Shown here: positions 1-64,000 of the stretch, in pieces
Layout of the letters: every line of letters begins with the position of its first letter
Position numbering within the stretch: position 1 is the first letter of the stretch
Sequence record: PP408249.1
Reading direction: 5' to 3' (one strand)
Length of the DNA: 64,000 bases
Position numbers and translations under genes: made by a program
The notes under the pieces: model-generated
The model's database searches: none
Seen by the model: the letters and a program-made list of their open reading frames with translations, nothing else
What the model was told of the DNA's origin: nothing

Positions 1-1
1 T

Positions 2-937
2 GTGTATGACTGGGTATGCAATGTATGCGGAAATATAGTTATCGGACACGTAGATTATGGGTCTACTCCGAGGTGCAATGTTTGTAATCCTATAACAAAG
101 TCTGCCGGCGAGAATGAAATATCTAACTATATAGTATCGCTAGGATTTGATGTGATTAACAATGACCGAACTATATTATCTAACAAAGAATTAGATATAG
201 TAATTAAAGGTACAAACATAGCAATAGAATATAATGGTTGTTATTGGCATTCTACAAAACACAGAAAAAAATCATATCATGTAGATAAATTTATAGAATG
301 CAGAGATAAAGGAATAAAGTTAATACAAATTTTAGATGTAGATTGGATATCAAAACAAGACATAATAAAATCAAGGTTAAAATCTATTTTAGGTTGTAGT
401 GATAGAATATATGCAAGGAATACAACTATAAAAGAAATAACATTTAACGAATCTTTAACTTTTTTAGAAGAAACTCACATCCAAGGTTCTTGTCAATCAT
501 CTGTAAGACTAGGTCTATACGACAATGAGAATTTGTTAGTAGCCGTAATGACATTTGGGAAATCTAGATATACAAAAGAGGAATATGAGTTACTCAGGTA
601 TGCTAGCAAAAATACTGTTGTAGGAGGAGCCAGCAAACTTCTTAAATATTTTATAAAAACATATTCCCCTAAATCTATTATTACATATGCAGACAGGTGT
701 TGGTCAGATGGAAATTTATATAAACAACTCGGGTTTACAAATGTAACTAAGAATGACAGAAATACAGGATATTGGTATATAAAAGACAACATAAAATATC
801 ATAGATCTAATTTCATAAAATCTAAGATTTCTAATAAAAATAATTCACATCTAAGCGAATCAGAAATAATGGATAGTTTGGGTTATTTAAAATATTACGA
901 TTGCGGCAATTACAAATATACATTGCAGGTACGCTAG
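2..937 (+). CDS. 5'-truncated putative homing-type endonuclease (Vsr/DUF559-like nuclease domain plus C-terminal GNAT/Mom-like domain; Hef-like)
   Basis: CxxC pairs, IAIEYNGCYWH motif, then ELLRYAS..VVGGASKLL..YADRxWSxGNLYxxLGF; ORF runs off the window start. Confidence 0.6.
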   Translation: MYDWVCNVCGNIVIGHVDYGSTPRCNVCNPITKSAGENEISNYIVSLGFDVINNDRTILSNKELDIVIKGTNIAIEYNGCYWHSTKHRKKSYHVDKFIECRDKGIKLIQILDVDWISKQDIIKSRLKSILGCSDRIYARNTTIKEITFNESLTFLEETHIQGSCQSSVRLGLYDNENLLVAVMTFGKSRYTKEEYELLRYASKNTVVGGASKLLKYFIKTYSPKSIITYADRCWSDGNLYKQLGFTNVTKNDRNTGYWYIKDNIKYHRSNFIKSKISNKNNSHLSESEIMDSLGYLKYYDCGNYKYTLQVR

Positions 938-992
938 CATAATGTTATACTTGTAACGTAACACAAAACATATCATTTTAACGGAGCATTAT

Positions 993-2177
993 ATGTCCAC
1001 TAAAACCCTAGAAGAACGCATCATCCGCGCCCGTGTTCAGTTGCTGTTGAACCATCCGTTTTTCGGGACCTTGGCGCTGCGCCTTAAACTAGTCGAGGCG
1101 AACGACTGGTGCCCTACTGCCGGTACTGATGGACGCCATCTTTATTATAATACCAAGTTCCTCGAAGACTTGGACGATAAGGAACTTATCTTCCTCATCG
1201 GTCATGAGGTAATGCACGTCGTCTACGACCACATGGGGCGGCGCGGCAGCAGAGAGCCTAAACTGTGGAACTGTGCTGCCGACTTTGTTATCAACCTCGA
1301 ATTGCACGATATGAAGATCGGCAAGCTTATCCACCGTCCGGGTACTTGCGAGCCGTGCTTTGATGAAAAGTACCGCGGAATGTCCGCTGACCAGATCTAT
1401 GAACTAATTAAGAAAGATCCGTCACTAAAAGATAAAGATAGCTTCGACGTTCACCTCGAACCCGGTGGTGCCGGGAATGAAGACGGCGATGCTTCTGGCA
1501 AATCCGGTCCTATCCCTATGTCTGCAGATGAGCAAGCTGCTCTTCGGGACGAGATCACTGAAGCTGTTCTTCAGGCTGCTAAAGCTGCTGGTGTCGGCAA
1601 CACTCCGGCAGGTGTGCGTCAGATGATCAGTGACATCACTGAACCTAAACTAGATTGGCGCGAATTGCTAAACCAGACTATTCCGTCGCACATTAAATCC
1701 GACTATATGTGGACTCGTCCGTCGCGGAAGAGTTGGGGAACTGGTGCGACTCTGCCGGGTCAGATTGTCGATGACAAAATCGATGTTATCCTAGCACTAG
1801 ACGCATCTGGTTCGATTAGCTCTTCTCAGCTAAGGGATTTCTTAGGAGAAGTGTTAGGAATTATGGAACAGTTTAGTGACTTTTCCATACAAGTGCTAAC
1901 GTTTGATACTAGAGTGTATGAATTCCGAAAATATACTCCCGACAATGCAGACGAAATCTACGAGTATCCCCTCAAAGGCGGCGGCGGCACCGATTTTGTG
2001 GCTGTGTTTAACTTCCTTAAAGATACGCTCACTGAACCGCCACATCAGTTGGTATTCTTCACTGACATGGAAGTGTATGACTACGGCGATCCTAACTATT
2101 GCGATACTGTGTTTATAAACCACGGTCGCAAGGGCGTAACTGCACCGTTTGGCATCACCATCGACTACGACGAATAA
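993..2177 (+). CDS. DUF2201-type protein: N-terminal HExxH metallopeptidase-like domain plus C-terminal vWA domain
   Basis: AGTDGRHLYYN, GHEVMHV (HExxH), LDASGSI (MIDAS DxSxS), GGGGTDF, LVFFTD; GGAG RBS upstream. Confidence 0.85.
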   Translation: MSTKTLEERIIRARVQLLLNHPFFGTLALRLKLVEANDWCPTAGTDGRHLYYNTKFLEDLDDKELIFLIGHEVMHVVYDHMGRRGSREPKLWNCAADFVINLELHDMKIGKLIHRPGTCEPCFDEKYRGMSADQIYELIKKDPSLKDKDSFDVHLEPGGAGNEDGDASGKSGPIPMSADEQAALRDEITEAVLQAAKAAGVGNTPAGVRQMISDITEPKLDWRELLNQTIPSHIKSDYMWTRPSRKSWGTGATLPGQIVDDKIDVILALDASGSISSSQLRDFLGEVLGIMEQFSDFSIQVLTFDTRVYEFRKYTPDNADEIYEYPLKGGGGTDFVAVFNFLKDTLTEPPHQLVFFTDMEVYDYGDPNYCDTVFINHGRKGVTAPFGITIDYDE

Positions 2178-2190
2178 TCGTAGGTTAAAA

Positions 2191-2220
2191 CAAAAAAGGG
2201 GCTTATAAGCCCCTTTTTTG
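2191..2220. terminator. Bidirectional intrinsic terminator
   Basis: Perfect palindrome caaaaaaggggctt-at-aagccccttttttg after 993..2177. Confidence 0.85.
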
Positions 2221-2223
2221 TTG

Positions 2224-2411
2224 ACTAGTTTTAGCTACTTAAAGCGCTGTAGCATAGCTGCATACAAGCGCTAAATTAGCGCAAATTTGCGTGTTTTTAT
2301 GCTTTACAATACATAGCTAATACTACGCATGCAAAACGCGCTATAGCGCAAATTTGCGTGTTTTAAGCACATCTACTATGCTTTTTATTTTGCATTGTAT
2401 TTAATGCACAG
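2224..2411. repeat. GA/TC/GG/CC-free intergenic island with internal 21-nt direct repeat
   Basis: 2224-2372 has no GA, TC, GG or CC; one TC then free again to 2411; tagcgcaaatttgcgtgtttt at 2277-2297 and 2344-2364. Confidence 0.85.
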
Positions 2412-2458
2412 GGACAGTATTGTATGCTTGTTTGTGTCATATAAGACAATAAAATGTT

Positions 2459-2701
2459 ATGTTACATTATCTTCCAGTTATACTATTCGTTTATGTTATA
2501 GGAAACATATTATCATTGTTTTTATACAATGTAGTATCATACAGCACACTATTTCCATATAGTATGTTACACAAACAAAACCACAAGAAAACTCTGTTTC
2601 ATAAATTTATAAAAATGTGGTGGTTTTCCTACTTAAACATTATTGTACTCAGTTGTGCTTGCATATATGTAATAGGCAAAAAATATATAAAGAGAATTTG
2701 A
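2459..2701 (+). CDS. Small predicted membrane protein
   Basis: 80 aa ORF with two hydrophobic segments, followed by terminator. Confidence 0.5.
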   Translation: MLHYLPVILFVYVIGNILSLFLYNVVSYSTLFPYSMLHKQNHKKTLFHKFIKMWWFSYLNIIVLSCACIYVIGKKYIKRI

Positions 2702-2760
2702 AATATTATAAAGATTTTATTAAGATTATGATAAATTTAATATAGAACTAATTTACAAAA

Positions 2761-2783
2761 TAAAAGGGCTTAACGCCCTTTTA
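2761..2783. terminator. Bidirectional intrinsic terminator
   Basis: taaaagggc-ttaac-gccctttta between convergent ORFs. Confidence 0.75.
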
Positions 2784-2793
2784 TTTCAATCAA

Positions 2794-3114
2794 TTATTCT
2801 ATTTTTGCATGAATAGTACATAGCATATTGTGATATGCTTCTTGATATTCAGATTCTAGTTTAATCATATCTAAGTAGATAAAAATAGCCTCTATTTTGC
2901 CTAACTTAGACAACCGTTCATCTTTTTTGCTCTTAATTAGATTTCCTATAAACTGTCTGTCAAATTTATTAACAGAACCGTTTTCACAAATAACTTCTAC
3001 ATAATCTACATAAGAAAGATGTAAATCGTCTAAGCTTATGCTAGGCAGAAATTCTTCTATATCAAACGAAATCCCCTCCTGTTCGGGGAGTTTTTTAAGA
3101 TAGATTTTGGCCAT
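2794..3114 (-). CDS. Hypothetical protein
   Basis: 106 aa ORF with GGAG RBS. Confidence 0.7.
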   Translation of the reverse strand: MAKIYLKKLPEQEGISFDIEEFLPSISLDDLHLSYVDYVEVICENGSVNKFDRQFIGNLIKSKKDERLSKLGKIEAIFIYLDMIKLESEYQEAYHNMLCTIHAKIE

Positions 3115-3250
3115 ATATGCTACTCCGTTCTATGCATATAGATATTTAGCAATTATACAAAAATGCATAGTTTTAATAGCACACACAAACACGATGCAGC
3201 GTATTAGTTAGTTTTATTACCAAGCAAAATTGTGCATTTTTTGCCCAAAA

Positions 3251-3276
3251 AAAACAGCCCTAGCTAGGGCTGTTTT
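3251..3276. terminator. Intrinsic terminator of the minus-strand operon
   Basis: aaaacagccctagctagggctgtttt palindrome just downstream of 3282..3551. Confidence 0.8.
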
Positions 3277-3281
3277 GTTAG

Positions 3282-3551
3282 TTAAAGCTTTTCTAAAACA
3301 AGTGTTAGCGCATCTTCTCCTATATTAAAGTGTTGTGTCGCACTAACATGACAAAACTTGCCATATATATCTAATGCAGATATTACAACATCTTCAATAA
3401 CTTTTTCTATCATTTCACTAGTATCTTTACATCTACATTTTAGTGTAATGTTATCCATAGTTTCTTCAATGGATATAATATTAATGCCCTTTACTTCTAA
3501 AGCTTCTTTTATTTCTTGCATTTTACTCCGCGCGAGTGGAATCGCGCTCAA
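3282..3551 (-). CDS. Hypothetical protein
   Basis: 89 aa ORF coupled to upstream minus-strand gene. Confidence 0.65.
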   Translation of the reverse strand: MSAIPLARSKMQEIKEALEVKGINIISIEETMDNITLKCRCKDTSEMIEKVIEDVVISALDIYGKFCHVSATQHFNIGEDALTLVLEKL

Positions 3552-4263
3552 GTTTTTGAGAAACCTTAAGTTCTAATTCCTCAACGGCCTTAGCTTTGCT
3601 TTCTTCTAGTAAAGCTCTAGCCTTTTCTTCTTCTCGTTTCTGCCTAGCTTCCCTGCGCTTTTCCTTACGTTTTTCTAGGCGTTCTTTGTAACGTTCTTCC
3701 AGTTCTTCTTCTGTAAGTTCACGCTGACGACCTGGGGCTGGTTTTAGTTCAGGACATAAAGAATATGCAAGCTCTAACTTTGCATCAGCCTCTTCTTTAA
3801 GCAACCGTGCTTGAACTATAAGACCTTCTGCTCGTTGTTTATCAGTAATAGATTCTTCAACTACAGGTACTGATGCAGTTTCTGTATGTACAGGGTCGGC
3901 ACCTGCTAATGCAGCTTCACGTATCTGAGAATTAATAAGTTCTAAAGCAACATTAGTACCTGGGTACGGTTGCATAAAAACCTGTCTAACTTCCACTTTG
4001 CGTAAAAAAGACCGATCGTGCATTGTACGAAGTGCAGGCAATCCGTCACCTAAAAGTTTATTATTTAGGACAGTATACAAATCGACAGAATTTTGTCCTT
4101 CTCTACTTTCAACTATAGTTTTTAGGTTATCTTGGTACATGTCTGGTAGTCTATCTATTTCAACTACTAAACAATGAGTAGGATCATCGGGTAATTCCCG
4201 GAACACGACATACACACGTGTTCCGGTATTAGCGATTTTCCCTACGTGGCGCTTAAGACTCAT
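3523..4263 (-). CDS. Hypothetical phage protein with C-terminal charged coiled coil
   Basis: 246 aa ORF, GGAG RBS, E/K/R-rich tail. Confidence 0.8.
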   Translation of the reverse strand: MSLKRHVGKIANTGTRVYVVFRELPDDPTHCLVVEIDRLPDMYQDNLKTIVESREGQNSVDLYTVLNNKLLGDGLPALRTMHDRSFLRKVEVRQVFMQPYPGTNVALELINSQIREAALAGADPVHTETASVPVVEESITDKQRAEGLIVQARLLKEEADAKLELAYSLCPELKPAPGRQRELTEEELEERYKERLEKRKEKRREARQKREEEKARALLEESKAKAVEELELKVSQKLERDSTRAE

Positions 4264-4280
4264 TGGGAAATCTCCGTGTA

Positions 4281-4553
4281 TTATTTGGCTTCAGTTTCAG
4301 CTTCTTGCTCTTCTTGTTTAGGTTCAATTGCCGATACAAAAGATTTAACTTTACTAAACACTCCGCCGACGCTGGCCATTTCTTCTGCGCGGAATGCTCC
4401 GCGTTGGCATGCAACATCAACTATGGTTAGTAAATCTTTAATATCTTGTACACCTAGACGAGGTTCTTCGCTTGCTTGTTCAGTCATATTCTCTTGATCT
4501 ACAACTTCTTTTTCTACAACTTCTTTTTCTACAGCTTTAGCTTTCTTAGCCAT
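4281..4553 (-). CDS. Hypothetical phage protein
   Basis: 90 aa ORF, GGAG RBS, core DLLTIVDVACQRGAFRAEEMASVG. Confidence 0.8.
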   Translation of the reverse strand: MAKKAKAVEKEVVEKEVVDQENMTEQASEEPRLGVQDIKDLLTIVDVACQRGAFRAEEMASVGGVFSKVKSFVSAIEPKQEEQEAETEAK

Positions 4554-5148
4554 TTAACATTTCTCCGTAATTGTGTGTCGGGCTCGATTCAATTTCTGAT
4601 ATACATTTTTTATCAGTAATAATTATTAAGTTTGAATCCCATGGCAAATAAAATTTCCAATCACTATCTCTTATTAAAATAGGTAATTGTTGCCTACGAG
4701 AAACAAGTTCATAATAAGTAGGTCTATGTGGCATTTTAATGGGAATAATATTCTTGTTATCGCCTTTTTTGTTATTACAAACTTTGCATGCAGTGCATAT
4801 ATTAGTCCAATTTGTCTTACCACCGTATCTCTTAGGTAAAACATGATCTAGTGTTAGTTGTTTAACAGGAAACGTTCTAAAACAAAACTGACACTGATAG
4901 TTATCCCTTAAATATACGTTGTTTCTGGAAAACTTTGTTTTATGATTCCATTTAATGTATTCAGTTGACATTACAATAGATGGAACCTTCATAGTAATAC
5001 TGGGAGAATTAACTTCCCAATTGTCGTAATTTTTTAAAATTTCGACCTTGCCAAGCGATACTAATTTAATACTAGTTTGCCAGTCTACAACAGATAATGG
5101 TAACATGCATAACGGATTACCGTCTTTGTTAAGTATCAAAGTATCCAT
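4546..5148 (-). CDS. HNH endonuclease (McrA-like, Zn-binding)
   Basis: FSRNNVYLRDNYQCQFC, LTLDHVLPKRYGG, WTNICTACKVCNNKKG. Confidence 0.9.
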   Translation of the reverse strand: MDTLILNKDGNPLCMLPLSVVDWQTSIKLVSLGKVEILKNYDNWEVNSPSITMKVPSIVMSTEYIKWNHKTKFSRNNVYLRDNYQCQFCFRTFPVKQLTLDHVLPKRYGGKTNWTNICTACKVCNNKKGDNKNIIPIKMPHRPTYYELVSRRQQLPILIRDSDWKFYLPWDSNLIIITDKKCISEIESSPTHNYGEMLNG

Positions 5149-5175
5149 TTATAAACTACACAGTTATTTATCTTT

Positions 5176-5418
5176 TTATTTCATGTATTTCTTTAATTCT
5201 TCCGGAAAACCTTTTAATGTTACAAACACTTGATCTTCCTGTTTTTCGAAATCAATGTTATAAAAAATTTCATTTTTTGTAGGTTGTATTTCTTCTAAAA
5301 TAGTATACTTTCCATCACAATTAGAGTCTAGCCATACACCTAAGTAAAGCTTAAATACTTCTCCTAACCCGTTAGCAGATCGTTGTACACTAAACCTAGT
5401 CATATTAACAAAATCCAC
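5176..5418 (-). CDS. Hypothetical protein
   Basis: 80 aa ORF in minus-strand operon. Confidence 0.6.
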   Translation of the reverse strand: MDFVNMTRFSVQRSANGLGEVFKLYLGVWLDSNCDGKYTILEEIQPTKNEIFYNIDFEKQEDQVFVTLKGFPEELKKYMK

Positions 5419-5653
5419 TTAATATTCCTGGGTCTACATATTGTGAAAAGTATACAGTAGATCTACCATCTTGTATTTTTATATACCAAGGATATTTTAT
5501 ATTGGTACTAATAACTGTAATGAGTTTTTCTACTTCATCCTTAGAAATATGAACTACATATTTGTTATAAAGTAAATTAGAATATAGAGTAGTGCCTTTT
5601 AATGAATAAAATTCGTCTTCTGTTAATCTATATTCCCGTGTGACAGAAATCAT
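5405..5653 (-). CDS. Hypothetical protein
   Basis: 82 aa ORF, AGGAG RBS, ATAAATA upstream. Confidence 0.65.
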   Translation of the reverse strand: MISVTREYRLTEDEFYSLKGTTLYSNLLYNKYVVHISKDEVEKLITVISTNIKYPWYIKIQDGRSTVYFSQYVDPGILSGFC

Positions 5654-5737
5654 ATACGTTTCTCCTTTTATTAAAGTATTTATCTACGTATATATTTCCT
5701 AAGAAGGGAAACAACGCCTTCCCTAGCTAGTGTGCAT

Positions 5738-5766
5738 ATTATATAACAGCATATTACCGTTGTCAA
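5738..5766 (-). promoter_or_regulatory. Consensus sigma70 promoter (minus strand)
   Basis: TTGACA-17-TATAAT on the reverse strand. Confidence 0.8.
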
Positions 5767-5773
5767 TATATTT

Positions 5774-6199
5774 TTAACTAGTCTTTGTCAGAAGGTAAGT
5801 ATGTTCATTATTGGTATTTTTGTTTGACTGTATTGTGTAACCATATTGAGTAGCCATTTTTGTTGCGAGTCTGTTGTATAATTTAACTCTAGATGGCTCG
5901 GATAGATCGGCAGTAAAATATATTTGGTTAGGTTTTAATTCAGAAATAGCACGTTTGGTAATATCTAATATAGTAGAGAATACTTTAAATTCATTGCCAG
6001 TTCCGGTGACCGCAGCATCATAATAATAATCGTCAACATCAACTTCCTTTGCAGTAAACGATATTAATAGTCTTCCATTAACCATAGTTTCTATGACTCT
6101 ATATTTCATATTACCAACAATAAAATATGCATTAACGGTTCCATTAGTGTTGGTATACTGATATTTTTCAATCTGATCGAATAGTTCAAATAAGTGCAT
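5774..6199 (-). CDS. Hypothetical late protein (possible head-internal protein)
   Basis: 141 aa, starts MHLFELF, ATAAATA late-type motif at 6222-6228 on minus strand; TGTGNEFKVFSTI..EPSRVKLY core. Confidence 0.7.
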   Translation of the reverse strand: MHLFELFDQIEKYQYTNTNGTVNAYFIVGNMKYRVIETMVNGRLLISFTAKEVDVDDYYYDAAVTGTGNEFKVFSTILDITKRAISELKPNQIYFTADLSEPSRVKLYNRLATKMATQYGYTIQSNKNTNNEHTYLLTKTS

Positions 6200-6243
6200 A
6201 AAAAATAGTCCTTAATATGGATATTTATCTTATATATAAATTA

Positions 6244-6266
6244 AAAGGGGAATTAAATTCCCCTTT
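6244..6266. terminator. Intrinsic terminator
   Basis: aaaggggaatt-a-aattccccttt downstream of 6271..7017. Confidence 0.7.
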
Positions 6267-6270
6267 AGCA

Positions 6271-7017
6271 TTACTTACCTTTTCTTACCAAAATTGACAT
6301 ACAATGTGCTAATTCGTCATAGTAATTTGGAAATAATTGCTTTACTTTTTTATGAAAACTCATAGGCATTGTTTTATTTTTATCTGCTATATAGTAATAT
6401 TCGGGATCAACTTTCATTAATCTAATAGCATCAGTGCCAGTTAATTGTATTTTATTCAATAATGTTTCAGTTTCCCTAGATTTAGGCAATTTATTATTAC
6501 ATATTTCAGAAATTACAAGGCAAGGTTTAATGTTATCTATATTGTTATTTGCTATAAATTCGATAAATTTTGTTCTAAACGAAATTTTAATTAAATGCTC
6601 AGGAATAGGTGTATTATATACTATTGAGTTTAAATCTAAATCTGTTAATATTTTTGCCATACGTTTTATACAGTCTTTAGAATTATAATAAATTACACGA
6701 TAGTATGGAGTATTATGCCAGACTTGTATATACTTCATTAACACTTTGGGGTGAATACTAACAATAGTTTTTAACCGCTCGGTTGGAATAATATCGCCTA
6801 ATGTGTGTATATGTCTAGCAACAAACTTGTCTGACATTTTAGAAACTAATCTAGTTTTTGCTGCTGTAGATGCATCTACAGCAACATGATACAGTAGTTC
6901 GTCGTCATCAGAATAATTATTCTCTATTAGTTTTACGATGTTATGTTTTTTGCTATTATACGTATTTAATAAGATTTCCTTCAAATCTTCTTTTTCTATA
7001 TAAATTTTGTTATTCAT
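6271..7017 (-). CDS. Hypothetical protein (possible paralogue of two upstream genes)
   Basis: 248 aa ORF overlapping neighbour by 8 nt. Confidence 0.75.
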   Translation of the reverse strand: MNNKIYIEKEDLKEILLNTYNSKKHNIVKLIENNYSDDDELLYHVAVDASTAAKTRLVSKMSDKFVARHIHTLGDIIPTERLKTIVSIHPKVLMKYIQVWHNTPYYRVIYYNSKDCIKRMAKILTDLDLNSIVYNTPIPEHLIKISFRTKFIEFIANNNIDNIKPCLVISEICNNKLPKSRETETLLNKIQLTGTDAIRLMKVDPEYYYIADKNKTMPMSFHKKVKQLFPNYYDELAHCMSILVRKGK

Positions 7018-7969
7018 TTGTTTTTCTTTTTCCTTTGCCTGTAGATAAAATATACATAAAATATTCTTCGTTATTTTTTAATTCAGGATACATCTTAAAC
7101 ATTTCTGACCAACTAGTTTTTGTTAATTTTTCGAGATGCTTAGGTACTATAGGCTTAAAGGTTGTTGTATATTTCTTAGCAAATGCCACTAAGTTAGCAC
7201 CTGTAAACGGAGTGCCGTGTACAAATTCTTTAGAAGAAAGTTCATCCGATATATCGTTTTCGTTAATTTCAAAAAAGTTAACAATATTGTACACATCAGA
7301 TTTAGAAATGTACTTATTTTTTATTATATCGTTTTTTATTGTATCTAAAGTAAATATTTGCTTAAGATCGTTTACTGTATCTAAAGCATATTTAGGACAC
7401 AATTTATTAGACTTATTAAAGTCAGATACTGTATGTTTAATTGCTGGCGGCAAATGGTAATAATACGAAAATGAATTATAAGTAAATACGAGATTTGCCA
7501 TACTACACAGACGTTTAATATGTTTATCTATTACACTGGCATATAATTTATCATAATTTTTATATGTTTTTAAATTATGTAAATCAGACACATCTATTTT
7601 ATTTAAACACAGCATCAATGGAATACAGTCACTGTACCTAGCTGCCACATTATTTACAATAGGTTTACTGTTGAATTTAGATTTAAACTCATTAATTATA
7701 TTTTCATTAAACAAAATAGTAATGTCTTTTATAAGAAATTCATGCAATGCTCTGCATAACCCATCAAACTGTGTACTATTCTTAAATGCATAAAGACTAG
7801 TAGATAAACTACCATTGTTAAAAAACGATGATAATGCATAGTGTGCATCTGATGAATGTTCTAACGGTATGTCATATCTAATAGAACTTTCTAATATATA
7901 TTCTATATCGTTTCGTTCTACCGAATTCCAGTCAATTTGCGATAACATTTGTGATACTGATTTTTTCAT
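7010..7969 (-). CDS. Hypothetical protein
   Basis: 319 aa ORF, translationally coupled. Confidence 0.8.
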   Translation of the reverse strand: MKKSVSQMLSQIDWNSVERNDIEYILESSIRYDIPLEHSSDAHYALSSFFNNGSLSTSLYAFKNSTQFDGLCRALHEFLIKDITILFNENIINEFKSKFNSKPIVNNVAARYSDCIPLMLCLNKIDVSDLHNLKTYKNYDKLYASVIDKHIKRLCSMANLVFTYNSFSYYYHLPPAIKHTVSDFNKSNKLCPKYALDTVNDLKQIFTLDTIKNDIIKNKYISKSDVYNIVNFFEINENDISDELSSKEFVHGTPFTGANLVAFAKKYTTTFKPIVPKHLEKLTKTSWSEMFKMYPELKNNEEYFMYILSTGKGKRKTNE

Positions 7970-8862
7970 TAGTTTCGGGGACCTTTAAGTTTTGCTAGTA
8001 CATGTTGTTCTGACCCAGCCAAATGAGGAAAGATCTTTATAAGTTTGTTCCAATACGAATACGGCAAAAAATCGAGATTTATATGATCTAAATATTTTAT
8101 AGGATTACTATGCAACCTATTCCTCGAAAATATAGTCAATATATGTCGTCCTGCTACATAAGACCAATCTATATTTTTAAGAAATTTAATACAACTGTCA
8201 GTAGACATTGTCTGACCATTTGCTTTATGCATATAGAATAGCGAAGACATCCTTTCAAAAAGAAAACAGTGATATTGTTTATTTTTAGAAATAGTATCAA
8301 ACCCTACAAATTTTACATATTCTTCAAAAACAGAATATCTTTTACTACAAAAAAAATTAAATACTCTTTTATCCAACAAAACGTTATGTCGTTTTAATTC
8401 TTTTAAAATAAGTCTTACTATGTTTAAATCAGGTAAAGATTGTATGGTACACAATTGCGTTATTATATCTTTAGATAATGCTTTTCTCGGTTTTAAATTC
8501 TTTAAAACAACATAAAATAATTTATGACATGTTATAGGAACTTTCATAGGAAACATTGAATTTGAAAATTTTCCAATACATTGCCTGACAAGATATAAAT
8601 CTTCTTTACTTATAGATCTATTATATTCACTAATAGAAGATGAATAATTACTTGATATAAAGTTTATTAATTTGGGACTTTTAATTTCCATAAGAACATT
8701 CAATACAGTAGCATTGAACGGTATATATTCAATATCAATAGAATTACAGACTGCAATTAGTGCATCTTTAGCTGAATTATTAGCAATTGTTATTTCTTTA
8801 TTTTTTCTAAATTTAATGAAATATTCTAATTCACTTAAAGCTTTAATGTAACTAATATCCAT
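7969..8862 (-). CDS. Hypothetical protein
   Basis: 297 aa ORF downstream of a sigma70 promoter. Confidence 0.8.
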   Translation of the reverse strand: MDISYIKALSELEYFIKFRKNKEITIANNSAKDALIAVCNSIDIEYIPFNATVLNVLMEIKSPKLINFISSNYSSSISEYNRSISKEDLYLVRQCIGKFSNSMFPMKVPITCHKLFYVVLKNLKPRKALSKDIITQLCTIQSLPDLNIVRLILKELKRHNVLLDKRVFNFFCSKRYSVFEEYVKFVGFDTISKNKQYHCFLFERMSSLFYMHKANGQTMSTDSCIKFLKNIDWSYVAGRHILTIFSRNRLHSNPIKYLDHINLDFLPYSYWNKLIKIFPHLAGSEQHVLAKLKGPRN

Positions 8863-8888
8863 ACATATACCGTAAAAATTTTTACCAT

Positions 8889-8917
8889 ACTATAAAATAT
8901 GTATATTCAATAGTCAA
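8889..8917 (-). promoter_or_regulatory. sigma70-type promoter for the minus-strand operon
   Basis: TTGACT-17-TATAGT on reverse strand, back to back with the promoter at 8952. Confidence 0.7.
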
Positions 8918-8951
8918 CTGTGTTTGGTAACAAAATGTGGTAATTAGGCAC

Positions 8952-8980
8952 TTGACATTGGTATTGTCTTTTAGTAAACT
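8952..8980 (+). promoter_or_regulatory. sigma70-type promoter of ncRNA copy A
   Basis: TTGACA-17-TAAACT with no ORF downstream for ~1.6 kb. Confidence 0.75.
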
Positions 8981-8986
8981 GTGCGC

Positions 8987-9730
8987 TTGCGTAAGAAATG
9001 TATATACGATAGTGCTATATGTATATACAGACAAGTGGCTCTGTTCCGTTATTGGATATTGGTAGTAGAAACTATCCCCATCGTGCTGTTATTGTAGTTC
9101 CGATAGTGTCGGGTTAACGTTTTAACAGTTATTTAAATTATGATTTTGGGTGCCACAGAGATTGTACTTACTAAAAGGACTTAGTAAGAACCGCATATAA
9201 TCTCGAAACTTGTGTAGGATGTTGGTCTAACCACGGCATAGAATATATGCCTCAACTACTACACGGAAAGGATGATGCTCTGGTTGAAACAGAGTTTCTA
9301 TAAATCTTTCAGTATAGATTCCGTATGGCTGAAAGTTGAAACACCAACATCAATAGACTATAGTTTTTGTTAGTGTGGCTATAGTTTATTCCGGCATTGA
9401 AAGTATATACAGTGGTGCGAGACAGTAAGCATTAGTAGCAACTGTATATATGAGTAAGAGGATGCGTTTACAATGAGGAATTACCTATCGGTGCCCGCCT
9501 CAGGGATTGCACTTCCCAACGTACACTAAACTTCGTACCATACCGAAACATACGTTTCTGTTATTACGATTTCCTTCCCAAACGGGGAGGAAATCTTCTC
9601 CGCCCGAATGTCATAAGATCAAAAGCATTAATAATTAATACATAAAATTCGTTTAATTAGTTATTAAGTATATGAGTTGTAGTTTACGAAAACGAATATA
9701 CTTAATAACTACCAGTGAAGCTTGCTTCGC
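8987..9730 (+). ncRNA. Large structured non-coding RNA candidate, copy A (homologue at 62440-63170)
   Basis: ORF-free, GC-richer than flanks, many hairpins; blocks shared with copy B at 9031-9086 (53/56), 9128-9153 (26/26), 9267-9295 (27/29); ends approximate. Confidence 0.75.
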
Positions 9731-9734
9731 TGTT

Positions 9735-10470
9735 TAAAATTGCAATTTGTATTTTCAATTTTATATTTTGAAGTGTGTTTTTGAAAATCAATCTATAAAA
9801 TATAATTTTAAATATTATTTTTAAATGTCATTTTGTGATTTTAATTTAAAATACTATTTCATGATTTAAAATGGAAATATATTAAATAATATCATTTTGT
9901 GATTTTAATTTAAACAATTTCATATAAAACTATTTTGTCTATTTCTTTTATAATCTTAAAGTCATTAAAAACCCTACAAATGTAGGGTTTTTATTTGATT
10001 ATATGGTATTCGGTTTTAGACATTCAGATTATTATAATTAATAATATCTGTATGATAACTATATTTTATAGAAATACATTTACTAATTACATTTGTCAAT
10101 AAATGGTTATTTTCTTTATATTTAATACGTCTCGGGAGTATATAGCAAATATGATAAATCGAGACACATAATATTTGTGTCTATATTTTTAGTTTCATTA
10201 CTCTACATAATTGATTAATAATGTATACAGTTATATACGCTATATTGTAATAACAAACCAAATTATATAGAGAATATACATTAAACTCTGTTTTGTGTTA
10301 AATCGACACTACATATATTATTATGTAGTGATACCTGCTGTATATAAAACTAATTAGTTATTATGTGCTTTAGGAGAATTCCATTATAATTAGTTTTCTG
10401 TGTCATACTCAAATGATGAAAGAATTATATTCTTTCATCTGTTTTATTATATGTTATTCAAGATTTATAA
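9735..10470. other. Very AT-rich non-coding region with direct repeat and multiple palindromes (origin-like)
   Basis: tcattttgtgattttaatttaaa twice (~9827, ~9892); inverted repeats at 9966-9993, ~10307-10330, ~10346-10397, ~10416-10440. Confidence 0.45.
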
Positions 10471-10673
10471 TATAATTTTATAATGTTTGCAATTTATGAC
10501 ACAAGCTATTTTAATAGAATTATACTATTCAAAGTTTTGACTTATTTTATGTGTAAAACGACAAAAATAGGCATATATATAAAAAGCACACCTGTTTCCT
10601 GTATGAAACAAAATAGTATTTTATTAAAAATAGTGTATAGTAATAAAAACATCATTAATCATGTACGTAATTT

Positions 10674-10895
10674 ATGGTAAACGTAATTAAAGAACTTCCG
10701 CCCATTAAAGGATATTGCATAGTTGTGCGTCATCCGGGCGATACTAGATTTAGCTGGGTATCGCTAGACGATCAATATATGTTAGTAGACAATCCGGTAG
10801 TTTTAAATGACGAATTTGACAATTGTAAAAACGAATGGCCGGATGCTGAAATAAAAATAGTAGAAGTATATATTGTCCCGGAGAAAGTGTTATGA
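10674..10895 (+). CDS. Hypothetical protein (paralogue of next gene)
   Basis: PPIKGYCIVV..W..DNPVV similar to SPIKCYTVVV..W..DSPVV. Confidence 0.7.
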   Translation: MVNVIKELPPIKGYCIVVRHPGDTRFSWVSLDDQYMLVDNPVVLNDEFDNCKNEWPDAEIKIVEVYIVPEKVL

Positions 10896-11110
10896 ATGCT
10901 ATATCTAAAATATCTCCGATTAAATGTTATACTGTTGTAGTTACAGATGATAAATGGAAATCATGCACATGGGTAAATTATCATGATTCTCCGGTTGTAG
11001 AATATGATATTTCTAAAATATCATCTATATTAGAATCTTGTAAGAAAAAGTTTGGCGATAGTAATGTAAGGGTAATGGAAATACATTTAGTACCGGAAAA
11101 CTTTTTATGA
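10892..11110 (+). CDS. Hypothetical protein (paralogue of previous gene)
   Basis: 72 aa, ATGA overlap, similar C-terminus (VxEVxxVPE). Confidence 0.7.
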   Translation: MNAISKISPIKCYTVVVTDDKWKSCTWVNYHDSPVVEYDISKISSILESCKKKFGDSNVRVMEIHLVPENFL

Positions 11111-11316
11111 AAATTCGTTATATATTACTATTAATATTATCAGACTTACAAACACTAGTAAAGGTACAAGCATTTTTATTTGCATTGCTTCCCTGTGTTA
11201 TTTTATTTCTTCCTGCATCGTTCTTTATTACATTAGTTATAACAATTGCCATAGTATGGATAATAAGTTTACTATCTTATTTGCTTATTAATAAACTGAT
11301 ACAAACGAGGAGCTAA
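11107..11316 (+). CDS. Small membrane protein
   Basis: 69 aa, two hydrophobic segments, coupled start. Confidence 0.6.
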   Translation: MKIRYILLLILSDLQTLVKVQAFLFALLPCVILFLPASFFITLVITIAIVWIISLLSYLLINKLIQTRS

Positions 11317-11318
11317 AA

Positions 11319-11516
11319 ATGGCAGGTCTAAGAAAATGCATTGATGAATTCTGCAAAGGATGTATTTATGATCCTGAGTCTTCCGGCAGTTGGCGACAAC
11401 AAGTAGAAAATTGTAGTGCTAAATCATGTGAACTATGGGAAGTTCGACCTGTTTCGGTAGGAACTAAACAAGAAAGAATTATTGCAAAACAAAAGAGTTC
11501 ACAAGAACTTGCGTAA
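11319..11516 (+). CDS. Small Cys-rich hypothetical protein
   Basis: GAGGAG RBS; CKGCIYD..C....CELW. Confidence 0.75.
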   Translation: MAGLRKCIDEFCKGCIYDPESSGSWRQQVENCSAKSCELWEVRPVSVGTKQERIIAKQKSSQELA

Positions 11517-11618
11517 GACAACTAACCAACCTAACTCTAGGTTAACCCTAGGTTGACTCATTTGTTGGATAGCACTATACATGTAGCATGTTTAAAAACA
11601 TAGCTAGGAGTAGCATTT

Positions 11619-12773
11619 ATGAGTCAGATGTACGTAACTATCACTAATGGAATGTACCGTAACCAGCAAGTAAACGGCACATTCCTTTTACTCGAAGATG
11701 TGAAAGTTACTGGGTCGGGAAAACGAGTTATTAACGTATTAGGTGCATTGCCGGAATGGTCTCAACATAAATGTAGAGTTACACTCGGTAATGACGCAAC
11801 AGTACAGTATTCGAACGAACAAGGAGAGGTTTTAGATTTGCCTAATGTTATACGTCCTTTTGTGGGCGAAAATAATAATAATGTTCCTGCATCTAGTCGC
11901 GGTACAGTGTATGAAGGCACCGCAGTAGAAATTGACTACGAAAAGCAATACCAGCAACTAGAATCCGAAAACGATGCAATGAATCGTATCAAACGGACTT
12001 TTGAGATTGTAAATGAACTAACAGAGGCTGCTGCGGCAGGCGAAATCCGTTCTATGATCATCTCCGGTCCTCCCGGAATCGGAAAAAGCTTCGGCGTAGA
12101 AGAAACACTAAACAGGTGTTTCTTGTTGGATAAAATTAAAGATAATAAAGAACCGTTTGAGATCGTAAAGGGCGCTGCAAGTGCAATTGGTGTTTACCAA
12201 AAGCTTTACGAATTTAAAGATAAAGGTAAAATCCTTATTTTCGATGATTGCGACCGCGTACTATTTGACGAAGATAGTCTAAATCTCCTTAAAGGTGCAT
12301 TAGATACTACTAAGCGTAGAACTATTTACTGGCTTAGTGAGTCCCGCGTTTTAAAAGAAAATGATATTCCACCTAAATTCGATTTCGAAGGTAGTGTAAT
12401 TTTCCTTACTAACCTTAACTTCGAGGATACAAAGTCCCGAATTGGAAGGCACCTAGAAGCAATTATGTCCCGGTGTCATTATTTAGACATGGAAATTAGT
12501 AGTACGAGAGACCAGATCCTTCGCATTAAACAAGTTGTGCGCGACGGGATGCTTAGTAAATATGAATTTAATAACGGAGAAGATGAAGAAATCCTAGAAT
12601 ATATTATCGATAACCAGAATGATCTGCGAGAACTTAGCTTGCGTATGGTAATTAAAATTGCCGATCTGATTAAATTCAAAAAAGATGGTTGGCGAGAATA
12701 TGCAGAGACAACTGTACTGAAACGGAATGCAAAATTCCGGCGGCTGTATAACGAAAAGTACAGTGATATTTAA
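11619..12773 (+). CDS. AAA+ family ATPase with N-terminal extension
   Basis: Walker A SGPPGIGKS, Walker B ILIFDDCD, FLTN sensor, AIMSRC arginine finger; AGGAG RBS, TTGACT promoter at 11553. Confidence 0.9.
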   Translation: MSQMYVTITNGMYRNQQVNGTFLLLEDVKVTGSGKRVINVLGALPEWSQHKCRVTLGNDATVQYSNEQGEVLDLPNVIRPFVGENNNNVPASSRGTVYEGTAVEIDYEKQYQQLESENDAMNRIKRTFEIVNELTEAAAAGEIRSMIISGPPGIGKSFGVEETLNRCFLLDKIKDNKEPFEIVKGAASAIGVYQKLYEFKDKGKILIFDDCDRVLFDEDSLNLLKGALDTTKRRTIYWLSESRVLKENDIPPKFDFEGSVIFLTNLNFEDTKSRIGRHLEAIMSRCHYLDMEISSTRDQILRIKQVVRDGMLSKYEFNNGEDEEILEYIIDNQNDLRELSLRMVIKIADLIKFKKDGWREYAETTVLKRNAKFRRLYNEKYSDI

Positions 12774-12816
12774 TACACAATAAAGTAGCAAGGATGCTAC
12801 TTTCCGGAGATACGGT

Positions 12817-13374
12817 ATGAATCATTGTGTTAGGTTTGCTTTTTTAGATAGAAATATAAAAAGTTCTATAACAACGTTTATAGTTATACCTTTAATTCTT
12901 ACGTCTGTAATATATTTCCTTTTTTCAGAACAAAATGTGTGGCCAGCGTGTTTTTATTTTGTCACTATGCTTATAATTTTGTTTATTGCAGAACTAGCAG
13001 CGTGTTCATCTGGAAATTTTTTTAATTGTGCTTTAAGTATATTCTCTATTTTTAGAAATATTGGTCACTTTGACACAACTTGGAAAATAACAAATGATGG
13101 TTTTATTTATTCTTTAAAAGATAACGAAACTATACACATCTTTGTAAATAAAAACGGCGTATATTTGCATAATAATGGAAAATTTATTTATGTAGATAAT
13201 GTTAAAAATACTAAAATAGATTTATCTAAACTGTCTCACCCGGTATTTATATTAATAACATTTTACCTAAAACATAAACTCAAAGAAGATATGATACTGG
13301 CAGATTTATACGGATCAGTAAGTTCTAGTGTATTCATGAATGATGAAGATTTTCAAAAATTATACAGACGCTAA
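12817..13374 (+). CDS. Predicted membrane protein
   Basis: 185 aa, two N-terminal hydrophobic helices. Confidence 0.65.
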   Translation: MNHCVRFAFLDRNIKSSITTFIVIPLILTSVIYFLFSEQNVWPACFYFVTMLIILFIAELAACSSGNFFNCALSIFSIFRNIGHFDTTWKITNDGFIYSLKDNETIHIFVNKNGVYLHNNGKFIYVDNVKNTKIDLSKLSHPVFILITFYLKHKLKEDMILADLYGSVSSSVFMNDEDFQKLYRR

Positions 13375-13750
13375 AAAATATCTAAATACGTTTGTTTCTT
13401 GTAAACCAGAACAAACAGATATGCATAGTGTATTAAATGGATATCAAAATTATTGTATATTCTCGTGTTTAATAGATTCTGCACAAAATTTAATAACAAC
13501 TAAATTTTCTGATACTAATACTAATTCATACGAATGGATTATTTCGTACAAAGAAAATAATAAAAATATAACATATTCTGTTGAAAACAAAACAGACATC
13601 CTAAAGAATAACGGGTTGTCTGTTGCCTTTATTGTATGTAGGGCAAAAATAGTGTATACTAATAAATTAACAGAATTTGGTAAAACTAAATTAAAAGAAA
13701 AAAGAAATATTCTGTTAATAGACAGAGATAAAGAAAAACTAAAAATATAA
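13340..13750 (+). CDS. Hypothetical protein
   Basis: 136 aa ORF in operon. Confidence 0.65.
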   Translation: MMKIFKNYTDAKKYLNTFVSCKPEQTDMHSVLNGYQNYCIFSCLIDSAQNLITTKFSDTNTNSYEWIISYKENNKNITYSVENKTDILKNNGLSVAFIVCRAKIVYTNKLTEFGKTKLKEKRNILLIDRDKEKLKI

Positions 13751-13752
13751 CC

Positions 13753-14619
13753 ATGAATAGCATAATTATAAAAACAAAAAAAGATCTTTTATACGAAACA
13801 ACACTGTCGAATTTAGGATTTATAACAACTACTATACAAGTAGGTGATATAGTAGAATTCGATAAAATAGAAGAAGAACTTAATTCTAAAGATTTCTTTA
13901 CTGCTTATGTACGTACATCTACTCATTTTCAATACGAGATAGCAAAACTTTGTGCTTCGAGATGTAAAATTGTTTTCATAGACATAAATGGTTTTAGATC
14001 GGCACAAGAATGGGAAGATATTAAAAAAGAATTTCCGTATACTAGATTTATTTTATTAAAAAATAATATGTGGAATTCTAATATTTCTGATTTTAAAAAA
14101 ATAATGCCAGACACAAAGGCAATTAATATAAAATGTCTTAATAAAAACAAATTAAATTCTTTAGATTACTGGAACACAATTAAGGGTTTTTCGTTCGGCG
14201 GAACAAGCAGAGATATATTGCCTCATTTACTAAGTATATTTGTTTTATTAAATGATGATTTTGCAGAATCTGTAGCAACAGAGACAATATTAAAACGTAA
14301 TTTGTCATTATCAGATATAAAAAAATATATACCGGGTCCTGGTTTAATTTATGATGTAGACGATTATTTTAATGTGTCGTATCAATCTAAAATAATATGT
14401 AATTTAGAAGCTGACTGGAAAAGTAATAAAACTGATGTAAAAAATATAGAATTCATTTTAAATGACGATACTAGTAGTTTATTCGATATAGATTATAATG
14501 AAGAATCATCATACTCTCGGATGATATCTAACTGTGTACAAAATTTAAGTAACGAAGGATTTTGGAGTTATCATTATTTAATAGATGAATGGATACTTAA
14601 ACAAATAGAGAATTTATAA
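13753..14619 (+). CDS. Divergent Gfo/Idh/MocA-like oxidoreductase
   Basis: GGTSRDILPHLLS resembles the GGxxxDxxxH motif; adjacent to an MDR dehydrogenase. Confidence 0.55.
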   Translation: MNSIIIKTKKDLLYETTLSNLGFITTTIQVGDIVEFDKIEEELNSKDFFTAYVRTSTHFQYEIAKLCASRCKIVFIDINGFRSAQEWEDIKKEFPYTRFILLKNNMWNSNISDFKKIMPDTKAINIKCLNKNKLNSLDYWNTIKGFSFGGTSRDILPHLLSIFVLLNDDFAESVATETILKRNLSLSDIKKYIPGPGLIYDVDDYFNVSYQSKIICNLEADWKSNKTDVKNIEFILNDDTSSLFDIDYNEESSYSRMISNCVQNLSNEGFWSYHYLIDEWILKQIENL

Positions 14620-15521
14620 TGAAGGTCCGTTATTTTCATCCCATAAACAATGTATTCGAAGAAACAGTATGGGATAAGCCCGATATAAAAAATACAGAAA
14701 TTGAAGTTAAAACAAAATATGTAGGTGTTTCCAATAATGATTTAAATGTAATTTATAACCAAACACCTTATGCTAGTAACAAATATGGTTGTGAAAGTGT
14801 AGGTATAGTAACAAAAGTTGGATCTAAAATTACTGACGTAAAAGTGGGAGATTTTGTAGCCACAACTACGAATCATTTATATTCAGATTTTTATAATTGT
14901 AAAACAGAAGAATATGTAAAAATTCCTAAATGTTCTCCTAGATATATTTTAGAACCAATTGCTCGATCATTAAATTTAATAACACAAAATTGGAACAAAT
15001 TCGTAGAGTTAAATAGAAACGAAGGTAAAATACTTATTCTAGGATCTGGTTTTGTTGCATCTGTACTGTATACTGTCTTAACAAAAGAACACGATGTTGA
15101 TCCTAATAGAATATATGTTGTTGGATCTCATAATAAATCTATCTTTAATAAATCGTTGTATAATACTCTACCGATTCACTTGTATGACATAGTGTTTGAT
15201 CTGCAGGGTTTAAACATACCCTTAACAAATAATATATTGAATACGAATTCCTTATTAATAATAGGTGCCGCAGGTAAACCAACTTTAATAGATTTAAATC
15301 TATTAGCACATAAATCTGTTACAATAAATTTCCCTAGTCCCGATAATAATAAATTTTACGAATCATTAAATGATGCATGTAGAATAGTAGAAACTAAAAT
15401 CTTTGATCCTAATAAATTTTGGACTAAGGGATATAAAAGAGACACTGAATGGAAAAGTGCATTCAGTACAGGGATTAATCGCCCGAAACATTATAATTAC
15501 GGTTATATTATTTGGAACTAA
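14619..15521 (+). CDS. MDR (GroES-fold alcohol dehydrogenase-like) oxidoreductase
   Basis: EIEVKTKYVGVSNND, YGCESVGIVTKVGSKITDVKVGDFV, Rossmann ILILGSGFVA. Confidence 0.8.
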   Translation: MKVRYFHPINNVFEETVWDKPDIKNTEIEVKTKYVGVSNNDLNVIYNQTPYASNKYGCESVGIVTKVGSKITDVKVGDFVATTTNHLYSDFYNCKTEEYVKIPKCSPRYILEPIARSLNLITQNWNKFVELNRNEGKILILGSGFVASVLYTVLTKEHDVDPNRIYVVGSHNKSIFNKSLYNTLPIHLYDIVFDLQGLNIPLTNNILNTNSLLIIGAAGKPTLIDLNLLAHKSVTINFPSPDNNKFYESLNDACRIVETKIFDPNKFWTKGYKRDTEWKSAFSTGINRPKHYNYGYIIWN

Positions 15522-15523
15522 CA

Positions 15524-16030
15524 ATGGATAGAAAAGAAGTAATTTATTTTATAGGAACAGAAGTCGAACATACTCCAGTATACGGTGAAAAAACACTTTT
15601 TGTTGCTGGTCCCCAAGATGGTGACGAAGTAGTAAGTAATGCACTGAAACATAACTGTAAACATATATATTTCGGTGCTAACCAAAGTTTCCCTTTACAC
15701 AAAATAGATATAACAGAAGTAATTAAATGGAAACAAATGATACTGCATTGCTTAAATAAAGGATTTTGGTGTACTTTAGATTTTGATATATGCAATTCTT
15801 CTGCAATTTTAGAAATGGATTTATCTAAGTATGATAAATTTATTCCTATTATAAGTGCAAAAATACCAAATATATCCGAATACAATAAAAACACTATATT
15901 AAAGATAGATGATATAGGTTTTGATGAAACTAACGAAGGAGTATGGTGTCATAAGTTAAATGATTTAAAAGATAATACCGTACATACTAGCTGGGACAAA
16001 TATACAGGAGATATTTCAATTGACGAATAA
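15524..16030 (+). CDS. Conserved hypothetical phage protein
   Basis: YFIGTEVEHTPVYGEKTLFV..HIYFGANQSF; ATG at 15524 with GGA RBS (track starts at TTG 15512). Confidence 0.75.
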   Translation: MDRKEVIYFIGTEVEHTPVYGEKTLFVAGPQDGDEVVSNALKHNCKHIYFGANQSFPLHKIDITEVIKWKQMILHCLNKGFWCTLDFDICNSSAILEMDLSKYDKFIPIISAKIPNISEYNKNTILKIDDIGFDETNEGVWCHKLNDLKDNTVHTSWDKYTGDISIDE

Positions 16031-16325
16031 AATTAATTATAGCAAAGTATATGAACCAAAAGGCGCACTATATAGAATTCGTCGCATTTCTGACGGTGCA
16101 TTTAGCACAGGGTCTTCTAGTCCGGTGTTTGTAACTTCTGGTCCGGGAAAAGTATTCAATACTTTAGGTAAACTTAGATCTCATCTTACTACTATTCGTA
16201 ATAACCCGGTTTTACAAGACATATACAACGAATGTGAAATTGTTCAGTATGTAGAAGCTGACCAGCCAACATACACTCTAGCTGAACACACAGAATTACT
16301 TATACTTAAAAAGTTAACACAATAA
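16020..16325 (+). CDS. Hypothetical protein
   Basis: 101 aa ORF, GGAG RBS. Confidence 0.75.
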   Translation: MTNKINYSKVYEPKGALYRIRRISDGAFSTGSSSPVFVTSGPGKVFNTLGKLRSHLTTIRNNPVLQDIYNECEIVQYVEADQPTYTLAEHTELLILKKLTQ

Positions 16326-16429
16326 CGCGCTTTACTGCGCGTTAATTTGCGCGTATGCTGCAAAAACATGTAACACTAGAGCTTATATATGCTTATGCTT
16401 AAAAAGCTGTATAACGCAATTTATGCGTT
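16295..16429. other. GA/TC/GG/CC-depleted island
   Basis: Only one GA (16379-16380) in 135 nt; rich in GCGC and AAAAACATG. Confidence 0.75.
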
Positions 16430-16865
16430 CCTTAACGAACTTGCTTATATAAAATATATAAGATTCTATGTCTTCTTTAAATGTGTTCATAAGCATCATG
16501 TATCGGAAATACTTCTGTTAAGTAATCTAGCAGGTACGACTATAGGAGCATATAGATTTGAACGTCTCGGAAGCATGGATTATTGCACTATATCGATTGA
16601 CATGCCACTCGACGAGGATTATTTTATTGCCTGTAATACAAAAGGAATTATTTCTGTAGCAAAATGTAATCTCATATCAATGAATTTTTATGATTTTGGT
16701 ACACAATTATCAAACTATTACTTTTTTAAATACGACAATACATCGAATGGTTCGTTTTTTGTGTATCCATCCAAAAATTATTTAGTACATCCAGAAGTAA
16801 TATCTTATATAAAGAAATATAATAATGAGAGTTTATATAAAAGAACAACGTATTTGCCGGGGTAA
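16389..16865 (+). CDS. Hypothetical protein
   Basis: 158 aa ORF; true start uncertain. Confidence 0.55.
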   Translation: MLMLKKLYNAIYAFLNELAYIKYIRFYVFFKCVHKHHVSEILLLSNLAGTTIGAYRFERLGSMDYCTISIDMPLDEDYFIACNTKGIISVAKCNLISMNFYDFGTQLSNYYFFKYDNTSNGSFFVYPSKNYLVHPEVISYIKKYNNESLYKRTTYLPG

Positions 16866-17064
16866 TGCCGAAATATACGATATAGTTATCAGACAGGAAG
16901 GTTATTTAGAATTTCTAGAAGAAACAGAAACAGAATACACAGGATTTCTAAATGTTGTTAAAATATACAAATGCACCGATGGGTATCAAAAACGAATTCA
17001 TACAACAAAACAGAAGTTTTCTTTTCCGAAAGATTCTGACGAAATACTTATAATAGAATTATAG
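16825..17064 (+). CDS. Hypothetical protein
   Basis: 79 aa ORF. Confidence 0.6.
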   Translation: MRVYIKEQRICRGNAEIYDIVIRQEGYLEFLEETETEYTGFLNVVKIYKCTDGYQKRIHTTKQKFSFPKDSDEILIIEL

Positions 17065-17074
17065 GAATTTCTGC

Positions 17075-17641
17075 ATGACTACAACTGAGGCAACTCTACT
17101 TAGTCTCGCTATCGCTGCAAGTTGTATGGTAGCAGACAAAATGTATTCTAAAGAATTTGAATACATTACTAACCTTAAAATAAAAGAAGAAAAACTAAAA
17201 GAAGAATTTGCTATAAATGATGAAGATAAAATAAAATCATACATAGCATTGTGTAAAAGAAGAAAGAATTGCAGGGCAGTAGCAGAAGCAATATATTATG
17301 AAGCGCGTAGTGAATCTAGGATAGGAATGCAAGGTGTAGCATTTACGATATTAAATAGAGCCATGAATCCTACTAGATGGCCCAACACCCCGTACAGTGT
17401 GGTTTACTATAAATGCCAATTTAGTTATACTTGCGACGGCAGTAGAAAACAAGGTTTTAAAGAAAAAGATAAATGGGATTTAGCTAATATAGTAGCATAT
17501 AGGGCTATAAATAGACTATCTAGCGATCCCACCAACGGCGCTGATCATTATTATGCACCGCACAGAGTAAGCAAACCGTATTGGGCAAAGAAAATGAGAA
17601 AAACTGCCAAATTAGGTAATCATGTGTTTTATAAATCGTAA
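17075..17641 (+). CDS. Cell wall hydrolase, SleB/Hydrolase_2 family (lytic transglycosylase-like)
   Basis: N-terminal signal/anchor; AEAIYYEARSE..GMQGVAFTILNR, WPNT..VVY..QFS, DPTNGADHYY, LGNHVFY. Confidence 0.9.
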   Translation: MTTTEATLLSLAIAASCMVADKMYSKEFEYITNLKIKEEKLKEEFAINDEDKIKSYIALCKRRKNCRAVAEAIYYEARSESRIGMQGVAFTILNRAMNPTRWPNTPYSVVYYKCQFSYTCDGSRKQGFKEKDKWDLANIVAYRAINRLSSDPTNGADHYYAPHRVSKPYWAKKMRKTAKLGNHVFYKS

Positions 17642-17656
17642 TGAGGGGATTATACT

Positions 17657-17887
17657 ATGGTATGCAAAACAATAACAAAAGAAATGTTTGAAATGCAATA
17701 TAATATAAGAAACTATTCTACCGTTGCTCATATATATATTAGCACAAGAGCAAATATAATAGAAATATATTATAAAACCCCGTTTAACCAGGGCATAGTA
17801 TTGCAAAATTATTACGTTAACGAAGAATGCGACCAATATATACAGTCTTGTAGATTATATAGGGAATATGAAAAAAATAGAATATAA
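17657..17887 (+). CDS. Hypothetical protein
   Basis: 76 aa, GAGGGG RBS. Confidence 0.6.
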   Translation: MVCKTITKEMFEMQYNIRNYSTVAHIYISTRANIIEIYYKTPFNQGIVLQNYYVNEECDQYIQSCRLYREYEKNRI

Positions 17888-18167
17888 AATAAATCTTTTA
17901 ATCGAAGAAATAAAAGAGTTTAAAAGAACAAAAAAAGAACTCAATGAAGACCTAATGCAACATTATACAAAGTTCTATTCAGAACAAGTTAAAGATGTTT
18001 ATTTTAGATCTTTAAATTTTAGACGAAATTCTGTAAAACAACTTATTAAACAATTGCATACAGTATGTAAACAAGCTAAAATAAAATTACTTTATATTAA
18101 AGCTAAGTCTTCAACTAAACAGCAGAGGCAAAAATGTAATAAAGTAAACGTAACTAGACGAACATAA
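17868..18167 (+). CDS. Hypothetical basic coiled-coil protein
   Basis: 99 aa, K-rich. Confidence 0.6.
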   Translation: MKKIEYKINLLIEEIKEFKRTKKELNEDLMQHYTKFYSEQVKDVYFRSLNFRRNSVKQLIKQLHTVCKQAKIKLLYIKAKSSTKQQRQKCNKVNVTRRT

Positions 18168-18183
18168 TATTTTGCGCTATACT
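18155..18183 (+). promoter_or_regulatory. sigma70-type promoter
   Basis: TAGACG-17-TATACT upstream of 18242. Confidence 0.65.
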
Positions 18184-18241
18184 GTATATCAAGCTAAGAA
18201 GCTTAACAAACAACATTAATACAACCGAGAGGTAATTTGCA

Positions 18242-18601
18242 ATGGCAAAAAGCTACGAAGAAGCATGGGCACTGGCAGAATTTCCCGAGCACTCGAAGGT
18301 CGTCGATGGTCAAGTCGGCGGCGTAACCGAATACGTTCTCCAGGAAATCGACTCCTACTGCATCGTTGACAAGGACGGCAACAAGGTGTGGCTGAACATT
18401 CAGGGCAACATGCACCGCTTGCTCGGTCCGGCCACCCACATCAACGGGAAAAAGAAAAACGCATGGGCAGTGGACGGTGACATCATCCGCACCTGGGATG
18501 AATACGAAAAAGCCGTCGGCGACCGGGTGCCGAAAGAGCACATTATGATGCTCAAGCTTCAACACGGCGACGATCAGTTCGAGTTCGACACCGACGACTA
18601 A
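18242..18601 (+). CDS. GC-rich hypothetical protein with HRxxGPA-type repeat motif
   Basis: GAGAGG RBS, own promoter and terminator; codons end mostly in C/G unlike neighbours; MHRLLGPA. Confidence 0.85.
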   Translation: MAKSYEEAWALAEFPEHSKVVDGQVGGVTEYVLQEIDSYCIVDKDGNKVWLNIQGNMHRLLGPATHINGKKKNAWAVDGDIIRTWDEYEKAVGDRVPKEHIMMLKLQHGDDQFEFDTDD

Positions 18602-18631
18602 ACCGGCGGCGAGTGCGCTCGGTTTATATAA

Positions 18632-18656
18632 AATAAGGGACTTTATGTCCCTTATT
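18632..18656 (+). terminator. Intrinsic terminator
   Basis: aataagggac-tttat-gtcccttatt. Confidence 0.75.
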
Positions 18657-18787
18657 CTATATAAGAAATAAACAATAAATGACATTTTTAGTTGAATGTT
18701 GCCTGCAATCATGTATTTTTGAATATAATAATTAATGTAAAATATTAGTCGTTTCTGTAATTATATTTTTATAATAGGATATATAGT

Positions 18788-19396
18788 GTGTTCAAAAATG
18801 AATGTTTATTAGTAGGTGTGACTGAAGTTATTGCTAATATATTTTTATTTTCTAAATGTGTTTCTGAATGCAAACCAGCTGGCACATATGTAAGTAATCA
18901 ATCTATAATCTTACGATGGTACTCAACTGGTATAGTAAGTGAAGTTATATATAATATCAAAATAGTGCCTTCTGTAAATAATAAATTATTTTTAAATACG
19001 ATAACATGGTCTGATGGTCATTATGCCTATCAAGACATTAAAAAACAGACCAAAGTATCAGATATATTACATACTAACAAATATGAAACTTCGTTTGCTA
19101 TCCATTTTAAAAACATATCGTTTGATATGTTTATTCCTTTTATAGTAAAAGAAGTAAGAGAATGTCAATTTACAATACACGATCTACGGTACATAACAAC
19201 GATTCCCATAGGATCGCGAAATACCAATTATAAAATAATATCGTATGTAAATGATACAGATTTATGTAATGTACATTTTAGTGCCAGGAATTACCTGTAC
19301 TTTTCATTGACCACATATAATTATAATACTATATATAAACACACATTCAAAATATCAGAACAGTTTAGTATATGGGATATTGATGAAATATGTTAA
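18788..19396 (+). CDS. Hypothetical protein
   Basis: 202 aa ORF, AGGA RBS, GTG start. Confidence 0.65.
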   Translation: MFKNECLLVGVTEVIANIFLFSKCVSECKPAGTYVSNQSIILRWYSTGIVSEVIYNIKIVPSVNNKLFLNTITWSDGHYAYQDIKKQTKVSDILHTNKYETSFAIHFKNISFDMFIPFIVKEVRECQFTIHDLRYITTIPIGSRNTNYKIISYVNDTDLCNVHFSARNYLYFSLTTYNYNTIYKHTFKISEQFSIWDIDEIC

Positions 19397-19998
19397 ATTT
19401 AAAAGAAATAAGAAAGTCTGAATACGGGAATATATTTGGAGTTAGCTATCTTATATATAACTGCAGACTTTCTAGTTTCGATGTAGTTAGAGATTCGTGC
19501 ATAATAGGTTTCGAGAGCAATTTTTATAATTGCATAATTCATTCGTGCGAATTGGATTTATTTTATTATAAATACGGATCATTAAATGACGATCCAGAAA
19601 ATAATATCTATCCTACTGAAATTAAATTATTAAATTCAAACAAATTAAAGAAGAATAGAATTTTCTATTCTTATATATCTATAATATCCAAAGCAAACGA
19701 GTTATATAAATATATTCCTTATATACTATCTAGGATTGCATCTAATTCTATCATACTTCATAGTTGCAGAAACTTGAATATAGGTGATCATGACGATTTT
19801 ATACGTGTATGGACATACTGGACTAGTACACATATACTCGGGGGACCTAATGTAAGTGTAAATAGTTCGGCTATAACTGTTATATTTCCTAAGATCAATA
19901 AAACAGATTACAGCATACCTGTAATAGAATCCTATAATTTGGTATTAGAAATAGATAAAAACTCTAATATAATTTTTCCGGTATTAATAAATGAATGA
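19390..19998 (+). CDS. Hypothetical protein
   Basis: 202 aa ORF overlapping neighbours. Confidence 0.65.
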   Translation: MLNLKEIRKSEYGNIFGVSYLIYNCRLSSFDVVRDSCIIGFESNFYNCIIHSCELDLFYYKYGSLNDDPENNIYPTEIKLLNSNKLKKNRIFYSYISIISKANELYKYIPYILSRIASNSIILHSCRNLNIGDHDDFIRVWTYWTSTHILGGPNVSVNSSAITVIFPKINKTDYSIPVIESYNLVLEIDKNSNIIFPVLINE

Positions 19999-20470
19999 AA
20001 CCATACAATCTCTCCGAAGAGAAATAGAATTATTAAAAGATCAAGGTCTAAAATTAAGACATATAAAAAATCCTTGTAAAAAATGTATGGGTTACGGAAT
20101 TATTTGTTATGGATCTACTGCTATGTGGAACAGAGGTGCAGTCGGAGGGAATGCAATAACACCCGGCCGGTGCGATGCTTGCTGGGGTTCTGGTGATGAA
20201 GATAACCCGTGGGAAAATTTATTAGAATTAACAATTCAAAAAAGAACAATAGATACAATTTACAACTCTCTTAAATTGGACGGTTGGATAGAAGTAAAGT
20301 CCGATACTGTGTTTTTTAAAGGAAGTAACAGAGTTGTTACTAAATCTGGAAATATTTTATATGGATATAGAAGTTATTATAATGACAAACAATTAATCTG
20401 CTACATCGAAGAACCTAATACTTCAATTAATTTAAAAATAACTAGTTGTGTTTTTATACAAAAGTGTTAA
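19991..20470 (+). CDS. Hypothetical protein with DnaJ-like CxxCxGxG zinc-finger repeats
   Basis: CKKCMGYG and CDACWGSG. Confidence 0.7.
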   Translation: MNETIQSLRREIELLKDQGLKLRHIKNPCKKCMGYGIICYGSTAMWNRGAVGGNAITPGRCDACWGSGDEDNPWENLLELTIQKRTIDTIYNSLKLDGWIEVKSDTVFFKGSNRVVTKSGNILYGYRSYYNDKQLICYIEEPNTSINLKITSCVFIQKC

Positions 20471-20492
20471 AATGTAATATATTTAAAAACTT

Positions 20493-20882
20493 TTGAGATT
20501 ACCAATGTATAATTTCGAAAAGTTTATAACCGAGTATCTGTATAATAAAAAAGAGACAGAGCATTACGGGTATTTCTCTATATATAATTCTATTATTTTA
20601 AAGTGTATTTCTGGATGTTCAGATGAGCACTACGAATTTATTTCTAATTCTTTTATATCATATAAATGTAAAAAGAAATTAATAATAGAATTTTCTGTTA
20701 AATCGAAAGATAACATATACCATTCCATTAAACTTGCAGCAAAATATCACTCTAAAACAAAAGAAAAGTTAGACACTATTACTAATGTGGATAATTTATT
20801 TTTGTTTGAAACAAAAATAGGAATTATAGGTAATAATTTGTCTGTATACGTAGATTTAGGCGAAGTGGAATATATTGTATGA
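20493..20882 (+). CDS. Hypothetical protein
   Basis: 129 aa ORF. Confidence 0.6.
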   Translation: MRLPMYNFEKFITEYLYNKKETEHYGYFSIYNSIILKCISGCSDEHYEFISNSFISYKCKKKLIIEFSVKSKDNIYHSIKLAAKYHSKTKEKLDTITNVDNLFLFETKIGIIGNNLSVYVDLGEVEYIV

Positions 20883-21505
20883 TATACAGTTCGCATGCAA
20901 ACATATTTAGGTCTGTTGCAAATTCTCTTATTTTAGAAATTTATAAAATAAACATCTCTTTAGAAAAAATGATAGACGATGGACACGGCGACATATTAGA
21001 TAGACAAGTAGTTTGCAGGAAAGGAACTTGGTTTTCTAAAAACTATTATATAATTTCTTCTTCTGCAAAAGAATTAGTTTCTCTTTCGCCTGCATTTATA
21101 GAAATATCAAACATTACTGTATCTGCATATACTTCCGGCGCATTAAAAAATAACCCTTTATCTAAAATGAAGGGATTCGACAAATATATGCATAATGTAG
21201 GTGATGCACTAACTGCAATTAATTCGTCTAAGCTTGCAAACAAACTATTTAAATCTATAGAAGAACAAAATATAATTGTTGCTAAAGGCAGGGAAGAATA
21301 TGCGTTATCGCAAAGTTTAATAAAAGAAAATTGTCATACAAACAAAGGAATGCAATATAAACAATTAGAAGAAATAATTAATACCTATATACGTCAATTA
21401 CCAGAACACTTACAACACGAAGCAAGAAACAGAATAAGAAAATCCGATAAGAAACTTAAATCTTTAATTAGTTACGCACAAGAACATAACATAACTTTTA
21501 TATAG
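20879..21505 (+). CDS. Hypothetical protein
   Basis: 208 aa, ATGA overlap. Confidence 0.75.
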   Translation: MIYSSHANIFRSVANSLILEIYKINISLEKMIDDGHGDILDRQVVCRKGTWFSKNYYIISSSAKELVSLSPAFIEISNITVSAYTSGALKNNPLSKMKGFDKYMHNVGDALTAINSSKLANKLFKSIEEQNIIVAKGREEYALSQSLIKENCHTNKGMQYKQLEEIINTYIRQLPEHLQHEARNRIRKSDKKLKSLISYAQEHNITFI

Positions 21506-21515
21506 TGGAAATATA

Positions 21516-21845
21516 ATGAAAAATATAATTAAACATATTTTAGATTTTTATAACGGATTTTCCTATATAGTTCTGTCAAACGTTATATTTCTTTTCAGTT
21601 GTATAGTAACTACAGTATTTCTGTGTTATGTGTCTAAATTAAATAATGTACAAAATTTGGTATCCGACTCGGTTTATACAACTATAGTAGTTTTGTATTG
21701 TATTATAGGTCTTCTATGTGGATTAAAAAGTTGTAAAATAATAGAATTGATAAAACCGGAGAAAAATATTGCAACTACTGTAGGTGTTATATCTGGCATC
21801 GCTGTAGTGTTAGTTTCTATGTTGGGATGGATATATGCGGCGTAA
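21516..21845 (+). CDS. Predicted membrane protein (3 TM)
   Basis: Three hydrophobic segments. Confidence 0.65.
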   Translation: MKNIIKHILDFYNGFSYIVLSNVIFLFSCIVTTVFLCYVSKLNNVQNLVSDSVYTTIVVLYCIIGLLCGLKSCKIIELIKPEKNIATTVGVISGIAVVLVSMLGWIYAA

Positions 21846-23262
21846 TAGAACTCTTTCATCTTCTCATAGATTGATATCAAAAGTAGCCGTTAAGATTAAA
21901 ATTCCCCATATGATGAGCGGGAAATTAAATGGAGCATTTGATCACTATTTTAGTAAGAATATAATAGCAGAAGATGCTGCTATCTGTAGATGGGCAGGAG
22001 ATAGCAAATATGCAGGAAGATCGTCGATATATTCTGACGATATACCCCGTCAATTAATACGCAACACTGCAGGAAATGTTTCAGGTTGCACATCTTACAC
22101 TAACAAAGTTATTATGAATTATAAAGAGGATGCCGGAATGACTCAAGTTAACAGAACCTACACACGTAATAGCAACGATATTGAGTTTTCTCTGGAAGAA
22201 GAATTCTCTAATGTCTTTAATGAATCGCCTATAAGAAAAACGTGGGTAGCATTTATAGATTGTAACACAAAGGCAGTAGAAGAAGCATTTAAAACTTGCC
22301 TAAGTAAAGAATCGTTTGATATAATCTCCAAAAAATATACAAATATAACATCTTATTCGTCATCTGATGCAGAGCGAGATGCAGACGTTGCATCTGAGGA
22401 AATTTGGGTAATAGGAAACGAAAAAGCAGCTATTTCTAGAATTACAGATATTTACGATAGTGTACGGTTTATGGTAATTTCTGCAAATGATAGTTGTAAT
22501 GTAGCTAGGTTTGTAGAAGAATTTGGAAAAGTATATGCAAATGCATATCCTAAAGTAAAAGAAGAAAAACCGGAAATTAATATTATTGTGGCCGATTCCC
22601 ACGGTTATGATTTAGAGTCGTTTGACATGACTCCTCTGCAAAACATAGATGCCTTTATTGAAGAAAATTATAACGATGATTTTAAAGACACATCTGAATA
22701 TATAGTAGAAAAAATTATTAGTTCTAGTAAAGGTATAACACTCCTTCATGGCGAACGAGGAACTGGTAAAACTAATTTCATCCGATACATTGCAAATAAA
22801 GCTAAAAAGAAGAAACTCATATATGTTCCTTCTGATATGGCTCCAGAGTTAGCCAGACCTCAGTTTGTCTCGTTTGTTATGAACCACAAAGATAGTGTGT
22901 TTATAGTAGAAGACGCAGAAAATATTCTCCGTCCTCGGGAAGGCGGCGGCAGTTCAGCAGTGTCTAACCTTCTTAACATGAGTGACGGTATCCTAGGTGA
23001 TGCCGTTCGGTGTCAGTTTATTTGTACGTTTAACTGTAAAATTTCAGAAATTGACAGTGCATTGACTCGTAAAGGTCGGTTAAATGCAGAGTATGAATTT
23101 AACAAATTAACAAAAGAAAAATCCCAAAATCTTTTAGACAAAAAATACGGAACAGGAACATATGTAGCAAAGGGCGAAATGACGCTAGCAGACATTTACA
23201 ATATGGATAATCCTGACTTTAAAGTCCAACTTAAGAAACAAAAAATTGGTTTCGGGAACTAA
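21835..23262 (+). CDS. AAA family ATPase with long N-terminal domain
   Basis: LLHGERGTGKT, VFIVEDAE, NLLNMSDGILGD, ALTRKGRL; true start may be downstream. Confidence 0.9.
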   Translation: MRRNRTLSSSHRLISKVAVKIKIPHMMSGKLNGAFDHYFSKNIIAEDAAICRWAGDSKYAGRSSIYSDDIPRQLIRNTAGNVSGCTSYTNKVIMNYKEDAGMTQVNRTYTRNSNDIEFSLEEEFSNVFNESPIRKTWVAFIDCNTKAVEEAFKTCLSKESFDIISKKYTNITSYSSSDAERDADVASEEIWVIGNEKAAISRITDIYDSVRFMVISANDSCNVARFVEEFGKVYANAYPKVKEEKPEINIIVADSHGYDLESFDMTPLQNIDAFIEENYNDDFKDTSEYIVEKIISSSKGITLLHGERGTGKTNFIRYIANKAKKKKLIYVPSDMAPELARPQFVSFVMNHKDSVFIVEDAENILRPREGGGSSAVSNLLNMSDGILGDAVRCQFICTFNCKISEIDSALTRKGRLNAEYEFNKLTKEKSQNLLDKKYGTGTYVAKGEMTLADIYNMDNPDFKVQLKKQKIGFGN

Positions 23263-23267
23263 ACAAT

Positions 23268-23531
23268 ATGCGTAGATATTTCATTGCATATTTTTCACTG
23301 GTATTCATATTAGCTATATCCGGAATTATATATGCGTTGACATATGGATTTATATTTGCCGGAAAAGAAAACTCTCCAGGGTATTCTAATAGTAGGGATA
23401 ATCTTATTAAAAATATGAATGAATTATTGGAACAACAAAAAGCACTAAATTTGGAAATAAAGGAATTAAACAAAGAAATTAATTCTACTAAAACTGAAAT
23501 ATCAACTAAATTACAAAATGTAGACACCTAA
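23268..23531 (+). CDS. Membrane-anchored coiled-coil protein
   Basis: N-terminal hydrophobic helix then heptad-rich region. Confidence 0.6.
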   Translation: MRRYFIAYFSLVFILAISGIIYALTYGFIFAGKENSPGYSNSRDNLIKNMNELLEQQKALNLEIKELNKEINSTKTEISTKLQNVDT

Positions 23532-23546
23532 TAGTAGTTTCTATAT

Positions 23547-23579
23547 AATAAAACAGGAGCATTAGGCTCCTGTTTTATT
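23547..23579. terminator. Bidirectional intrinsic terminator
   Basis: aataaaacaggagc-atta-gctcctgttttatt-type hairpin between convergent genes. Confidence 0.8.
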
Positions 23580-24314
23580 TTTTGAAATTTTAGTCATTAT
23601 AGTATTATATAAATCATATGCACGTTTGATTATGCGTTTGTATGCTCTGGGGTTTTCATTTTTAAGAAACATAATATAATTTATGTGTGCATTTTCTATA
23701 AATGCATTTATAAATTCTTCTTTTGTTAAGACAGTTCCTTTTTTGTATAAAAAACTAAATTGATCTACAGTTTGTTCTAAAGCTTGACTTATTCTTGCAT
23801 TTATTTCGTATGATTGTCTATAATATGTATCTGAAGATGCCGGATCGTATCTTTTTATTTTTTCATTCTTAAACGGTTGTCCTTTATTTTTATCTAGTGC
23901 ATGCCTTAACTCATGTACTATAGTTGAAACTACACTCTTGTTATTACTAAAAGAATTACCATAATAATGAGTATAAACATATATCGTATTAGATACTAAG
24001 TTGTATTCTCCTTTCTTTGCACTGTGTTGTCCAGAAATGTCAAACACTATCTGAATATCTTTAAATTCATTGTACAAATTATCGAATATATCATCGGGAA
24101 TTATATTTTTTAAAACAACAGTATAGGTACTTAACATTAATTGTACAGTCGGCCAATCGTAGTTTTTCAACAACAATTGATCTTCTATTTCTTCTCTGTG
24201 TTGCTTCAAATTGTTGAAATGTGATATAGCGTTTGCTACACACATTTTCGCAATATTTTGAATAATCAGTTCTTCGTTTGAAGTTTCGATTAAATTAATT
24301 TCGTTTAGTCGCAC
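23562..24314 (-). CDS. HExxH (zincin-like) metallopeptidase, probable late/head-internal protein
   Basis: IVHELRHALD and YEINARI; N-terminus MRLNEINLIE. Confidence 0.7.
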   Translation of the reverse strand: MRLNEINLIETSNEELIIQNIAKMCVANAISHFNNLKQHREEIEDQLLLKNYDWPTVQLMLSTYTVVLKNIIPDDIFDNLYNEFKDIQIVFDISGQHSAKKGEYNLVSNTIYVYTHYYGNSFSNNKSVVSTIVHELRHALDKNKGQPFKNEKIKRYDPASSDTYYRQSYEINARISQALEQTVDQFSFLYKKGTVLTKEEFINAFIENAHINYIMFLKNENPRAYKRIIKRAYDLYNTIMTKISKNKTGA

Positions 24315-24984
24315 GATTTTCTGCCCTTTTCTTTAATGTAACATACAATTCGTAACATCTAGATACTATTCGTTTCCATACTTTTGGATTTTCTTTCTTT
24401 AAGTATGTAAGCTGATGACCTTTTGCGAATTTTTCTATATTATCTAGAAACCATTCTTTGGATGGTATTTCTTTTGAAGATCCCCAATACTGCAAAAATA
24501 TAACCTTAAGATCATTTAATAATTCGGCTATTCTTGCATTTATTTCGTATTTTTGATTTAAATATTCTTTATGTTTATCTGAATTGTTTGTATGTTTATA
24601 TAATAATGGATTACCCTTAGAACTATCTAATGCATGTTGTAATTCATGAACTAAGGTATTTGTGTATGTTATATCATTTTTATATGAATCTGGACCTATA
24701 TCAAAAAGTGCTATGAGATTTTTGCCATCAGTTCTTTGAATAAAAGCACCGTTGTATTGTTCTGGATGCTCATTCGCATACGGACGTATTATTAAATCGG
24801 AAATATTATTTAAAACAGGATACTTATCGAAATATTCTTGTTTTATTAAATCTTTTAGTTTGTATGAATTGTATATTTTATTTTCTGCATTCTTTTCTAT
24901 AACAAACCATATTATTTTTGCAATAGTAGATAATATTATACTTTCGCTTGCCTTTTCTATTAGATTAAATTCTAAAATTTTCAT
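24295..24984 (-). CDS. HExxH (zincin-like) metallopeptidase, paralogue of 23562..24314
   Basis: LVHELQHALD and YEINARI; N-terminus MKILEFNLIE. Confidence 0.7.
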   Translation of the reverse strand: MKILEFNLIEKASESIILSTIAKIIWFVIEKNAENKIYNSYKLKDLIKQEYFDKYPVLNNISDLIIRPYANEHPEQYNGAFIQRTDGKNLIALFDIGPDSYKNDITYTNTLVHELQHALDSSKGNPLLYKHTNNSDKHKEYLNQKYEINARIAELLNDLKVIFLQYWGSSKEIPSKEWFLDNIEKFAKGHQLTYLKKENPKVWKRIVSRCYELYVTLKKRAENRATKRN

Positions 24985-24990
24985 TATATC

Positions 24991-25185
24991 CTATCCGTTA
25001 TGTTTCCAATACTGGATAGATTTTTCTTGTTTAGAAACCCAGTCTTTAGAAGGTTTTCCTTTACCCTCATAATATCTAAGGGGCTTCCCTGTCTTTTTAG
25101 AAACAAGTGCCCATTTTCCATTTATATGTTTTAATTCTTCGTCTAATTCTGACGATTCTAGTATGCATATTTCGGAAAGTTTCAT
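24991..25185 (-). CDS. Small late protein
   Basis: MKLSEICILE start; KWALVSKKTGKPLRYY..GKPS; ATAAATA upstream. Confidence 0.75.
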   Translation of the reverse strand: MKLSEICILESSELDEELKHINGKWALVSKKTGKPLRYYEGKGKPSKDWVSKQEKSIQYWKHNG

Positions 25186-25216
25186 AATCTTTAATCCTGT
25201 ATTATATGTATATGCT

Positions 25217-25242
25217 TATTTATCGCATTATATAACTAAATA
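25217..25242. promoter_or_regulatory. Divergent pair of TAAATA late-type promoters
   Basis: ATAAATA on minus (25217-25223) and CTAAATA on plus (25236-25242) between divergent genes; same motif precedes 5653, 6199 and 37121; resembles T4 gp55 late promoter TATAAATA. Confidence 0.6.
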
Positions 25243-25270
25243 GTGTTATCTTGTAAAGGAGGAGTTTTCC

Positions 25271-26251
25271 ATGGGAAGACCTATTAAAAGCGATTGGTTT
25301 GGTGAAAGCGAAACGGGCCAACCTAAGTTAAGCATATATGCTAAGTTACCTGGTATGACTAATGCTGCTGAGGGTTTTATAGTAGCACAAAAAGGTACTC
25401 GTAAATATAAAGTAAACGTTAACGACACTATAGGCGATGTCTTTCTAGTTAATTCTAAATTAGCTGATTTAAACGAAGGCGAAGGGGTCATATTCGTAGG
25501 CGAAGTAGATAGTGACATAACTGTTTCTAAAATACAACAATACGGATTAGTAGCAGTTAATTCCACCGGCGAAATTCAATTCGGTGGACAAACACAATGG
25601 GTAGTAGACGAAGAAACAGGATTACAACCCGATACTAGTTCTGTTCCGCAACCAACTAATCAAACGTTGCTTGCAAATGCCAGTACTGCATTTAAGAAAG
25701 AAAACGGAACACTATGGACTGGTTCTGGAATACCGGCATCGGGAATGTTAGTATCTAAAAATAATATAATTGAACTTGCATTGTCTGCACACTTGCGCGG
25801 TTCTGTTATTAACAGAAAAATAAACGACGACGGTTCGTATGATATATATCTAACTTCTTCAACACAAGATTGGGCGTTTGACTATTGTGTAGGTATCGTA
25901 TCTCCGGCGGTAACAGATATAACTACAGAATACGACGTTGTTCTTACTGCATATTGTAATTCAGAAGGCAAAGAACAAAACCCAGCTGTATTTACTTTAG
26001 CAAAAGAAGATACATATGTATGGAAAAACACAGTTCTAGATGGGGATATTACTGACAGTGCATCTGATCCCGATAATCGGTGTGTTCAAAATACTCTTAG
26101 ATATACGTTCTTTAAAGATAATGTTGTGCCTCCCGTAGGTGAAGAAGATCCTATAGTAGGTACATTTATTATTAAATTAGAAGCAACCCATAAAACTAAC
26201 TTTAATACTGTTAGTGCAAAAATGATAGTTCGTGTAACAAAAGATTTTTAA
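25271..26251 (+). CDS. Putative virion structural protein
   Basis: AAGGAGG RBS, late motif upstream, N-terminal MGRPI..FG..GFIVAQKGTRKYKV motif recalled from large-phage virion proteins (unverified). Confidence 0.6.
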   Translation: MGRPIKSDWFGESETGQPKLSIYAKLPGMTNAAEGFIVAQKGTRKYKVNVNDTIGDVFLVNSKLADLNEGEGVIFVGEVDSDITVSKIQQYGLVAVNSTGEIQFGGQTQWVVDEETGLQPDTSSVPQPTNQTLLANASTAFKKENGTLWTGSGIPASGMLVSKNNIIELALSAHLRGSVINRKINDDGSYDIYLTSSTQDWAFDYCVGIVSPAVTDITTEYDVVLTAYCNSEGKEQNPAVFTLAKEDTYVWKNTVLDGDITDSASDPDNRCVQNTLRYTFFKDNVVPPVGEEDPIVGTFIIKLEATHKTNFNTVSAKMIVRVTKDF

Positions 26252-26263
26252 TAAAATCTAAAC

Positions 26264-26295
26264 AAAGAAAAGCGCTTTTATATGCGCTTTTCTTT
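26264..26295 (+). terminator. Intrinsic terminator
   Basis: aaagaaaagcgc-ttttatat-gcgcttttcttt. Confidence 0.75.
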
Positions 26296-26354
26296 TGACA
26301 TATCTACTATTTAATTGTAATATGCAATAACAAACCGCACAGTAGGATACTATC

Positions 26355-26597
26355 ATGCAAGAAATTATAGTGTACAGAAATCCGGTAGAAGCAGCGTTTT
26401 GGTCGAGCATGCAAGACGGAAATATTGTACTTTTTCTTGTGACATTTATGATTATGGCAGTATCATTGGTGGTAATGTTAGTAGCTCTGTATAACACAGT
26501 TGTTGTTAATAAACGGGTCCGTAATAAATGGATTTATGTTCCCGTTGTGTTAGGAATTTTAATTTCTATGATAACATGCTACAATCTATTTTTGTAG
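26355..26597 (+). CDS. Small membrane protein
   Basis: AGGA RBS, two hydrophobic helices; terminator 26608-26637. Confidence 0.7.
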   Translation: MQEIIVYRNPVEAAFWSSMQDGNIVLFLVTFMIMAVSLVVMLVALYNTVVVNKRVRNKWIYVPVVLGILISMITCYNLFL

Positions 26598-26713
26598 AAC
26601 GAAAATTAATAAAAAGGGCTTTAAGCCCTTTTTATTTGTCTACGCATACCTTTAGCACAAAAATATTGTTTTATGCTATAATGTCCTTACTATAATGTAT
26701 TGAGAATATATCT

Positions 26714-27799
26714 ATGAATATTAATATATGGTATACTAACGTAGAACTACAAACAAAAACAAAGAAACAAGTACAGATTTGGCCTAAAAAAATTACTAGT
26801 CCCGAACCTTCCTACAGTTTTACAAATTGTGTAAGAAATGTACAAAACGTATTTGACGAAATACATATTTTAAAGGATATATCTATTAGACACGGAAGTG
26901 CGAAAGTAATGCAAGCAGCAATATATATAAAAGAGATAGATATGTATGGCAGATTTGATCTGAGGGCAGAATCTCTTGTAGAACTTTTACATACAAAAAA
27001 CATTTCTGTTTCGGAAGGTGTAATTAAAGGTAAGTTTTCATTTGATTTTAGTTCTAGTAGTTATAGAATTATTCCGGCAGATAATGTAATTTCTGCCAGT
27101 GCAAAGAAAACTGCAAAAGAACTAATTCCATTTAGGGCATATAAAGATAAAGTAGGAAATTCCGTTATATACCTAGGGAAGGCATCAACTGAATGTGGCA
27201 AACAATTATTTTTGACAATCGACTTGCCTAATCATCAAGAAGAAAAAGGTCTAGCAAAAATGGCAGTAGATCTTGTAGGCGGAAGATATGCATGGTATAT
27301 AAATTCTGATCATAATGTGTATAAGAACGAATTTGAAAAACTAAAATCATATGACGAAGACATGTACAATGTTATACTAAAATTAAAACAATTAGATGTA
27401 GGTGATCTATCAAGTATATATGAAAAGTATTTCTTAAAGGCGTTTTATTATTGCACAAAAGAAGGACATCGTGTATTTGACCGCAGATTTGATGTAGCAA
27501 CCGGGCGGACGCTAGGCACCGGAAGTTATCTATATAGACTGCAATATACAGTAGGTGTTCCTTCGTTGTATCAAGAAATTGACGATATTAGTGAAATGTT
27601 CGTCAGTAACGGAATTCCTGGAACATATGTAGCTATTCCCAAGAAATGGCTATCTTACAAATATATCAGTGCTAGCAACGCATTACCTTTATACGTAGAC
27701 TTTAAAAATAAAATCGTCCGTAAAACAACTGTAACTGATGAAATTAACCCATATGAATACGATGATAGTTTTATAAATGAAGTATTAAATCATATATAA
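26714..27799 (+). CDS. Hypothetical protein
   Basis: 361 aa ORF, TGnTATAAT upstream. Confidence 0.85.
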   Translation: MNINIWYTNVELQTKTKKQVQIWPKKITSPEPSYSFTNCVRNVQNVFDEIHILKDISIRHGSAKVMQAAIYIKEIDMYGRFDLRAESLVELLHTKNISVSEGVIKGKFSFDFSSSSYRIIPADNVISASAKKTAKELIPFRAYKDKVGNSVIYLGKASTECGKQLFLTIDLPNHQEEKGLAKMAVDLVGGRYAWYINSDHNVYKNEFEKLKSYDEDMYNVILKLKQLDVGDLSSIYEKYFLKAFYYCTKEGHRVFDRRFDVATGRTLGTGSYLYRLQYTVGVPSLYQEIDDISEMFVSNGIPGTYVAIPKKWLSYKYISASNALPLYVDFKNKIVRKTTVTDEINPYEYDDSFINEVLNHI

Positions 27800-27863
27800 T
27801 TTATTTAATACGATACTAGACTATATACGGTATTCTTTTGTATGATATACAATGACAGTTGGG

Positions 27864-28023
27864 AATTTAAATGCTTTTTACAGTTGCTGCAAAGCATGCA
27901 AAATAACGCATACGTAAACAGCACAAAACACGCGCATAATGCGTTGTTTGTGTGCTTTGTGTATACTGCACTAGCATGCAAACTAGCATGCAAAATAACG
28001 CATTTTTGCAGCTATAACGCTAG
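27864..28023. repeat. GA/TC/GG/CC-free island with internal repeats
   Basis: 160 nt without GA, TC, GG or CC; agcatgcaaaataacgca twice; 27989-28007 is the exact reverse complement of 39885-39903. Confidence 0.9.
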
Positions 28024-28236
28024 GGGTACGCATTCCTACAAATATAATAATTTGCTAGAATGATGTATATTTTTAAATTCTAAATTTAACCTATCCTATA
28101 ATATACATTACGGAAATGTTACAATTAAAAATTTTATTATCTCAGACTTTATGCACATTCAATCTTATAATACTATATTAAATACAAATATATTTATTGA
28201 TTTGCAAGTAACATTTAACAAACGGAGTATATTTTA

Positions 28237-28560
28237 ATGGTCTCTGTTAATATACCGTTAATTGTATCTAATAAAATATATAAAATGGAATTTGAATATG
28301 GCAAGGATGATGTGTTATATTTGTGTATGTATAGTGACAATAATACATATCTACATAATATAATAGTCAATACAGAATTTTCTATGCTTTTTGTTCAATG
28401 TATGGGTAAAACTATACCACTAGAATCGATATTATATATCCAGTCAAATATAAAAACAATAAGTGTGACTGATGATTATGGCTGTATAACCCTACATAAC
28501 GATACATTTTGTTTATGTACTGGATATTTTCAGGAAAAAGTTAAATTTTTTGCAGATTAA
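28237..28560 (+). CDS. Small-ORF family member (hhhh[Q/S]xxxxxI motif)
   Basis: GGAG RBS; SILYIQSNIKTI. Confidence 0.65.
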   Translation: MVSVNIPLIVSNKIYKMEFEYGKDDVLYLCMYSDNNTYLHNIIVNTEFSMLFVQCMGKTIPLESILYIQSNIKTISVTDDYGCITLHNDTFCLCTGYFQEKVKFFAD

Positions 28561-28562
28561 AT

Positions 28563-28889
28563 ATGAATGAACAAATTATATTATGTTTTCAAGCATGCAT
28601 TAATAAATTTGCCTACTTAGGAAACCCAAAAATAAGATTATTTAGAATCGGTAAAAGTGTCAAGATATCTGCACGGAATTATAATAATATGGATATAGGT
28701 TCGTTTGACAGTAATTTGAAATTTTTATTATATATCGATAGTATCCAAGATATTGGAATATATGATGAAAATTTTATATTTTATATATCAATAAATTCAG
28801 ACGAAATATCATTTTTGGGTTCTACAGGTACAGCACAAGTAGATACTGATCATGGAATTACTATATTCTTTACCCGCACCAAAACATAA
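28563..28889 (+). CDS. Small-ORF family member
   Basis: QIILCFQACINK. Confidence 0.6.
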   Translation: MNEQIILCFQACINKFAYLGNPKIRLFRIGKSVKISARNYNNMDIGSFDSNLKFLLYIDSIQDIGIYDENFIFYISINSDEISFLGSTGTAQVDTDHGITIFFTRTKT

Positions 28890-28898
28890 TCCTAAATT

Positions 28899-29156
28899 AT
28901 GATATTCATTGTACAGCGACTATTATATAACATAACATATAATAAAAATACAATACTGTTCGGTTGTTTTAACAGTGGATATTTTTTAATTAATAGAAGA
29001 AGTGGTATTGGATTCTTATTTACAGATATATGTATGAAACGAATAAAATGCATTTATTTCATATTATATATTTCGCGTAATACCAATACTATAGGCAATG
29101 ATGGAATCTATATTAAAGATTTAGAACTATTAAGAGTAATGCACATACTTCGATGA
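28899..29156 (+). CDS. Small-ORF family member
   Basis: MIFIVQRLL..FILYISRNTNTI. Confidence 0.6.
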   Translation: MIFIVQRLLYNITYNKNTILFGCFNSGYFLINRRSGIGFLFTDICMKRIKCIYFILYISRNTNTIGNDGIYIKDLELLRVMHILR

Positions 29157-29461
29157 ATATAAATTTAATACTGATACTTCAACGATGTACGTCTGTAATA
29201 GGAGGATTCCAGCGCGGCGGCGCAACACTTATTCATATTTATAGTGATTTTAATTTATCTGCTATAATGACGTTATACAAAAGAAGATGCAAATGCATTT
29301 TATTTACTGACATTTTGTTTAACGACATTAAAGACGGTTCTATAGATATCATTATCTATATAAGTAAGAATGCAAACCTAATACACGATAAATTTGCCTA
29401 CATAGACACATCTGTTACAGATGAATCTTCTGTTCCTTTACACGATATGACAGGAATATGA
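29153..29461 (+). CDS. Small-ORF family member
   Basis: LILILQRCTSVI..IIIYISKNANLI. Confidence 0.65.
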   Translation: MNINLILILQRCTSVIGGFQRGGATLIHIYSDFNLSAIMTLYKRRCKCILFTDILFNDIKDGSIDIIIYISKNANLIHDKFAYIDTSVTDESSVPLHDMTGI

Positions 29462-29943
29462 ATAATCCTATATATAATTTTATACTTGCAAGACGAATAT
29501 GCAAACGGTATAAAATAAAATTCAATCCTTTTGTAAAATTAGATACAGGAAGTTTACAAATAGATAACGCAGATAAAATAACAGTTAGCGTAAATGTATT
29601 TAATAGTAATTTTATACCTATATTTTGGCACGAAATAGGGCATTATATTCATCATACATTAGTTAATTATAAAATTTATTTAGATTACTATACTCCTATT
29701 TGTCCTACACACGGGTATCTTTTATATAATAAGACACAAGATTTTTATAAATGTCTTTATTCCGAAATGTTTGCTAGTAGATTTGCACTAAAGGTGTGCG
29801 GAGCAAAACATAAGAAATACCTCATAAAATGTTTCCACACATACACTTCTGCTGCATTTAAAACCAACATCGCCAGCCAATCTAAATTTACAAGATTTGT
29901 AGATTTTGTAGAAAAACTTTCTAGAAAATTAGATAGATATTAA
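29458..29943 (+). CDS. HExxH metallopeptidase-like protein
   Basis: FWHEIGHYIH and downstream SEMFASRFA. Confidence 0.65.
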   Translation: MNNPIYNFILARRICKRYKIKFNPFVKLDTGSLQIDNADKITVSVNVFNSNFIPIFWHEIGHYIHHTLVNYKIYLDYYTPICPTHGYLLYNKTQDFYKCLYSEMFASRFALKVCGAKHKKYLIKCFHTYTSAAFKTNIASQSKFTRFVDFVEKLSRKLDRY

Positions 29944-30228
29944 TATATGAACACTTATGATTATATAAGACAGAATAACGACAAAATAGTTACATTCGAA
30001 ACTATATTACATATAAGCAGCAGAAGTAGAGTTGTAAGACTGCATTACAATTTTAGTTATATTTTACAACGAATGTCTCTAATTCTACCAGATAAACGCG
30101 GGAACCTGGTAATTAAATACTTTTATTACCGAAGTGTATGAAATATATTTCGTGTATATTATATAACTTTCTGTTCACTACTTATATAAAAGTACATTCC
30201 AAAAATATTGTAAATATAGTATAGTTTT

Positions 30229-30351
30229 CATATAAAAGTATGCGTATAATTTGCACATATAACGCAATAACGCAGCAACAAACAAAACGTAATAAAAAAA
30301 TGTTGCAATAGCTTAAAAGTTTTAGTATAATAAGCGTATAATGCAGCATAG
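30229..30351. promoter_or_regulatory. GA/TC/GG/CC-free island containing the tRNA-cluster promoter
   Basis: 123 nt free of the four dinucleotides; TTGCAA(30303)-17-TATAAT(30326) with upstream A-tract. Confidence 0.75.
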
Positions 30352-30366
30352 ATAACAAGTTAAAAC

Positions 30367-30443
30367 CCCTCGGTAGCTCAGTTGGTTAGAGCGCGCGACT
30401 CATAATCGCTAGGTCACTGGTTCGAATCCAGTTCGAGGGACCA
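30367..30443 (+). tRNA. tRNA with CAT anticodon (Ile2 or elongator Met), copy 1
   Basis: Cloverleaf, loop CT-CAT-AA, TTCGAAT, A73, encoded CCA; body resembles bacterial tRNA-Ile2; acceptor 5' CCCTCGG. Confidence 0.9.
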
Positions 30444-30465
30444 ATTTTAAGATGTTGTGCTTTTA

Positions 30466-30550
30466 GCCCGAGTGGTGAAATTGGTAGACACAGGAGACTT
30501 AAAATCTCCCGCTTCGCAGCGTACCGGTTCGAGTCCGGTCTCGGGTACCA
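30466..30550 (+). tRNA. tRNA-Leu(TAA), copy 1
   Basis: ggaga-CT-TAA-AA-tctcc, long variable arm, CCA. Confidence 0.95.
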
Positions 30551-30600
30551 AACAAAAGATATAAATACTTAACAAGATAGGAAACTATTCTAAAATTAAA

Positions 30601-30676
30601 TGGCTAGTAGCTCAGTTGGTAGAGCAAATGACTGTTAATCATTAGGTCGTAGGTTCGAGTCCTACCTAGCCAGCCA
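30601..30676 (+). tRNA. tRNA-Asn(GTT)
   Basis: aatga-CT-GTT-AA-tcatt, G73, CCA. Confidence 0.95.
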
Positions 30677-30702
30677 ATTACACTTTGTTGTATATTCAAT
30701 AT

Positions 30703-30778
<76 letters not shown>

Positions 30779-30847
30779 ATTTTAAATAACAGTTGTATCT
30801 AAAGAGATACAATAGTCTAAATAAAATATTCATATAATGTTTCAAAC

Positions 30848-30924
30848 GGGACTTTAGCTCAGTTGGTTAGAGCGCGCGACTCATAATCGCTAGGTCACTG
30901 GTTCGAATCCAGTAAGTCCCACCA
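30848..30924 (+). tRNA. tRNA with CAT anticodon (probably Ile2, lysidine-modified), copy 2
   Basis: Identical to copy 1 outside the acceptor stem; acceptor 5' GGGACTT; CCA. Confidence 0.9.
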
Positions 30925-30974
30925 ATTTTTATATACAAATCAAACTATACTTAAACTATATAATGAATGAATAT

Positions 30975-31059
30975 GCCCGGTTGGTGAAATCGGTAGACAC
31001 AGGAGACTTAAAATCTCCCGACGAAAGTCGTGCCAGTTCGAGTCTGGCACCGGGCACCA
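30975..31059 (+). tRNA. tRNA-Leu(TAA), copy 2
   Basis: Same anticodon arm as copy 1, different variable and T arms, CCA. Confidence 0.95.
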
Positions 31060-31926
31060 AACTCCTACAAAAGGAACATATTATAGTATGTTCCTTTTTT
31101 ATTATGATATTTTTATTATGAATGAAATAATGCATATATCTGCCAACACATACGTAATAGAATATCGCGTATTAAACAAGTTAGTAGTCACTATAAAAAA
31201 TAATAGATCTTTTACATTATGGGTACATTTTGATATCGGTACATTTTCTATGGCATGGAAATACAATGCAATATAGAATTAAAAAATGAAATACATTATT
31301 AATTTACAATACTCAACAGAAGTAATATATATGCCGTGTTTCAACATAATATCGTTATGCGATAATAGATCTGTTACTATCCTTTCTATTACTATGATAT
31401 TTAAGATAAGATACTATTTGCATCCGATGTTCCGTTATATTCTATAATACATAATATTTTTATTGTAACAAATACCGGAAGTGCTTAGATAATATATAGC
31501 AATTCTGTTTATTATCGATATTGCGGTATACTTAGTATTTCTTATTAACCGTATTACATAGAATAAAGAATGGAAAAAATTTTAACTATTTCACATAAAA
31601 CATTAATATGTGAACTGTCGTTATTAAAATGGTCGAAATCCATAGTTTGTGTTTATTCTTACGAAATAATATGGTATGTTCGGTTGGATAAGTATTGTTA
31701 TGTTGTACGACTAAGATGATGATAATGAACTGTATTTTTTCCTATTCGTACTATTTAGAACGCATCGTATGTCATGCAAAAATCTACAAAGGGTTTGTAG
31801 TCAGTAAAAATACTTTTTGTGAGAAATCCGTAATAGCTTTATACTTAATAAATAGTGGTAGTTATTTTCATAAATGTTACGTCGATCATTACTTAATTGT
31901 ATAGATATATATTTTAATAAAAATAG

Positions 31927-31955
31927 TTGACCAAACAAACAAAACAGTATATAAT
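31927..31955 (+). promoter_or_regulatory. sigma70-type promoter upstream of tRNA-Arg
   Basis: TTGACC-17-TATAAT. Confidence 0.7.
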
Positions 31956-32006
31956 GTTACGCATATAAAGCATTATTACAAAGCTATTATTAGTTGTACA
32001 AGATAT

Positions 32007-32083
32007 GCGCTCGTAGCTCAGCTGGATAGAGCATCCGCCTTCTAAGCGGATGGTCGGGGGTTCGAATCCCTCCGGGCGCGCCA
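32007..32083 (+). tRNA. tRNA-Arg(TCT)
   Basis: tccgc-CT-TCT-AA-gcgga, CCA. Confidence 0.95.
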
Positions 32084-32351
32084 ATTTTAAAGAGTGTTGT
32101 GTTATGCAAACAATAAGATTTGACATAAGACTTCTTCGTTATAGTATGAAACAAGGTTTCTGTTGTATAGGTAAAGATATATTTGAAGTGTGCAGAAAAA
32201 CTCGGATCAGTCCAGGTCAGCTAAACTTACGAAAAAATTATATAGGACGAGTATTAATCGGAATTGATTCGAACTATAATCTGCACAATACCTGTTTAGT
32301 AGGCTGGACTCGGAATAAAAATATTATAGTATAAAAATTTATATTAATAAT

Positions 32352-32594
32352 ATGAATAGATGCAAAGAACATCTACAATACAGAACAATCAAAAAGCATA
32401 CATCGACTTGTAGGAAATGCAAAGAGTTATCGTTACAAATAAAATTATTTTGGCTTCAACAACAAGCATTCAGTATTAGAACTGATACTAGCGGAATATA
32501 CATATTCGATATTAAATATAATTCTATTTACTTATACTCTGTAGCTTGGTATAATACAGAATTATACGGTAAAGGGAAAATAATTTTAGAATAA
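32352..32594 (+). CDS. Hypothetical protein
   Basis: 80 aa ORF, CxxC. Confidence 0.5.
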   Translation: MNRCKEHLQYRTIKKHTSTCRKCKELSLQIKLFWLQQQAFSIRTDTSGIYIFDIKYNSIYLYSVAWYNTELYGKGKIILE

Positions 32595-32622
32595 ACATGT
32601 ATATATAAGAGTACCTCAAATA

Positions 32623-32955
32623 ATGAATAATTATTCTAATGATACAGATGTTCTAAAATGGATAAAGCGTAACAATAGAAAAAATGCACGTCTAATTTCA
32701 TATATAGACGGAATATATAATATTGTTTATTTCGATGCCGGAAAAGCAAGAGTTGGCATAGTAAAAGACAATATGCACTGTAGATACGGAATACATAGTC
32801 GTGGATCTATGTATTCGAAAGATATAATGAGCCTGTGGCAATCTAGTACAGGTTCGTGTTCGCCTGATGATGTAAAGATTATGCAAGATTATCTAGACGA
32901 TAAATGCATACTTCCGGAATTTGATTTTTCTCAGATTAAAAATTTAAAATGGTAA
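32623..32955 (+). CDS. Hypothetical phage protein
   Basis: 110 aa ORF with protein-like composition. Confidence 0.75.
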   Translation: MNNYSNDTDVLKWIKRNNRKNARLISYIDGIYNIVYFDAGKARVGIVKDNMHCRYGIHSRGSMYSKDIMSLWQSSTGSCSPDDVKIMQDYLDDKCILPEFDFSQIKNLKW

Positions 32956-32978
32956 ATAATATAACAATATAGTTTTAT

Positions 32979-33055
32979 CGCAGGGTATGCAAGAGGTCTA
33001 AGCAGAAAGGCTCATAACCTTTTTATCGTGGGTTCGAATCCCACCCCTGCAACCA
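32979..33055 (+). tRNA. tRNA-Met(CAT), initiator-like
   Basis: C1/A72 mismatch, G2-C71, C3-G70, G11-C24, loop CT-CAT-AA, CCA. Confidence 0.85.
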
Positions 33056-33064
33056 GTTTTATAT

Positions 33065-33141
33065 CTAGGCATAGCTCAAGTAGGTAGAGCACTTGCTTTG
33101 GGAGCAAGAGGTTGGGGATTCGAGGTCTCCTGCCTAGACCA
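33065..33141 (+). tRNA. tRNA-Pro(TGG)
   Basis: cttgc-TT-TGG-GA-gcaag, C1-G72, A73, CCA. Confidence 0.9.
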
Positions 33142-33150
33142 ATTTACTAT

Positions 33151-33223
33151 GCAGTCCTAGCTCAATTGGTAGAGCACTGTCCTTCCAAGTCAGATGTTAC
33201 GGGTTCGAGTCCCGTGGGCTGCT
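33151..33223 (+). tRNA. tRNA-Gly(TCC)
   Basis: CT-TCC-AA loop, U73; CCA not fully encoded; one T-T mismatch in anticodon stem. Confidence 0.85.
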
Positions 33224-33976
33224 CAATATTCTAATATAATTGATTGGTATATCTAATCGATGATTCATGTAGTGGATAAATATGGAAGTATAGTTATACC
33301 ATCTAATATAACGGTGCTGGAAATACAGGCATACACAACAGAGTTATTGTATGTAAGAAAATCTCATTGTTTATGTTTATACATTCCTAATATAGGAAAT
33401 TATGCTTTATGGTTTTTAGACAGATAGGTTAAAAATATAAATTGATATTGTTCTGTTTAAGGAACCCACATTAAATGGCAGGTTGCATATTTAGACTCGA
33501 TTTGTCTATTTTTCGTGAAAATGTATATAGCATTTCTAGGTTGTCTTATACAAAATCTATATGTGTTTTAATAAAAACTAAACCGACAAGCAATAGAAAA
33601 CAATTAGAAATATATGTTGTAGATAAAACAACTGATTTTTTAGTTGCATGCAAATATTTTTAGCTTATCTATTATTTTATAAATTGACTTACCTTTAAAT
33701 AACCATTATATATATTTGATATAATAACTATTCTAAATAGAAATAAAACCATAAATACACATAATAACGGTGTGGATTTATGGAAAACATATTTAGGATA
33801 TCTATTAATGCTAACGAAGGTATTATACGAATATCCCCTACTTACTTTTTTAATGGTGTTTTTTATTCAAAGCATTTGAATATTTTTATAATAGATCCCG
33901 ACGGATATTTAATAAGAAAAATATATACTTGTAGTACATTCTTATGATGATTTCTTTTAAATATACAAAATAACAT

Positions 33977-34005
33977 TTGACACAAGTATAATTATTTCGT
34001 ATAAT
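33977..34005 (+). promoter_or_regulatory. Consensus sigma70 promoter
   Basis: TTGACA-17-TATAAT upstream of 34037 and the two Ser tRNAs. Confidence 0.8.
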
Positions 34006-34036
34006 AAGTGCATAAAATAACAAAAGAGAATTTTAA

Positions 34037-34396
34037 ATGATTTCCAAAATTCAAATTGTATACGGAATATATCTTCCTACTGCCGATGCAAAAATTATAT
34101 ACGAAGACTCGGAATACGAATCTAATAAAATAAATAAAAATATTAGATTATTTGCAAATGATGCATATTTAGAAGATAAGATTTTAGAAAATAAGGAATT
34201 CGAAGATAATCCCTATGTTCCGCACTTTTATGGTATCTTTTGTAAAGAATTCGATAATGACCAAAGTGCATACTTATATAATGTTCCTAAATCTTTTATA
34301 GATGAATATAATAATGTAGCTCCAGCTATTTTAGCTAGACTCGGCTATTTAGATAGAGTTGCAGGAAAACAACATTGTAGAATAATTTACGAATAG
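34037..34396 (+). CDS. Hypothetical protein
   Basis: 119 aa ORF behind consensus promoter. Confidence 0.75.
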   Translation: MISKIQIVYGIYLPTADAKIIYEDSEYESNKINKNIRLFANDAYLEDKILENKEFEDNPYVPHFYGIFCKEFDNDQSAYLYNVPKSFIDEYNNVAPAILARLGYLDRVAGKQHCRIIYE

Positions 34397-34410
34397 AATT
34401 AACTAGTTTT

Positions 34411-34500
34411 GGAGAGGTGATAGAGTCTGGTTTATTATACTAGTCTTGAAAACTAGCGGATCGAAAGGTCCCGTGGGTTCGAATCCCACCCTCTCCGCCA
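34411..34500 (+). tRNA. tRNA-Ser(TGA)
   Basis: ctagt-CT-TGA-AA-actag, long variable arm, G73, CCA. Confidence 0.95.
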
Positions 34501-34505
34501 AATAT

Positions 34506-34595
34506 AGATACTTGACCGAGTGGCTTAAGGTGCTTCCCTGCTAAGGAAGTGAGTTTGAAAAAGCTCCGTAGGTTCGAATCCTACAGTATCTGCCA
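34506..34595 (+). tRNA. tRNA-Ser(GCT)
   Basis: cttcc-CT-GCT-AA-ggaag, long variable arm, G73, CCA. Confidence 0.95.
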
Positions 34596-34601
34596 ACACA
34601 C

Positions 34602-34626
34602 AAGCGGAACAATTGTTCCGCTTTTT
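34602..34626 (+). terminator. Intrinsic terminator after tRNA-Ser pair
   Basis: aagcggaac-aatt-gttccgcttttt. Confidence 0.85.
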
Positions 34627-34939
34627 ATTAACCTAATAAATGTTATTTTATAATGTTACTCATTATAAAACATATCTTATAATACTAGTTTTGAAATTTC
34701 TAAAATAATTTGTAATAATATTAGTTTAGGTATTATATAGAAAAAGATTACTAGACAAAGTATTATTGCAGATGTTAAATGCAATCAACTATTATTATCT
34801 AATTTAGCAAAATCAGAAAATACTCATTTAAATCAGTATAGTATTACATTCTGGTATTTTCCATTAAAACAATAAATTTACAATTTTATTAATACACAGA
34901 GTATAGTATATTAAATATAAATCACACGAGGTCACAGTT

Positions 34940-35155
34940 ATGAACAAACATTTCGATATAATTGCCGAACTCGAATATCCTACTTATACTGTACAAGTAA
35001 GGAAATATCGCGACGATGGTAGATATGAGGTTGGCCAACAACCTAACGAGGGCGAGTATGTTGCACGCCACGAAAATTGCACTGCCGACGACGCCATCCG
35101 CGTACTATCTCACTACTGCACAGCAGCCCTTTATAAAATAAAGAAACAATACTAA
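34940..35155 (+). CDS. Hypothetical protein
   Basis: GAGG RBS, 71 aa. Confidence 0.7.
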   Translation: MNKHFDIIAELEYPTYTVQVRKYRDDGRYEVGQQPNEGEYVARHENCTADDAIRVLSHYCTAALYKIKKQY

Positions 35156-35159
35156 TTAA

Positions 35160-35378
35160 ATGAGAATATTTGTTATGTGTACAGATGCCGGTCCTTCGCC
35201 GGCATTTTGGCAAGAACCAAACTGTGGAATAACCTATGACACTAAAGATGCGTATGGCGATTTCAGTGTTAATGACATATTCAAAGTATTAGTAAAAAAA
35301 GTAAACATAGTGTTATGTGCGAATGTATCCAACTACGAGATATTAAGCTATTCTAGGTTCTTAAAATCATGCACATAA
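35160..35378 (+). CDS. Hypothetical protein
   Basis: 72 aa ORF. Confidence 0.55.
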   Translation: MRIFVMCTDAGPSPAFWQEPNCGITYDTKDAYGDFSVNDIFKVLVKKVNIVLCANVSNYEILSYSRFLKSCT

Positions 35379-35641
35379 CTAAACTAACTAAACTATGTTC
35401 CATGTATCAATATCTCGAAATCATCATGGAACATCTGCAGGACAAAACAACATCAATTATAATTAGATTCGAAGTACCGACAGAGTATGGTAGTATTTCA
35501 TCTTTCATATTTCATTTTAAAATACATAAGAAAACAACTAAAATAACTAATAATCTAAATGATTATTCTAATAGAATAAATCATTTACATAACAGTTATA
35601 TCAGATGGATTAATAATCCAAGAATGAAACTTTATAAATGA
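35369..35641 (+). CDS. Hypothetical protein
   Basis: 90 aa ORF. Confidence 0.55.
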   Translation: MHITKLTKLCSMYQYLEIIMEHLQDKTTSIIIRFEVPTEYGSISSFIFHFKIHKKTTKITNNLNDYSNRINHLHNSYIRWINNPRMKLYK

Positions 35642-35798
35642 TAAACATATTTAAAATACAGATGCACTTAGCACATATGATATATTATCATTTATCTATA
35701 TATACTATAGATTCATCATCATCACCCATCGTTTTTATTAATTTAAATAATCCTAAACCCATATGGAACAGTCATTATGAAATTAAAGAGTATAATGA

Positions 35799-36149
35799 AT
35801 GAACTTTGAGTATGTATTTAAATTAATCAATCTACTAAAAGTTTCTAGTTCGATAGAACGTATTTCGTTATCTAAATTTTATAACGACTACGGCGTATAT
35901 ATAGAATACAAAAATAATAAAAAAATGCATCGCTTGTTAGACCATAACATTACTAGCCCAATCAACATTATAGAAGAAGAACTAGAACGCATAATTAGAA
36001 TTTCTGCATCTAATGTGAAAATATCACCAGTGTACAATCGTGCTACCCAGAAAGAAATATTAAATATGTGGATAAATTATACATTAATTTGGCGAAGAAC
36101 ATTTTATTCCAGTGCATATACAATGCAACCGTATTTGAAGGTAAAGTAA
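35799..36149 (+). CDS. Hypothetical protein
   Basis: 116 aa ORF. Confidence 0.6.
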   Translation: MNFEYVFKLINLLKVSSSIERISLSKFYNDYGVYIEYKNNKKMHRLLDHNITSPINIIEEELERIIRISASNVKISPVYNRATQKEILNMWINYTLIWRRTFYSSAYTMQPYLKVK

Positions 36150-36329
36150 ATGACAATAGACGAATTTCTAGAACAATTAGACTGTGCATGTACTGATGGC
36201 AATTGCATATTTCGCCCATCGCATCGGAAAGGAATGGTAACTAACGGCGGTTGTAAGTGTCTGGTAGACAGAAATAAACACACTAATGTACTGAGGTATA
36301 TTAATTTCTTAAAATCTAAAATAAAATGA
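36150..36329 (+). CDS. Small Cys-rich protein (not in ORF track, 59 aa)
   Basis: MTIDEFLEQLDCACTDGNCIFRPSHRKGMVTNGGCKC...; AAGG RBS; ATGA overlap with next gene. Confidence 0.7.
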   Translation: MTIDEFLEQLDCACTDGNCIFRPSHRKGMVTNGGCKCLVDRNKHTNVLRYINFLKSKIK

Positions 36330-36544
36330 TAGATTACATCTTTAAATTAAGTTCCTATTGTTTAATTTTTATAGATTCATCACGCCATTATGGTGTACAC
36401 TACGATCTGGCAGAATATTTTTCAGACGGTTCTATATGGTATAAATGGTCTTACGAGACTACTTCGCACAACGATACTCAGTATAATAAAGGAAAATACA
36501 CAAAAAGTTTTATATACTTAATGGAAGGAAAATATTCAGCATGA
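36326..36544 (+). CDS. Hypothetical protein (family-like start MIDYIFKLS)
   Basis: 72 aa, coupled on both sides. Confidence 0.55.
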   Translation: MIDYIFKLSSYCLIFIDSSRHYGVHYDLAEYFSDGSIWYKWSYETTSHNDTQYNKGKYTKSFIYLMEGKYSA

Positions 36545-37059
36545 AAGGGTATGATTTAATTAAAGAATATTATGGTACCCGGGTTGCTAAACGTTCCGGG
36601 ATTCCGTTAATGAACCATATAGATGAAGGTCTAAAAATTTTAGATACAATAAATTCTTCATACGAAGTAAAAGAAGCATTTTGTTTACATCCTTTGCTCC
36701 AAAATAACGAAGAATTTGAAAATAACTATGATTTAGTAGTAAGCACAGGCGGCCTGGTAACAAAAAGTATTCTTCTTGCAATGGAATATAGACACAAAGC
36801 AAATACATATTTGTGTAAAAAAGAAACAGATCATTGGACAGTCGAATATGCATCTAAAAAAATAGGTCATGTTATTCATCCTGTAAAAGAAATGCTAATA
36901 GCAGATAAGGTTCAAAATTTCAAAGATTTTAAAATATATCATAAAGACACCCACAAAAGATCTCATCAATTATCTAAATATTTTAAAAATTGGTTAACAA
37001 TCTTAGAAATATCCGACGCTGACGCCAAAGATTTAGAACAAGTGTGTTATAAAGATTAA
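36541..37059 (+). CDS. Conserved hypothetical protein, possibly HD-domain-like
   Basis: AKRSGIPLMNHIDEG, FCLHPLLQ, LIADKVQN. Confidence 0.6.
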   Translation: MKGYDLIKEYYGTRVAKRSGIPLMNHIDEGLKILDTINSSYEVKEAFCLHPLLQNNEEFENNYDLVVSTGGLVTKSILLAMEYRHKANTYLCKKETDHWTVEYASKKIGHVIHPVKEMLIADKVQNFKDFKIYHKDTHKRSHQLSKYFKNWLTILEISDADAKDLEQVCYKD

Positions 37060-37120
37060 CACACATTAGATTTATAAATGCAATGCCACTAAATATCTTT
37101 AATTATGTAGGAGATATATT

Positions 37121-37759
37121 ATGTGGCAACAGCGTTGGGCATTAGTTGGAGACTCTATCCAGGCATGGGTATTAGAAAATAGTAATAGTGGTATTATTCC
37201 GAGGGCAGATAAACTCACTGCATCTATGATACCGTTTAAAGTAAACGCATCTATACAGAACGTGTCTGTCCCGGGTATGCGTTTAGCAAAAGGAACTGAT
37301 CCTAGTGATCCGTTTGATATTACTTCATTAAGCAAATTACATGGATTTTTCGGGTTAAACGGAGTTGTGTGTACATTAGGTACAAACGACTACGGAAGTC
37401 CATACGTAACTACAGTCGATTATTTTTATGCTTTAACTGATTTTTTGAATGCAGCAATATCGTTAACCATACCTGTTGTAATTGTTTCGCCTATATGGCG
37501 ACAAGATAAGGATACATCTGTATTAAAATACGACGGAACGACTAATGTACTTGCAGATTTTCAAAATACAGCACAATGGGTTACTTCACTTGTTTCTGCT
37601 AATAATAGTAATGTCTATTTTATAGATGGGAAACAAGCACCTGTCCAAAATGCAACATATTTTGGCGATGGATTGCATTTAAATGCTGCCGGTCATGCTA
37701 AATTTTGCACATGGTTAGTAAATGAAATGAAATCCAAAAATCTTTGGCAACAATATTAA
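37121..37759 (+). CDS. SGNH/GDSL hydrolase (esterase/acetylesterase)
   Basis: Block I LVGDSI, block III LGTND, block V DGLHLN; AGGAG RBS, CTAAATA upstream. Confidence 0.9.
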   Translation: MWQQRWALVGDSIQAWVLENSNSGIIPRADKLTASMIPFKVNASIQNVSVPGMRLAKGTDPSDPFDITSLSKLHGFFGLNGVVCTLGTNDYGSPYVTTVDYFYALTDFLNAAISLTIPVVIVSPIWRQDKDTSVLKYDGTTNVLADFQNTAQWVTSLVSANNSNVYFIDGKQAPVQNATYFGDGLHLNAAGHAKFCTWLVNEMKSKNLWQQY

Positions 37760-37795
37760 TAAAACATTGCCCGCATTAGCGGGCAATGTTTTATT
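37758..37795 (+). terminator. Intrinsic terminator
   Basis: aataaaacattgcccgc-atta-gcgggcaatgttttatt. Confidence 0.85.
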
Positions 37796-37865
37796 GTATT
37801 TTTATTTTTCTTATGCTATTATACAAATAATAAATAATGGACGTTTAATAACAAGGAAATGTTTT

Positions 37866-38096
37866 ATGAGTTCAGAATTTGATATAGATGACAGCGGACT
37901 TGCTGAAACCCACGAACAAATTGTAGAAAAAGCTGTAAGTAAAATACGAAAAGAAATGGCAAGAAATTCTGGCTATACCGAATGTATAGATTGCGGAGAA
38001 GAAATAGGAGAAGAAAGAAAACGTATACTGCCAAGCGCAACAAAATGTGTGGAATGCCAGTCGTTGTTTGATCTAAGAAATAAGTTATACAAATGA
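37866..38096 (+). CDS. TraR/DksA-family C4 zinc-finger protein
   Basis: CIDCGEEIGEERKRILPSATKCVECQ; ATG 37866 with AAGGA RBS. Confidence 0.85.
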   Translation: MSSEFDIDDSGLAETHEQIVEKAVSKIRKEMARNSGYTECIDCGEEIGEERKRILPSATKCVECQSLFDLRNKLYK

Positions 38097-38341
38097 ATCT
38101 ATCATTATTATGTAAATTATCTAGAATAGTTAGAAATAGTACAATCGTTATTTCTACTATTAAATATTCTAATTTTTTTATTTCCATTTTTAATAAAATA
38201 TATAGTTTAATAAGAATTGACATTGCTTCTAATTTAGTTACATGTTGCTTATCACCGACTGTTATAAACCTATTATCATTTTGTATAGAAGAAAGAAATG
38301 AAAATAAATCTAAAAAAGATAATAACACTAAACAAACTTAG
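38093..38341 (+). CDS. Hypothetical protein (possible small-ORF family member)
   Basis: 82 aa, ATGA overlap. Confidence 0.5.
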   Translation: MNLSLLCKLSRIVRNSTIVISTIKYSNFFISIFNKIYSLIRIDIASNLVTCCLSPTVINLLSFCIEERNENKSKKDNNTKQT

Positions 38342-38858
38342 TGGAACATTATAAGATTATATTTAGAAAACAAATATAACCCGAATGTCTCTAAATTACA
38401 TTATAACGTATTAATAGATATAATATATTAAGAATCTAAGCAATAAATATTTGCATATAAGAAGGATTCTAATATGTCATATAATCCAAATTTCAATACC
38501 TCTATTATAGGATTATCGTATAATTCTATAAAATTACATATAGCAGAACATGTACAAAAAGACATAAAAGGTAATACAGTTTACGTTATATCATTTGTAA
38601 ATGATTTTGGATTTATTTTTGCTAAGGTAAAAACTAAATATGATCCTAAAACTGTCTTATAATGCACGCCAAATATGCATAGAACCGAGTACCATATATA
38701 CATGTATATGGGTCCGGGGAGAAAAAGGGATAGTTTTGTATAGACATATGATTTATGATACAAAATCGATGAGTATAGGTAATTATGATTATACAACTTA
38801 TATTTCGCATGAAATAGGAGGCTTAGGCTGGACCAGTTATAAGAATTTAAAAAAATGC

Positions 38859-38887
38859 TAGATTTCGTTGTTATAAAACAGTATACT
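38859..38887 (+). promoter_or_regulatory. sigma70-type promoter with A-tract-ATGC upstream element
   Basis: AAAAAAATGC-TAGATT-17-TATACT. Confidence 0.6.
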
Positions 38888-38920
38888 AAACACTCAACAC
38901 ATTAACTAGCAGAGGTAAAC

Positions 38921-39070
38921 GTGGATAACATCAAATCGTGCAAATGCGCACATGATTTCCAGGACAGTGTGTACGGCAAAGGTAATCGTGTGCATAACGT
39001 GTTTACTAAGGGCTATCGTTGCACTGTTTGCGGTAAAGAAATTATTACTTCTTCCACTGGCAAGAAGTAA
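38921..39070 (+). CDS. Small zinc-ribbon-like protein (not in ORF track, 49 aa)
   Basis: GAGG RBS, GTG start, CKCAHDFQDSVYGKGNRVHN..YRCTVCG; own promoter and terminator 39076-39102. Confidence 0.75.
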   Translation: MDNIKSCKCAHDFQDSVYGKGNRVHNVFTKGYRCTVCGKEIITSSTGKK

Positions 39071-39192
39071 AATATAAAAAAGGGCACACTGTGCCCTTTT
39101 TTAATAGTAAGAAACAAAGTAAGTCATGCATTCAACTATCCATATTATACACTGTGAATTCTAATACACAGTGTATTGTTGCGAGTAATTAA

Positions 39193-39414
39193 ATGTCAAC
39201 GACGCCTAGGGGAAAGAAAACTAAAATAACATGCAATAATATAGAATGTAATAATGTATTCGAAGTAAGAATTGCCGATGTTAAAAGAGGTTGGGGACTA
39301 TATTGTTCTAAGTCTTGTAAACAAACTGCACAAGAGCAACAACGGCAAATGATAAAAAAATTATCCGGAGAACATTTGTTACCGAAGAATAAACGAAGAA
39401 AAAAGTATTGGTAA
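39193..39414 (+). CDS. Small Cys-containing phage protein
   Basis: CNNIEC..ADVKRGWGLYCSKSC. Confidence 0.75.
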   Translation: MSTTPRGKKTKITCNNIECNNVFEVRIADVKRGWGLYCSKSCKQTAQEQQRQMIKKLSGEHLLPKNKRRKKYW

Positions 39415-39588
39415 GAGGTATAGTATGAATTTAATACTAAACTATTCAATTTGTGCAAATACTACAGCTATAACTTTTTATATTTTCGGATTAAACATTA
39501 AAAAGGCATGGGTATACGTTACAAAGTCAGATAAGTATGGTAGGTATTTGTATGTATCTCAAGACGGATGTATGGGTGTCTTTCCTGA

Positions 39589-39885
39589 ATGGCAAATATA
39601 ATTAAAATGAAACCGATATTGTATTATGTAGGTGATAATCCCGAAGGGGCATTTTTGTGCGAAATTTATGGCAAGGACGACCCATTTATCAATAATAAAA
39701 CTAGATTTATTAAAGTTAATTCTATTTTTTATATATCTTTTATATCTGCTAAGTATACATATATAAAATTTCTAGTTAGATATAGATTTGTTACATGGAG
39801 GTTATACGACACTGACATTTATATTTCTTTTAGTAGAGCTATGACATCCGTTGAGCGGGAAATTAATAAAATAAGAGGAGTTTAA
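39589..39885 (+). CDS. Hypothetical protein
   Basis: 98 aa ORF. Confidence 0.55.
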   Translation: MANIIKMKPILYYVGDNPEGAFLCEIYGKDDPFINNKTRFIKVNSIFYISFISAKYTYIKFLVRYRFVTWRLYDTDIYISFSRAMTSVEREINKIRGV

Positions 39886-40021
39886 AAAATGCGTTATTTT
39901 GCACGTTTGCATTATGCTATACGCAAGTTTGCAATAACGTGCAAACGCATGTATAACGCTAATACAGCTAGCAATACAGTGCATAAAAACATGTACAGCA
40001 TACTAGCGTTACAACGCATAT
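39879..40021. repeat. GA/TC/GG/CC-free island
   Basis: 143 nt without the four dinucleotides; shares a 19-nt motif (inverted) with the 27.9 kb island and AAAAACATG with 16.36 and 52.89 kb. Confidence 0.9.
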
Positions 40022-40183
40022 CGTTGAACCATAAATGTATATATGTCTGGAGCAATATAGTATTCTTGACAGTTACTATCGATACCTTAATTACATATCA
40101 CATATATAGAAAAAGTTTGAGAACTGGTTTAGAGTCGTATAATTTTTCTTATGTACATGAATTAGTTTAGAAGGATATTAGGT

Positions 40184-40795
40184 TTGATTAAGTTAGTAAA
40201 ACCCATTGCATATTATGGACAAAAATTTGGTATCGCTGTTTCGGGCGGTATTGATTCTATGGTTGCATTGTCCTTCTTAAAGAAATATCCACAAAATAAC
40301 TTCGATGTCTTTCATGTAAACCACGGATCGGAGTATGATATCAAAGCAGAGCAATTTGTGAGAGATTATTGTAGCGACAATAAAATAAATTGCCATGTAT
40401 ATTGCATTAACACAAAAAAACCAAAAGGTTGTAGTTGGGAAGAACATTGGCGAAACGAACGATATAAATTTCTGCACTCTCATGAATTAGAAATCATGAC
40501 TGCACATACACTAGACGACAACGTAGAGACGTGGTTGTTTTATAGTATGCACGGTTCGCCTCGTATCATTCCGTATCGGAAAAAAAATGTCATCCGACCG
40601 TTTATGCTTACTACAAAAAACGAATTTAAAAAATATGCGAAAAGTAATGGTGTACAATGGTTAGAAGATCCTAGTAACCGAGACACCAATTTTAATAGAA
40701 ATCAAATTCGACATAATATAATTCCTCAAGCACTTAAAGTAAATCCAGGATTGTTTAAAGTGATTGCAAAAAAAGTAAGAGAAGAGAATGAATAA
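40184..40795 (+). CDS. tilS: tRNA(Ile)-lysidine synthase, minimal N-terminal PP-loop domain
   Basis: IAVSGGIDSM, HVNHG, RNERYKFL, TAHTLDDNVET, IRPF, WLEDPSN, RNQIRH; lacks C-terminal domains. Confidence 0.9.
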   Translation: MIKLVKPIAYYGQKFGIAVSGGIDSMVALSFLKKYPQNNFDVFHVNHGSEYDIKAEQFVRDYCSDNKINCHVYCINTKKPKGCSWEEHWRNERYKFLHSHELEIMTAHTLDDNVETWLFYSMHGSPRIIPYRKKNVIRPFMLTTKNEFKKYAKSNGVQWLEDPSNRDTNFNRNQIRHNIIPQALKVNPGLFKVIAKKVREENE

Positions 40796-40903
40796 ACGTT
40801 TACTTCTAACAATGTTTGTTATTTCTATTCAAGCGAGGAATTATCATATAATACCATATGCCGGTATTAAAAATAAACTTGTGTTTATTTTATCTAGTAG
40901 CAA

Positions 40904-41251
40904 ATGAATACTATAATAACGCTAAGTGCTTTGCAGGAAACAATACAAAGAGACGAATGGTCAGACCGCTATCATTTTGTTATTAAAGATAGGTATGGTA
41001 GTGATATATTGTATTGTATAGAATACGAAAATTCATTACAGTCGTGGTTTATAGACTATACATATAACAATAGTTTGATATACTTAGATATATTTAAAAT
41101 TCAGTTATTAACACAAAAAATATCATCTTATACTAGTAACAGAACAGTAGTATTATTATCGGACAGTATCTCGAATGTAATTTTATATTACGAAATAGCA
41201 AATGATAGTATTAGTAGTAAAAATTATTCATCTGAAATAGTATTAGCATAA
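40904..41251 (+). CDS. Hypothetical protein (start of small-ORF array)
   Basis: 115 aa; IITLSALQETI. Confidence 0.55.
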   Translation: MNTIITLSALQETIQRDEWSDRYHFVIKDRYGSDILYCIEYENSLQSWFIDYTYNNSLIYLDIFKIQLLTQKISSYTSNRTVVLLSDSISNVILYYEIANDSISSKNYSSEIVLA

Positions 41252-41463
41252 ATGAATGTATTTTAGTATAAGACCATAACGCACCATTTGCATTTAAATT
41301 CCAAACTAAAAATGTAACTTCTTTATGTATATTCTTATTATTGCAATTCTAGTAAAATCTGTACAACTATTGCTGAGTTAGATGTACAGGACAAAGAACC
41401 GCAAAATGCTTGACTATCCATTCGTGTTGGGTTAATTTAACAAAATTATATAAGGTATTTTAA

Positions 41464-41796
41464 GTGTTTATCATTAAATTACAAAGCAATTGTGACAAAA
41501 TAGAAATAGATAACTCAAAATACAATTACGGGTTTTTTATTGTTAACTCAGAAAACATGAAAGTATTCCATTACAGTAATAAAGAATCGTCTTTGTATTC
41601 TATGTTTGCAAAAAATCTACATATCAATGTATTTTTGGTGTCTACCTTGTGTTGTATTATATGTTTCGACTATCCTACTTTATACTTAGAAATGGAATCA
41701 AACCGTGCAGTGACATTAGGTATAAATCCATGTTTCTTAAATATAGATATACAAGGTTCTCGGTTCCATAATTGGGATCCGGTGTGTTTTGTATAA
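41464..41796 (+). CDS. Small-ORF family member
   Basis: MFIIKLQSNCDKI. Confidence 0.6.
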   Translation: MFIIKLQSNCDKIEIDNSKYNYGFFIVNSENMKVFHYSNKESSLYSMFAKNLHINVFLVSTLCCIICFDYPTLYLEMESNRAVTLGINPCFLNIDIQGSRFHNWDPVCFV

Positions 41797-41846
41797 ACAT
41801 GTGATATAATTTGTGTTTAGTCATTTCTTTTAAATAAGGTTTTGAA

Positions 41847-42188
41847 ATGAAAGAAAACAATATACTAGAAATGCAAGCAGGATGCTCAAACGTGACTGTT
41901 ATAGGTAACAGTGTTATAAGTATAGAAGGATTATATGACAAACCAACAAAAACATTAAACTTTTTTGTAAGATATAATTTAAACCATGATTCAGAGCACT
42001 TATCATACATTTACACATTTAAAAATGATATATGTGTACTGTCTTTATCTAGTAAATGTTTTATGATTAAAATGGCCTCAGAGATGTATTATAAAACTAG
42101 ATCTGTATGTATTATTAATAATAAAGGAAACGGATTGTTATATAGTTACAAAAATCACACATGGGCTCGGACATGCATTCTAATATAG
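41847..42188 (+). CDS. Small-ORF family member (divergent)
   Basis: NILEMQAGCSNV..VLSLSSKCFMI. Confidence 0.55.
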   Translation: MKENNILEMQAGCSNVTVIGNSVISIEGLYDKPTKTLNFFVRYNLNHDSEHLSYIYTFKNDICVLSLSSKCFMIKMASEMYYKTRSVCIINNKGNGLLYSYKNHTWARTCILI

Positions 42189-42520
42189 AAAAAATTTATT
42201 ATATTTCTAAAAATACACGAAGTATAAAGGTAATGGACCATACAATCACTATATGGTCGTTATATATTTCACCTAATATTACTATAATTTTATGGGCAAC
42301 TAATTTAACTACAGGATTATGTACCTTAAAATATAAAAATGAATTCAAAATAGATTTATTTAAATTAGTCAATACAGTGTATTCTATAAAAAACAGATAT
42401 AGAAACAGTACATATGTATTAGATGATATAATGCACAATACTATATGCTCTGTGGGTATATTAAGACCCCGTATTGCAGATGAAGTATATTGCAGATATA
42501 GAATATCGTATGTCAGCTAG
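42161..42520 (+). CDS. Small-ORF family member (divergent)
   Basis: KIYYISKNTRSI. Confidence 0.55.
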   Translation: MGSDMHSNIEKIYYISKNTRSIKVMDHTITIWSLYISPNITIILWATNLTTGLCTLKYKNEFKIDLFKLVNTVYSIKNRYRNSTYVLDDIMHNTICSVGILRPRIADEVYCRYRISYVS

Positions 42521-42989
42521 CATTACATATATTGTATCAATTACTGCTAGATGCACGTCTATATCTGAAGATGCGTATAGTGATTTCGTTACATTTTGTA
42601 TAGCAGATGTATTTGGTAATTATATAATTCAATATATAACAGAACGCAACAATAAGTTTATAGCTGTATATGAATATACATTTTCTACAATATGATATGT
42701 CTGATTCAAGTATATTATGCAATATAACAAGATATTCGTATACAATAAGACTGAGTAATTATACATCGTTTCATTTTGTTATATTCGGAATGGGTAGGCC
42801 TATAACAAAAGTTGTATCCAGTATACTGTGTACTCCTATTCATATAATAGATGTGTGTAATGTTTCGCATCGTGCAAGAGATACGATTTTTTCGTACAAT
42901 GACACTCAATTACACAGTTCTTCGCATTTGTTTACTATATCATTTCGGAAGTTAAAAGCATATACTATGATAAACGTATCCTACATAAT

Positions 42990-43484
42990 ATGATATTTCA
43001 AAAACCATTTATAGAATTGAATAATATCCCAGATTACACACATCCGGGCGGATTTGCATACCAACGAAAAAATCATATACACGAAGGCGTAGACCTTTAT
43101 TGTAAAAATAAAGAACCTGTGTTTACAATGCTATCGGGTAAAGTAGTTAATATAATAAAAGATTTTACAGGACCAGGTTGCGGAACACCTTGGTGGAATA
43201 AAACAAGTGCATTAGTAGTAGAAGACGTATTTGGTGTATGGGTATACGGCGAAATATTAGTAGGAAATTGGATTAACATAGGAGATACTGTACCAGCTGG
43301 AACATGTATCGGCAGAGTAGAACAAGTGTTAAAAAAGAACAAAGGACGTCCTATGTCTATGCTTCACGTAGAACGATATACAAAAGGAACTACAAATTCT
43401 ATTGGATTATGGCAATTAAATACTAGCAGACCTGAAAATTTATTAGATCCAACACCTTTGTTACGGCGTATCATAAATGAATAA
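42990..43484 (+). CDS. M23-family peptidase-like protein
   Basis: IHEGVDLY (HxxxD), PVFTMLSGKVV, VPAGTCIGRV, MLHVE. Confidence 0.8.
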   Translation: MIFQKPFIELNNIPDYTHPGGFAYQRKNHIHEGVDLYCKNKEPVFTMLSGKVVNIIKDFTGPGCGTPWWNKTSALVVEDVFGVWVYGEILVGNWINIGDTVPAGTCIGRVEQVLKKNKGRPMSMLHVERYTKGTTNSIGLWQLNTSRPENLLDPTPLLRRIINE

Positions 43485-43809
43485 TATATTATATGTTCAG
43501 AATTTTATAAGAAGTAGAAAATTAGAAGCAGAATACGGATGTATAGTTACCATTAATAATACAGGATCTAGAGAATTTATAGCATATCATCTCGAAAGCT
43601 GGCATAATTGTTCATTTATATCCTATAATAATTGCAGTATAGATATTATTGCATTATGTAACCATACCCACACGATAGCATATGGATCAGATAATGCAAG
43701 TTTTGTAATAAAAAATAATAACAGAAATATACTACTGTCAGCAGTTGCTAACAAGACGAATATATGTTATTCATCTGCTGTAATTATAAATATTTCTGTT
43801 TTATTATAA
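43477..43809 (+). CDS. Small-ORF family member
   Basis: MNNILYVQNFI..IIALCNHTHTI. Confidence 0.6.
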   Translation: MNNILYVQNFIRSRKLEAEYGCIVTINNTGSREFIAYHLESWHNCSFISYNNCSIDIIALCNHTHTIAYGSDNASFVIKNNNRNILLSAVANKTNICYSSAVIINISVLL

Positions 43810-43810
43810 A

Positions 43811-44134
43811 ATGAATTTAATATTTTGTATAGCTAGCATTGATAATATACAAATAGGTATAGACCGGTCAATCGGACATATAAACAATATAATATATATT
43901 CGAACTAGCCCCTCTAACGATATAATCAAATATATAACAGAAGTAAAATATGGTAAAACAGTATCACTTATGTTAAATCTCGATATATCAGTATATAAAG
44001 AATTATTTATTTTTATTTTGTCATGTAAATGTAAACACATCACTGAACTAAGAATATACAATAAAGTAGTATTTTATTTTTATTCTGATACCAGGAGATC
44101 TTTAACAGATTTGTTATATTACATAGGTCAGTGA
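43811..44134 (+). CDS. Small-ORF family member
   Basis: MNLIFCIAS..IFILSCKCKHI. Confidence 0.6.
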   Translation: MNLIFCIASIDNIQIGIDRSIGHINNIIYIRTSPSNDIIKYITEVKYGKTVSLMLNLDISVYKELFIFILSCKCKHITELRIYNKVVFYFYSDTRRSLTDLLYYIGQ

Positions 44135-44246
44135 CAGTACATTTACAGAAAAATATAATATCTTATGTATTATTCATTATAAAAACTCTGTTGTGTTATT
44201 AAGTGTTGTATGTTAGTGTGCAAGTTAATTAAATGCGGAACACCAA

Positions 44247-44540
44247 ATGGATATTATTCTTTTTATATCAAATAATACATACTATATAACATCAACGAGT
44301 AATAGCACATTCTTATTATACAGATTTGATCAAAAATGTATCTATGTTGTAACAAAAAATCTTAATTCACATCCGGTAGTGATAGACGACGGAAGTAATG
44401 GCTGGGGGACAATATATGAGATTCCCGCACTAGTTCAGTTTTACACAGATATTTTTAAATTTTCTGTGCATCACGAATTAATTCAAATATATGTGCTCAC
44501 AAAAGTAGGTCAATTTTTCTCTAAGATTGTCACTTACTAA
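44247..44540 (+). CDS. Small-ORF family member
   Basis: MDIILFISNNTYYI..ALVQFYTDI. Confidence 0.65.
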   Translation: MDIILFISNNTYYITSTSNSTFLLYRFDQKCIYVVTKNLNSHPVVIDDGSNGWGTIYEIPALVQFYTDIFKFSVHHELIQIYVLTKVGQFFSKIVTY

Positions 44541-44862
44541 TATAATTGTACAATACATAGGTAATTTGATGGACAATATATTTTATATTTCGTGCGAGAT
44601 AGCTGTCCAGTGTTCTAATATAACTACATTTTATTTAATTAATAAACACAATAGAGTATTTTATGCAATACGTTCAGCCGCAGGACACCCAATCGACATT
44701 TTCGATTTTGATTGGAAACAAAAAATCTTACTAACGTCTAAATATTGTAATAAGCTTTTATTTATTATTGGTAGAGAAAAGATACAGGTAACTACTACTA
44801 AGTTAAAGATATTTTATTGTCTTAGTAACGTATCTGCTAAATCAGATCAAGTTACACCATAA
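44527..44862 (+). CDS. Small-ORF family member
   Basis: MDNIFYISCEI (likely internal start). Confidence 0.55.
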   Translation: MSLTNIIVQYIGNLMDNIFYISCEIAVQCSNITTFYLINKHNRVFYAIRSAAGHPIDIFDFDWKQKILLTSKYCNKLLFIIGREKIQVTTTKLKIFYCLSNVSAKSDQVTP

Positions 44863-45083
44863 ATATCATACCATTAATTTTAATTAGTGTATACTAGTTA
44901 TTGTGACACTATTAAATATGTCAATTAGATAAAATAAATTATTAATGAAAAATCTATTTCCTACCGGATGCATATTTAATATATTGGTATTATCTTATCA
45001 CACAGATACAATATATGCTGCATGTTACTCAGATTGTCGTGTTATTGCACTAAACAGTTATTATACATACTATATACCTTTAA

Positions 45084-45350
45084 ATGACTAAATTAATACT
45101 TACAATTTCTATTAATACTAAACAGATAGCATTATTAGACGATGTTGTGCGTTTTCAAAATTATAATAAAGTGGTATACTTTATAAATTTTTTATCTAAA
45201 ACTAAGTCATTAATTGTTGTAGACGAATTAATAACAGATAGTTTTATTATCATTTATATAAGTAAAAATTGTTCCGAAATTTATGTCACCCCCAGATATG
45301 CTTTTATACGCAATTGCAATGGCGTTATCATGACTAGTTGTGTTAATTAG
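45084..45350 (+). CDS. Small-ORF family member
   Basis: KLILTISINTKQI..IIYISKNCSEI. Confidence 0.65.
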   Translation: MTKLILTISINTKQIALLDDVVRFQNYNKVVYFINFLSKTKSLIVVDELITDSFIIIYISKNCSEIYVTPRYAFIRNCNGVIMTSCVN

Positions 45351-45364
45351 GATATCTATACTTA

Positions 45365-45658
45365 ATGAAATATGATTTTATATTACATATAAGTAATAAC
45401 ACAAATTGTATTATATTCGACACAAATATTACCTTTGTTGGCAATAAAGGTATATTCTTTTATAAAATAATACCAATACACTTGCATGGTATGTGTAATT
45501 TTCCTTATATAGATAACAGTTGGTCAAACTATATTTCATTACCTATAATTATACAATATTATACAAATAAACTGGTATATTTACCGTCTATTATACTTTT
45601 CCGTCAAAATAAATCTAATATATCAGCAGATGCTGTATTTCATACAAATATGTTATGA
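45365..45658 (+). CDS. Small-ORF family member
   Basis: DFILHISNNTNCI..IIIQYYTNKL. Confidence 0.65.
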   Translation: MKYDFILHISNNTNCIIFDTNITFVGNKGIFFYKIIPIHLHGMCNFPYIDNSWSNYISLPIIIQYYTNKLVYLPSIILFRQNKSNISADAVFHTNML

Positions 45659-45936
45659 ACGATGAATTAATACTATTGTTAAGTAAAGAGACTTATATAA
45701 CTTCATTTTCTCATAACTGTGTAGACTTGTTCAACGCTGCTGGAATCATATTTTATAGCATATCTATACCATACATGGGTTCCCGTGCTGCTAGCAGAAT
45801 ACATCATTTATATTTGTGTGTGTTTACACTATCTCCTTTTATAATACAATCATTTTGCCGCGTAATATTCGATAATAAGTATACAATTTGCATATCATAT
45901 AATGGTACACTTATATGGAAAGGTCTTTACCAATAA
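45655..45936 (+). CDS. Small-ORF family member
   Basis: ELILLLSKETYI..FIIQSFCRVI. Confidence 0.65.
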   Translation: MNDELILLLSKETYITSFSHNCVDLFNAAGIIFYSISIPYMGSRAASRIHHLYLCVFTLSPFIIQSFCRVIFDNKYTICISYNGTLIWKGLYQ

Positions 45937-46005
45937 CTTTTTCAGTTGCTATAACATGCACAATGTGCAATAATAAAAAACAATGTGCAATTGTGAATAA
46001 AATGT

Positions 46006-46311
46006 ATGAATATTATCATTAACATTCAAGCATCAACATCCGAAATCTTCTTTGACACAGACTGTATCACGTTAATAACGAGTTTAGGCGGTCATGTTCT
46101 TTCGATAAACCGAAGAACAGGAAAAGGCGCAGTTGTACTTCATAATATAAAGTTAGATTCCATCTATCGTATCCTACTATTACAGCACGCAACTGCATCA
46201 CTTGTTGTATGGGGTGCTGTGGATATTAAAGTATCATTTAAAGATATAGACGATGAATACATTTTCCTTGCTATAGGAAGAAGATATTATCACGGCAAAT
46301 GGTTAAAATAA
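46006..46311 (+). CDS. Small-ORF family member
   Basis: MNIIINIQASTSEI..ILLLQHATASL. Confidence 0.7.
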   Translation: MNIIINIQASTSEIFFDTDCITLITSLGGHVLSINRRTGKGAVVLHNIKLDSIYRILLLQHATASLVVWGAVDIKVSFKDIDDEYIFLAIGRRYYHGKWLK

Positions 46312-46580
46312 TTCTGACTATGCATAAAATTTATTATGACGAAATTTTAGAAATATCTAATAAAGCTAGATTAATTGTAATTTACTCTGGCATATGTTCT
46401 ATATACACAAAACCTTCTGTTTATTATAATGTAAATTATAACTTTTATAGTAATCCATTTAGTTTGTGGAATAGGGCAGTATTTATAGCATCTAAACAAT
46501 GCGGGTACATAGCATTCACTGATAACCGGGTGCGTATATTAACTGATAAAAAAATAATGTGGTATTATAATTATCTATAA
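46299..46580 (+). CDS. Small-ORF family member
   Basis: KIILTMH..VFIASKQCGYI. Confidence 0.6.
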   Translation: MVKIILTMHKIYYDEILEISNKARLIVIYSGICSIYTKPSVYYNVNYNFYSNPFSLWNRAVFIASKQCGYIAFTDNRVRILTDKKIMWYYNYL

Positions 46581-46595
46581 GGTATAGATCGAAAA

Positions 46596-46904
46596 ATGGT
46601 ATATAAAATACCGAACGACAAGTGTATGTTGTTAATATTTCTGAGTAGTATCACTGATACTATATCCATAGAAATCAGTTTTAGAAAAAGAATTAGAAAA
46701 TGTTTGTACACACTAAAAATATACAAAGGTGATAACATTTGCATATTTATAAATGGCGTACTATTATTTAAAAAAGTTATATGTAACGATATGATAATTC
46801 CTATTTTGATACAATCAGTCACAAGATCGATATCAATGCATAACGACTTCTTAGAAGTATTTTCTAACAAATATTATTTGACGTTATTTAGAAAACTAAC
46901 ATAG
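46596..46904 (+). CDS. Small-ORF family member
   Basis: LLIFLSSITDTI..ILIQSVTRSI. Confidence 0.6.
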   Translation: MVYKIPNDKCMLLIFLSSITDTISIEISFRKRIRKCLYTLKIYKGDNICIFINGVLLFKKVICNDMIIPILIQSVTRSISMHNDFLEVFSNKYYLTLFRKLT

Positions 46905-46924
46905 TCTTAAATGGGCAAAAATGC

Positions 46925-47176
46925 ATGATTGTTATACTTCTTTCACACTTTACATATGAACTAAATGCACAGTTTAATGAATTAGAACTTACTGTGTATG
47001 GTAATAGATTAGCGCAAATATATCCAACTGCATTTATAGATACTAACATTCTATGGCATTATATGAGTGAATCTGATTTCTTACTATTTTATATTTCTAA
47101 TAATGCAAAAACGATAAAATTAAACCATTCACACCGAATATTATTATATAACTCTCCCATACCTCACTATATTTAA
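46925..47176 (+). CDS. Small-ORF family member
   Basis: MIVILLSHFTYEL..LFYISNNAKTI. Confidence 0.65.
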   Translation: MIVILLSHFTYELNAQFNELELTVYGNRLAQIYPTAFIDTNILWHYMSESDFLLFYISNNAKTIKLNHSHRILLYNSPIPHYI

Positions 47177-47519
47177 AAAGATAAGTATGCGAACTATCAT
47201 TTAAATAGTTGTTGTACAGAAACTACATTATTGAACTCTTTTAATGAGCAGATTAATGTCCATCTAAACCCTATGTGCAACCTACCATTTATTATATCAA
47301 GTAATTCCCACAAACTAATCTACGGACAGTATTTTAACAATACAAGAGGTCCAGGCATATACATTGCTAATATAAATGGATTTATATTTCTATGCTCAGT
47401 TGCTACTATTTCTAATTTTCGAATGTGTTTTAGTATGCTTAACGAAATAGATCCTTTGTATATACAATACAAATGCGATTCAATAAAAACAATAAACACA
47501 ATTACGTATTATAGACTAA

Positions 47520-47846
47520 ATGTCAATTCATTACTTAATACAATGTTATGTAAAGAATATTATGAATTTAATACTTGAATTAGTAAGAAACACAAGTAAA
47601 ATCATACCGCATGATGGTCTAAATGCTGCTAGATTTATTCTTGTAAATACCCATTATATAAAAATAGCATCTTTTTGTTTATCATTTTCTACATGGACCT
47701 GCCAGACATTTTTAAGAATAAACCAGTTTCAAATGTCAGAATCTACGTTAGTTATCATATCTAATAAAATAAAGAAGATCAAAAGAATGGAAAAATCATA
47801 CGCTTTGGTTTTTGACGAATCATATATCCGGTTGAAAATCGAATGA
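47520..47846 (+). CDS. Small-ORF family member
   Basis: MNLILELVRNTSKI (likely internal start)..LVIISNKIKKI. Confidence 0.6.
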   Translation: MSIHYLIQCYVKNIMNLILELVRNTSKIIPHDGLNAARFILVNTHYIKIASFCLSFSTWTCQTFLRINQFQMSESTLVIISNKIKKIKRMEKSYALVFDESYIRLKIE

Positions 47847-48097
47847 TAATACATATCTCACATTTAACACATAAAATAGATGCATATGCTAACTATATAA
47901 TCGTCATTAATAAAACTAAAGAAATTATAATTTGCCATTACATGTATGGCCAAACTAAAATTTACATTAGCAAATTATTACTAAATATTGATTTAATCTG
48001 TTACATTCAACATAACACAAAAACTATTAGTTATCCCATTGTAAATAGCCATTTTCTAGCGTATCCATATCTTTGCAACAATGCCTTGGTTATATAA
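47843..48097 (+). CDS. Small-ORF family member
   Basis: MIIHISHLTHKI..ICYIQHNTKTI. Confidence 0.65.
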   Translation: MIIHISHLTHKIDAYANYIIVINKTKEIIICHYMYGQTKIYISKLLLNIDLICYIQHNTKTISYPIVNSHFLAYPYLCNNALVI

Positions 48098-48381
48098 TTA
48101 TGGATTTTATTTTCCTACTACAACATAACACTTCTATTATATTATATCGTAATAGTATTATAGAATTATACACAGAAGACGAAATGCCAGTAATAGACAT
48201 AGATATAACAAATTCTATGTTCATATATCAAGGTATTTTTAATGACAAAACTGCAATATTCTGTCTACAACAAAATACACACACGATACATATAGAATCA
48301 TCAAATTCTTATTATATGATAAGAATGAGAAATATGTACCATAGAAACGTTTATTATATTATAACACATGGATTATATTAA
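48073..48381 (+). CDS. Small-ORF family member
   Basis: MDFIFLLQHNTSII..IFCLQQNTHTI. Confidence 0.7.
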   Translation: MQQCLGYIIMDFIFLLQHNTSIILYRNSIIELYTEDEMPVIDIDITNSMFIYQGIFNDKTAIFCLQQNTHTIHIESSNSYYMIRMRNMYHRNVYYIITHGLY

Positions 48382-48652
48382 ACTTATCTCTTCAGAAGTA
48401 AATCAAATTAAAAAATCCACCCACTCTGGCAGCACCCGTCACGGCTTAACACTATATAACGTACATGACCAACCCATAATAGAAATAAAGATCCAAAAAA
48501 TAATATCCCGTGTATATGTGCGTGCGAACTACGATAAGTTGTGTAACGAAATCTGCATTCTTCATATACAAAGTCAAACAACTTTAATATCTACCACACG
48601 GAACTCACTAGTAATCTTTACTTCCCACTATATAGTTCACTCTATCATATGA
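48368..48652 (+). CDS. Small-ORF family member
   Basis: MDYIKLISSEVNQI..ILHIQSQTTLI. Confidence 0.7.
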   Translation: MDYIKLISSEVNQIKKSTHSGSTRHGLTLYNVHDQPIIEIKIQKIISRVYVRANYDKLCNEICILHIQSQTTLISTTRNSLVIFTSHYIVHSII

Positions 48653-48933
48653 ACCTAATCCTCGCACTGCAAAATAAAACTAGATATATATCCCAATTTG
48701 ATACTACTTATCGTTTAATTAACTCAGATAGAAAATGCTTTTATCTTATAACACGCAAGAACAAAAAGACCACAGTAGACATAGACTATAATATCTTCAA
48801 TGATATTTTCGGCATACTACATTTACAGTCTAAAACACATATACTACAACGTGCATATTACCTAATAAAAATATATGATGTATGTACGGATTTAATATTT
48901 TTTATATACATCCATAACTATAACCATAAATGA
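48649..48933 (+). CDS. Small-ORF family member
   Basis: MNLILALQNKTRYI..ILHLQSKTHIL. Confidence 0.7.
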   Translation: MNLILALQNKTRYISQFDTTYRLINSDRKCFYLITRKNKKTTVDIDYNIFNDIFGILHLQSKTHILQRAYYLIKIYDVCTDLIFFIYIHNYNHK

Positions 48934-49211
48934 AATTTATTATAACATTACAATCATACACAACTACAATACAGTTTCTAACTAATGATTTTGTATTATA
49001 TTCTGATAGAAATAGATTATTAGAATTAGGTATATACAATAACAAATTCAACTGTTACATACATATCAATAACTTTAATAATAACAATATAATCATGTGT
49101 TATCTTCAGCATATAATTTATACAATACACATTCATCCCTTTGTTTTATCGATGTGTAATAGTAATTGGTTATCAGTTAATACAAAATGTTATTCAAGAA
49201 GACTTTACTAA
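48930..49211 (+). CDS. Small-ORF family member
   Basis: MKFIITLQSYTTTI..MCYLQHIIYTI. Confidence 0.7.
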   Translation: MKFIITLQSYTTTIQFLTNDFVLYSDRNRLLELGIYNNKFNCYIHINNFNNNNIIMCYLQHIIYTIHIHPFVLSMCNSNWLSVNTKCYSRRLY

Positions 49212-49229
49212 AGCAATAAAGATGAATGA

Positions 49230-49635
49230 TAGAAATCACTATAACACTATAACTAATGAGTGATACTAATAGACAGAAACTATAGTGTAACAACCAATGA
49301 GTGATAATACTAATAGATATCGATACACTAATACTGATAGATAGCGATAATGTACAAATAATGAATGATAATACTAATAGTGTACAAATAATAAGTGAAT
49401 TATATAGTACATTCTTTGGTGAATACTGATAATACCAATAAACAGCTATAGTGTACAAATAATGAGTGATAATACTGATAGATACTAATACTAATACTGA
49501 TACTAATAGATAGCTATAGTGTACAAATAATGAGTGATGATACTAATAGATAGCTATAGTATACAAATAATAAGTGATACCGATAGATAAAAATTATAGT
49601 GTACAAATAATGAGTGAATTATATAGTACATATTT
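49230..49635. repeat. Degenerate ~40-nt tandem repeat (minisatellite)
   Basis: About 6-7 imperfect copies of atgagtgataatactaatagatagctatagtgtacaaata. Confidence 0.85.
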
Positions 49636-49684
49636 CGGTGAACCCTAACATCACCGAAGAAAGAAGGACCAAAATTTTGGAAAT

Positions 49685-49884
49685 CTTGCTCTATAGGTCC
49701 CATTCATTTTCTTCCCAGTTACATTTATATTCTTTCAGTTTCTAACCATTTCTAGCCATTTTTATAGATTTTTTTTTGGAAAAATCCGTTTTCTGCTATA
49801 TAGGGACCTTCTTATAAAATATAAGTTCTTTTTCAATAAAAAATATTTTTTTTGAAAATTTCCAATTCTTGCTATATAGGCCGG
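49685..49884. repeat. Three copies of a tgct(a/c)tatagg motif flanked by A/T tracts
   Basis: cttgctctataggtccc 49685, tctgctatatagggacc 49792, cttgctatataggccgg 49868. Confidence 0.65.
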
Positions 49885-50030
49885 TTTCATTATATATACC
49901 CGTTTGCATAACATATACGGAATATAGTATGCTATACGTATATAAACCTTGACTCTATACAACTCACTTACTGTACGCTTGTTAATATAATTCCATTTCG
50001 TAGTATAACGTATATACAGGAAAACTAGTT

Positions 50031-50300
50031 ATGGATCTGATACTATTTCTTCAACATAATACTGTAGAGATGGACTATAGTGAATGGTACGTTCGTCTTA
50101 ACAACAAGAATGGAAATAATATAGCTATGATTACAGGTAACGGTCTTAGACTGTATTATAGAAATATCAATTGCTTACTTGGTATTCTTCATTTACAATA
50201 CTGTAATTATAAATTTTTCATGCATACGGACAATTATATTTCTTTTACTTTTGCTAATAATAATAGGTTTGTACATGAAATACATGTTGATTTGAAATAA
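50031..50300 (+). CDS. Small-ORF family member
   Basis: MDLILFLQHNTVEM..ILHLQYCNYKF. Confidence 0.75.
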   Translation: MDLILFLQHNTVEMDYSEWYVRLNNKNGNNIAMITGNGLRLYYRNINCLLGILHLQYCNYKFFMHTDNYISFTFANNNRFVHEIHVDLK

Positions 50301-50303
50301 TAT

Positions 50304-50609
50304 ATGGATTTCATACTATTACTTCAATCTCATTGCAATGAGATTGTATATACCAAACAAATCATTGATATGCTTAATGCGCATGATAGGCAGTTCGTAT
50401 ATGGAATTACGTTGCCTATGGGGAGAAAACATGTGTCATATAATGCATATTGTTTGTATAATAATTTATGTGATGTGATAGGGTTATTGCATATGCAATC
50501 TATTCTATCATTAATAGAAGTTAAACATTTAAAAACATTTTCTGGTAAAACAGATATTATTGTTAATATGGTGTTTGTTAACGGTTATCTTCAACATGCT
50601 ATATTCTAA
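50304..50609 (+). CDS. Small-ORF family member
   Basis: MDFILLLQSHCNEI..LLHMQSILSLI. Confidence 0.75.
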   Translation: MDFILLLQSHCNEIVYTKQIIDMLNAHDRQFVYGITLPMGRKHVSYNAYCLYNNLCDVIGLLHMQSILSLIEVKHLKTFSGKTDIIVNMVFVNGYLQHAIF

Positions 50610-50625
50610 TAGTTGTGTCTAATAT

Positions 50626-50910
50626 ATGGACTTAATATTATTATTTCAGTCTCGTTGTCGTAAGATTTGGTATTCAGATTATATTATAGATATGATCGAC
50701 TATAGTGATTGTACTATAGTATCGTTATTACGCCCGCCGAATGGGCGTATGTATGCCTATTGTTCGTGTAATAGTATAAACAACGAAACTAGTATAATGC
50801 ATTTGCAGAATAGCATACATTCATTACAAATAAGTTATAGTACCCGTTCTATAATATGTCGTATGACTAATGTGTATGAAGATCTAATTCAATATATTTG
50901 TATACTTTAG
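50626..50910 (+). CDS. Small-ORF family member
   Basis: MDLILLFQSRCRKI..IMHLQNSIHSL. Confidence 0.75.
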   Translation: MDLILLFQSRCRKIWYSDYIIDMIDYSDCTIVSLLRPPNGRMYAYCSCNSINNETSIMHLQNSIHSLQISYSTRSIICRMTNVYEDLIQYICIL

Positions 50911-50912
50911 TA

Positions 50913-51188
50913 ATGTATTTTATCTTGTTTATACAGAAATTGTGTTGTTCGATTAGAAGGGCATCACACGGGTTTGATATTCTTGATACAAATGAAGTAG
51001 CATATTCATTAATAGATCATCATGGTTTCAGTATGAAACATTTCGTTTCATACTCTGTTATAAATGATGTAATAGGAATTATACATTTACAAGTGCATAC
51101 AAATAAGTTATATTTTCTTCATGAAAAACATCAAATGGATATGATTTGTTTTCTAGATAGTAAAGGCGGTCATTTTTTTAGTTTGTAG
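50913..51188 (+). CDS. Small-ORF family member
   Basis: MYFILFIQKLCCSI..IIHLQVHTNKL (ATG 50913; track starts 50898). Confidence 0.7.
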   Translation: MYFILFIQKLCCSIRRASHGFDILDTNEVAYSLIDHHGFSMKHFVSYSVINDVIGIIHLQVHTNKLYFLHEKHQMDMICFLDSKGGHFFSL

Positions 51189-51200
51189 AGGGCGGAATTT

Positions 51201-51464
51201 GTGCTATTAATATTAATGCTTCAGCGTAATGTCGAATGGATTCTTGATGTTGATTGCGAAATTCGACTTGTTCTGCCCGATTATAATACGTTATATCGTT
51301 TTCTAATTCAGATACAGAAAATTAATGGGTATCTAAATTGCCATGCTAGTAATGACATTGTAGGTATGTTTTATTTACAGTACAATTGTGATACTATATC
51401 ATTTGATAGATTTTATGAATTTATGATACTAAACCACAATGGCGTAACAATTTATGGCTGGTGA
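51201..51464 (+). CDS. Small-ORF family member
   Basis: LLILMLQRNVEWI..MFYLQYNCDTI. Confidence 0.7.
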   Translation: MLLILMLQRNVEWILDVDCEIRLVLPDYNTLYRFLIQIQKINGYLNCHASNDIVGMFYLQYNCDTISFDRFYEFMILNHNGVTIYGW

Positions 51465-51760
51465 CTAGTATGGATATTATATTAATCCTTAGCAGTGAAG
51501 TTATAAGAATACAAGGTTGTTTTTATGATATAGAAACTTTACAAATAAGGTTCTTCAATAAATACGACTCAATATATTTTTGTAATAAAATGGGAGGATT
51601 TGTTAACTATAAAACATTTCCCAATGAACTACTAAGTATAATTCATTTGCAGCAGAATACACACAGGTTAATAACACACAGTAAATGTATATTTTTTGAT
51701 AGTGTGGATTTTATTTCTATTCACTGGGAGACTTTGTTTGACACAAACGAATATGTATAA
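51461..51760 (+). CDS. Small-ORF family member
   Basis: MDIILILSSEVIRI..IIHLQQNTHRL. Confidence 0.7.
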   Translation: MTSMDIILILSSEVIRIQGCFYDIETLQIRFFNKYDSIYFCNKMGGFVNYKTFPNELLSIIHLQQNTHRLITHSKCIFFDSVDFISIHWETLFDTNEYV

Positions 51761-52004
51761 TGATATGAATTATATATTACTAATTAGTAACCAGTCTAAA
51801 TATATTTCGTTGAAGGCACTTGGATTAACTGTAAACACACGTGATACAAGGTTATCTCATTATATTATATTTTAAATATGAACGAAGAATATGATATATT
51901 ATATTTGTCTAACAATACTATGCAAATAACATTTCGTTTTTCAGTATATTATTTTTATGATAAAACTCATAGTATTATATATTGTCAATAAGACAGAAAT
52001 ATAA

Positions 52005-52277
52005 ATGGATTTAATATTAACACTTCAGCATAAAACTGTGCTAATATCGCAATTTAGTGCATTATTTGTATTTCAAAATATAAACAGTGATACTATATTT
52101 TGTTTGGATATAAGTAGACATGTATATTATTTCGAAATAATATTCAGGTTATATAATAATAAGAATGGCATGGTGTATTTGCAACATGCCATTAATTCTA
52201 TTAAGTTTACCTTTAGTTTACAATATCATACAATTCGTGGATATTCTAGTATACCATCTATATATATATATGTATGA
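52005..52277 (+). CDS. Small-ORF family member
   Basis: MDLILTLQHKTVLI..MVYLQHAINSI. Confidence 0.75.
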   Translation: MDLILTLQHKTVLISQFSALFVFQNINSDTIFCLDISRHVYYFEIIFRLYNNKNGMVYLQHAINSIKFTFSLQYHTIRGYSSIPSIYIYV

Positions 52278-52322
52278 TAAAAAATATGCTATTGTACACG
52301 TACCATATGTTAGGAATACTTA

Positions 52323-52619
52323 ATGGATCTTATATTATACATTCAGTACAGTGCTCATAAAATAGAAACTGTTTATAAATCATATCTATTATATAATAAA
52401 CATTCACTTTATTACAGACTGTCTGTATATAAGAGATTATTGATACCATCAGGTAGTAAATCATATGCAAGGGCTTCGGCTGAATATTCTGCTATTACAG
52501 ACAGAATAGGGATGATACACCTACAATCGAAAACACACGCAATATTATTTGTTATGGACGGTATGTGCATTCACGACAAATTATATCAAACACTCCATTA
52601 TATTATACCAAAGTCATAA
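52323..52619 (+). CDS. Small-ORF family member
   Basis: MDLILYIQYSAHKI..MIHLQSKTHAI. Confidence 0.75.
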   Translation: MDLILYIQYSAHKIETVYKSYLLYNKHSLYYRLSVYKRLLIPSGSKSYARASAEYSAITDRIGMIHLQSKTHAILFVMDGMCIHDKLYQTLHYIIPKS

Positions 52620-52899
52620 TGTTCATAAGTTTTATATTGAATATTCAACGATATACTTCTATTATAGAAATAGTTTCGTATAGTAATATAAAATTTTGTA
52701 GTTTTCGTCAGTATCCTTTTTATAATGTGATATATGAAATAATTCCACCGTGCAGCAAATGTTTATACGACTACAATCAAATCTACATATTATCTATTTT
52801 AATTCTGCTTATGATAGTATAGTGTTTTGCGATAAAGACAACGACAAAATACATTGCTGCTTATGGTAGCGTGTTTGCATTTAACGCAAAAACATGTTA

Positions 52900-55800
52900 T
52901 ACAGTATTGTTTGTTGAGTATTTTGACATTGTTGTTTCTAAAAATCTTTTATATAAAGGATTAATATGCATAATATATTTAAATTATCATATTGTACAAA
53001 TATGTTTAAATTTAAAATATTATGGGATCAAAAAGTATACCTATGCTCGTTTATGTCATTGCGGTATACTACCCTATATATTTCTGCAGGTCGTATCAGA
53101 TAAATGGTAACAAATATATTAGAATTAATGTATGTATGTCACCATACATATAATATAACAACTAACGGCTACTATAACATTATCTTCTTAAATAAAGATA
53201 ATAATATTATCTTTGTTTTGTATTAAAACAAATGGGAATATTTCTCTTATCACGCAATACTTGCTACATTTATGTTATACATGTCAGACGTATTGTATAC
53301 AAGATTAAAATGTATGACAGACATGGCAATTGTGTGCGTACAATTAATGTTATCTAAGAACATATTAAATTATATAGAATTTGGTTGTATGTAATACAGT
53401 TTAATAATGGCAACAGATATTGATAAAATAACATACATTTCATTTAACTCATGCTATATATCAGTTAATCGTTTTAGTGTTATTATATATTATGAGTACG
53501 GTAGATTGATTTTATATGATGATACCCCCGGGCTTATATAAGAACGTATTCTACATACAGTATAATGTGCGTCATATAAGCATATATTATTTTGATGCAT
53601 GCGAATGTAATATATTACAGGTAGAATGCAATAATTTTCTTACTCTAACATATAAATTAAATGAAAAAACCAATAAGTAATATAGTTGAATTATCGCTTA
53701 ATACGCACCGGTTTAATACCAATTATATAACTAGTGCTCATTGTTTAGTATTTTATAATGTGTCGTCATATCCTATACATTATGTTCGTTTACACACAAA
53801 CAAGCGTTAACACTTATGTCGCCGGAATTAATTCATAATCATAATATAGTTTGTATTCAACACTATCTTAATAGATGGTATACTAGAATATCCCCAACAG
53901 GGATTAATGTGTATTCAGATTCATATGTTAGAATTAGAATAAATGTTCATAAATAAAAATATTATAAATCACGATATACATTATGATATGTTGCAGGTAT
54001 CTTCATGCGCACATATAATAGATTCATCGCTATGTAGCACGTATCTATTAGCATGCATTTATAATAGTAATGAAAAAATTATTATAATTAGTGTTGCATA
54101 TCTAAGATGAATGGTATAAAAGATATAATAGAATTTTCATCGCATGCATACGAAATATGTGCCAATACAGCAAGACTTAGAGATATAGTATACTACTCGA
54201 TACTCATAAAGGCAAAAGACGGTCTTGCATTTTATATGGTAGACTCGTTTGCATATATAACATGACTAGTATCCTTGAATGTTCTTACAACACTTCTAAT
54301 ATTGTGTTTCGTTTTTGTAAAAACAGTGGCATTTTAGTTGTGAACTTTCTAAACAAAAATGCTGACATACATTTCATTGTAATAATTAGATACAAATAAA
54401 CATATCGTTAATTACTAATACATGAGAGTAATAAATGAATAGAGCAGCAAAGAAAAATGTTTCTATATTTGTTATTCAGAATCATACTTTTAGAGTTCAT
54501 GTTGTGCGATATGATTCTGCGAGAATTTCAATATATCTCTCACTTGTACATAATTGCGTTGCATCTTAAGAACTATATCTGCATAATGTAGATTACATTT
54601 GCATGTATAGGATTATCTTTCATATAATATATGCTTATTAACTATACGACATGTATTGAATTACTTTATAGTATTGTATGATTCGTAAAAATATAGTTCT
54701 AATATCACACAACACGTCAAAAATAATATTAGAAAGAAGAACAAGTAAAGTATTACGTGTTTCTATGTTTAAATCAATCGGAAAATACTACTACCATTAT
54801 TATACGGCGTGTGGAAATATATAATGCAAGATCATCATTTCACTACACTGTTGTATATGTCTAATCGTGCAGATAAAATAAAGATTTTTCGACAGCCTTC
54901 CTGTCTTATTGTATATATTAAGTCAGGTATGTTATATATTAATAAACAATTCTTAAAATGTTAGAATATATAGATACTCTCAAATATAATTACATTTTAA
55001 CTGTATGCAGCGGTGTAGAGTCTATATCATTTGAATCATTTACTAGATCAGTGATATCAGTTTCCATAATATATAATAATATTACTATCTTTCCGTGCCA
55101 AACTACACGAACTATACTGTATGGTGTATAATCTTATTTTTATTTCTTGTAATGCTTCTTTAATTAGTTTTTCTATTTTTAATAAAACATTTGAAGTTTA
55201 TATTTATGGAAAAATGTTATTAGTAATTTATTATACAGGACTGCATATATGTTAGATATATTGCTACGGTTCCAACGTAGAGTGGATACAATTAAGGTGG
55301 AGTTAATATGGCGTCACTTGCATTTTTATGAAAAAGCCGGCGAGGAATTTGAGTTATTTCATGCTATAATTCTGCCGCCTGATCACCGAAGTATTAATTA
55401 ATAAAATTCTATAACAAAAACAAGGTGTATTTTTCGGCATTAAAAATTTATGAATAAAGATACAAACAAAGAATCACCTATTATTAAAGAATTACATTTT
55501 ATATTAAGATTGTAAGTAAAATAAAATACTTTTAGAATCTAAAACTAAAATGATCGATTGGGTATTTAAATTGTCTGCTAGTTGCTACCGAATAGACGGA
55601 CAATATAGTGAGTCGATAAAAATATATAATTCATATTGCCTTTTAGGAACTATACAATATTATTGTGCTCAGTTGAAAATAAATTTATATAAATTTTAAT
55701 ATTGTGGGAAGAATTCTTTTAAATAGGCATACTATATGAATGATCTATTACAATACCAACTCACATTATGTTCCATATCTTTGCAGAAAGCTCGTTTTAA

Positions 55801-56020
55801 GTCAGGCAATGTGTATTACATTCTAATTGAACGTAACGACAGCGGTAGGTATTCCCGAGATGTAAAAATACTTAAATGATATGCATATATTTGTAATATC
55901 ACAAAATTGCATGACTATAAGACTTTTTTATCATACATATTTCATTAAAGATGTAAATTATGATTCAATTTGTGTATTATATAAAACGAATAGCAGAATT
56001 GTAATACATCCGAGTTTTAC
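52900..56020 (+). pseudogene. Tract of very short or decayed family-like ORFs
   Basis: About 3 kb with no ORF of 60 aa or more in the track beyond ~53.1 kb, yet family-like starts persist (MLDILLRFQRRVDTI ~55249, MIDWVFKLSASCYRI ~55550). Confidence 0.5.
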
Positions 56021-56395
56021 AGTAGATGAATATATTCGATCTGTCTTATAATTCTTCATTTATTTTGATGAAATCGAATAGATTATACATTAGTAACTAT
56101 AATTATTCTGTAGGGGCTACATATGTATTACCTGCAATAACAAAATATATACATCAAACATTCTATGTAAACGCTGCAATATATAGATTTTTAGATACAG
56201 GTATACTAGTATGAAATTCAATATATTTAAATTGCAAAGAGGATGTCACATTATAGATTGTTATTTTTATGACATTCTTAGATTTTCAAAACCTACATAT
56301 TTTCGAGATGCTGATAGAATAACTATATTTTCATTAATAGGTACTAATAGTATCAGAATTTACGAGGATATGTATAAAGGATATGCACAAACCAT

Positions 56396-56680
56396 ATGAT
56401 TGAAATATTAATATTTTCGAGTGTTAGTGATTATATTAATATAAGCCATGATATGGCACGGCTATATAATCTTAATGGTGTTAGTGAATTAATATTTGCA
56501 TCAAAACCATATAAGTATATTATATTAACTAATTTAAAAAATCGTATAGGTATATTCTGTATTTCAAATATAATAAGTGAAAGGGTGATGGGAGATATTA
56601 CTAGTAATGAATGTTGGGCTTATCCTTGGCCTCCAGATACTGGCATAGATGTATATATTGATTTCCTGTATAAAAATTGA
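56396..56680 (+). CDS. Small-ORF family member
   Basis: MIEILIFSSVSDYI..IFCISNIISE. Confidence 0.6.
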   Translation: MIEILIFSSVSDYINISHDMARLYNLNGVSELIFASKPYKYIILTNLKNRIGIFCISNIISERVMGDITSNECWAYPWPPDTGIDVYIDFLYKN

Positions 56681-56744
56681 TGAGCTTTCTACTAAATACA
56701 CAATATAACCATAGACAAATAAGTGCATTATGCTAATATATACA

Positions 56745-57160
56745 TGCTTACTAAACAGTTACTTGTTAAGTAAGTTAAAAAGTCTGTAACAGTGATGTTA
56801 CAGGATACACAGGCAAATACGGTTGGAAGATGCTGTGTAAAGAACAAATATCCAGCTCATTCCTAGGCATAATAGCCTACACAATATATTTGAATGGGCA
56901 TAAAAACTTCCAAAGAACCTTCGAAATTTTCTTATAGGATAGTGTATTAGAAGGAATGCACTATCAGGAAGCTGTAGGTGATGGTTGCTATCCCAGACAG
57001 TCCTTTCTAAAATACTTTAATATGATATAAAGTTCTATGCAACCATATACATGCTGTAAACTATGCATACACCATGTATTAAACGTAAAAGCAAAACCTT
57101 CAGTTAGTAATCTCGCAGTGAAGGGGGTAGGTGAGTGCTACCCAAACTCAACAAACAACT
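56745..57160 (+). ncRNA. Candidate structured RNA or long structured 5' leader
   Basis: TAGACA-16-(TG)TAATAT promoter at 56712-56739; hairpins at 56784-56803 and 56938-56965; two loop-to-downstream pairings (pseudoknot-like). Confidence 0.5.
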
Positions 57161-57186
57161 AATGGTCTAGAAAAGGTATAGTATAC

Positions 57187-57594
57187 ATGCAACATACTCA
57201 CATTCGTTTCTACAACGAAGAAACTCAACAGATCGATAACCGCCGTGGCGCTACTGTTGCCTGGGAAACCGCCGGCAACAAGATCCGTATTTCCGTAGCA
57301 GCATGTTCGGAAATGGATAACTTCAACCGCAAGACCGGACGTGAACATGCTGCTAGCCGTCTCGAAAGCGGCGACTACATCGAGTTTAACGGCACCGAAC
57401 TTCTTAATGCACAGATGTCTTCTGTAAGTCATGTGCAGTCTGAAGGTCTCGTTCGTGCTATGTGCTTCTTGCTAGCACAAGGCAAAGGCGATCTATATTA
57501 CCCGGCAAGCGAAGGTCAGCTTCGCAGCGAAGCCGAGTGCAATAGCTACAACGCCCTCGAGTACCTGAAACACCAAATGGGCATTCATCAGTAA
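57187..57594 (+). CDS. Hypothetical phage protein (relatively GC-rich codons)
   Basis: 135 aa; SVAACSEMDNFNRKTGREHAASRL motif. Confidence 0.85.
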   Translation: MQHTHIRFYNEETQQIDNRRGATVAWETAGNKIRISVAACSEMDNFNRKTGREHAASRLESGDYIEFNGTELLNAQMSSVSHVQSEGLVRAMCFLLAQGKGDLYYPASEGQLRSEAECNSYNALEYLKHQMGIHQ

Positions 57595-57608
57595 GTATTC
57601 GGCCATTT

Positions 57609-57649
57609 GGAATTGCGATTTAGGTTTTGGAATTCTAAATCGCAATTCC
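57609..57649. repeat. 15-bp perfect inverted repeat
   Basis: ggaattgcgatttag / ctaaatcgcaattcc with 11-nt loop, immediately after 57187..57594. Confidence 0.8.
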
Positions 57650-57942
57650 GGTTTCCAAATTCAATTTTAGGCACAAACTCGGATCCGCATTTGCATTTTG
57701 CATTTACATTTTGTGTTCTGAGTGTATATGCAAAATGCAATCGCGCATGTTGTCGATGCATTGGCTAATCTTTTATTTTTGATAGTTTAGAAAAGATTAA
57801 GAACAGAAACTATCTGTAAATTAATAAAAATAACATTTACATTACATACACATATGCATATACTATATACAAGTTATGCGCTGTTGCATACGTAAATACC
57901 TCCTATGTTGTTTAGATATGTCGATTCTGGTATAACTAGATA

Positions 57943-58148
57943 GACCTAAGGATGATGCTAGTGATTCCTTAGTATTGTATATTCTAGCTGAGTATAAAGA
58001 GTAAGGGGCTTTATACAAATAACAATTCCCTAGGCAAGATATACCGCTCCGTTGTGCTGACGAGCATAATTTGCCCAGATACAGAGCACGTGACTGGTCT
58101 GAGGAGCATTTATATCAGAAAGGCAGACTTATGTTTGCCTTTCTTTTT
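57943..58148 (+). ncRNA. Candidate small RNA ending in an intrinsic terminator
   Basis: TTGTTT-17-TATAAC at 57908-57936; several stems; terminator agaaaggcagac-ttat-gtttgcctttct-tttt at 58117-58148. Confidence 0.4.
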
Positions 58149-58167
58149 GAGCAGATATTCTCTTATT

Positions 58168-58380
58168 CACTTCCTTATTCATTTCTTTATTCATCTCTAT
58201 TTCGTTTGTCACTTCCTTATTCATTTCTTTATTCATCTCTATTTCATTTGTTATTGCAAATAAGACTAATTCTTATTTGCGTTTGTAATTTCATTTGTTA
58301 TTGCAAATAAGACTAATTCGTATTTGCGTTTGCAACGAAAAAGAATATGCAAATAATAACTAATCTTATTTGCATTTGCA
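58168..58380. repeat. Nested direct repeats with palindromic cores
   Basis: 36-nt repeat at 58168-58203 and 58210-58245; 32-nt repeat at 58241-58272 and 58288-58319; gcaaataag..cttatttgc palindromes. Confidence 0.85.
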
Positions 58381-58534
58381 CTGCCTAGTATATGGATTGG
58401 TAGCATACTTGGAAATGGATAGTAGATAAGTAGTTGATTTGTTTATAAATTATAATTCTACACCATACTGATTGACCTTGCTATATATAGCTCGCGCGCG
58501 TATGCAAGATGGTAAAAAATAATTTAAAAATATT

Positions 58535-58669
58535 TTAAAAAATGCTTGACTTTCCATTACTACGACCTTAAAGTGCGAACTGTAGACGCAGTGTGTAGAG
58601 CGCTACATAGTAAGCAACGCAGAAAGTAAACAAAAAATGCTTGACGCAATGCAAACTAGGCTCTACACT
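58535..58669 (+). promoter_or_regulatory. Tandem strong sigma70 promoters with UP-like A-tracts
   Basis: AAAAAATGC-TTGACT(58546)-17-TAAAGT and AAAAAATGC-TTGACG(58641)-17-TACACT. Confidence 0.8.
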
Positions 58670-58752
58670 GTATACAAGCTTAAGGGGTAAGTGCCCCGAA
58701 AGTGTAGTAAGTAAACAACATAATCCTTCCATCAGCTACAGAGGTATACAAC

Positions 58753-59457
58753 ATGTCCGTACATATCACTCGTCAACGTACCGACAAACAGCACGTCCTG
58801 GCACTGGCAATCAACGGCGTGGTCATCGGCCAGACCATGGCTACTTACACCACCCCGAGCAAGCGCACCTGGTCGGCGACCGCCGAAGTCGAACTGGCAG
58901 ATGGCACCGTCGTACAGTTCGAGCAGAAGGAAGTGTTCAGCGCGATCCGCATCACCCGCGAAATCGAGCAGGCGCTCGACGGCAAGGAACTGGCGGCCAA
59001 GTACACCCCGGAACCGAAAGTCCCCGGGCAGAAGGGTCCGAAACCGCTCACCGACGAAAGCCGGCTCAGCAACGCGATCGCGATCGTCAAGGCGGCCATC
59101 ACCCACACCGGCTTCGACGAAGCTACCCTGGTGTTCGACGGGGTCGACAAGGCCAACTTCGAGCAGAACAGCACTTCCGTCGGCAACAAGCTGCGTCGCC
59201 TGGGCTTCGTCTTCGAACTCGGCGCCGGCAAGGCGAACAGCGGCAAGGGCTTCCTGATCAACCGCAAAGCGCAGGCCGAGGCAGAAGCTGCCGAACGCAA
59301 GGCCAAGCGCGATGCCGAGAAGAAGGAACGCGAAGAAAAAGCGGCGGCTGCCAAGCGCGAAGCCGACGAACGTAAGGCCAAGCGCGAAGCCGAGCGCGCC
59401 GAAAAGGTCGCTGAAAAGAACGCAGCGATCACCGGGGCAGCACAGGAAAGCAAGTAA
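58753..59457 (+). CDS. GC-rich hypothetical protein with C-terminal A/E/K/R-rich coiled coil; probable highly expressed early protein
   Basis: GAGG RBS, tandem promoters, terminator; roughly 60% GC by eye with near-exclusive C/G third positions. Confidence 0.9.
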   Translation: MSVHITRQRTDKQHVLALAINGVVIGQTMATYTTPSKRTWSATAEVELADGTVVQFEQKEVFSAIRITREIEQALDGKELAAKYTPEPKVPGQKGPKPLTDESRLSNAIAIVKAAITHTGFDEATLVFDGVDKANFEQNSTSVGNKLRRLGFVFELGAGKANSGKGFLINRKAQAEAEAAERKAKRDAEKKEREEKAAAAKREADERKAKREAERAEKVAEKNAAITGAAQESK

Positions 59458-59472
59458 TTGCCCAACTGCGCC

Positions 59473-59500
59473 GAAAGGGGGAGCTATTGCTCCCCCTTTC
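59473..59500 (+). terminator. Intrinsic terminator
   Basis: gaaagggggagc-tatt-gctccccctttc. Confidence 0.85.
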
Positions 59501-60413
59501 TTCATGACCACACAATCTGTATACTACTATGTCTTTAACTATATTTTCTATATCAGCTAATTTGTATACAATAATTTGGTATTCTGCGCAAGTGACACAA
59601 TGCTGTTATATAGACATAATAACACGCGACACTAATATTTTTATAACCTATCCATTTTATAATAACATATTTGTATCTAAAATTAGTTCTAATACAACAC
59701 TTTAAGGAAAATATGAACACTATATTAGAGATAAGTAGTGGAATAAGAAATAATTATATAACAATCTATCATTTTAAATATGACTACTATCTAGAAGTAA
59801 ACACACCTTTGTTTTCTTTAATGATATCTATTCCGATAGTTCCTATATCAGACAATACTTGTATTACTTTAATAAAAAAGTATTAATATGAATATACTCT
59901 TTATATCAAACAGTTTATCTAATATACTATATCATAAAGCTTATGATATACATATGATAGATATTAAGATTAATAATTCTACTTCTATTTGGCTTACATA
60001 TTCTTTCAATATTACTAAGGTATCATTTAAATATATTATCTGATTCGTTTTCTTATTGTATGAGTTGCAATTGCAAATTACTCTTATTTGTAATTGCATA
60101 TAAACAATCAGTTGCTATTAAAAGTATTTGCTGTTAATATATTATATAACAGTGCAATTGATATTTTAAAATACAGTGTGCAATACATCTTACATGTATT
60201 AAAATTTGTGTGTTACTTATTTTGCATTAATGATTAATATACCTCTCTTACAGTACAAAACTAATACTATAAACAATTTGTTCGGGCGATCGTTCTCGAA
60301 AAGTATACAAGTGAGAGATGACAATCTAATTATACTTGTTAGTTTCTATATAGAAGGTTCTAAATATAGAAAATTTGTATATAACAAAGAATACCTCGAA
60401 GGGATTTCAGCAT

Positions 60414-60680
60414 ATGCAAACAACAATCGTTAATGCCCTAAAATCTATTAATGTAAAGTATTCGGATATATTTTACACAAATGGTAATTTGTGTAATACC
60501 GTTACAATACGAAATATTCGAAAAAACGGTAAATTAGATTCGGCAGAACAAATTAATGTCGAATCAGTTGTGAGCAATTATTTGATTCAAAAAGATTTAA
60601 ATTTGCCCTTTTCTATTCAATGGGCAAATAATGATTGTTGCGAAGAGTATACTACACTTATTCTCTTCTTCAGAAAATAG
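60414..60680 (+). CDS. Hypothetical protein
   Basis: ATG 60414 with AAGGG RBS (track starts 60375). Confidence 0.65.
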   Translation: MQTTIVNALKSINVKYSDIFYTNGNLCNTVTIRNIRKNGKLDSAEQINVESVVSNYLIQKDLNLPFSIQWANNDCCEEYTTLILFFRK

Positions 60681-60938
60681 TGTATGATTAGATTAAAAAG
60701 ATATGTTCAATTGCATAGCATATACAGATTGTCTTACTATGCGCACGGCATACATTTTAGCAAAACAAAGAATATAATGCTTTACGTAGGAAACGCAGGT
60801 CCCGTACCCGTAACATGACAGTATATAGCGTTAAAATGTGCATTTTTTGCACGATTTTGCGGGGTATGCGTTACAAGCAATACACACATACTGCTTTTAA
60901 AATGCATGCTTACATGCGCTTTGTAGGGGGTTTAAAAC

Positions 60939-61151
60939 ATGCTTAAATTAGTTACCACTGTGCTATACAACGTCTGTGTAGCTTCGTTAATAATGATTGT
61001 GTTTGTATGTGGTATAAATTTAGTAATGTATATAGATAACAATACTGCCAATAATCCAGTTGTTATCTTTATTTCCCTTCTATCGGTTATTTGGGGTGTT
61101 GCGAGGTTAAGCTATATGTTTGTTACTATCCAATTTCAGTCCAAGAAATAA
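60939..61151 (+). CDS. Small membrane protein
   Basis: AGGGGG RBS, two hydrophobic helices. Confidence 0.65.
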   Translation: MLKLVTTVLYNVCVASLIMIVFVCGINLVMYIDNNTANNPVVIFISLLSVIWGVARLSYMFVTIQFQSKK

Positions 61152-61166
61152 AAATATTAGTGACTT

Positions 61167-61508
61167 ATGATAGATAAAAACGGAAATACAGAAGACTTTG
61201 ATTTTGATAAGGCATGCACTATAACTGATCTGTCTGTTCCTCTTCAGCAAAAAATACAATCATATAAATTAAATAAAATATTGGTTATGGTTGCAATCCT
61301 TAAATATTCGAATATAAAACAAGAAATTGGGTGTTTCGCTATCATATGGGATCATATAATAAGAATAACGGTTGAAGTAAAATGCAATCCGTATGCAGAA
61401 ACACACATACTCATGCATGCGCATGTATTTTCTAATTCCGATTCATGCACTCATAGCGTATTGCTGAATTACAGAAACAAATATTTACCCACTAATTATT
61501 ATAATTAA
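61167..61508 (+). CDS. Hypothetical protein
   Basis: 113 aa ORF. Confidence 0.6.
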   Translation: MIDKNGNTEDFDFDKACTITDLSVPLQQKIQSYKLNKILVMVAILKYSNIKQEIGCFAIIWDHIIRITVEVKCNPYAETHILMHAHVFSNSDSCTHSVLLNYRNKYLPTNYYN

Positions 61509-61509
61509 T

Positions 61510-61914
61510 ATGGAAGATATTCTTAAAATTGCTAAACTAATCGGGTACGTAAACATACATGCAAATAAACATTTTCAGTATGGTTTTAACAAAGATATGG
61601 AACATGTATGTGTTAGTGCTAAGAGTAGGACAAGTATAAAGGGAATAAAATACCTTTATGTAGTAATGAATATATATTATATATATTGCAAGCAAGAAGG
61701 TGTTGCCGTTATATTAAACGAAGTAAACACTGATGAAATGCCTGTATTAGATAATCTTTATGCTAAACTTAATGATTTAGTTACACATAAATCTGTTATA
61801 AAATTTAAATATACAGAAATAACACAAGAACAAATAGATTTGTTGAATAATAGTGAAAGATATATAGTATATTTTGACTCTAATTTAGAATACGGAATAG
61901 CTTCGTTTTATTAA
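61510..61914 (+). CDS. Hypothetical protein
   Basis: 134 aa ORF. Confidence 0.7.
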   Translation: MEDILKIAKLIGYVNIHANKHFQYGFNKDMEHVCVSAKSRTSIKGIKYLYVVMNIYYIYCKQEGVAVILNEVNTDEMPVLDNLYAKLNDLVTHKSVIKFKYTEITQEQIDLLNNSERYIVYFDSNLEYGIASFY

Positions 61915-61926
61915 TTTGAGGAATAT

Positions 61927-62124
61927 ATGAAAAAACAAACAGGATTTACAGATTGGCCATTGATTAGTTTGGGTACAATTATTATCTTGTGTGTATGGGT
62001 ATTAATTCTACAATACACAGAAATAAATGTACTAGAAGAAAAATGTAACAAAGTAGGTGGTATTTTTAATAACACCGTTTGCATACGGTCAGATGCAGTT
62101 ATTAACTTAGATAAGGTAAAATAA
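61927..62124 (+). CDS. Small membrane-anchored protein
   Basis: GAGGA RBS; TM helix then CNKVGGIF..C. Confidence 0.7.
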   Translation: MKKQTGFTDWPLISLGTIIILCVWVLILQYTEINVLEEKCNKVGGIFNNTVCIRSDAVINLDKVK

Positions 62125-62125
62125 A

Positions 62126-62383
62126 ATGCCAAAACTTTACGTTAACAAAAAACATGATACCATTTATCTTCAATTAGATCATTTCTCATCTGATACCGTA
62201 TCTCCAATTAATTACAACGAAGATGTAGAATATGTAATTGATAGGATCCGTAGTCTGCACAAATCCGGATTCGGATTTAGTCATATGAATACTCTACAAG
62301 AATATCTTACGGCAAGAACAGAGCAGGATAAGAAGTTTAAGCTTAAAGTAGAAGACTTTGAAGTAGTATCGTTTAAGATTTAA
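62126..62383 (+). CDS. Hypothetical protein
   Basis: AAGG RBS, 85 aa. Confidence 0.7.
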   Translation: MPKLYVNKKHDTIYLQLDHFSSDTVSPINYNEDVEYVIDRIRSLHKSGFGFSHMNTLQEYLTARTEQDKKFKLKVEDFEVVSFKI

Positions 62384-62404
62384 AATTATACACAATCAAA
62401 GTAT

Positions 62405-62433
62405 TTGACATTTGATGTGTATACTAGTATAAT
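62405..62433 (+). promoter_or_regulatory. Consensus sigma70 promoter of ncRNA copy B
   Basis: TTGACA-17-TATAAT followed by ~860 nt with no ORF. Confidence 0.85.
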
Positions 62434-62439
62434 TTGCTC

Positions 62440-63170
62440 ATGCTGTCGTAACAGCTACTTTGTTCCATTCACAAGCAGCTCTGTTCCATTATTGGATATT
62501 GGTAGTAGAAACTATCCCCATCGTGCCCACAGTATTGTTCTGTTAGAGACAGATTAAAGCATACAAAAGTGGGTTATTTAAATTATGATTTTGGGTGCTG
62601 AAGTATAGTCGTTAGACAAGGATATGTCTAATGTTGCAAAGGACTATGCGAAACGTATTATATATCTTATCCGATATTAGATATGTAATAAAAGGATGAA
62701 GCTCTGGTAGAAACAGAGTGTAATTCTTGCTTGTATATCACACGGATATACAAAAGAATATACACACCAACTTCAGCATTGATGTAAATTTTCTAGCATA
62801 GGTATATAACATCGATGTTCCGGGATTCATTGGAAACAATGAGAGAATGATGTAATCTGAGGAAAAAGGTCCCCGCCTCGTCCATATTACGAAATGGTTT
62901 TGAGTACTTATGCCCTCGTCCTATATTGGCATATGGGTTTTATATTTCTCCCGTAATTACGGGAGAATATAATTTCCTGAACCTACTTGGAAATGGACGC
63001 TTCTGCTGTGCAAAGCACAGCATCTAAGGGCCTTCACCCTTACCGCTAAGAGCAAGAGCAAAAGCAATATAATTACAAATAAGAATTAATTATTGTTTAG
63101 TTTTATCGTAATGAATATGAAGATAAAAACTAAACAATAATTCACATGTAGCGTTAGCTACTGTGAATAT
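62440..63170 (+). ncRNA. Large structured non-coding RNA candidate, copy B (homologue of 8987-9730)
   Basis: Shared blocks at 62471-62526, 62573-62598, 62691-62719; position-equivalent stems; ends approximate. Confidence 0.75.
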
Positions 63171-63299
63171 CTACTATAGTATTAACCATATATGTATACA
63201 AGGGCATAATATGGCTGTTACTTGTTGACAATATGATATGTGTGTTACACTTCGTATATTAAATATACATTACAATGTTTTGATTATTAGGAACATACT

Positions 63300-63890
63300 A
63301 TGTCATTTTCTTTGACTGCTGCTATTAATCGATACACTAGTCTAATAGAAGAAAATTTCAAAATAAATTATCTGAAGAATTTTGAGTCAGGATATATCTC
63401 ATATAAATTACTAAGAAATAAAGCACTCCTGCATACCGAAATATCACATGGACTTGATTACATAAAGGTAATTATTTCTTATACATATGTAGAAAATAAT
63501 GTCGAATTAGATATCAAATCATCTATTGTACATTCGTATATTTCTACTACTGATTGCTCTAAATTTAAAGTAGGAGATATAAAAACGTTTTACGATTCAG
63601 TTCCTCGCGGAAATGTTTTTAATATCAAAGAGAATACTCAAGTTAGCTGGTCAACAGCTAATATTGGAATTTACGAGAATCCGTTTAATCTTAATTATAT
63701 CTCGAACAATAAGTATATTCGATTAGAAACAGGAGACATATTTGTCTATATTAATGATAGTATGGTAAATGAACTACAAGAACATATGCATGTTCATTCT
63801 ATATGTACTAACGAAACAAAGAAGTTTTATGTAAGAGAAATTGATTTAAACATGCTACATTACAAAAACACATTATGGAATAAAGAATGA
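63300..63890 (+). CDS. Hypothetical protein
   Basis: 196 aa ORF with AGGA RBS. Confidence 0.75.
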   Translation: MSFSLTAAINRYTSLIEENFKINYLKNFESGYISYKLLRNKALLHTEISHGLDYIKVIISYTYVENNVELDIKSSIVHSYISTTDCSKFKVGDIKTFYDSVPRGNVFNIKENTQVSWSTANIGIYENPFNLNYISNNKYIRLETGDIFVYINDSMVNELQEHMHVHSICTNETKKFYVREIDLNMLHYKNTLWNKE

Positions 63891-64000
63891 ACTACAAAGC
63901 ATTAGAAGTATTTTATTTCTTTCTAGAACATTACAAGGTAAATCCAGTAGCCGATTTGGAATTTAAATTCGAACCCTCAGGTAGTGATGACCAATCTAAG

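Follow-up and report, generated by a model that had tools for sequence, protein, structure and literature searches.

The genome of the Pseudomonas jumbo phage vB_Pa-PAC2 contains dispersed islands of DNA in which no G, on either strand, is followed by a purine (the dinucleotides GA and GG, hereafter the GR context, with YC as its complement). This exclusion is specific for GR, behaves as a property of the duplex, follows a marked pattern along the genome, and persists while the underlying sequence turns over. With moderate confidence, we read the islands as duplex DNA that has been selected to hold no target of the phage's own guanine modification, and that would serve as regulatory windows. 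The context to which we relate them, i.e., the GR-specific restriction resistance, the que genes, the sensitivity to rifampicin, and the identity of the early units, comes from the literature on this phage group.

GR-free runs and their statistical strength

The window analyzed here comprises the last 64 kb of vB_Pa-PAC2 (PP408249.1, 100% identity), which belongs to the PA5oct group within the genus Wroclawvirus, jumbo phages of 285 to 288 kb that infect P. aeruginosa. Identity of the window to PA5oct, MIJ3, Ettore, Callisto, and other members of the genus is 97.8 to 98.7%. Its gene content corresponds to PA5oct ~gp340 to gp461 and, beyond the junction of the record, to gp1 to ~gp50 of the long terminal repeat. 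Twelve tRNA genes and the ncRNA001 locus are present, and an Rfam scan of the window returned tRNAs only. A search for deeper relatives led to a family with one genus, and IMG/VR held neither a relative of the 361-aa gene neighboring the longest island nor an exact copy of the 19-mer repeated within it.

Islands were defined as runs free of GA, TC, GG, and CC (Table 1). The longest in the window (hereafter the focal island) spans exactly 160 nt. In 200 simulations under a first-order Markov null, the longest run was 65 nt on average and 92 nt at most, so that a run of 160 nt was never obtained. The coordinates given in an earlier note, made from the letters alone, were borne out, with those of the focal island exact. 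Most of the spans that it had described as free of exceptions are indeed so, but the one at 2224-2411 contains a TC at 2372/2373 and the one at 16295-16429 a GA at 16379/16380.

Table 1. Location and features of GR-free islands (coordinates refer to the 64-kb window unless another genome is named).
Island	Strand	Size and composition	Genomic setting	Sequence features
27864-28023 (focal)		160 nt, 39% GC, 60 non-GR G/C positions in a row	Between a 361-aa gene (26714-27799) and a small-gene cluster from 28237	19-mer AGCATGCAAAATAACGCAT twice (27893-27911, 27985-28003); GCATGC three times; no strong sigma70 match
2224-2372		149 nt; reaches 2411 with one TC	Strong terminator and TTGAC hexamer immediately 5' of the island	Four GCGC-W-GCGC palindromes (CGCAAATTTGCG twice, GCGCTATAGCGC, GCGCTAAATTAGCGC); one 21-mer present twice
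16294-16429		86 + 50 nt (16294-16379, 16380-16429), split by a single GA at 16379	Covers the final ~30 nt of one gene and the initial ~35 nt of the next	DNA fold z = -3.0
30229-30351	+	123 nt	Immediately 5' of the first tRNA array (tRNA-Met at 30367)	Promoter-like TTGCAA (30303-30308), 17-nt spacer, TATAAT (30326-30331); forward P = 0.01 vs GR-free null
31932-32002	+		From a TTGACC -35 box to tRNA-Arg (32007)	Opens just past the GA/CC of TTGACC (31927-31932); TATAAT at 31950-31955
39879-40021		143 nt, 51 G/C positions	5' of a PP-loop (TilS-like) gene (40184-40795)	Inverted copy (39885-39903) of the focal-island 19-mer
45943-45995	+	53 nt	Ends 10 nt 5' of the gp450 ATG (46006-46311)	TTGCTA-17-AATAAT
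52866-52916		51 nt, 16 G/C positions	Flanked by small early ORFs	
56715-56783	+		~45 nt 5' of gp34 (ATG 56830)	Opens just past the GA of a TAGACA hexamer
57814-57899	+	86 nt	Around the 5' end of ncRNA001, ~-57 to +28 relative to its predicted start	Promoter-like TTTACA (57836-57841), 17-nt spacer, TATACT (57859-57864); P = 0.017
60864-60926		63 nt, 23 G/C positions	Extends to the Shine-Dalgarno G-run preceding the gene at 60939	
PA5oct 21901-21967 (outside window)			Brackets the ncRNA002 5' end	TTTACA-17-TATTAT

To express the strength of the exclusion independently of AT-richness, the run statistic considered G/C positions only, each tested for the GR context on its own strand. Of the G/C positions in the window, 46% lie in this context, and the longest runs of consecutive non-GR positions reach 60, 57, 51, 33, 29, 23, and 21, that is, seven runs of at least 20 positions vs 0.04 expected. 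For the focal island alone the chance is P ~1e-16. The rough figure of 1e-10 previously put on a 160-nt run rightly marked it as improbable but was too conservative. As also stated before, the islands are richer in G+C than their flanks (39% in the focal island vs 31% in the window). Within them, the dinucleotides GC and CG are enriched 3.3-fold and 1.8-fold, respectively, and AG and CT remain at normal levels; the islands are therefore neither simple purine-pyrimidine alternation, in agreement with the first description, nor low-complexity sequence.

When ten strand-symmetric contexts defined 3' of the G were scanned in the window, GR stood out, its top three runs having log10E values of -12.2, -11.4, and -9.7. 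GA alone ranked second (-6.8), and contexts set by the base 5' of the G gave no signal in the same scan. The exclusion is thus confirmed as highly non-random, with GR as the context singled out by an unbiased scan. Comparable runs were absent from the first 50 kb of T4 (maximum of 13 G/C positions) and from the first 50 kb of pf16 (maximum of 12, and no excluded context), and 24 IMG/VR loci totaling 180 kb, distant relatives of the PP-loop gene, had no islands (maximum of 16).

We then looked at the phage as a whole by combining Wroclawvirus records, which covered ~90% of the genome (all but PA5oct 62-93 kb). PA5oct 12-62 kb added four runs of at least 20 G/C positions to the seven of the window. 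By region, 11 runs of this size fell in ~112 kb of early and terminal-repeat DNA vs a single one in ~146 kb devoted to structural, replication, and nucleotide-metabolism genes. The genome-wide scan for GR-free runs, put forward with the initial observation, hence located the islands mainly in early and terminal-repeat DNA.

Duplex nature, motifs, and evolution

On the top strand, the GR-free and YC-free extents of the islands coincide (median boundary offsets of -5 and +12 nt), the islands contain nearly as many G as C (270 and 263), and no long runs free of GR or of YC on one strand only were found outside them. The islands thus behave as a property of duplex DNA. These observations bear on the idea that the constraint acts on RNA, with leaders or small RNAs having to avoid GA and GG as Shine-Dalgarno-like or nuclease targets, and YC being lost through pairing in hairpins. 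Some islands do span the first 15 to 40 nt of transcripts, and 60864-60926 stops exactly at the start of a Shine-Dalgarno G-run. However, islands reach 40 to 110 nt upstream of predicted starts, their extents coincide on both strands with G equal to C, one-strand-only runs are absent elsewhere, and their folding has little advantage over that of dinucleotide-preserving shuffles (z from -0.2 to -3.0). We consider an RNA-level origin very improbable. The islands are also non-coding in effect, because a frame free of GR and YC cannot encode Asp, Glu, Gly, or Pro; a small ORF that the PA5oct annotation places across the focal island (27842-28063) is not called in MIJ3 or 30-3.

A few exact repeats connect or characterize individual islands. 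The 19-mer of the focal island recurs inverted at 39885-39903 (the reverse complementarity of this segment to 27989-28007, reported earlier, was confirmed), a 21-mer occurs twice in 2224-2372, and there are several 12-mer palindromes. Otherwise, only short words are common to the islands, which show no extended homology and are not copies of a repeat. Both k-mer and mismatch-tolerant motif searches across islands yielded counts that fall inside the range expected under a GR-free Markov null. Motifs such as TAACGCA, pointed out in the earlier note, do recur, although they are no commoner than in random GR-free sequences and mostly follow from the restricted dinucleotide alphabet. The motif discovery proposed there as a check therefore returned nothing shared above the null, and the suggestion that common motifs point to a single binding protein found no backing. 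A common binding motif was accordingly rejected as the unifying feature, and the common denominator is the exclusion itself. An association with terminators was rejected as well, a strong terminator preceding only 2 of 21 islands.

Variation was assessed by comparing PA5oct, 30-3, and MIJ3 with the window. Islands are as variable as the remaining DNA (2.6 to 2.7% of variable sites vs 2.5 to 3.4% in the rest of the genome), but among 37 distinct substitutions within them only three create GR or YC, vs 30% expected from the observed mutation spectrum, and two of these three fall in the weakest, AT-rich candidate islands. A naive binomial test gives P = 0.001, which becomes ~0.08 after a conservative correction for having defined the islands in the reference genome. 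Adjacent double changes that preserve the GR-free state were seen (GC to CT, GT to AC), and 23 of 29 island-by-relative comparisons are fully GR-free. It would seem to be the property, and not the sequence, that is conserved; these patterns are suggestive rather than decisive of purifying selection.

The prevailing substitutions in islands are G>A and C>T, as might be expected if GR and YC had been lost locally by context-specific damage or hypermutation, leaving a scar with no selected function. The same transition bias is found genome-wide, though, and decay of GR and YC would cut G+C, yet the islands are GC-richer than their surroundings and have 3.3-fold more GC dinucleotides. Besides, they are sharply bounded, lie at specific regulatory positions, and are kept across eleven isolates, all of which makes a mutational scar extremely improbable.

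A different possibility is that the GR-free composition is a by-product of densely packed palindromic sites with GC cores (GCGC, GCATGC, TGCA, ACGC/GCGT), forming operator or enhancer clusters for dimeric proteins, with no role for modification. The abundance of perfect 12-mer palindromes and exact repeats, the 3.3-fold enrichment in GC dinucleotides, and the slightly better folding of some islands than of shuffled sequences (z down to -3.0) are what such arrays would produce. They leave unexplained that GR is equally missing from the DNA separating the palindromes, from the AT-rich islands (25% GC), and from the gene ends under 16294-16429, that no motif is shared between islands beyond the GR-free Markov null, and that the sequence drifts at the background rate and the GR-free state stays. 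The match to the biochemically inferred specificity for GR (see below) would, in addition, be accidental. We regard palindrome arrays as an unlikely, though not a negligible, explanation.

Islands at early and highly expressed units

The published RNA-seq study of PA5oct reported that rifampicin abolishes its growth, which indicates that the phage needs the host RNA polymerase. According to the same work, early transcription proceeds almost exclusively from the Watson strand, and the early, highly transcribed genes are gp34 to gp105, which lie in the terminal repeat, "but also gp450," and no other gene outside the repeat is named as such; ncRNA1 and ncRNA2 are abundant through the whole infection. 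We found islands at gp34, which is the first gene of the early block, at gp450 (the protein encoded at 46006-46311 is 96% identical to that of PA5oct), at ncRNA001 and ncRNA002, and at the tRNA arrays, with transcript 5' ends predicted from the boundaries of the published RNA-seq features.

Good matches to sigma70-like -35 and -10 boxes, sought with a spacer of 16 to 18 bp and pointing to the downstream unit, were detected in 6 to 8 of 19 islands (TTGCAA-17-TATAAT, TTTACA-17-TATACT, TTGCTA-17-TATACT, and others). Summed over islands, the best sigma70 scores exceeded those of the GR-free null in the forward direction (P = 0.023) and not in reverse (P = 0.88). Across the window, strong promoter-like matches on the Watson strand are depleted in GR (0.367 vs 0.461), and those on the Crick strand are not. 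On the grounds of these forward-strand scores, the Watson-strand depletion, and the units at which they lie, many islands are best read as regions with predicted promoters for units expressed early or strongly, target-free over approximately the footprint of the polymerase. The three largest and GC-richest islands (2224-2372, 27864-28023, and 39879-40021) had no convincing sigma70 promoter and carry island-specific palindromes and repeats instead.

The notion that all promoters must be GR-free was refuted by perfect consensus promoters (TTGACA-17-TATAAT) at 33977, 62405, and 5766 (minus strand), all of them in ordinary GR-containing DNA and one of them within the early block. GR-free DNA is therefore not a general requirement of the RNA polymerase. 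At the start of three islands lies a -35 box with GA, which, together with the perfect promoters in GR-containing DNA, implies that a modified G in the -35 box is tolerated or used differently.

The mechanism that we propose would work as follows. A 7-deazaguanine-type base would be placed on G whenever the next base is A or G, making ~46% of G/C pairs modifiable genome-wide and leaving the islands of 50 to 160 bp chemically ordinary. These windows lie for the most part in the control regions of those units that are transcribed earliest and most strongly. Many have about the size of an RNA polymerase footprint (roughly -40/-55 to +15/+40), and the putative sigma70-type promoters within them use -35 variants that lack GA (TTGCAA, TTTACA, TTGCTA). 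Their likely purpose would be to keep these sites readable by the host RNA polymerase on DNA that has just been injected and is fully modified, and other host or phage DNA-binding proteins may bind likewise to the longer, palindrome-rich islands. The proposal in the earlier note that such windows are kept unmodified for protein binding fits the positions at early units and the sigma70-like promoters; that the islands are actually unmodified, that modification impairs binding, and the binding itself, we infer.

A bolder version would turn the modification into a transcription timer. The early class would be made up of GR-free promoters, able to fire on the fully modified genome that is injected, and promoters containing GR, including the perfect TTGACA-17-TATAAT ones, would be masked until newly replicated, still-unmodified DNA becomes available. 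We give this version little weight and consider it doubtful. If it held, the specificity of a modifying enzyme could be read from the raw genome as a "negative footprint" in its regulatory islands.

Probable guanine modification and comparison with known systems

Evidence for a modification in the GR context comes from the restriction digests of PA5oct virion DNA in a 2025 preprint on END nucleases. The DNA resisted EcoRI, BmrI, XbaI, and BsaI, each with GA or GG in its site, and was cut by BsgI (GTGCAG), FspI (TGCGCA), HindIII (AAGCTT), NdeI (CATATG), and DraIII (CACNNNGTG); an obligatory GR is absent from the sites of all five cutting enzymes. In ~212 kb of Wroclawvirus DNA, we counted 73, 37, 70, and 17 sites for the resistant enzymes and 76, 27, 33, 93, and 25 for the cutters, in the order given. 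ApaLI was the sole resistant enzyme in the preprint without GR in its site, but it has one site in 212 kb, so its "resistance" comes from having nearly nothing to cut and the exception is removed. With ApaLI accounted for by site count, the digests partition perfectly by an obligatory GR, the context that is excluded from the islands. The same preprint found PA5oct DNA sensitive to the modification-dependent END nucleases and described a QueE and a QueD-type synthase in this phage. A genome-wide modification of G in GR, as the earlier note had inferred, is hence supported by the partition of the published PA5oct digests by GR and by the presence of que genes; the evidence for the context is indirect and derives from the restriction digests of one preprint.

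The search for dpdA and que genes was partly successful. The annotations of PA5oct and MIJ3 include FolE, two QueD paralogues, and QueE; with proteins of Pseudomonas phage iggy as tblastn queries we obtained matches for FolE (3e-33), QueD (5e-24), and QueE (6e-6), and the QueE-like protein had a PHROG match with E = 7e-49. Outside Wroclawvirus, the closest QueE is that of pf16. No Pfam or PHROGs match to TGT/DpdA was obtained among 16 candidate proteins, and neither the DpdA of iggy nor QueC had a tblastn match in the ~90% of the genome covered. The DpdA3/4 subfamilies are known to escape such homology searches. Among transferase candidates, gp208 showed a phyletic pattern unlike that of QueE. 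A single PP-loop protein turned up, of the TilS-like type (ATP_bind_3), and a phosphoribosyltransferase gene lies directly upstream of QueE. The absence of QueC and the phosphoribosyltransferase next to QueE suggest, as far as gene content can tell, an unusual pathway, which may end at CDG or branch. The phosphoribosyltransferase hints at a step at the nucleotide level, which alone would not give context specificity.

P. aeruginosa often carries type I-F and I-C CRISPR systems, whose PAMs are CC and TTC. A host factor that recognizes YC/GR, be it one of these systems, a YC deaminase, or a DNA ADP-ribosyltransferase, might be what the islands avoid, as regulatory DNA that cannot afford escape mutations, and CC/GG and TTC/GAA are indeed missing on both strands. 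Avoidance of PAMs, nevertheless, needs no loss of every GA, and the I-E PAM AAG/CTT is still common in the islands. For the same reasons (all GA/TC missing, not only GAA/TTC, and AAG/CTT kept), CRISPR PAM-free zones were rejected as a description of the islands. Shielding 1 to 2 kb of a 287-kb genome would also leave the rest targetable, and avoidance of a host factor does not explain why the excluded context is that of the restriction resistance. We find it quite improbable, and none of the alternatives raised in the earlier note (PAM avoidance, ADP-ribosylation, deamination, Z-DNA, or nicks) gained support.

Context-specific hypermodification of bases is a shield of phages against restriction and CRISPR. 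How modifying phages keep their regulatory DNA readable is not addressed in the literature that we searched, and no description of modification-free regulatory islands in phages was found in the full texts covered. If our reading of the islands as target-free windows is true, modification carries a regulatory cost that shapes the genome sequence, and a modification context could be predicted from sequence only, as with GR, recovered blind here and in agreement with the digests. The islands would also pinpoint the regulatory DNA of a poorly understood jumbo phage that is a therapeutic candidate and serve as defined landmarks of unmodified DNA in engineering or in studies of modification-dependent defense nucleases.

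The closest known systems are the 7-deazaguanine modifications installed by DpdA in phage CAjan, at GA and GGC, and in iggy, strictly at GA. There too, a subset of G is chosen by its 3' neighbor, the base is derived through FolE, QueD, and QueE, and restriction sites containing the motif are protected; the implied context here is GR, i.e., both GA and GG, and QueC and DpdA were not found. The CAjan and iggy papers make no mention of promoters, intergenic regions, or motif-free stretches. In iggy, we found runs free of GA/TC of 171, 161, 157, and 108 nt (0.02 runs of at least 120 nt expected), with GA as the top excluded context. As a positive control for context-free islands this result is ambiguous, because three of these runs overlap annotated ORFs, among which is one for a low-complexity protein rich in Gln, Pro, and Ala.

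T4 provides a further comparison, since its early promoters and promoter-early stem-loop (PeSL) cassettes provide strong sigma70 promoters among the small early genes of a large lytic phage and must work on modified DNA, as the predicted promoters in many islands here would; T4, however, is without GR-free runs (the maximum of 13 G/C positions given above). The PeSL model was rejected for the islands, which are not homologous copies of a cassette, share no motif above the null, and are preceded by a strong terminator in 2 of 21 cases only. Phage avoidance of restriction-site palindromes resembles the islands in that selection strips short oligonucleotides because of the action of an enzyme. 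It operates genome-wide, on 4- to 6-mers, and against host nucleases, whereas here a dinucleotide class is missing from about a dozen windows of 50 to 160 bp and the enzyme avoided is most likely the phage's own.

Regulatory windows that escape a genome-wide base modification are known from vertebrate CpG islands and from the non-methylated GATC clusters of pap and agn43. In both, as proposed here, short regulatory windows are seen unmodified by regulatory proteins, but there the motif is present and is shielded by bound proteins or by exclusion of the enzyme. In the phage the target dinucleotide has been purged, so that the escape is hard-wired and needs no protecting factor. The islands thus combine two known phenomena, motif avoidance and context-specific modification of phage DNA, in a new form.

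Boundaries of the islands and the ORFs drawn over them

GR-free islands, which lack GA, TC, GG and CC, end abruptly at G-runs at several sites (see the table). One of these G-runs is clearly a Shine-Dalgarno sequence. For the rest, a role as transcription start sites or as a boundary signal is possible. Two ORFs annotated in some relatives, EST35_0386 and EST35_0432, overlie islands, and no codon for Asp, Glu, Gly or Pro is possible in their island portions. EST35_0386 is not called in the annotation of the relatives MIJ3 or 30-3, and we therefore consider that both ORFs are probably not genes. Outside the early regions, the sole GR-free run found with at least 20 G/C positions lies in the metabolism module (MIJ3 locus L017).

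Coordinates of the features described in this part
Feature	Location	Strand	Remarks
Island-end G-run TAGGGG	window 28020-28026		
Island-end G-run CAGGGA	window 2408-2412		
Island-end G-run TAGGGGG	window 60923-60930		
Island-end G-run TAGGGCCC	PA5oct about 27699		
GR-free run, 20 or more G/C positions	L017 38430-38497 (MIJ3 88430-88497)		clpP / minus-strand gene interval
EST35_0386	window 27842-28063		overlies island
EST35_0432	window 39889-40170		overlies island
Perfect sigma70 promoter	window 33977-34005	+	
Perfect sigma70 promoter	window 62405-62433	+	
Perfect sigma70 promoter	window 5738-5766	-	
Perfect sigma70 promoter	L008 831-859		
Extremely GC-rich stretch	L008 about 9985-10060 (PA5oct about 21985-22060)		ncRNA002 body
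Phosphoribosyltransferase gene	PA5oct 226936-227370 (L012 34936-35370)		directly 5' of QueE; PF00156, E = 2e-11
PP-loop ATPase gene	window 40184-40795		ATP_bind_3; annotated TilS-like
GA/TC-free run, 171 nt	iggy MN029011 (L018) 42700-42870		
GA/TC-free run, 161 nt	iggy MN029011 (L018) 27694-27854		
GA/TC-free run, 157 nt	iggy MN029011 (L018) 39300-39456		
GA/TC-free run, 108 nt	iggy MN029011 (L018) 3179-3286		

Promoters and noncoding stretches

Perfect consensus sigma70 promoters (TTGACA-17-TATAAT) were found in surroundings that are not GR-free, and each carries a modifiable GA within its -35 box. The minus-strand copy, at window 5766, drives a Crick-strand cluster, despite early transcription having been reported from the Watson strand only. 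Just 3' of the GR-free island at the 5' end of ncRNA002, an extremely GC-rich stretch in the body of this RNA has 36 consecutive G/C positions without a G followed by A or T (log10 of the expected count about -10), in a genome of 33% GC. The counterpart of the region with the annotated PA5oct ncRNA004, window 8862-10483 (1.6 kb), contains no ORF of at least 60 aa and is not GR-free.

Candidate modification genes and ApaLI digestion

The phosphoribosyltransferase gene next to QueE, taken with the fact that neither QueC nor a recognisable DpdA was found, suggests an unusual route of the 7-deazaguanine base into DNA. Immediately 3' of the island at 39879-40021 lies the PP-loop ATPase gene, for which a role in base modification instead of tRNA lysidine synthesis is conceivable, because its superfamily also includes QueC. 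Distant IMG/VR relatives of this gene (L023-L046) share a region, about 500-1100 nt downstream of it, in which 58-78 G/C positions in a row include no GC dinucleotide, possibly a coding bias. The Pfam match of a 161-aa product (window 29458-29943) to the zinc-metalloprotease-type domain family ATLF is so weak (E = 5.5e-4; 20 bits, below the cut-off of 27.4) that it does not permit interpretation.

GTGCAC, the recognition site of ApaLI, is present only once in about 212 kb of Wroclawvirus DNA (the window with loci L008, L016 and L017), and thus the ApaLI "resistance" published for PA5oct DNA reflects missing sites, not modification. Such scarcity of a 6-mer is unusual in itself.

GA-free runs in phage iggy

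Strict GA modification has been proven by nanopore for the DNA of Pseudomonas phage iggy. This genome harbors GA/TC-free runs of the lengths listed in the table, whereas the expected number of runs of at least 120 nt is 0.02. Of the four, three lie over small or low-complexity annotated ORFs and the other is intergenic.

Follow-up and report, generated by a model that had tools for sequence, protein, structure and literature searches.

What does the region at positions 62440–63165 (+ strand) of the DNA analysed here encode, a protein, a control element of the adjacent genes, or a large RNA in its own right? The window, the whole stretch of 64 kb, is the last part of the record of the Pseudomonas jumbo phage vB_Pa-PAC2, a PA5oct-like Wroclawvirus. 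A first-pass annotation had proposed that this locus (copy B) and a second one (copy A) specify two diverged copies of a large structured RNA. The comparison of sequences strongly supports a structured paralogous RNA at copy B, but each genome carries three such paralogues rather than two: A and B inside the window and C outside it. All features that the first-pass annotation had listed were found where it had placed them. Copy B measures ~630 nt to the CAAAAGCA motif and ~725 nt with the 3' stem-loops that follow, counted between predicted ends. Copy A occupies 8952–9730 on the same strand, promoter included, and copy C, which is enlarged to ~1.2 kb by large insertions, lies at ~75,833–77,030 of PA5oct and ~61,070–62,300 of the PAC2 record; BLAST, which matches three places per genome, delimits it in PAC2 at 61,230–62,280. 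The segments around B (62400–63180) and A (8940–9740) are 100% identical to vB_Pa-PAC2 and 98.8–99.7% identical to ten other records, all of them PA5oct-like jumbo phages of Wroclawvirus, the single genus of the family Arenbergviridae. All three copies are kept in 11 of 11 Wroclawvirus genomes with at least 98.8% identity. From ~49,650 onwards the window is the counterpart of the 39-kb terminal repeat of PA5oct, and since copy B lies inside this repeat, each packaged genome should contain it twice.

One member of the family had been seen before. Copy A is ncRNA004 of PA5oct (GenBank MK797984.1, 246116–246734; window 8999–9617, 99.2% identity), a discrete 619-nt transcript that the PA5oct record describes as "putative lncRNA" on the basis of RNA-Seq. 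It is one of four ORF-less transcribed regions of this phage and accounts for 0.08% of the phage reads early, 0.03% in the middle and 0.02% late in infection (Lood et al. 2020, PMC7318152). The same study lists copy A as a transcript but no other copy of the family, and it reports neither structure, paralogues nor function for ncRNA004 (PMC7318152). Copy B carries no annotation in PA5oct, where it corresponds to 12826–13606; the records of PAC2, Cassandra, Deifobo and others place three or four very small hypothetical CDSs over it. Copy C is annotated as several tiny hypothetical CDSs in PA5oct and PAC2. These spurious CDSs across RNA genes of several Wroclawvirus genomes need correction. Copy A has thus been flagged earlier as a transcript, while the structure, the three-copy organisation and the conservation of the family are undescribed in the literature searched.

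Each copy is preceded by a predicted promoter of its own, as the first-pass annotation had noticed for A and B. Upstream of B, TTGACA and TATAAT are separated by 17 nt (62405–62433, + strand), a 12/12 match to the sigma-70 consensus, and the spacing from the −10 element places the predicted transcription start at ~62440. The promoter of A (8952–8980, + strand) matches in 10 of 12 positions, that of C in 12 of 12 with an extended TG in addition. The annotated span of ncRNA004 starts ~11 nt past the predicted start site and stops at the onset of the motif GAUCAAAAGCA (9617–9627). A protein-coding reading of copy B could be ruled out, as no meaningful ORF is kept among the copies. The region of B contains no ORF above 50 amino acids, the one of 50 amino acids begins within the promoter, and the reading frame that starts at an ATG in the second conserved block runs for 7, 14 and >50 codons in the three copies. 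The G+C content of the RNAs is 38–39%, compared to 31% for the window.

The copies have in common a series of sequence blocks, of which three, of 33, 25 and ~23 nt, are identical in A, B and C. Between A and B alone the conserved 5' blocks extend to 38, 26 and 29 nt; each occurs exactly twice in the window and in none of 100 shuffles. In copy A the three blocks are placed at 9054–9086, 9129–9153 and 9267–9295. The architecture of copy B, all on the + strand, can be described along these blocks. It begins with hairpin P1 (GCUGU-CGUA-ACAGC, 62442–62455), in place of which copy A has a different, larger hairpin (9000–9028), and continues with a tandem CUYUGUUCCAU motif (62458–62468 and 62479–62489), whose second repeat marks the start of the conserved core. 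Hairpin P2 (62485–62496) runs into invariant block 1 (62494–62526, 33 nt), which itself contains hairpin P3 (GGUAG-UAGAAA-CUAUC, 62501–62516). Helix P4 (62526–62530 with 62569–62573) encloses hairpin P5 (62539–62553), and both covary among the three copies. Invariant block 2 (62574–62598, 25 nt) is predicted by the energy model to pair with the 3' end of block 1, both partners being invariant in sequence. P6 (62603–62610 with 62642–62649) holds an inner hairpin P6a (62611–62632) with a conserved AAGGA in its loop and is followed by a GAAAC junction (62650–62654). P7 is a hairpin of 12 bp in B (62656–62690), and in A and C other sequences with inserts stand at the same anchor. Conserved block 3 (AAAGGAUG..GCUCUGGU.GAAACAGAGU, 62691–62719) includes hairpin P8 (62702–62718), the loop of which resembles that of P3. 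The two-part hairpin P9 (62723–62759), a conserved ACACCAAC (62764–62771), P10 (62776–62818) and a conserved UUCCGG (62818–62823) lead to P11 (UCAUUG-GAAA-CAAUGA, 62827–62842). This is the GAAA-capped hairpin that had been read as replacing a large insertion of A, and it is indeed found in that position: copy A has the CAUUG/CAAUG arms of P11 (9395–9399 and 9471–9475) around an insert of 71 nt. P12, a GAGG...CCUC hairpin (62859–62879), presents a conserved CCCGCCUC block in its loop and has a counterpart at 9475–9501 of A and a variant form in C. The variable 3' domain (62882–63040) comprises hairpins at 62882–62897, 62910–62932, 62941–62971, 63005–63021 and 63027–63040. The third of these is similar in sequence to a hairpin of A (9568–9595), and the fourth, GCUGUGC-AAA-GCACAGC, is extra in B, as the first-pass annotation had stated.

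Helices of different sequence recur at the same places in the three copies. Across A, B and C, P4, P5, P6, P6a, P7, P9b and P10 form 128 of 130 standard pairs although their sequences differ, mostly on both sides, and their distances from the conserved anchors agree to within ~1 nt; for several helices the register in this comparison was set manually. The arms of P4 are CUGUU/AACAG in A, CCCAC/GUGGG in B and CCUUU/AAAGG in C, and the helix extends in each case from the last base of block 1 to the base preceding block 2. In the same manner, P6 sets in 4 nt past block 2 and reaches to the GAAAC junction, P7 abuts block 3 with its end, and P10 spans the stretch from 4 nt past CCAAC to UCCGG. A covariance model of the 5' core recovers A, B and C with 148–157 bits (E ~1e-29 to 1e-31), copy B reaching 156.6 bits (E = 4e-31) at 62470–62603, and nothing else above 17 bits was found with it over 400 kb. 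When 23 sequences of the 5' core are aligned with the model, 99% of the cells are paired, a proportion that drops to 32–45% when the partners are slid by 1–3 columns, and four pairs have changes on both sides. Because the family is confined to one genus of near-identical genomes, the covariation rests on three paralogues and a few polymorphisms. Three observations point to the + strand: 11 of the tabulated pairs of the paralogue helices are G-U and would turn into A-C mismatches if the opposite strand were read, the promoters face this way, and RNA-seq assigned copy A to this strand. Compared to dinucleotide shuffles, the folding energy has a z of −8.3 for B on the + strand and −5.6 for A; the reverse complement of B folds somewhat more poorly than its + strand (z = −5.9). 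Overall, helices at equal anchored positions and shared blocks bear out the proposal of a large structured RNA whose core is fixed and whose periphery varies by insertion and deletion of modules. Gene conversion could have contributed to the identity of the blocks.

The 3' parts of A and B had been described as equivalent, and this description holds and can be extended to C: each of the three copies has an AT-rich stem with a further short hairpin behind it. In B, the 3' motif GAGCAAGAGCAAAAGCA (63050–63066, + strand) includes GAGCAAAAGCA, which ends at 63066 and is shared with A as GAUCAAAAGCA. Downstream, the long AT-rich stem-loop (63088–63142, + strand) consists of 17 perfect base pairs (63088–63104 with 63126–63142), extendable to ~21 and purely A/U, and then come CACAUG and a terminal short hairpin with a G+C-containing stem (63143–63165, + strand). 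Copy A has a stem of 16 bp (9658–9711) and a last hairpin at 9715–9730; C has a counterpart of this hairpin as well. The apical 32 nt of the AT-rich stem-loop are identical in A and C, whereas the outer parts of the stem differ. We rejected a reading of 63088–63142 as an intrinsic (Rho-independent) terminator: the stem is of A/U only, a terminator scan did not call it, and since a U-tract is missing it is not a canonical one. The ordinary terminators of the phage, with G+C cores flanked by A/T runs, are unlike the stems of A, B and C. We infer that the AT-rich stem and the adjoining hairpin form a module peculiar to this family, by which the 3' end is set or protected, and the stem of 17–21 bp could serve as a site for a double-strand RNase. 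ncRNA004 is annotated to end 40 nt before the stem of A, which would be compatible with processing, although this end is an annotation boundary only. Behind B there is no canonical terminator, so that transcription could continue into the downstream gene.

Two duplications stand out in B, the tandem CUYUGUUCCAU (62458–62489) near the 5' end and a duplicated GAGCAA (63050–63061) near the 3' end. In the energy model the first CUUUGUUCCAU repeat pairs with the second GAGCAA repeat, and the GCUCU that opens the second 5' repeat pairs with an AGAGC overlapping the first GAGCAA. Such pairing between the duplicated 5' repeats and the GAGCAA repeats is absent in A and C. A closing helix between the two ends of the RNA was rejected: the minimum-energy fold of B contains it as UUUGUUC/GAGCAAA, but it is not reproduced in A or C.

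Polymorphism among the phages was compared between each copy and its surroundings in alignments of eight genomes. Of the 727 nt of B, 16 are variable (2.2%), four times fewer than in the flanking CDSs (8.4%; p = 1e-10). The corresponding values are 1.05% versus 3.0% for C (p = 3e-4) and 2.9% versus 5.6% for A (p = 0.004). Several of the changes in B preserve the structure. In phage 30-3, 62528 C>U and 62571 G>A together turn a C-G pair of P4 into U-A, and in Deifobo 63006 C>A and 63020 G>U turn a C-G pair of the extra hairpin into A-U, for which Callisto has the intermediate state; the loop of this hairpin (63005–63021) varies freely between AAA, UUC and UUU. The change 62553 A>G retains a pair as U-G wobble, a one-base deletion at 62945 takes out a bulge, and the polymorphisms at 62737 and 62745 weaken predicted pairs near a loop. 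Six stem substitutions in A preserve pairs versus two that disrupt them; the polymorphisms of A that weaken predicted pairs are at 9213 and 9324. In C, all changes fall in loops, junctions or the AT-rich tail. PAC2 and 30-3 have, in one hairpin of copy C (PA5oct L004:26869–26871), the 3-base loop AGA instead of TCT, an exact inversion with the stem intact. The first-pass annotation had named the unconstrained decay of stems in one copy as the finding that would speak against its proposal. We see no such decay, given that the copies are kept in 11 genomes, are less polymorphic than their flanks and carry compensatory or pair-preserving substitutions. These patterns indicate that selection on A, B and C is purifying and preserves the structure. 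The protein encoded just downstream of B is down to 84.7% amino-acid identity between phages, while the RNA keeps at least 98.8% nucleotide identity. Its gene (63300–63890) and the intergenic region upstream of it are hypervariable (window 63200–63900), with up to 25 variable sites per 100 nt among eight phages. This hypervariability beside copy B could reflect diversifying selection.

The wider surroundings of the copies offered further observations. Downstream of A, an AT-rich region (9740–10000) contains two 27-nt direct repeats (9824–9850 and 9888–9914) and a strong bidirectional terminator (9966–9993). The minimum of the window's cumulative GC skew falls nearby, and the region might serve replication or regulation. 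The counterpart of ncRNA001, a putative lncRNA of PA5oct with high expression, lies at 57891–58126 and 57609–57748. It has two long inverted repeats just upstream and is followed by an unusually G+C-rich stretch (58–60 kb, 42% G+C), is unrelated to A, B and C and has no match in Rfam. Twelve tRNA genes are clustered at 30367–34592, more than 20 kb from either RNA copy of the window. Beside copy C, positions 59,688–60,437 of the PAC2 record are annotated as 'putative RNA polymerase beta prime subunit', whereas the PA5oct counterpart is annotated as a virion structural protein and the PA5oct study concludes that this phage relies on the polymerase of its host (PMC7318152), so that the annotations disagree.

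Searches for relatives of the family ended within the genus. Rfam 15 returned nothing relevant for A, B or C at the gathering score, and at E < 10 there were chance hits far below it; the covariance models of ROOL, GOLLD, OLE, introns, RNase P, tmRNA, 6S RNA and ribozymes in this release gave no match. Among 50,697 phage records, blastn matches came solely from the 11 Wroclawvirus genomes. A weak match in an uncultured phage of 642 kb, located inside coding sequence, was dismissed as chance. A plasmid collection contained no relatives, and exact and degenerate patterns of the blocks gave chance matches alone in IMG/VR, metagenomes and GTDB genomes, as judged by inspection or with the covariance model. 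The protein beside B has no relatives in IMG/VR or outside Wroclawvirus, and the neighbouring proteins match neither Pfam nor PHROG. An antisense target was sought in the window and ~150 kb of PA5oct (~214 kb in total) and rejected, complementarity of at least 12 nt not exceeding AT-rich chance. A, B and C are a new class within the large ornate non-coding RNAs of phages and bacteria and are homologous to no described family.

How might such an RNA act? The best explanation, which we hold to be probable, is that copy B is a stand-alone gene, one of three paralogues restricted to Wroclawvirus, for a large structured RNA that acts in trans. Host RNA polymerase would transcribe copy B from its perfect sigma-70 promoter, probably early. 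About a dozen helices would then arrange the invariant junction blocks into a compact tertiary core, the working site, leaving the peripheral helices and the 3' domain free to vary. The AT-rich stem and the next hairpin would serve processing or stabilisation, by setting or shielding the 3' end, rather than classical termination. Long invariant junctions common to paralogues with wholly diverged helices point to one common partner or activity at this core. In trans, the cores of A, B and C may bind the same partner, a protein or a nucleic acid, and the RNA may serve as a scaffold or decoy during host take-over; it is the pattern of invariant junctions and diverged helices that leads us to prefer a scaffold or decoy that acts in trans and is transcribed from an early promoter of the host type. 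An unlikely alternative gives the RNAs an activity of their own: A, B and C might be a class of large RNA, an RNA-only homo- or hetero-oligomer or a new ribozyme, that a virulent jumbo phage uses early, and the paralogues would then have one functional core in common and different peripheral domains. That they assemble without protein into homo- or hetero-oligomers like ROOL, GOLLD and OLE, with the invariant blocks as intermolecular interfaces, is an unlikely reading by analogy. ROOL and GOLLD form RNA-only cages (10.1101/2024.12.08.627333), and the size, the ornate multi-helix architecture, the phage origin and the stand-alone promoters of our RNAs resemble them. GAAA motifs are enriched in A (10 versus 3.7 expected, P = 0.0015), the conserved junction at 62818–62823 contains a palindromic CCGG, and three co-resident paralogues with identical cores could co-assemble. 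However, the RNAs are not homologous to the ROOL, GOLLD or OLE models, and conserved complementary loop pairs were not identified. A new ribozyme with the unpaired invariant blocks as catalytic core, suggested by invariant runs of 23–33 nt in junctions beside freely covarying helices as they are typical of catalytic cores, is quite unlikely: no ribozyme, intron or RNase P model matches even at E < 10, and neither a candidate substrate nor a cleavage site is evident.

Copy B could also be a 5' leader, structured and of very great length, through which the genes from 63300 onwards are controlled in cis, as there is no U-tract terminator between 63166 and the ATG at 63300, just weak promoter-like sites occur in this interval, and copy C is likewise followed by a gene on the same strand after ~170 nt. 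We regard this as very unlikely, since copy A has no same-strand ORF for ~750 nt and is followed by the strong bidirectional terminator at 9966–9993. Moreover, the genes behind the three copies are unrelated, the gene downstream of B evolves fast while the RNA is constrained, and RNA-seq annotated A as a discrete transcript of 619 nt. A role as a sponge that titrates the host regulators RsmA and RsmN of the CsrA family through GGA motifs would account for the AAGGA in the P6a loop, which is kept in all three copies despite covariation of the stem, and for AAAGGAUG in block 3, which we take to resemble the SELEX consensus of CsrA. Sequestration of RsmA is expected to raise psl transcripts and to lower those of the type IV pilus. 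A shift in this direction, psl up and type IV pilus down, is what the PA5oct study reports for infection (PMC7318152). Still, GGA and ANGGA are not enriched in A, B or C (GGA in B: 11 versus 8.1 expected, P = 0.17), two conserved sites are few for an RNA of over 600 nt, this reading does not account for the long invariant blocks and the transcript of A is of low abundance, which makes the sponge highly improbable. Finally, the copies might not be functional RNAs at all but DNA-level elements (origin, recombination or packaging signal) or decaying duplications. A and C are located at divergent gene-orientation junctions, and A adjoins the AT-rich region with 27-nt repeats and the skew minimum of the window. 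We find this scarcely credible, because compensatory and G-U-preserving changes fit an RNA of the + strand, the transcript of A runs from promoter to end in the RNA-seq data, the copies are less polymorphic than neighbouring genes and B is not adjacent to such repeats.

The preferred reading of a trans-acting RNA is accessible to experiment. The phage is a therapy candidate, culturable on the host PAO1 and genetically accessible, so that deletions, pull-downs and structural work are feasible, and the presence of three paralogues in one genome allows the functional core to be separated from the scaffold by comparison. Large, intricately folded RNAs of unexplained role are few, and each one studied gave new RNA biology, such as the cages of ROOL and GOLLD.

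The closest known relation of copy B is PA5oct ncRNA004, which is copy A itself. Both have the invariant blocks, the helix plan, a sigma-70 promoter and the 3' AT-rich stem, whereas the GAAA-capped P11, the extra hairpin and a different sequence of the 3' stem set B apart. RsmY and RsmZ of Pseudomonas likewise present GGA in a hairpin loop and a junction, a likeness that concerns a candidate mode of working and not membership; copy B is five times longer, is not enriched in GGA and has no sequence relation to them. OLE (RF01071) is likewise a large RNA, of ~600 nt, with a conserved complex structure; it works with protein partners and dimerises. It is bacterial (Firmicutes) rather than phage-encoded, and A, B and C are neither homologous to it nor accompanied by partner genes. 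In their general character the RNAs also resemble ROOL (RF03087) and GOLLD (RF01998), large ornate stand-alone non-coding RNAs that are often encoded by phages or prophages and arrange many helices around conserved junctions. In contrast to these, A, B and C do not match the ROOL and GOLLD covariance models, lie at least 20 kb from the tRNA cluster and reside in a virulent jumbo phage of a Gram-negative host, where they form a set of three diverged paralogues per genome.
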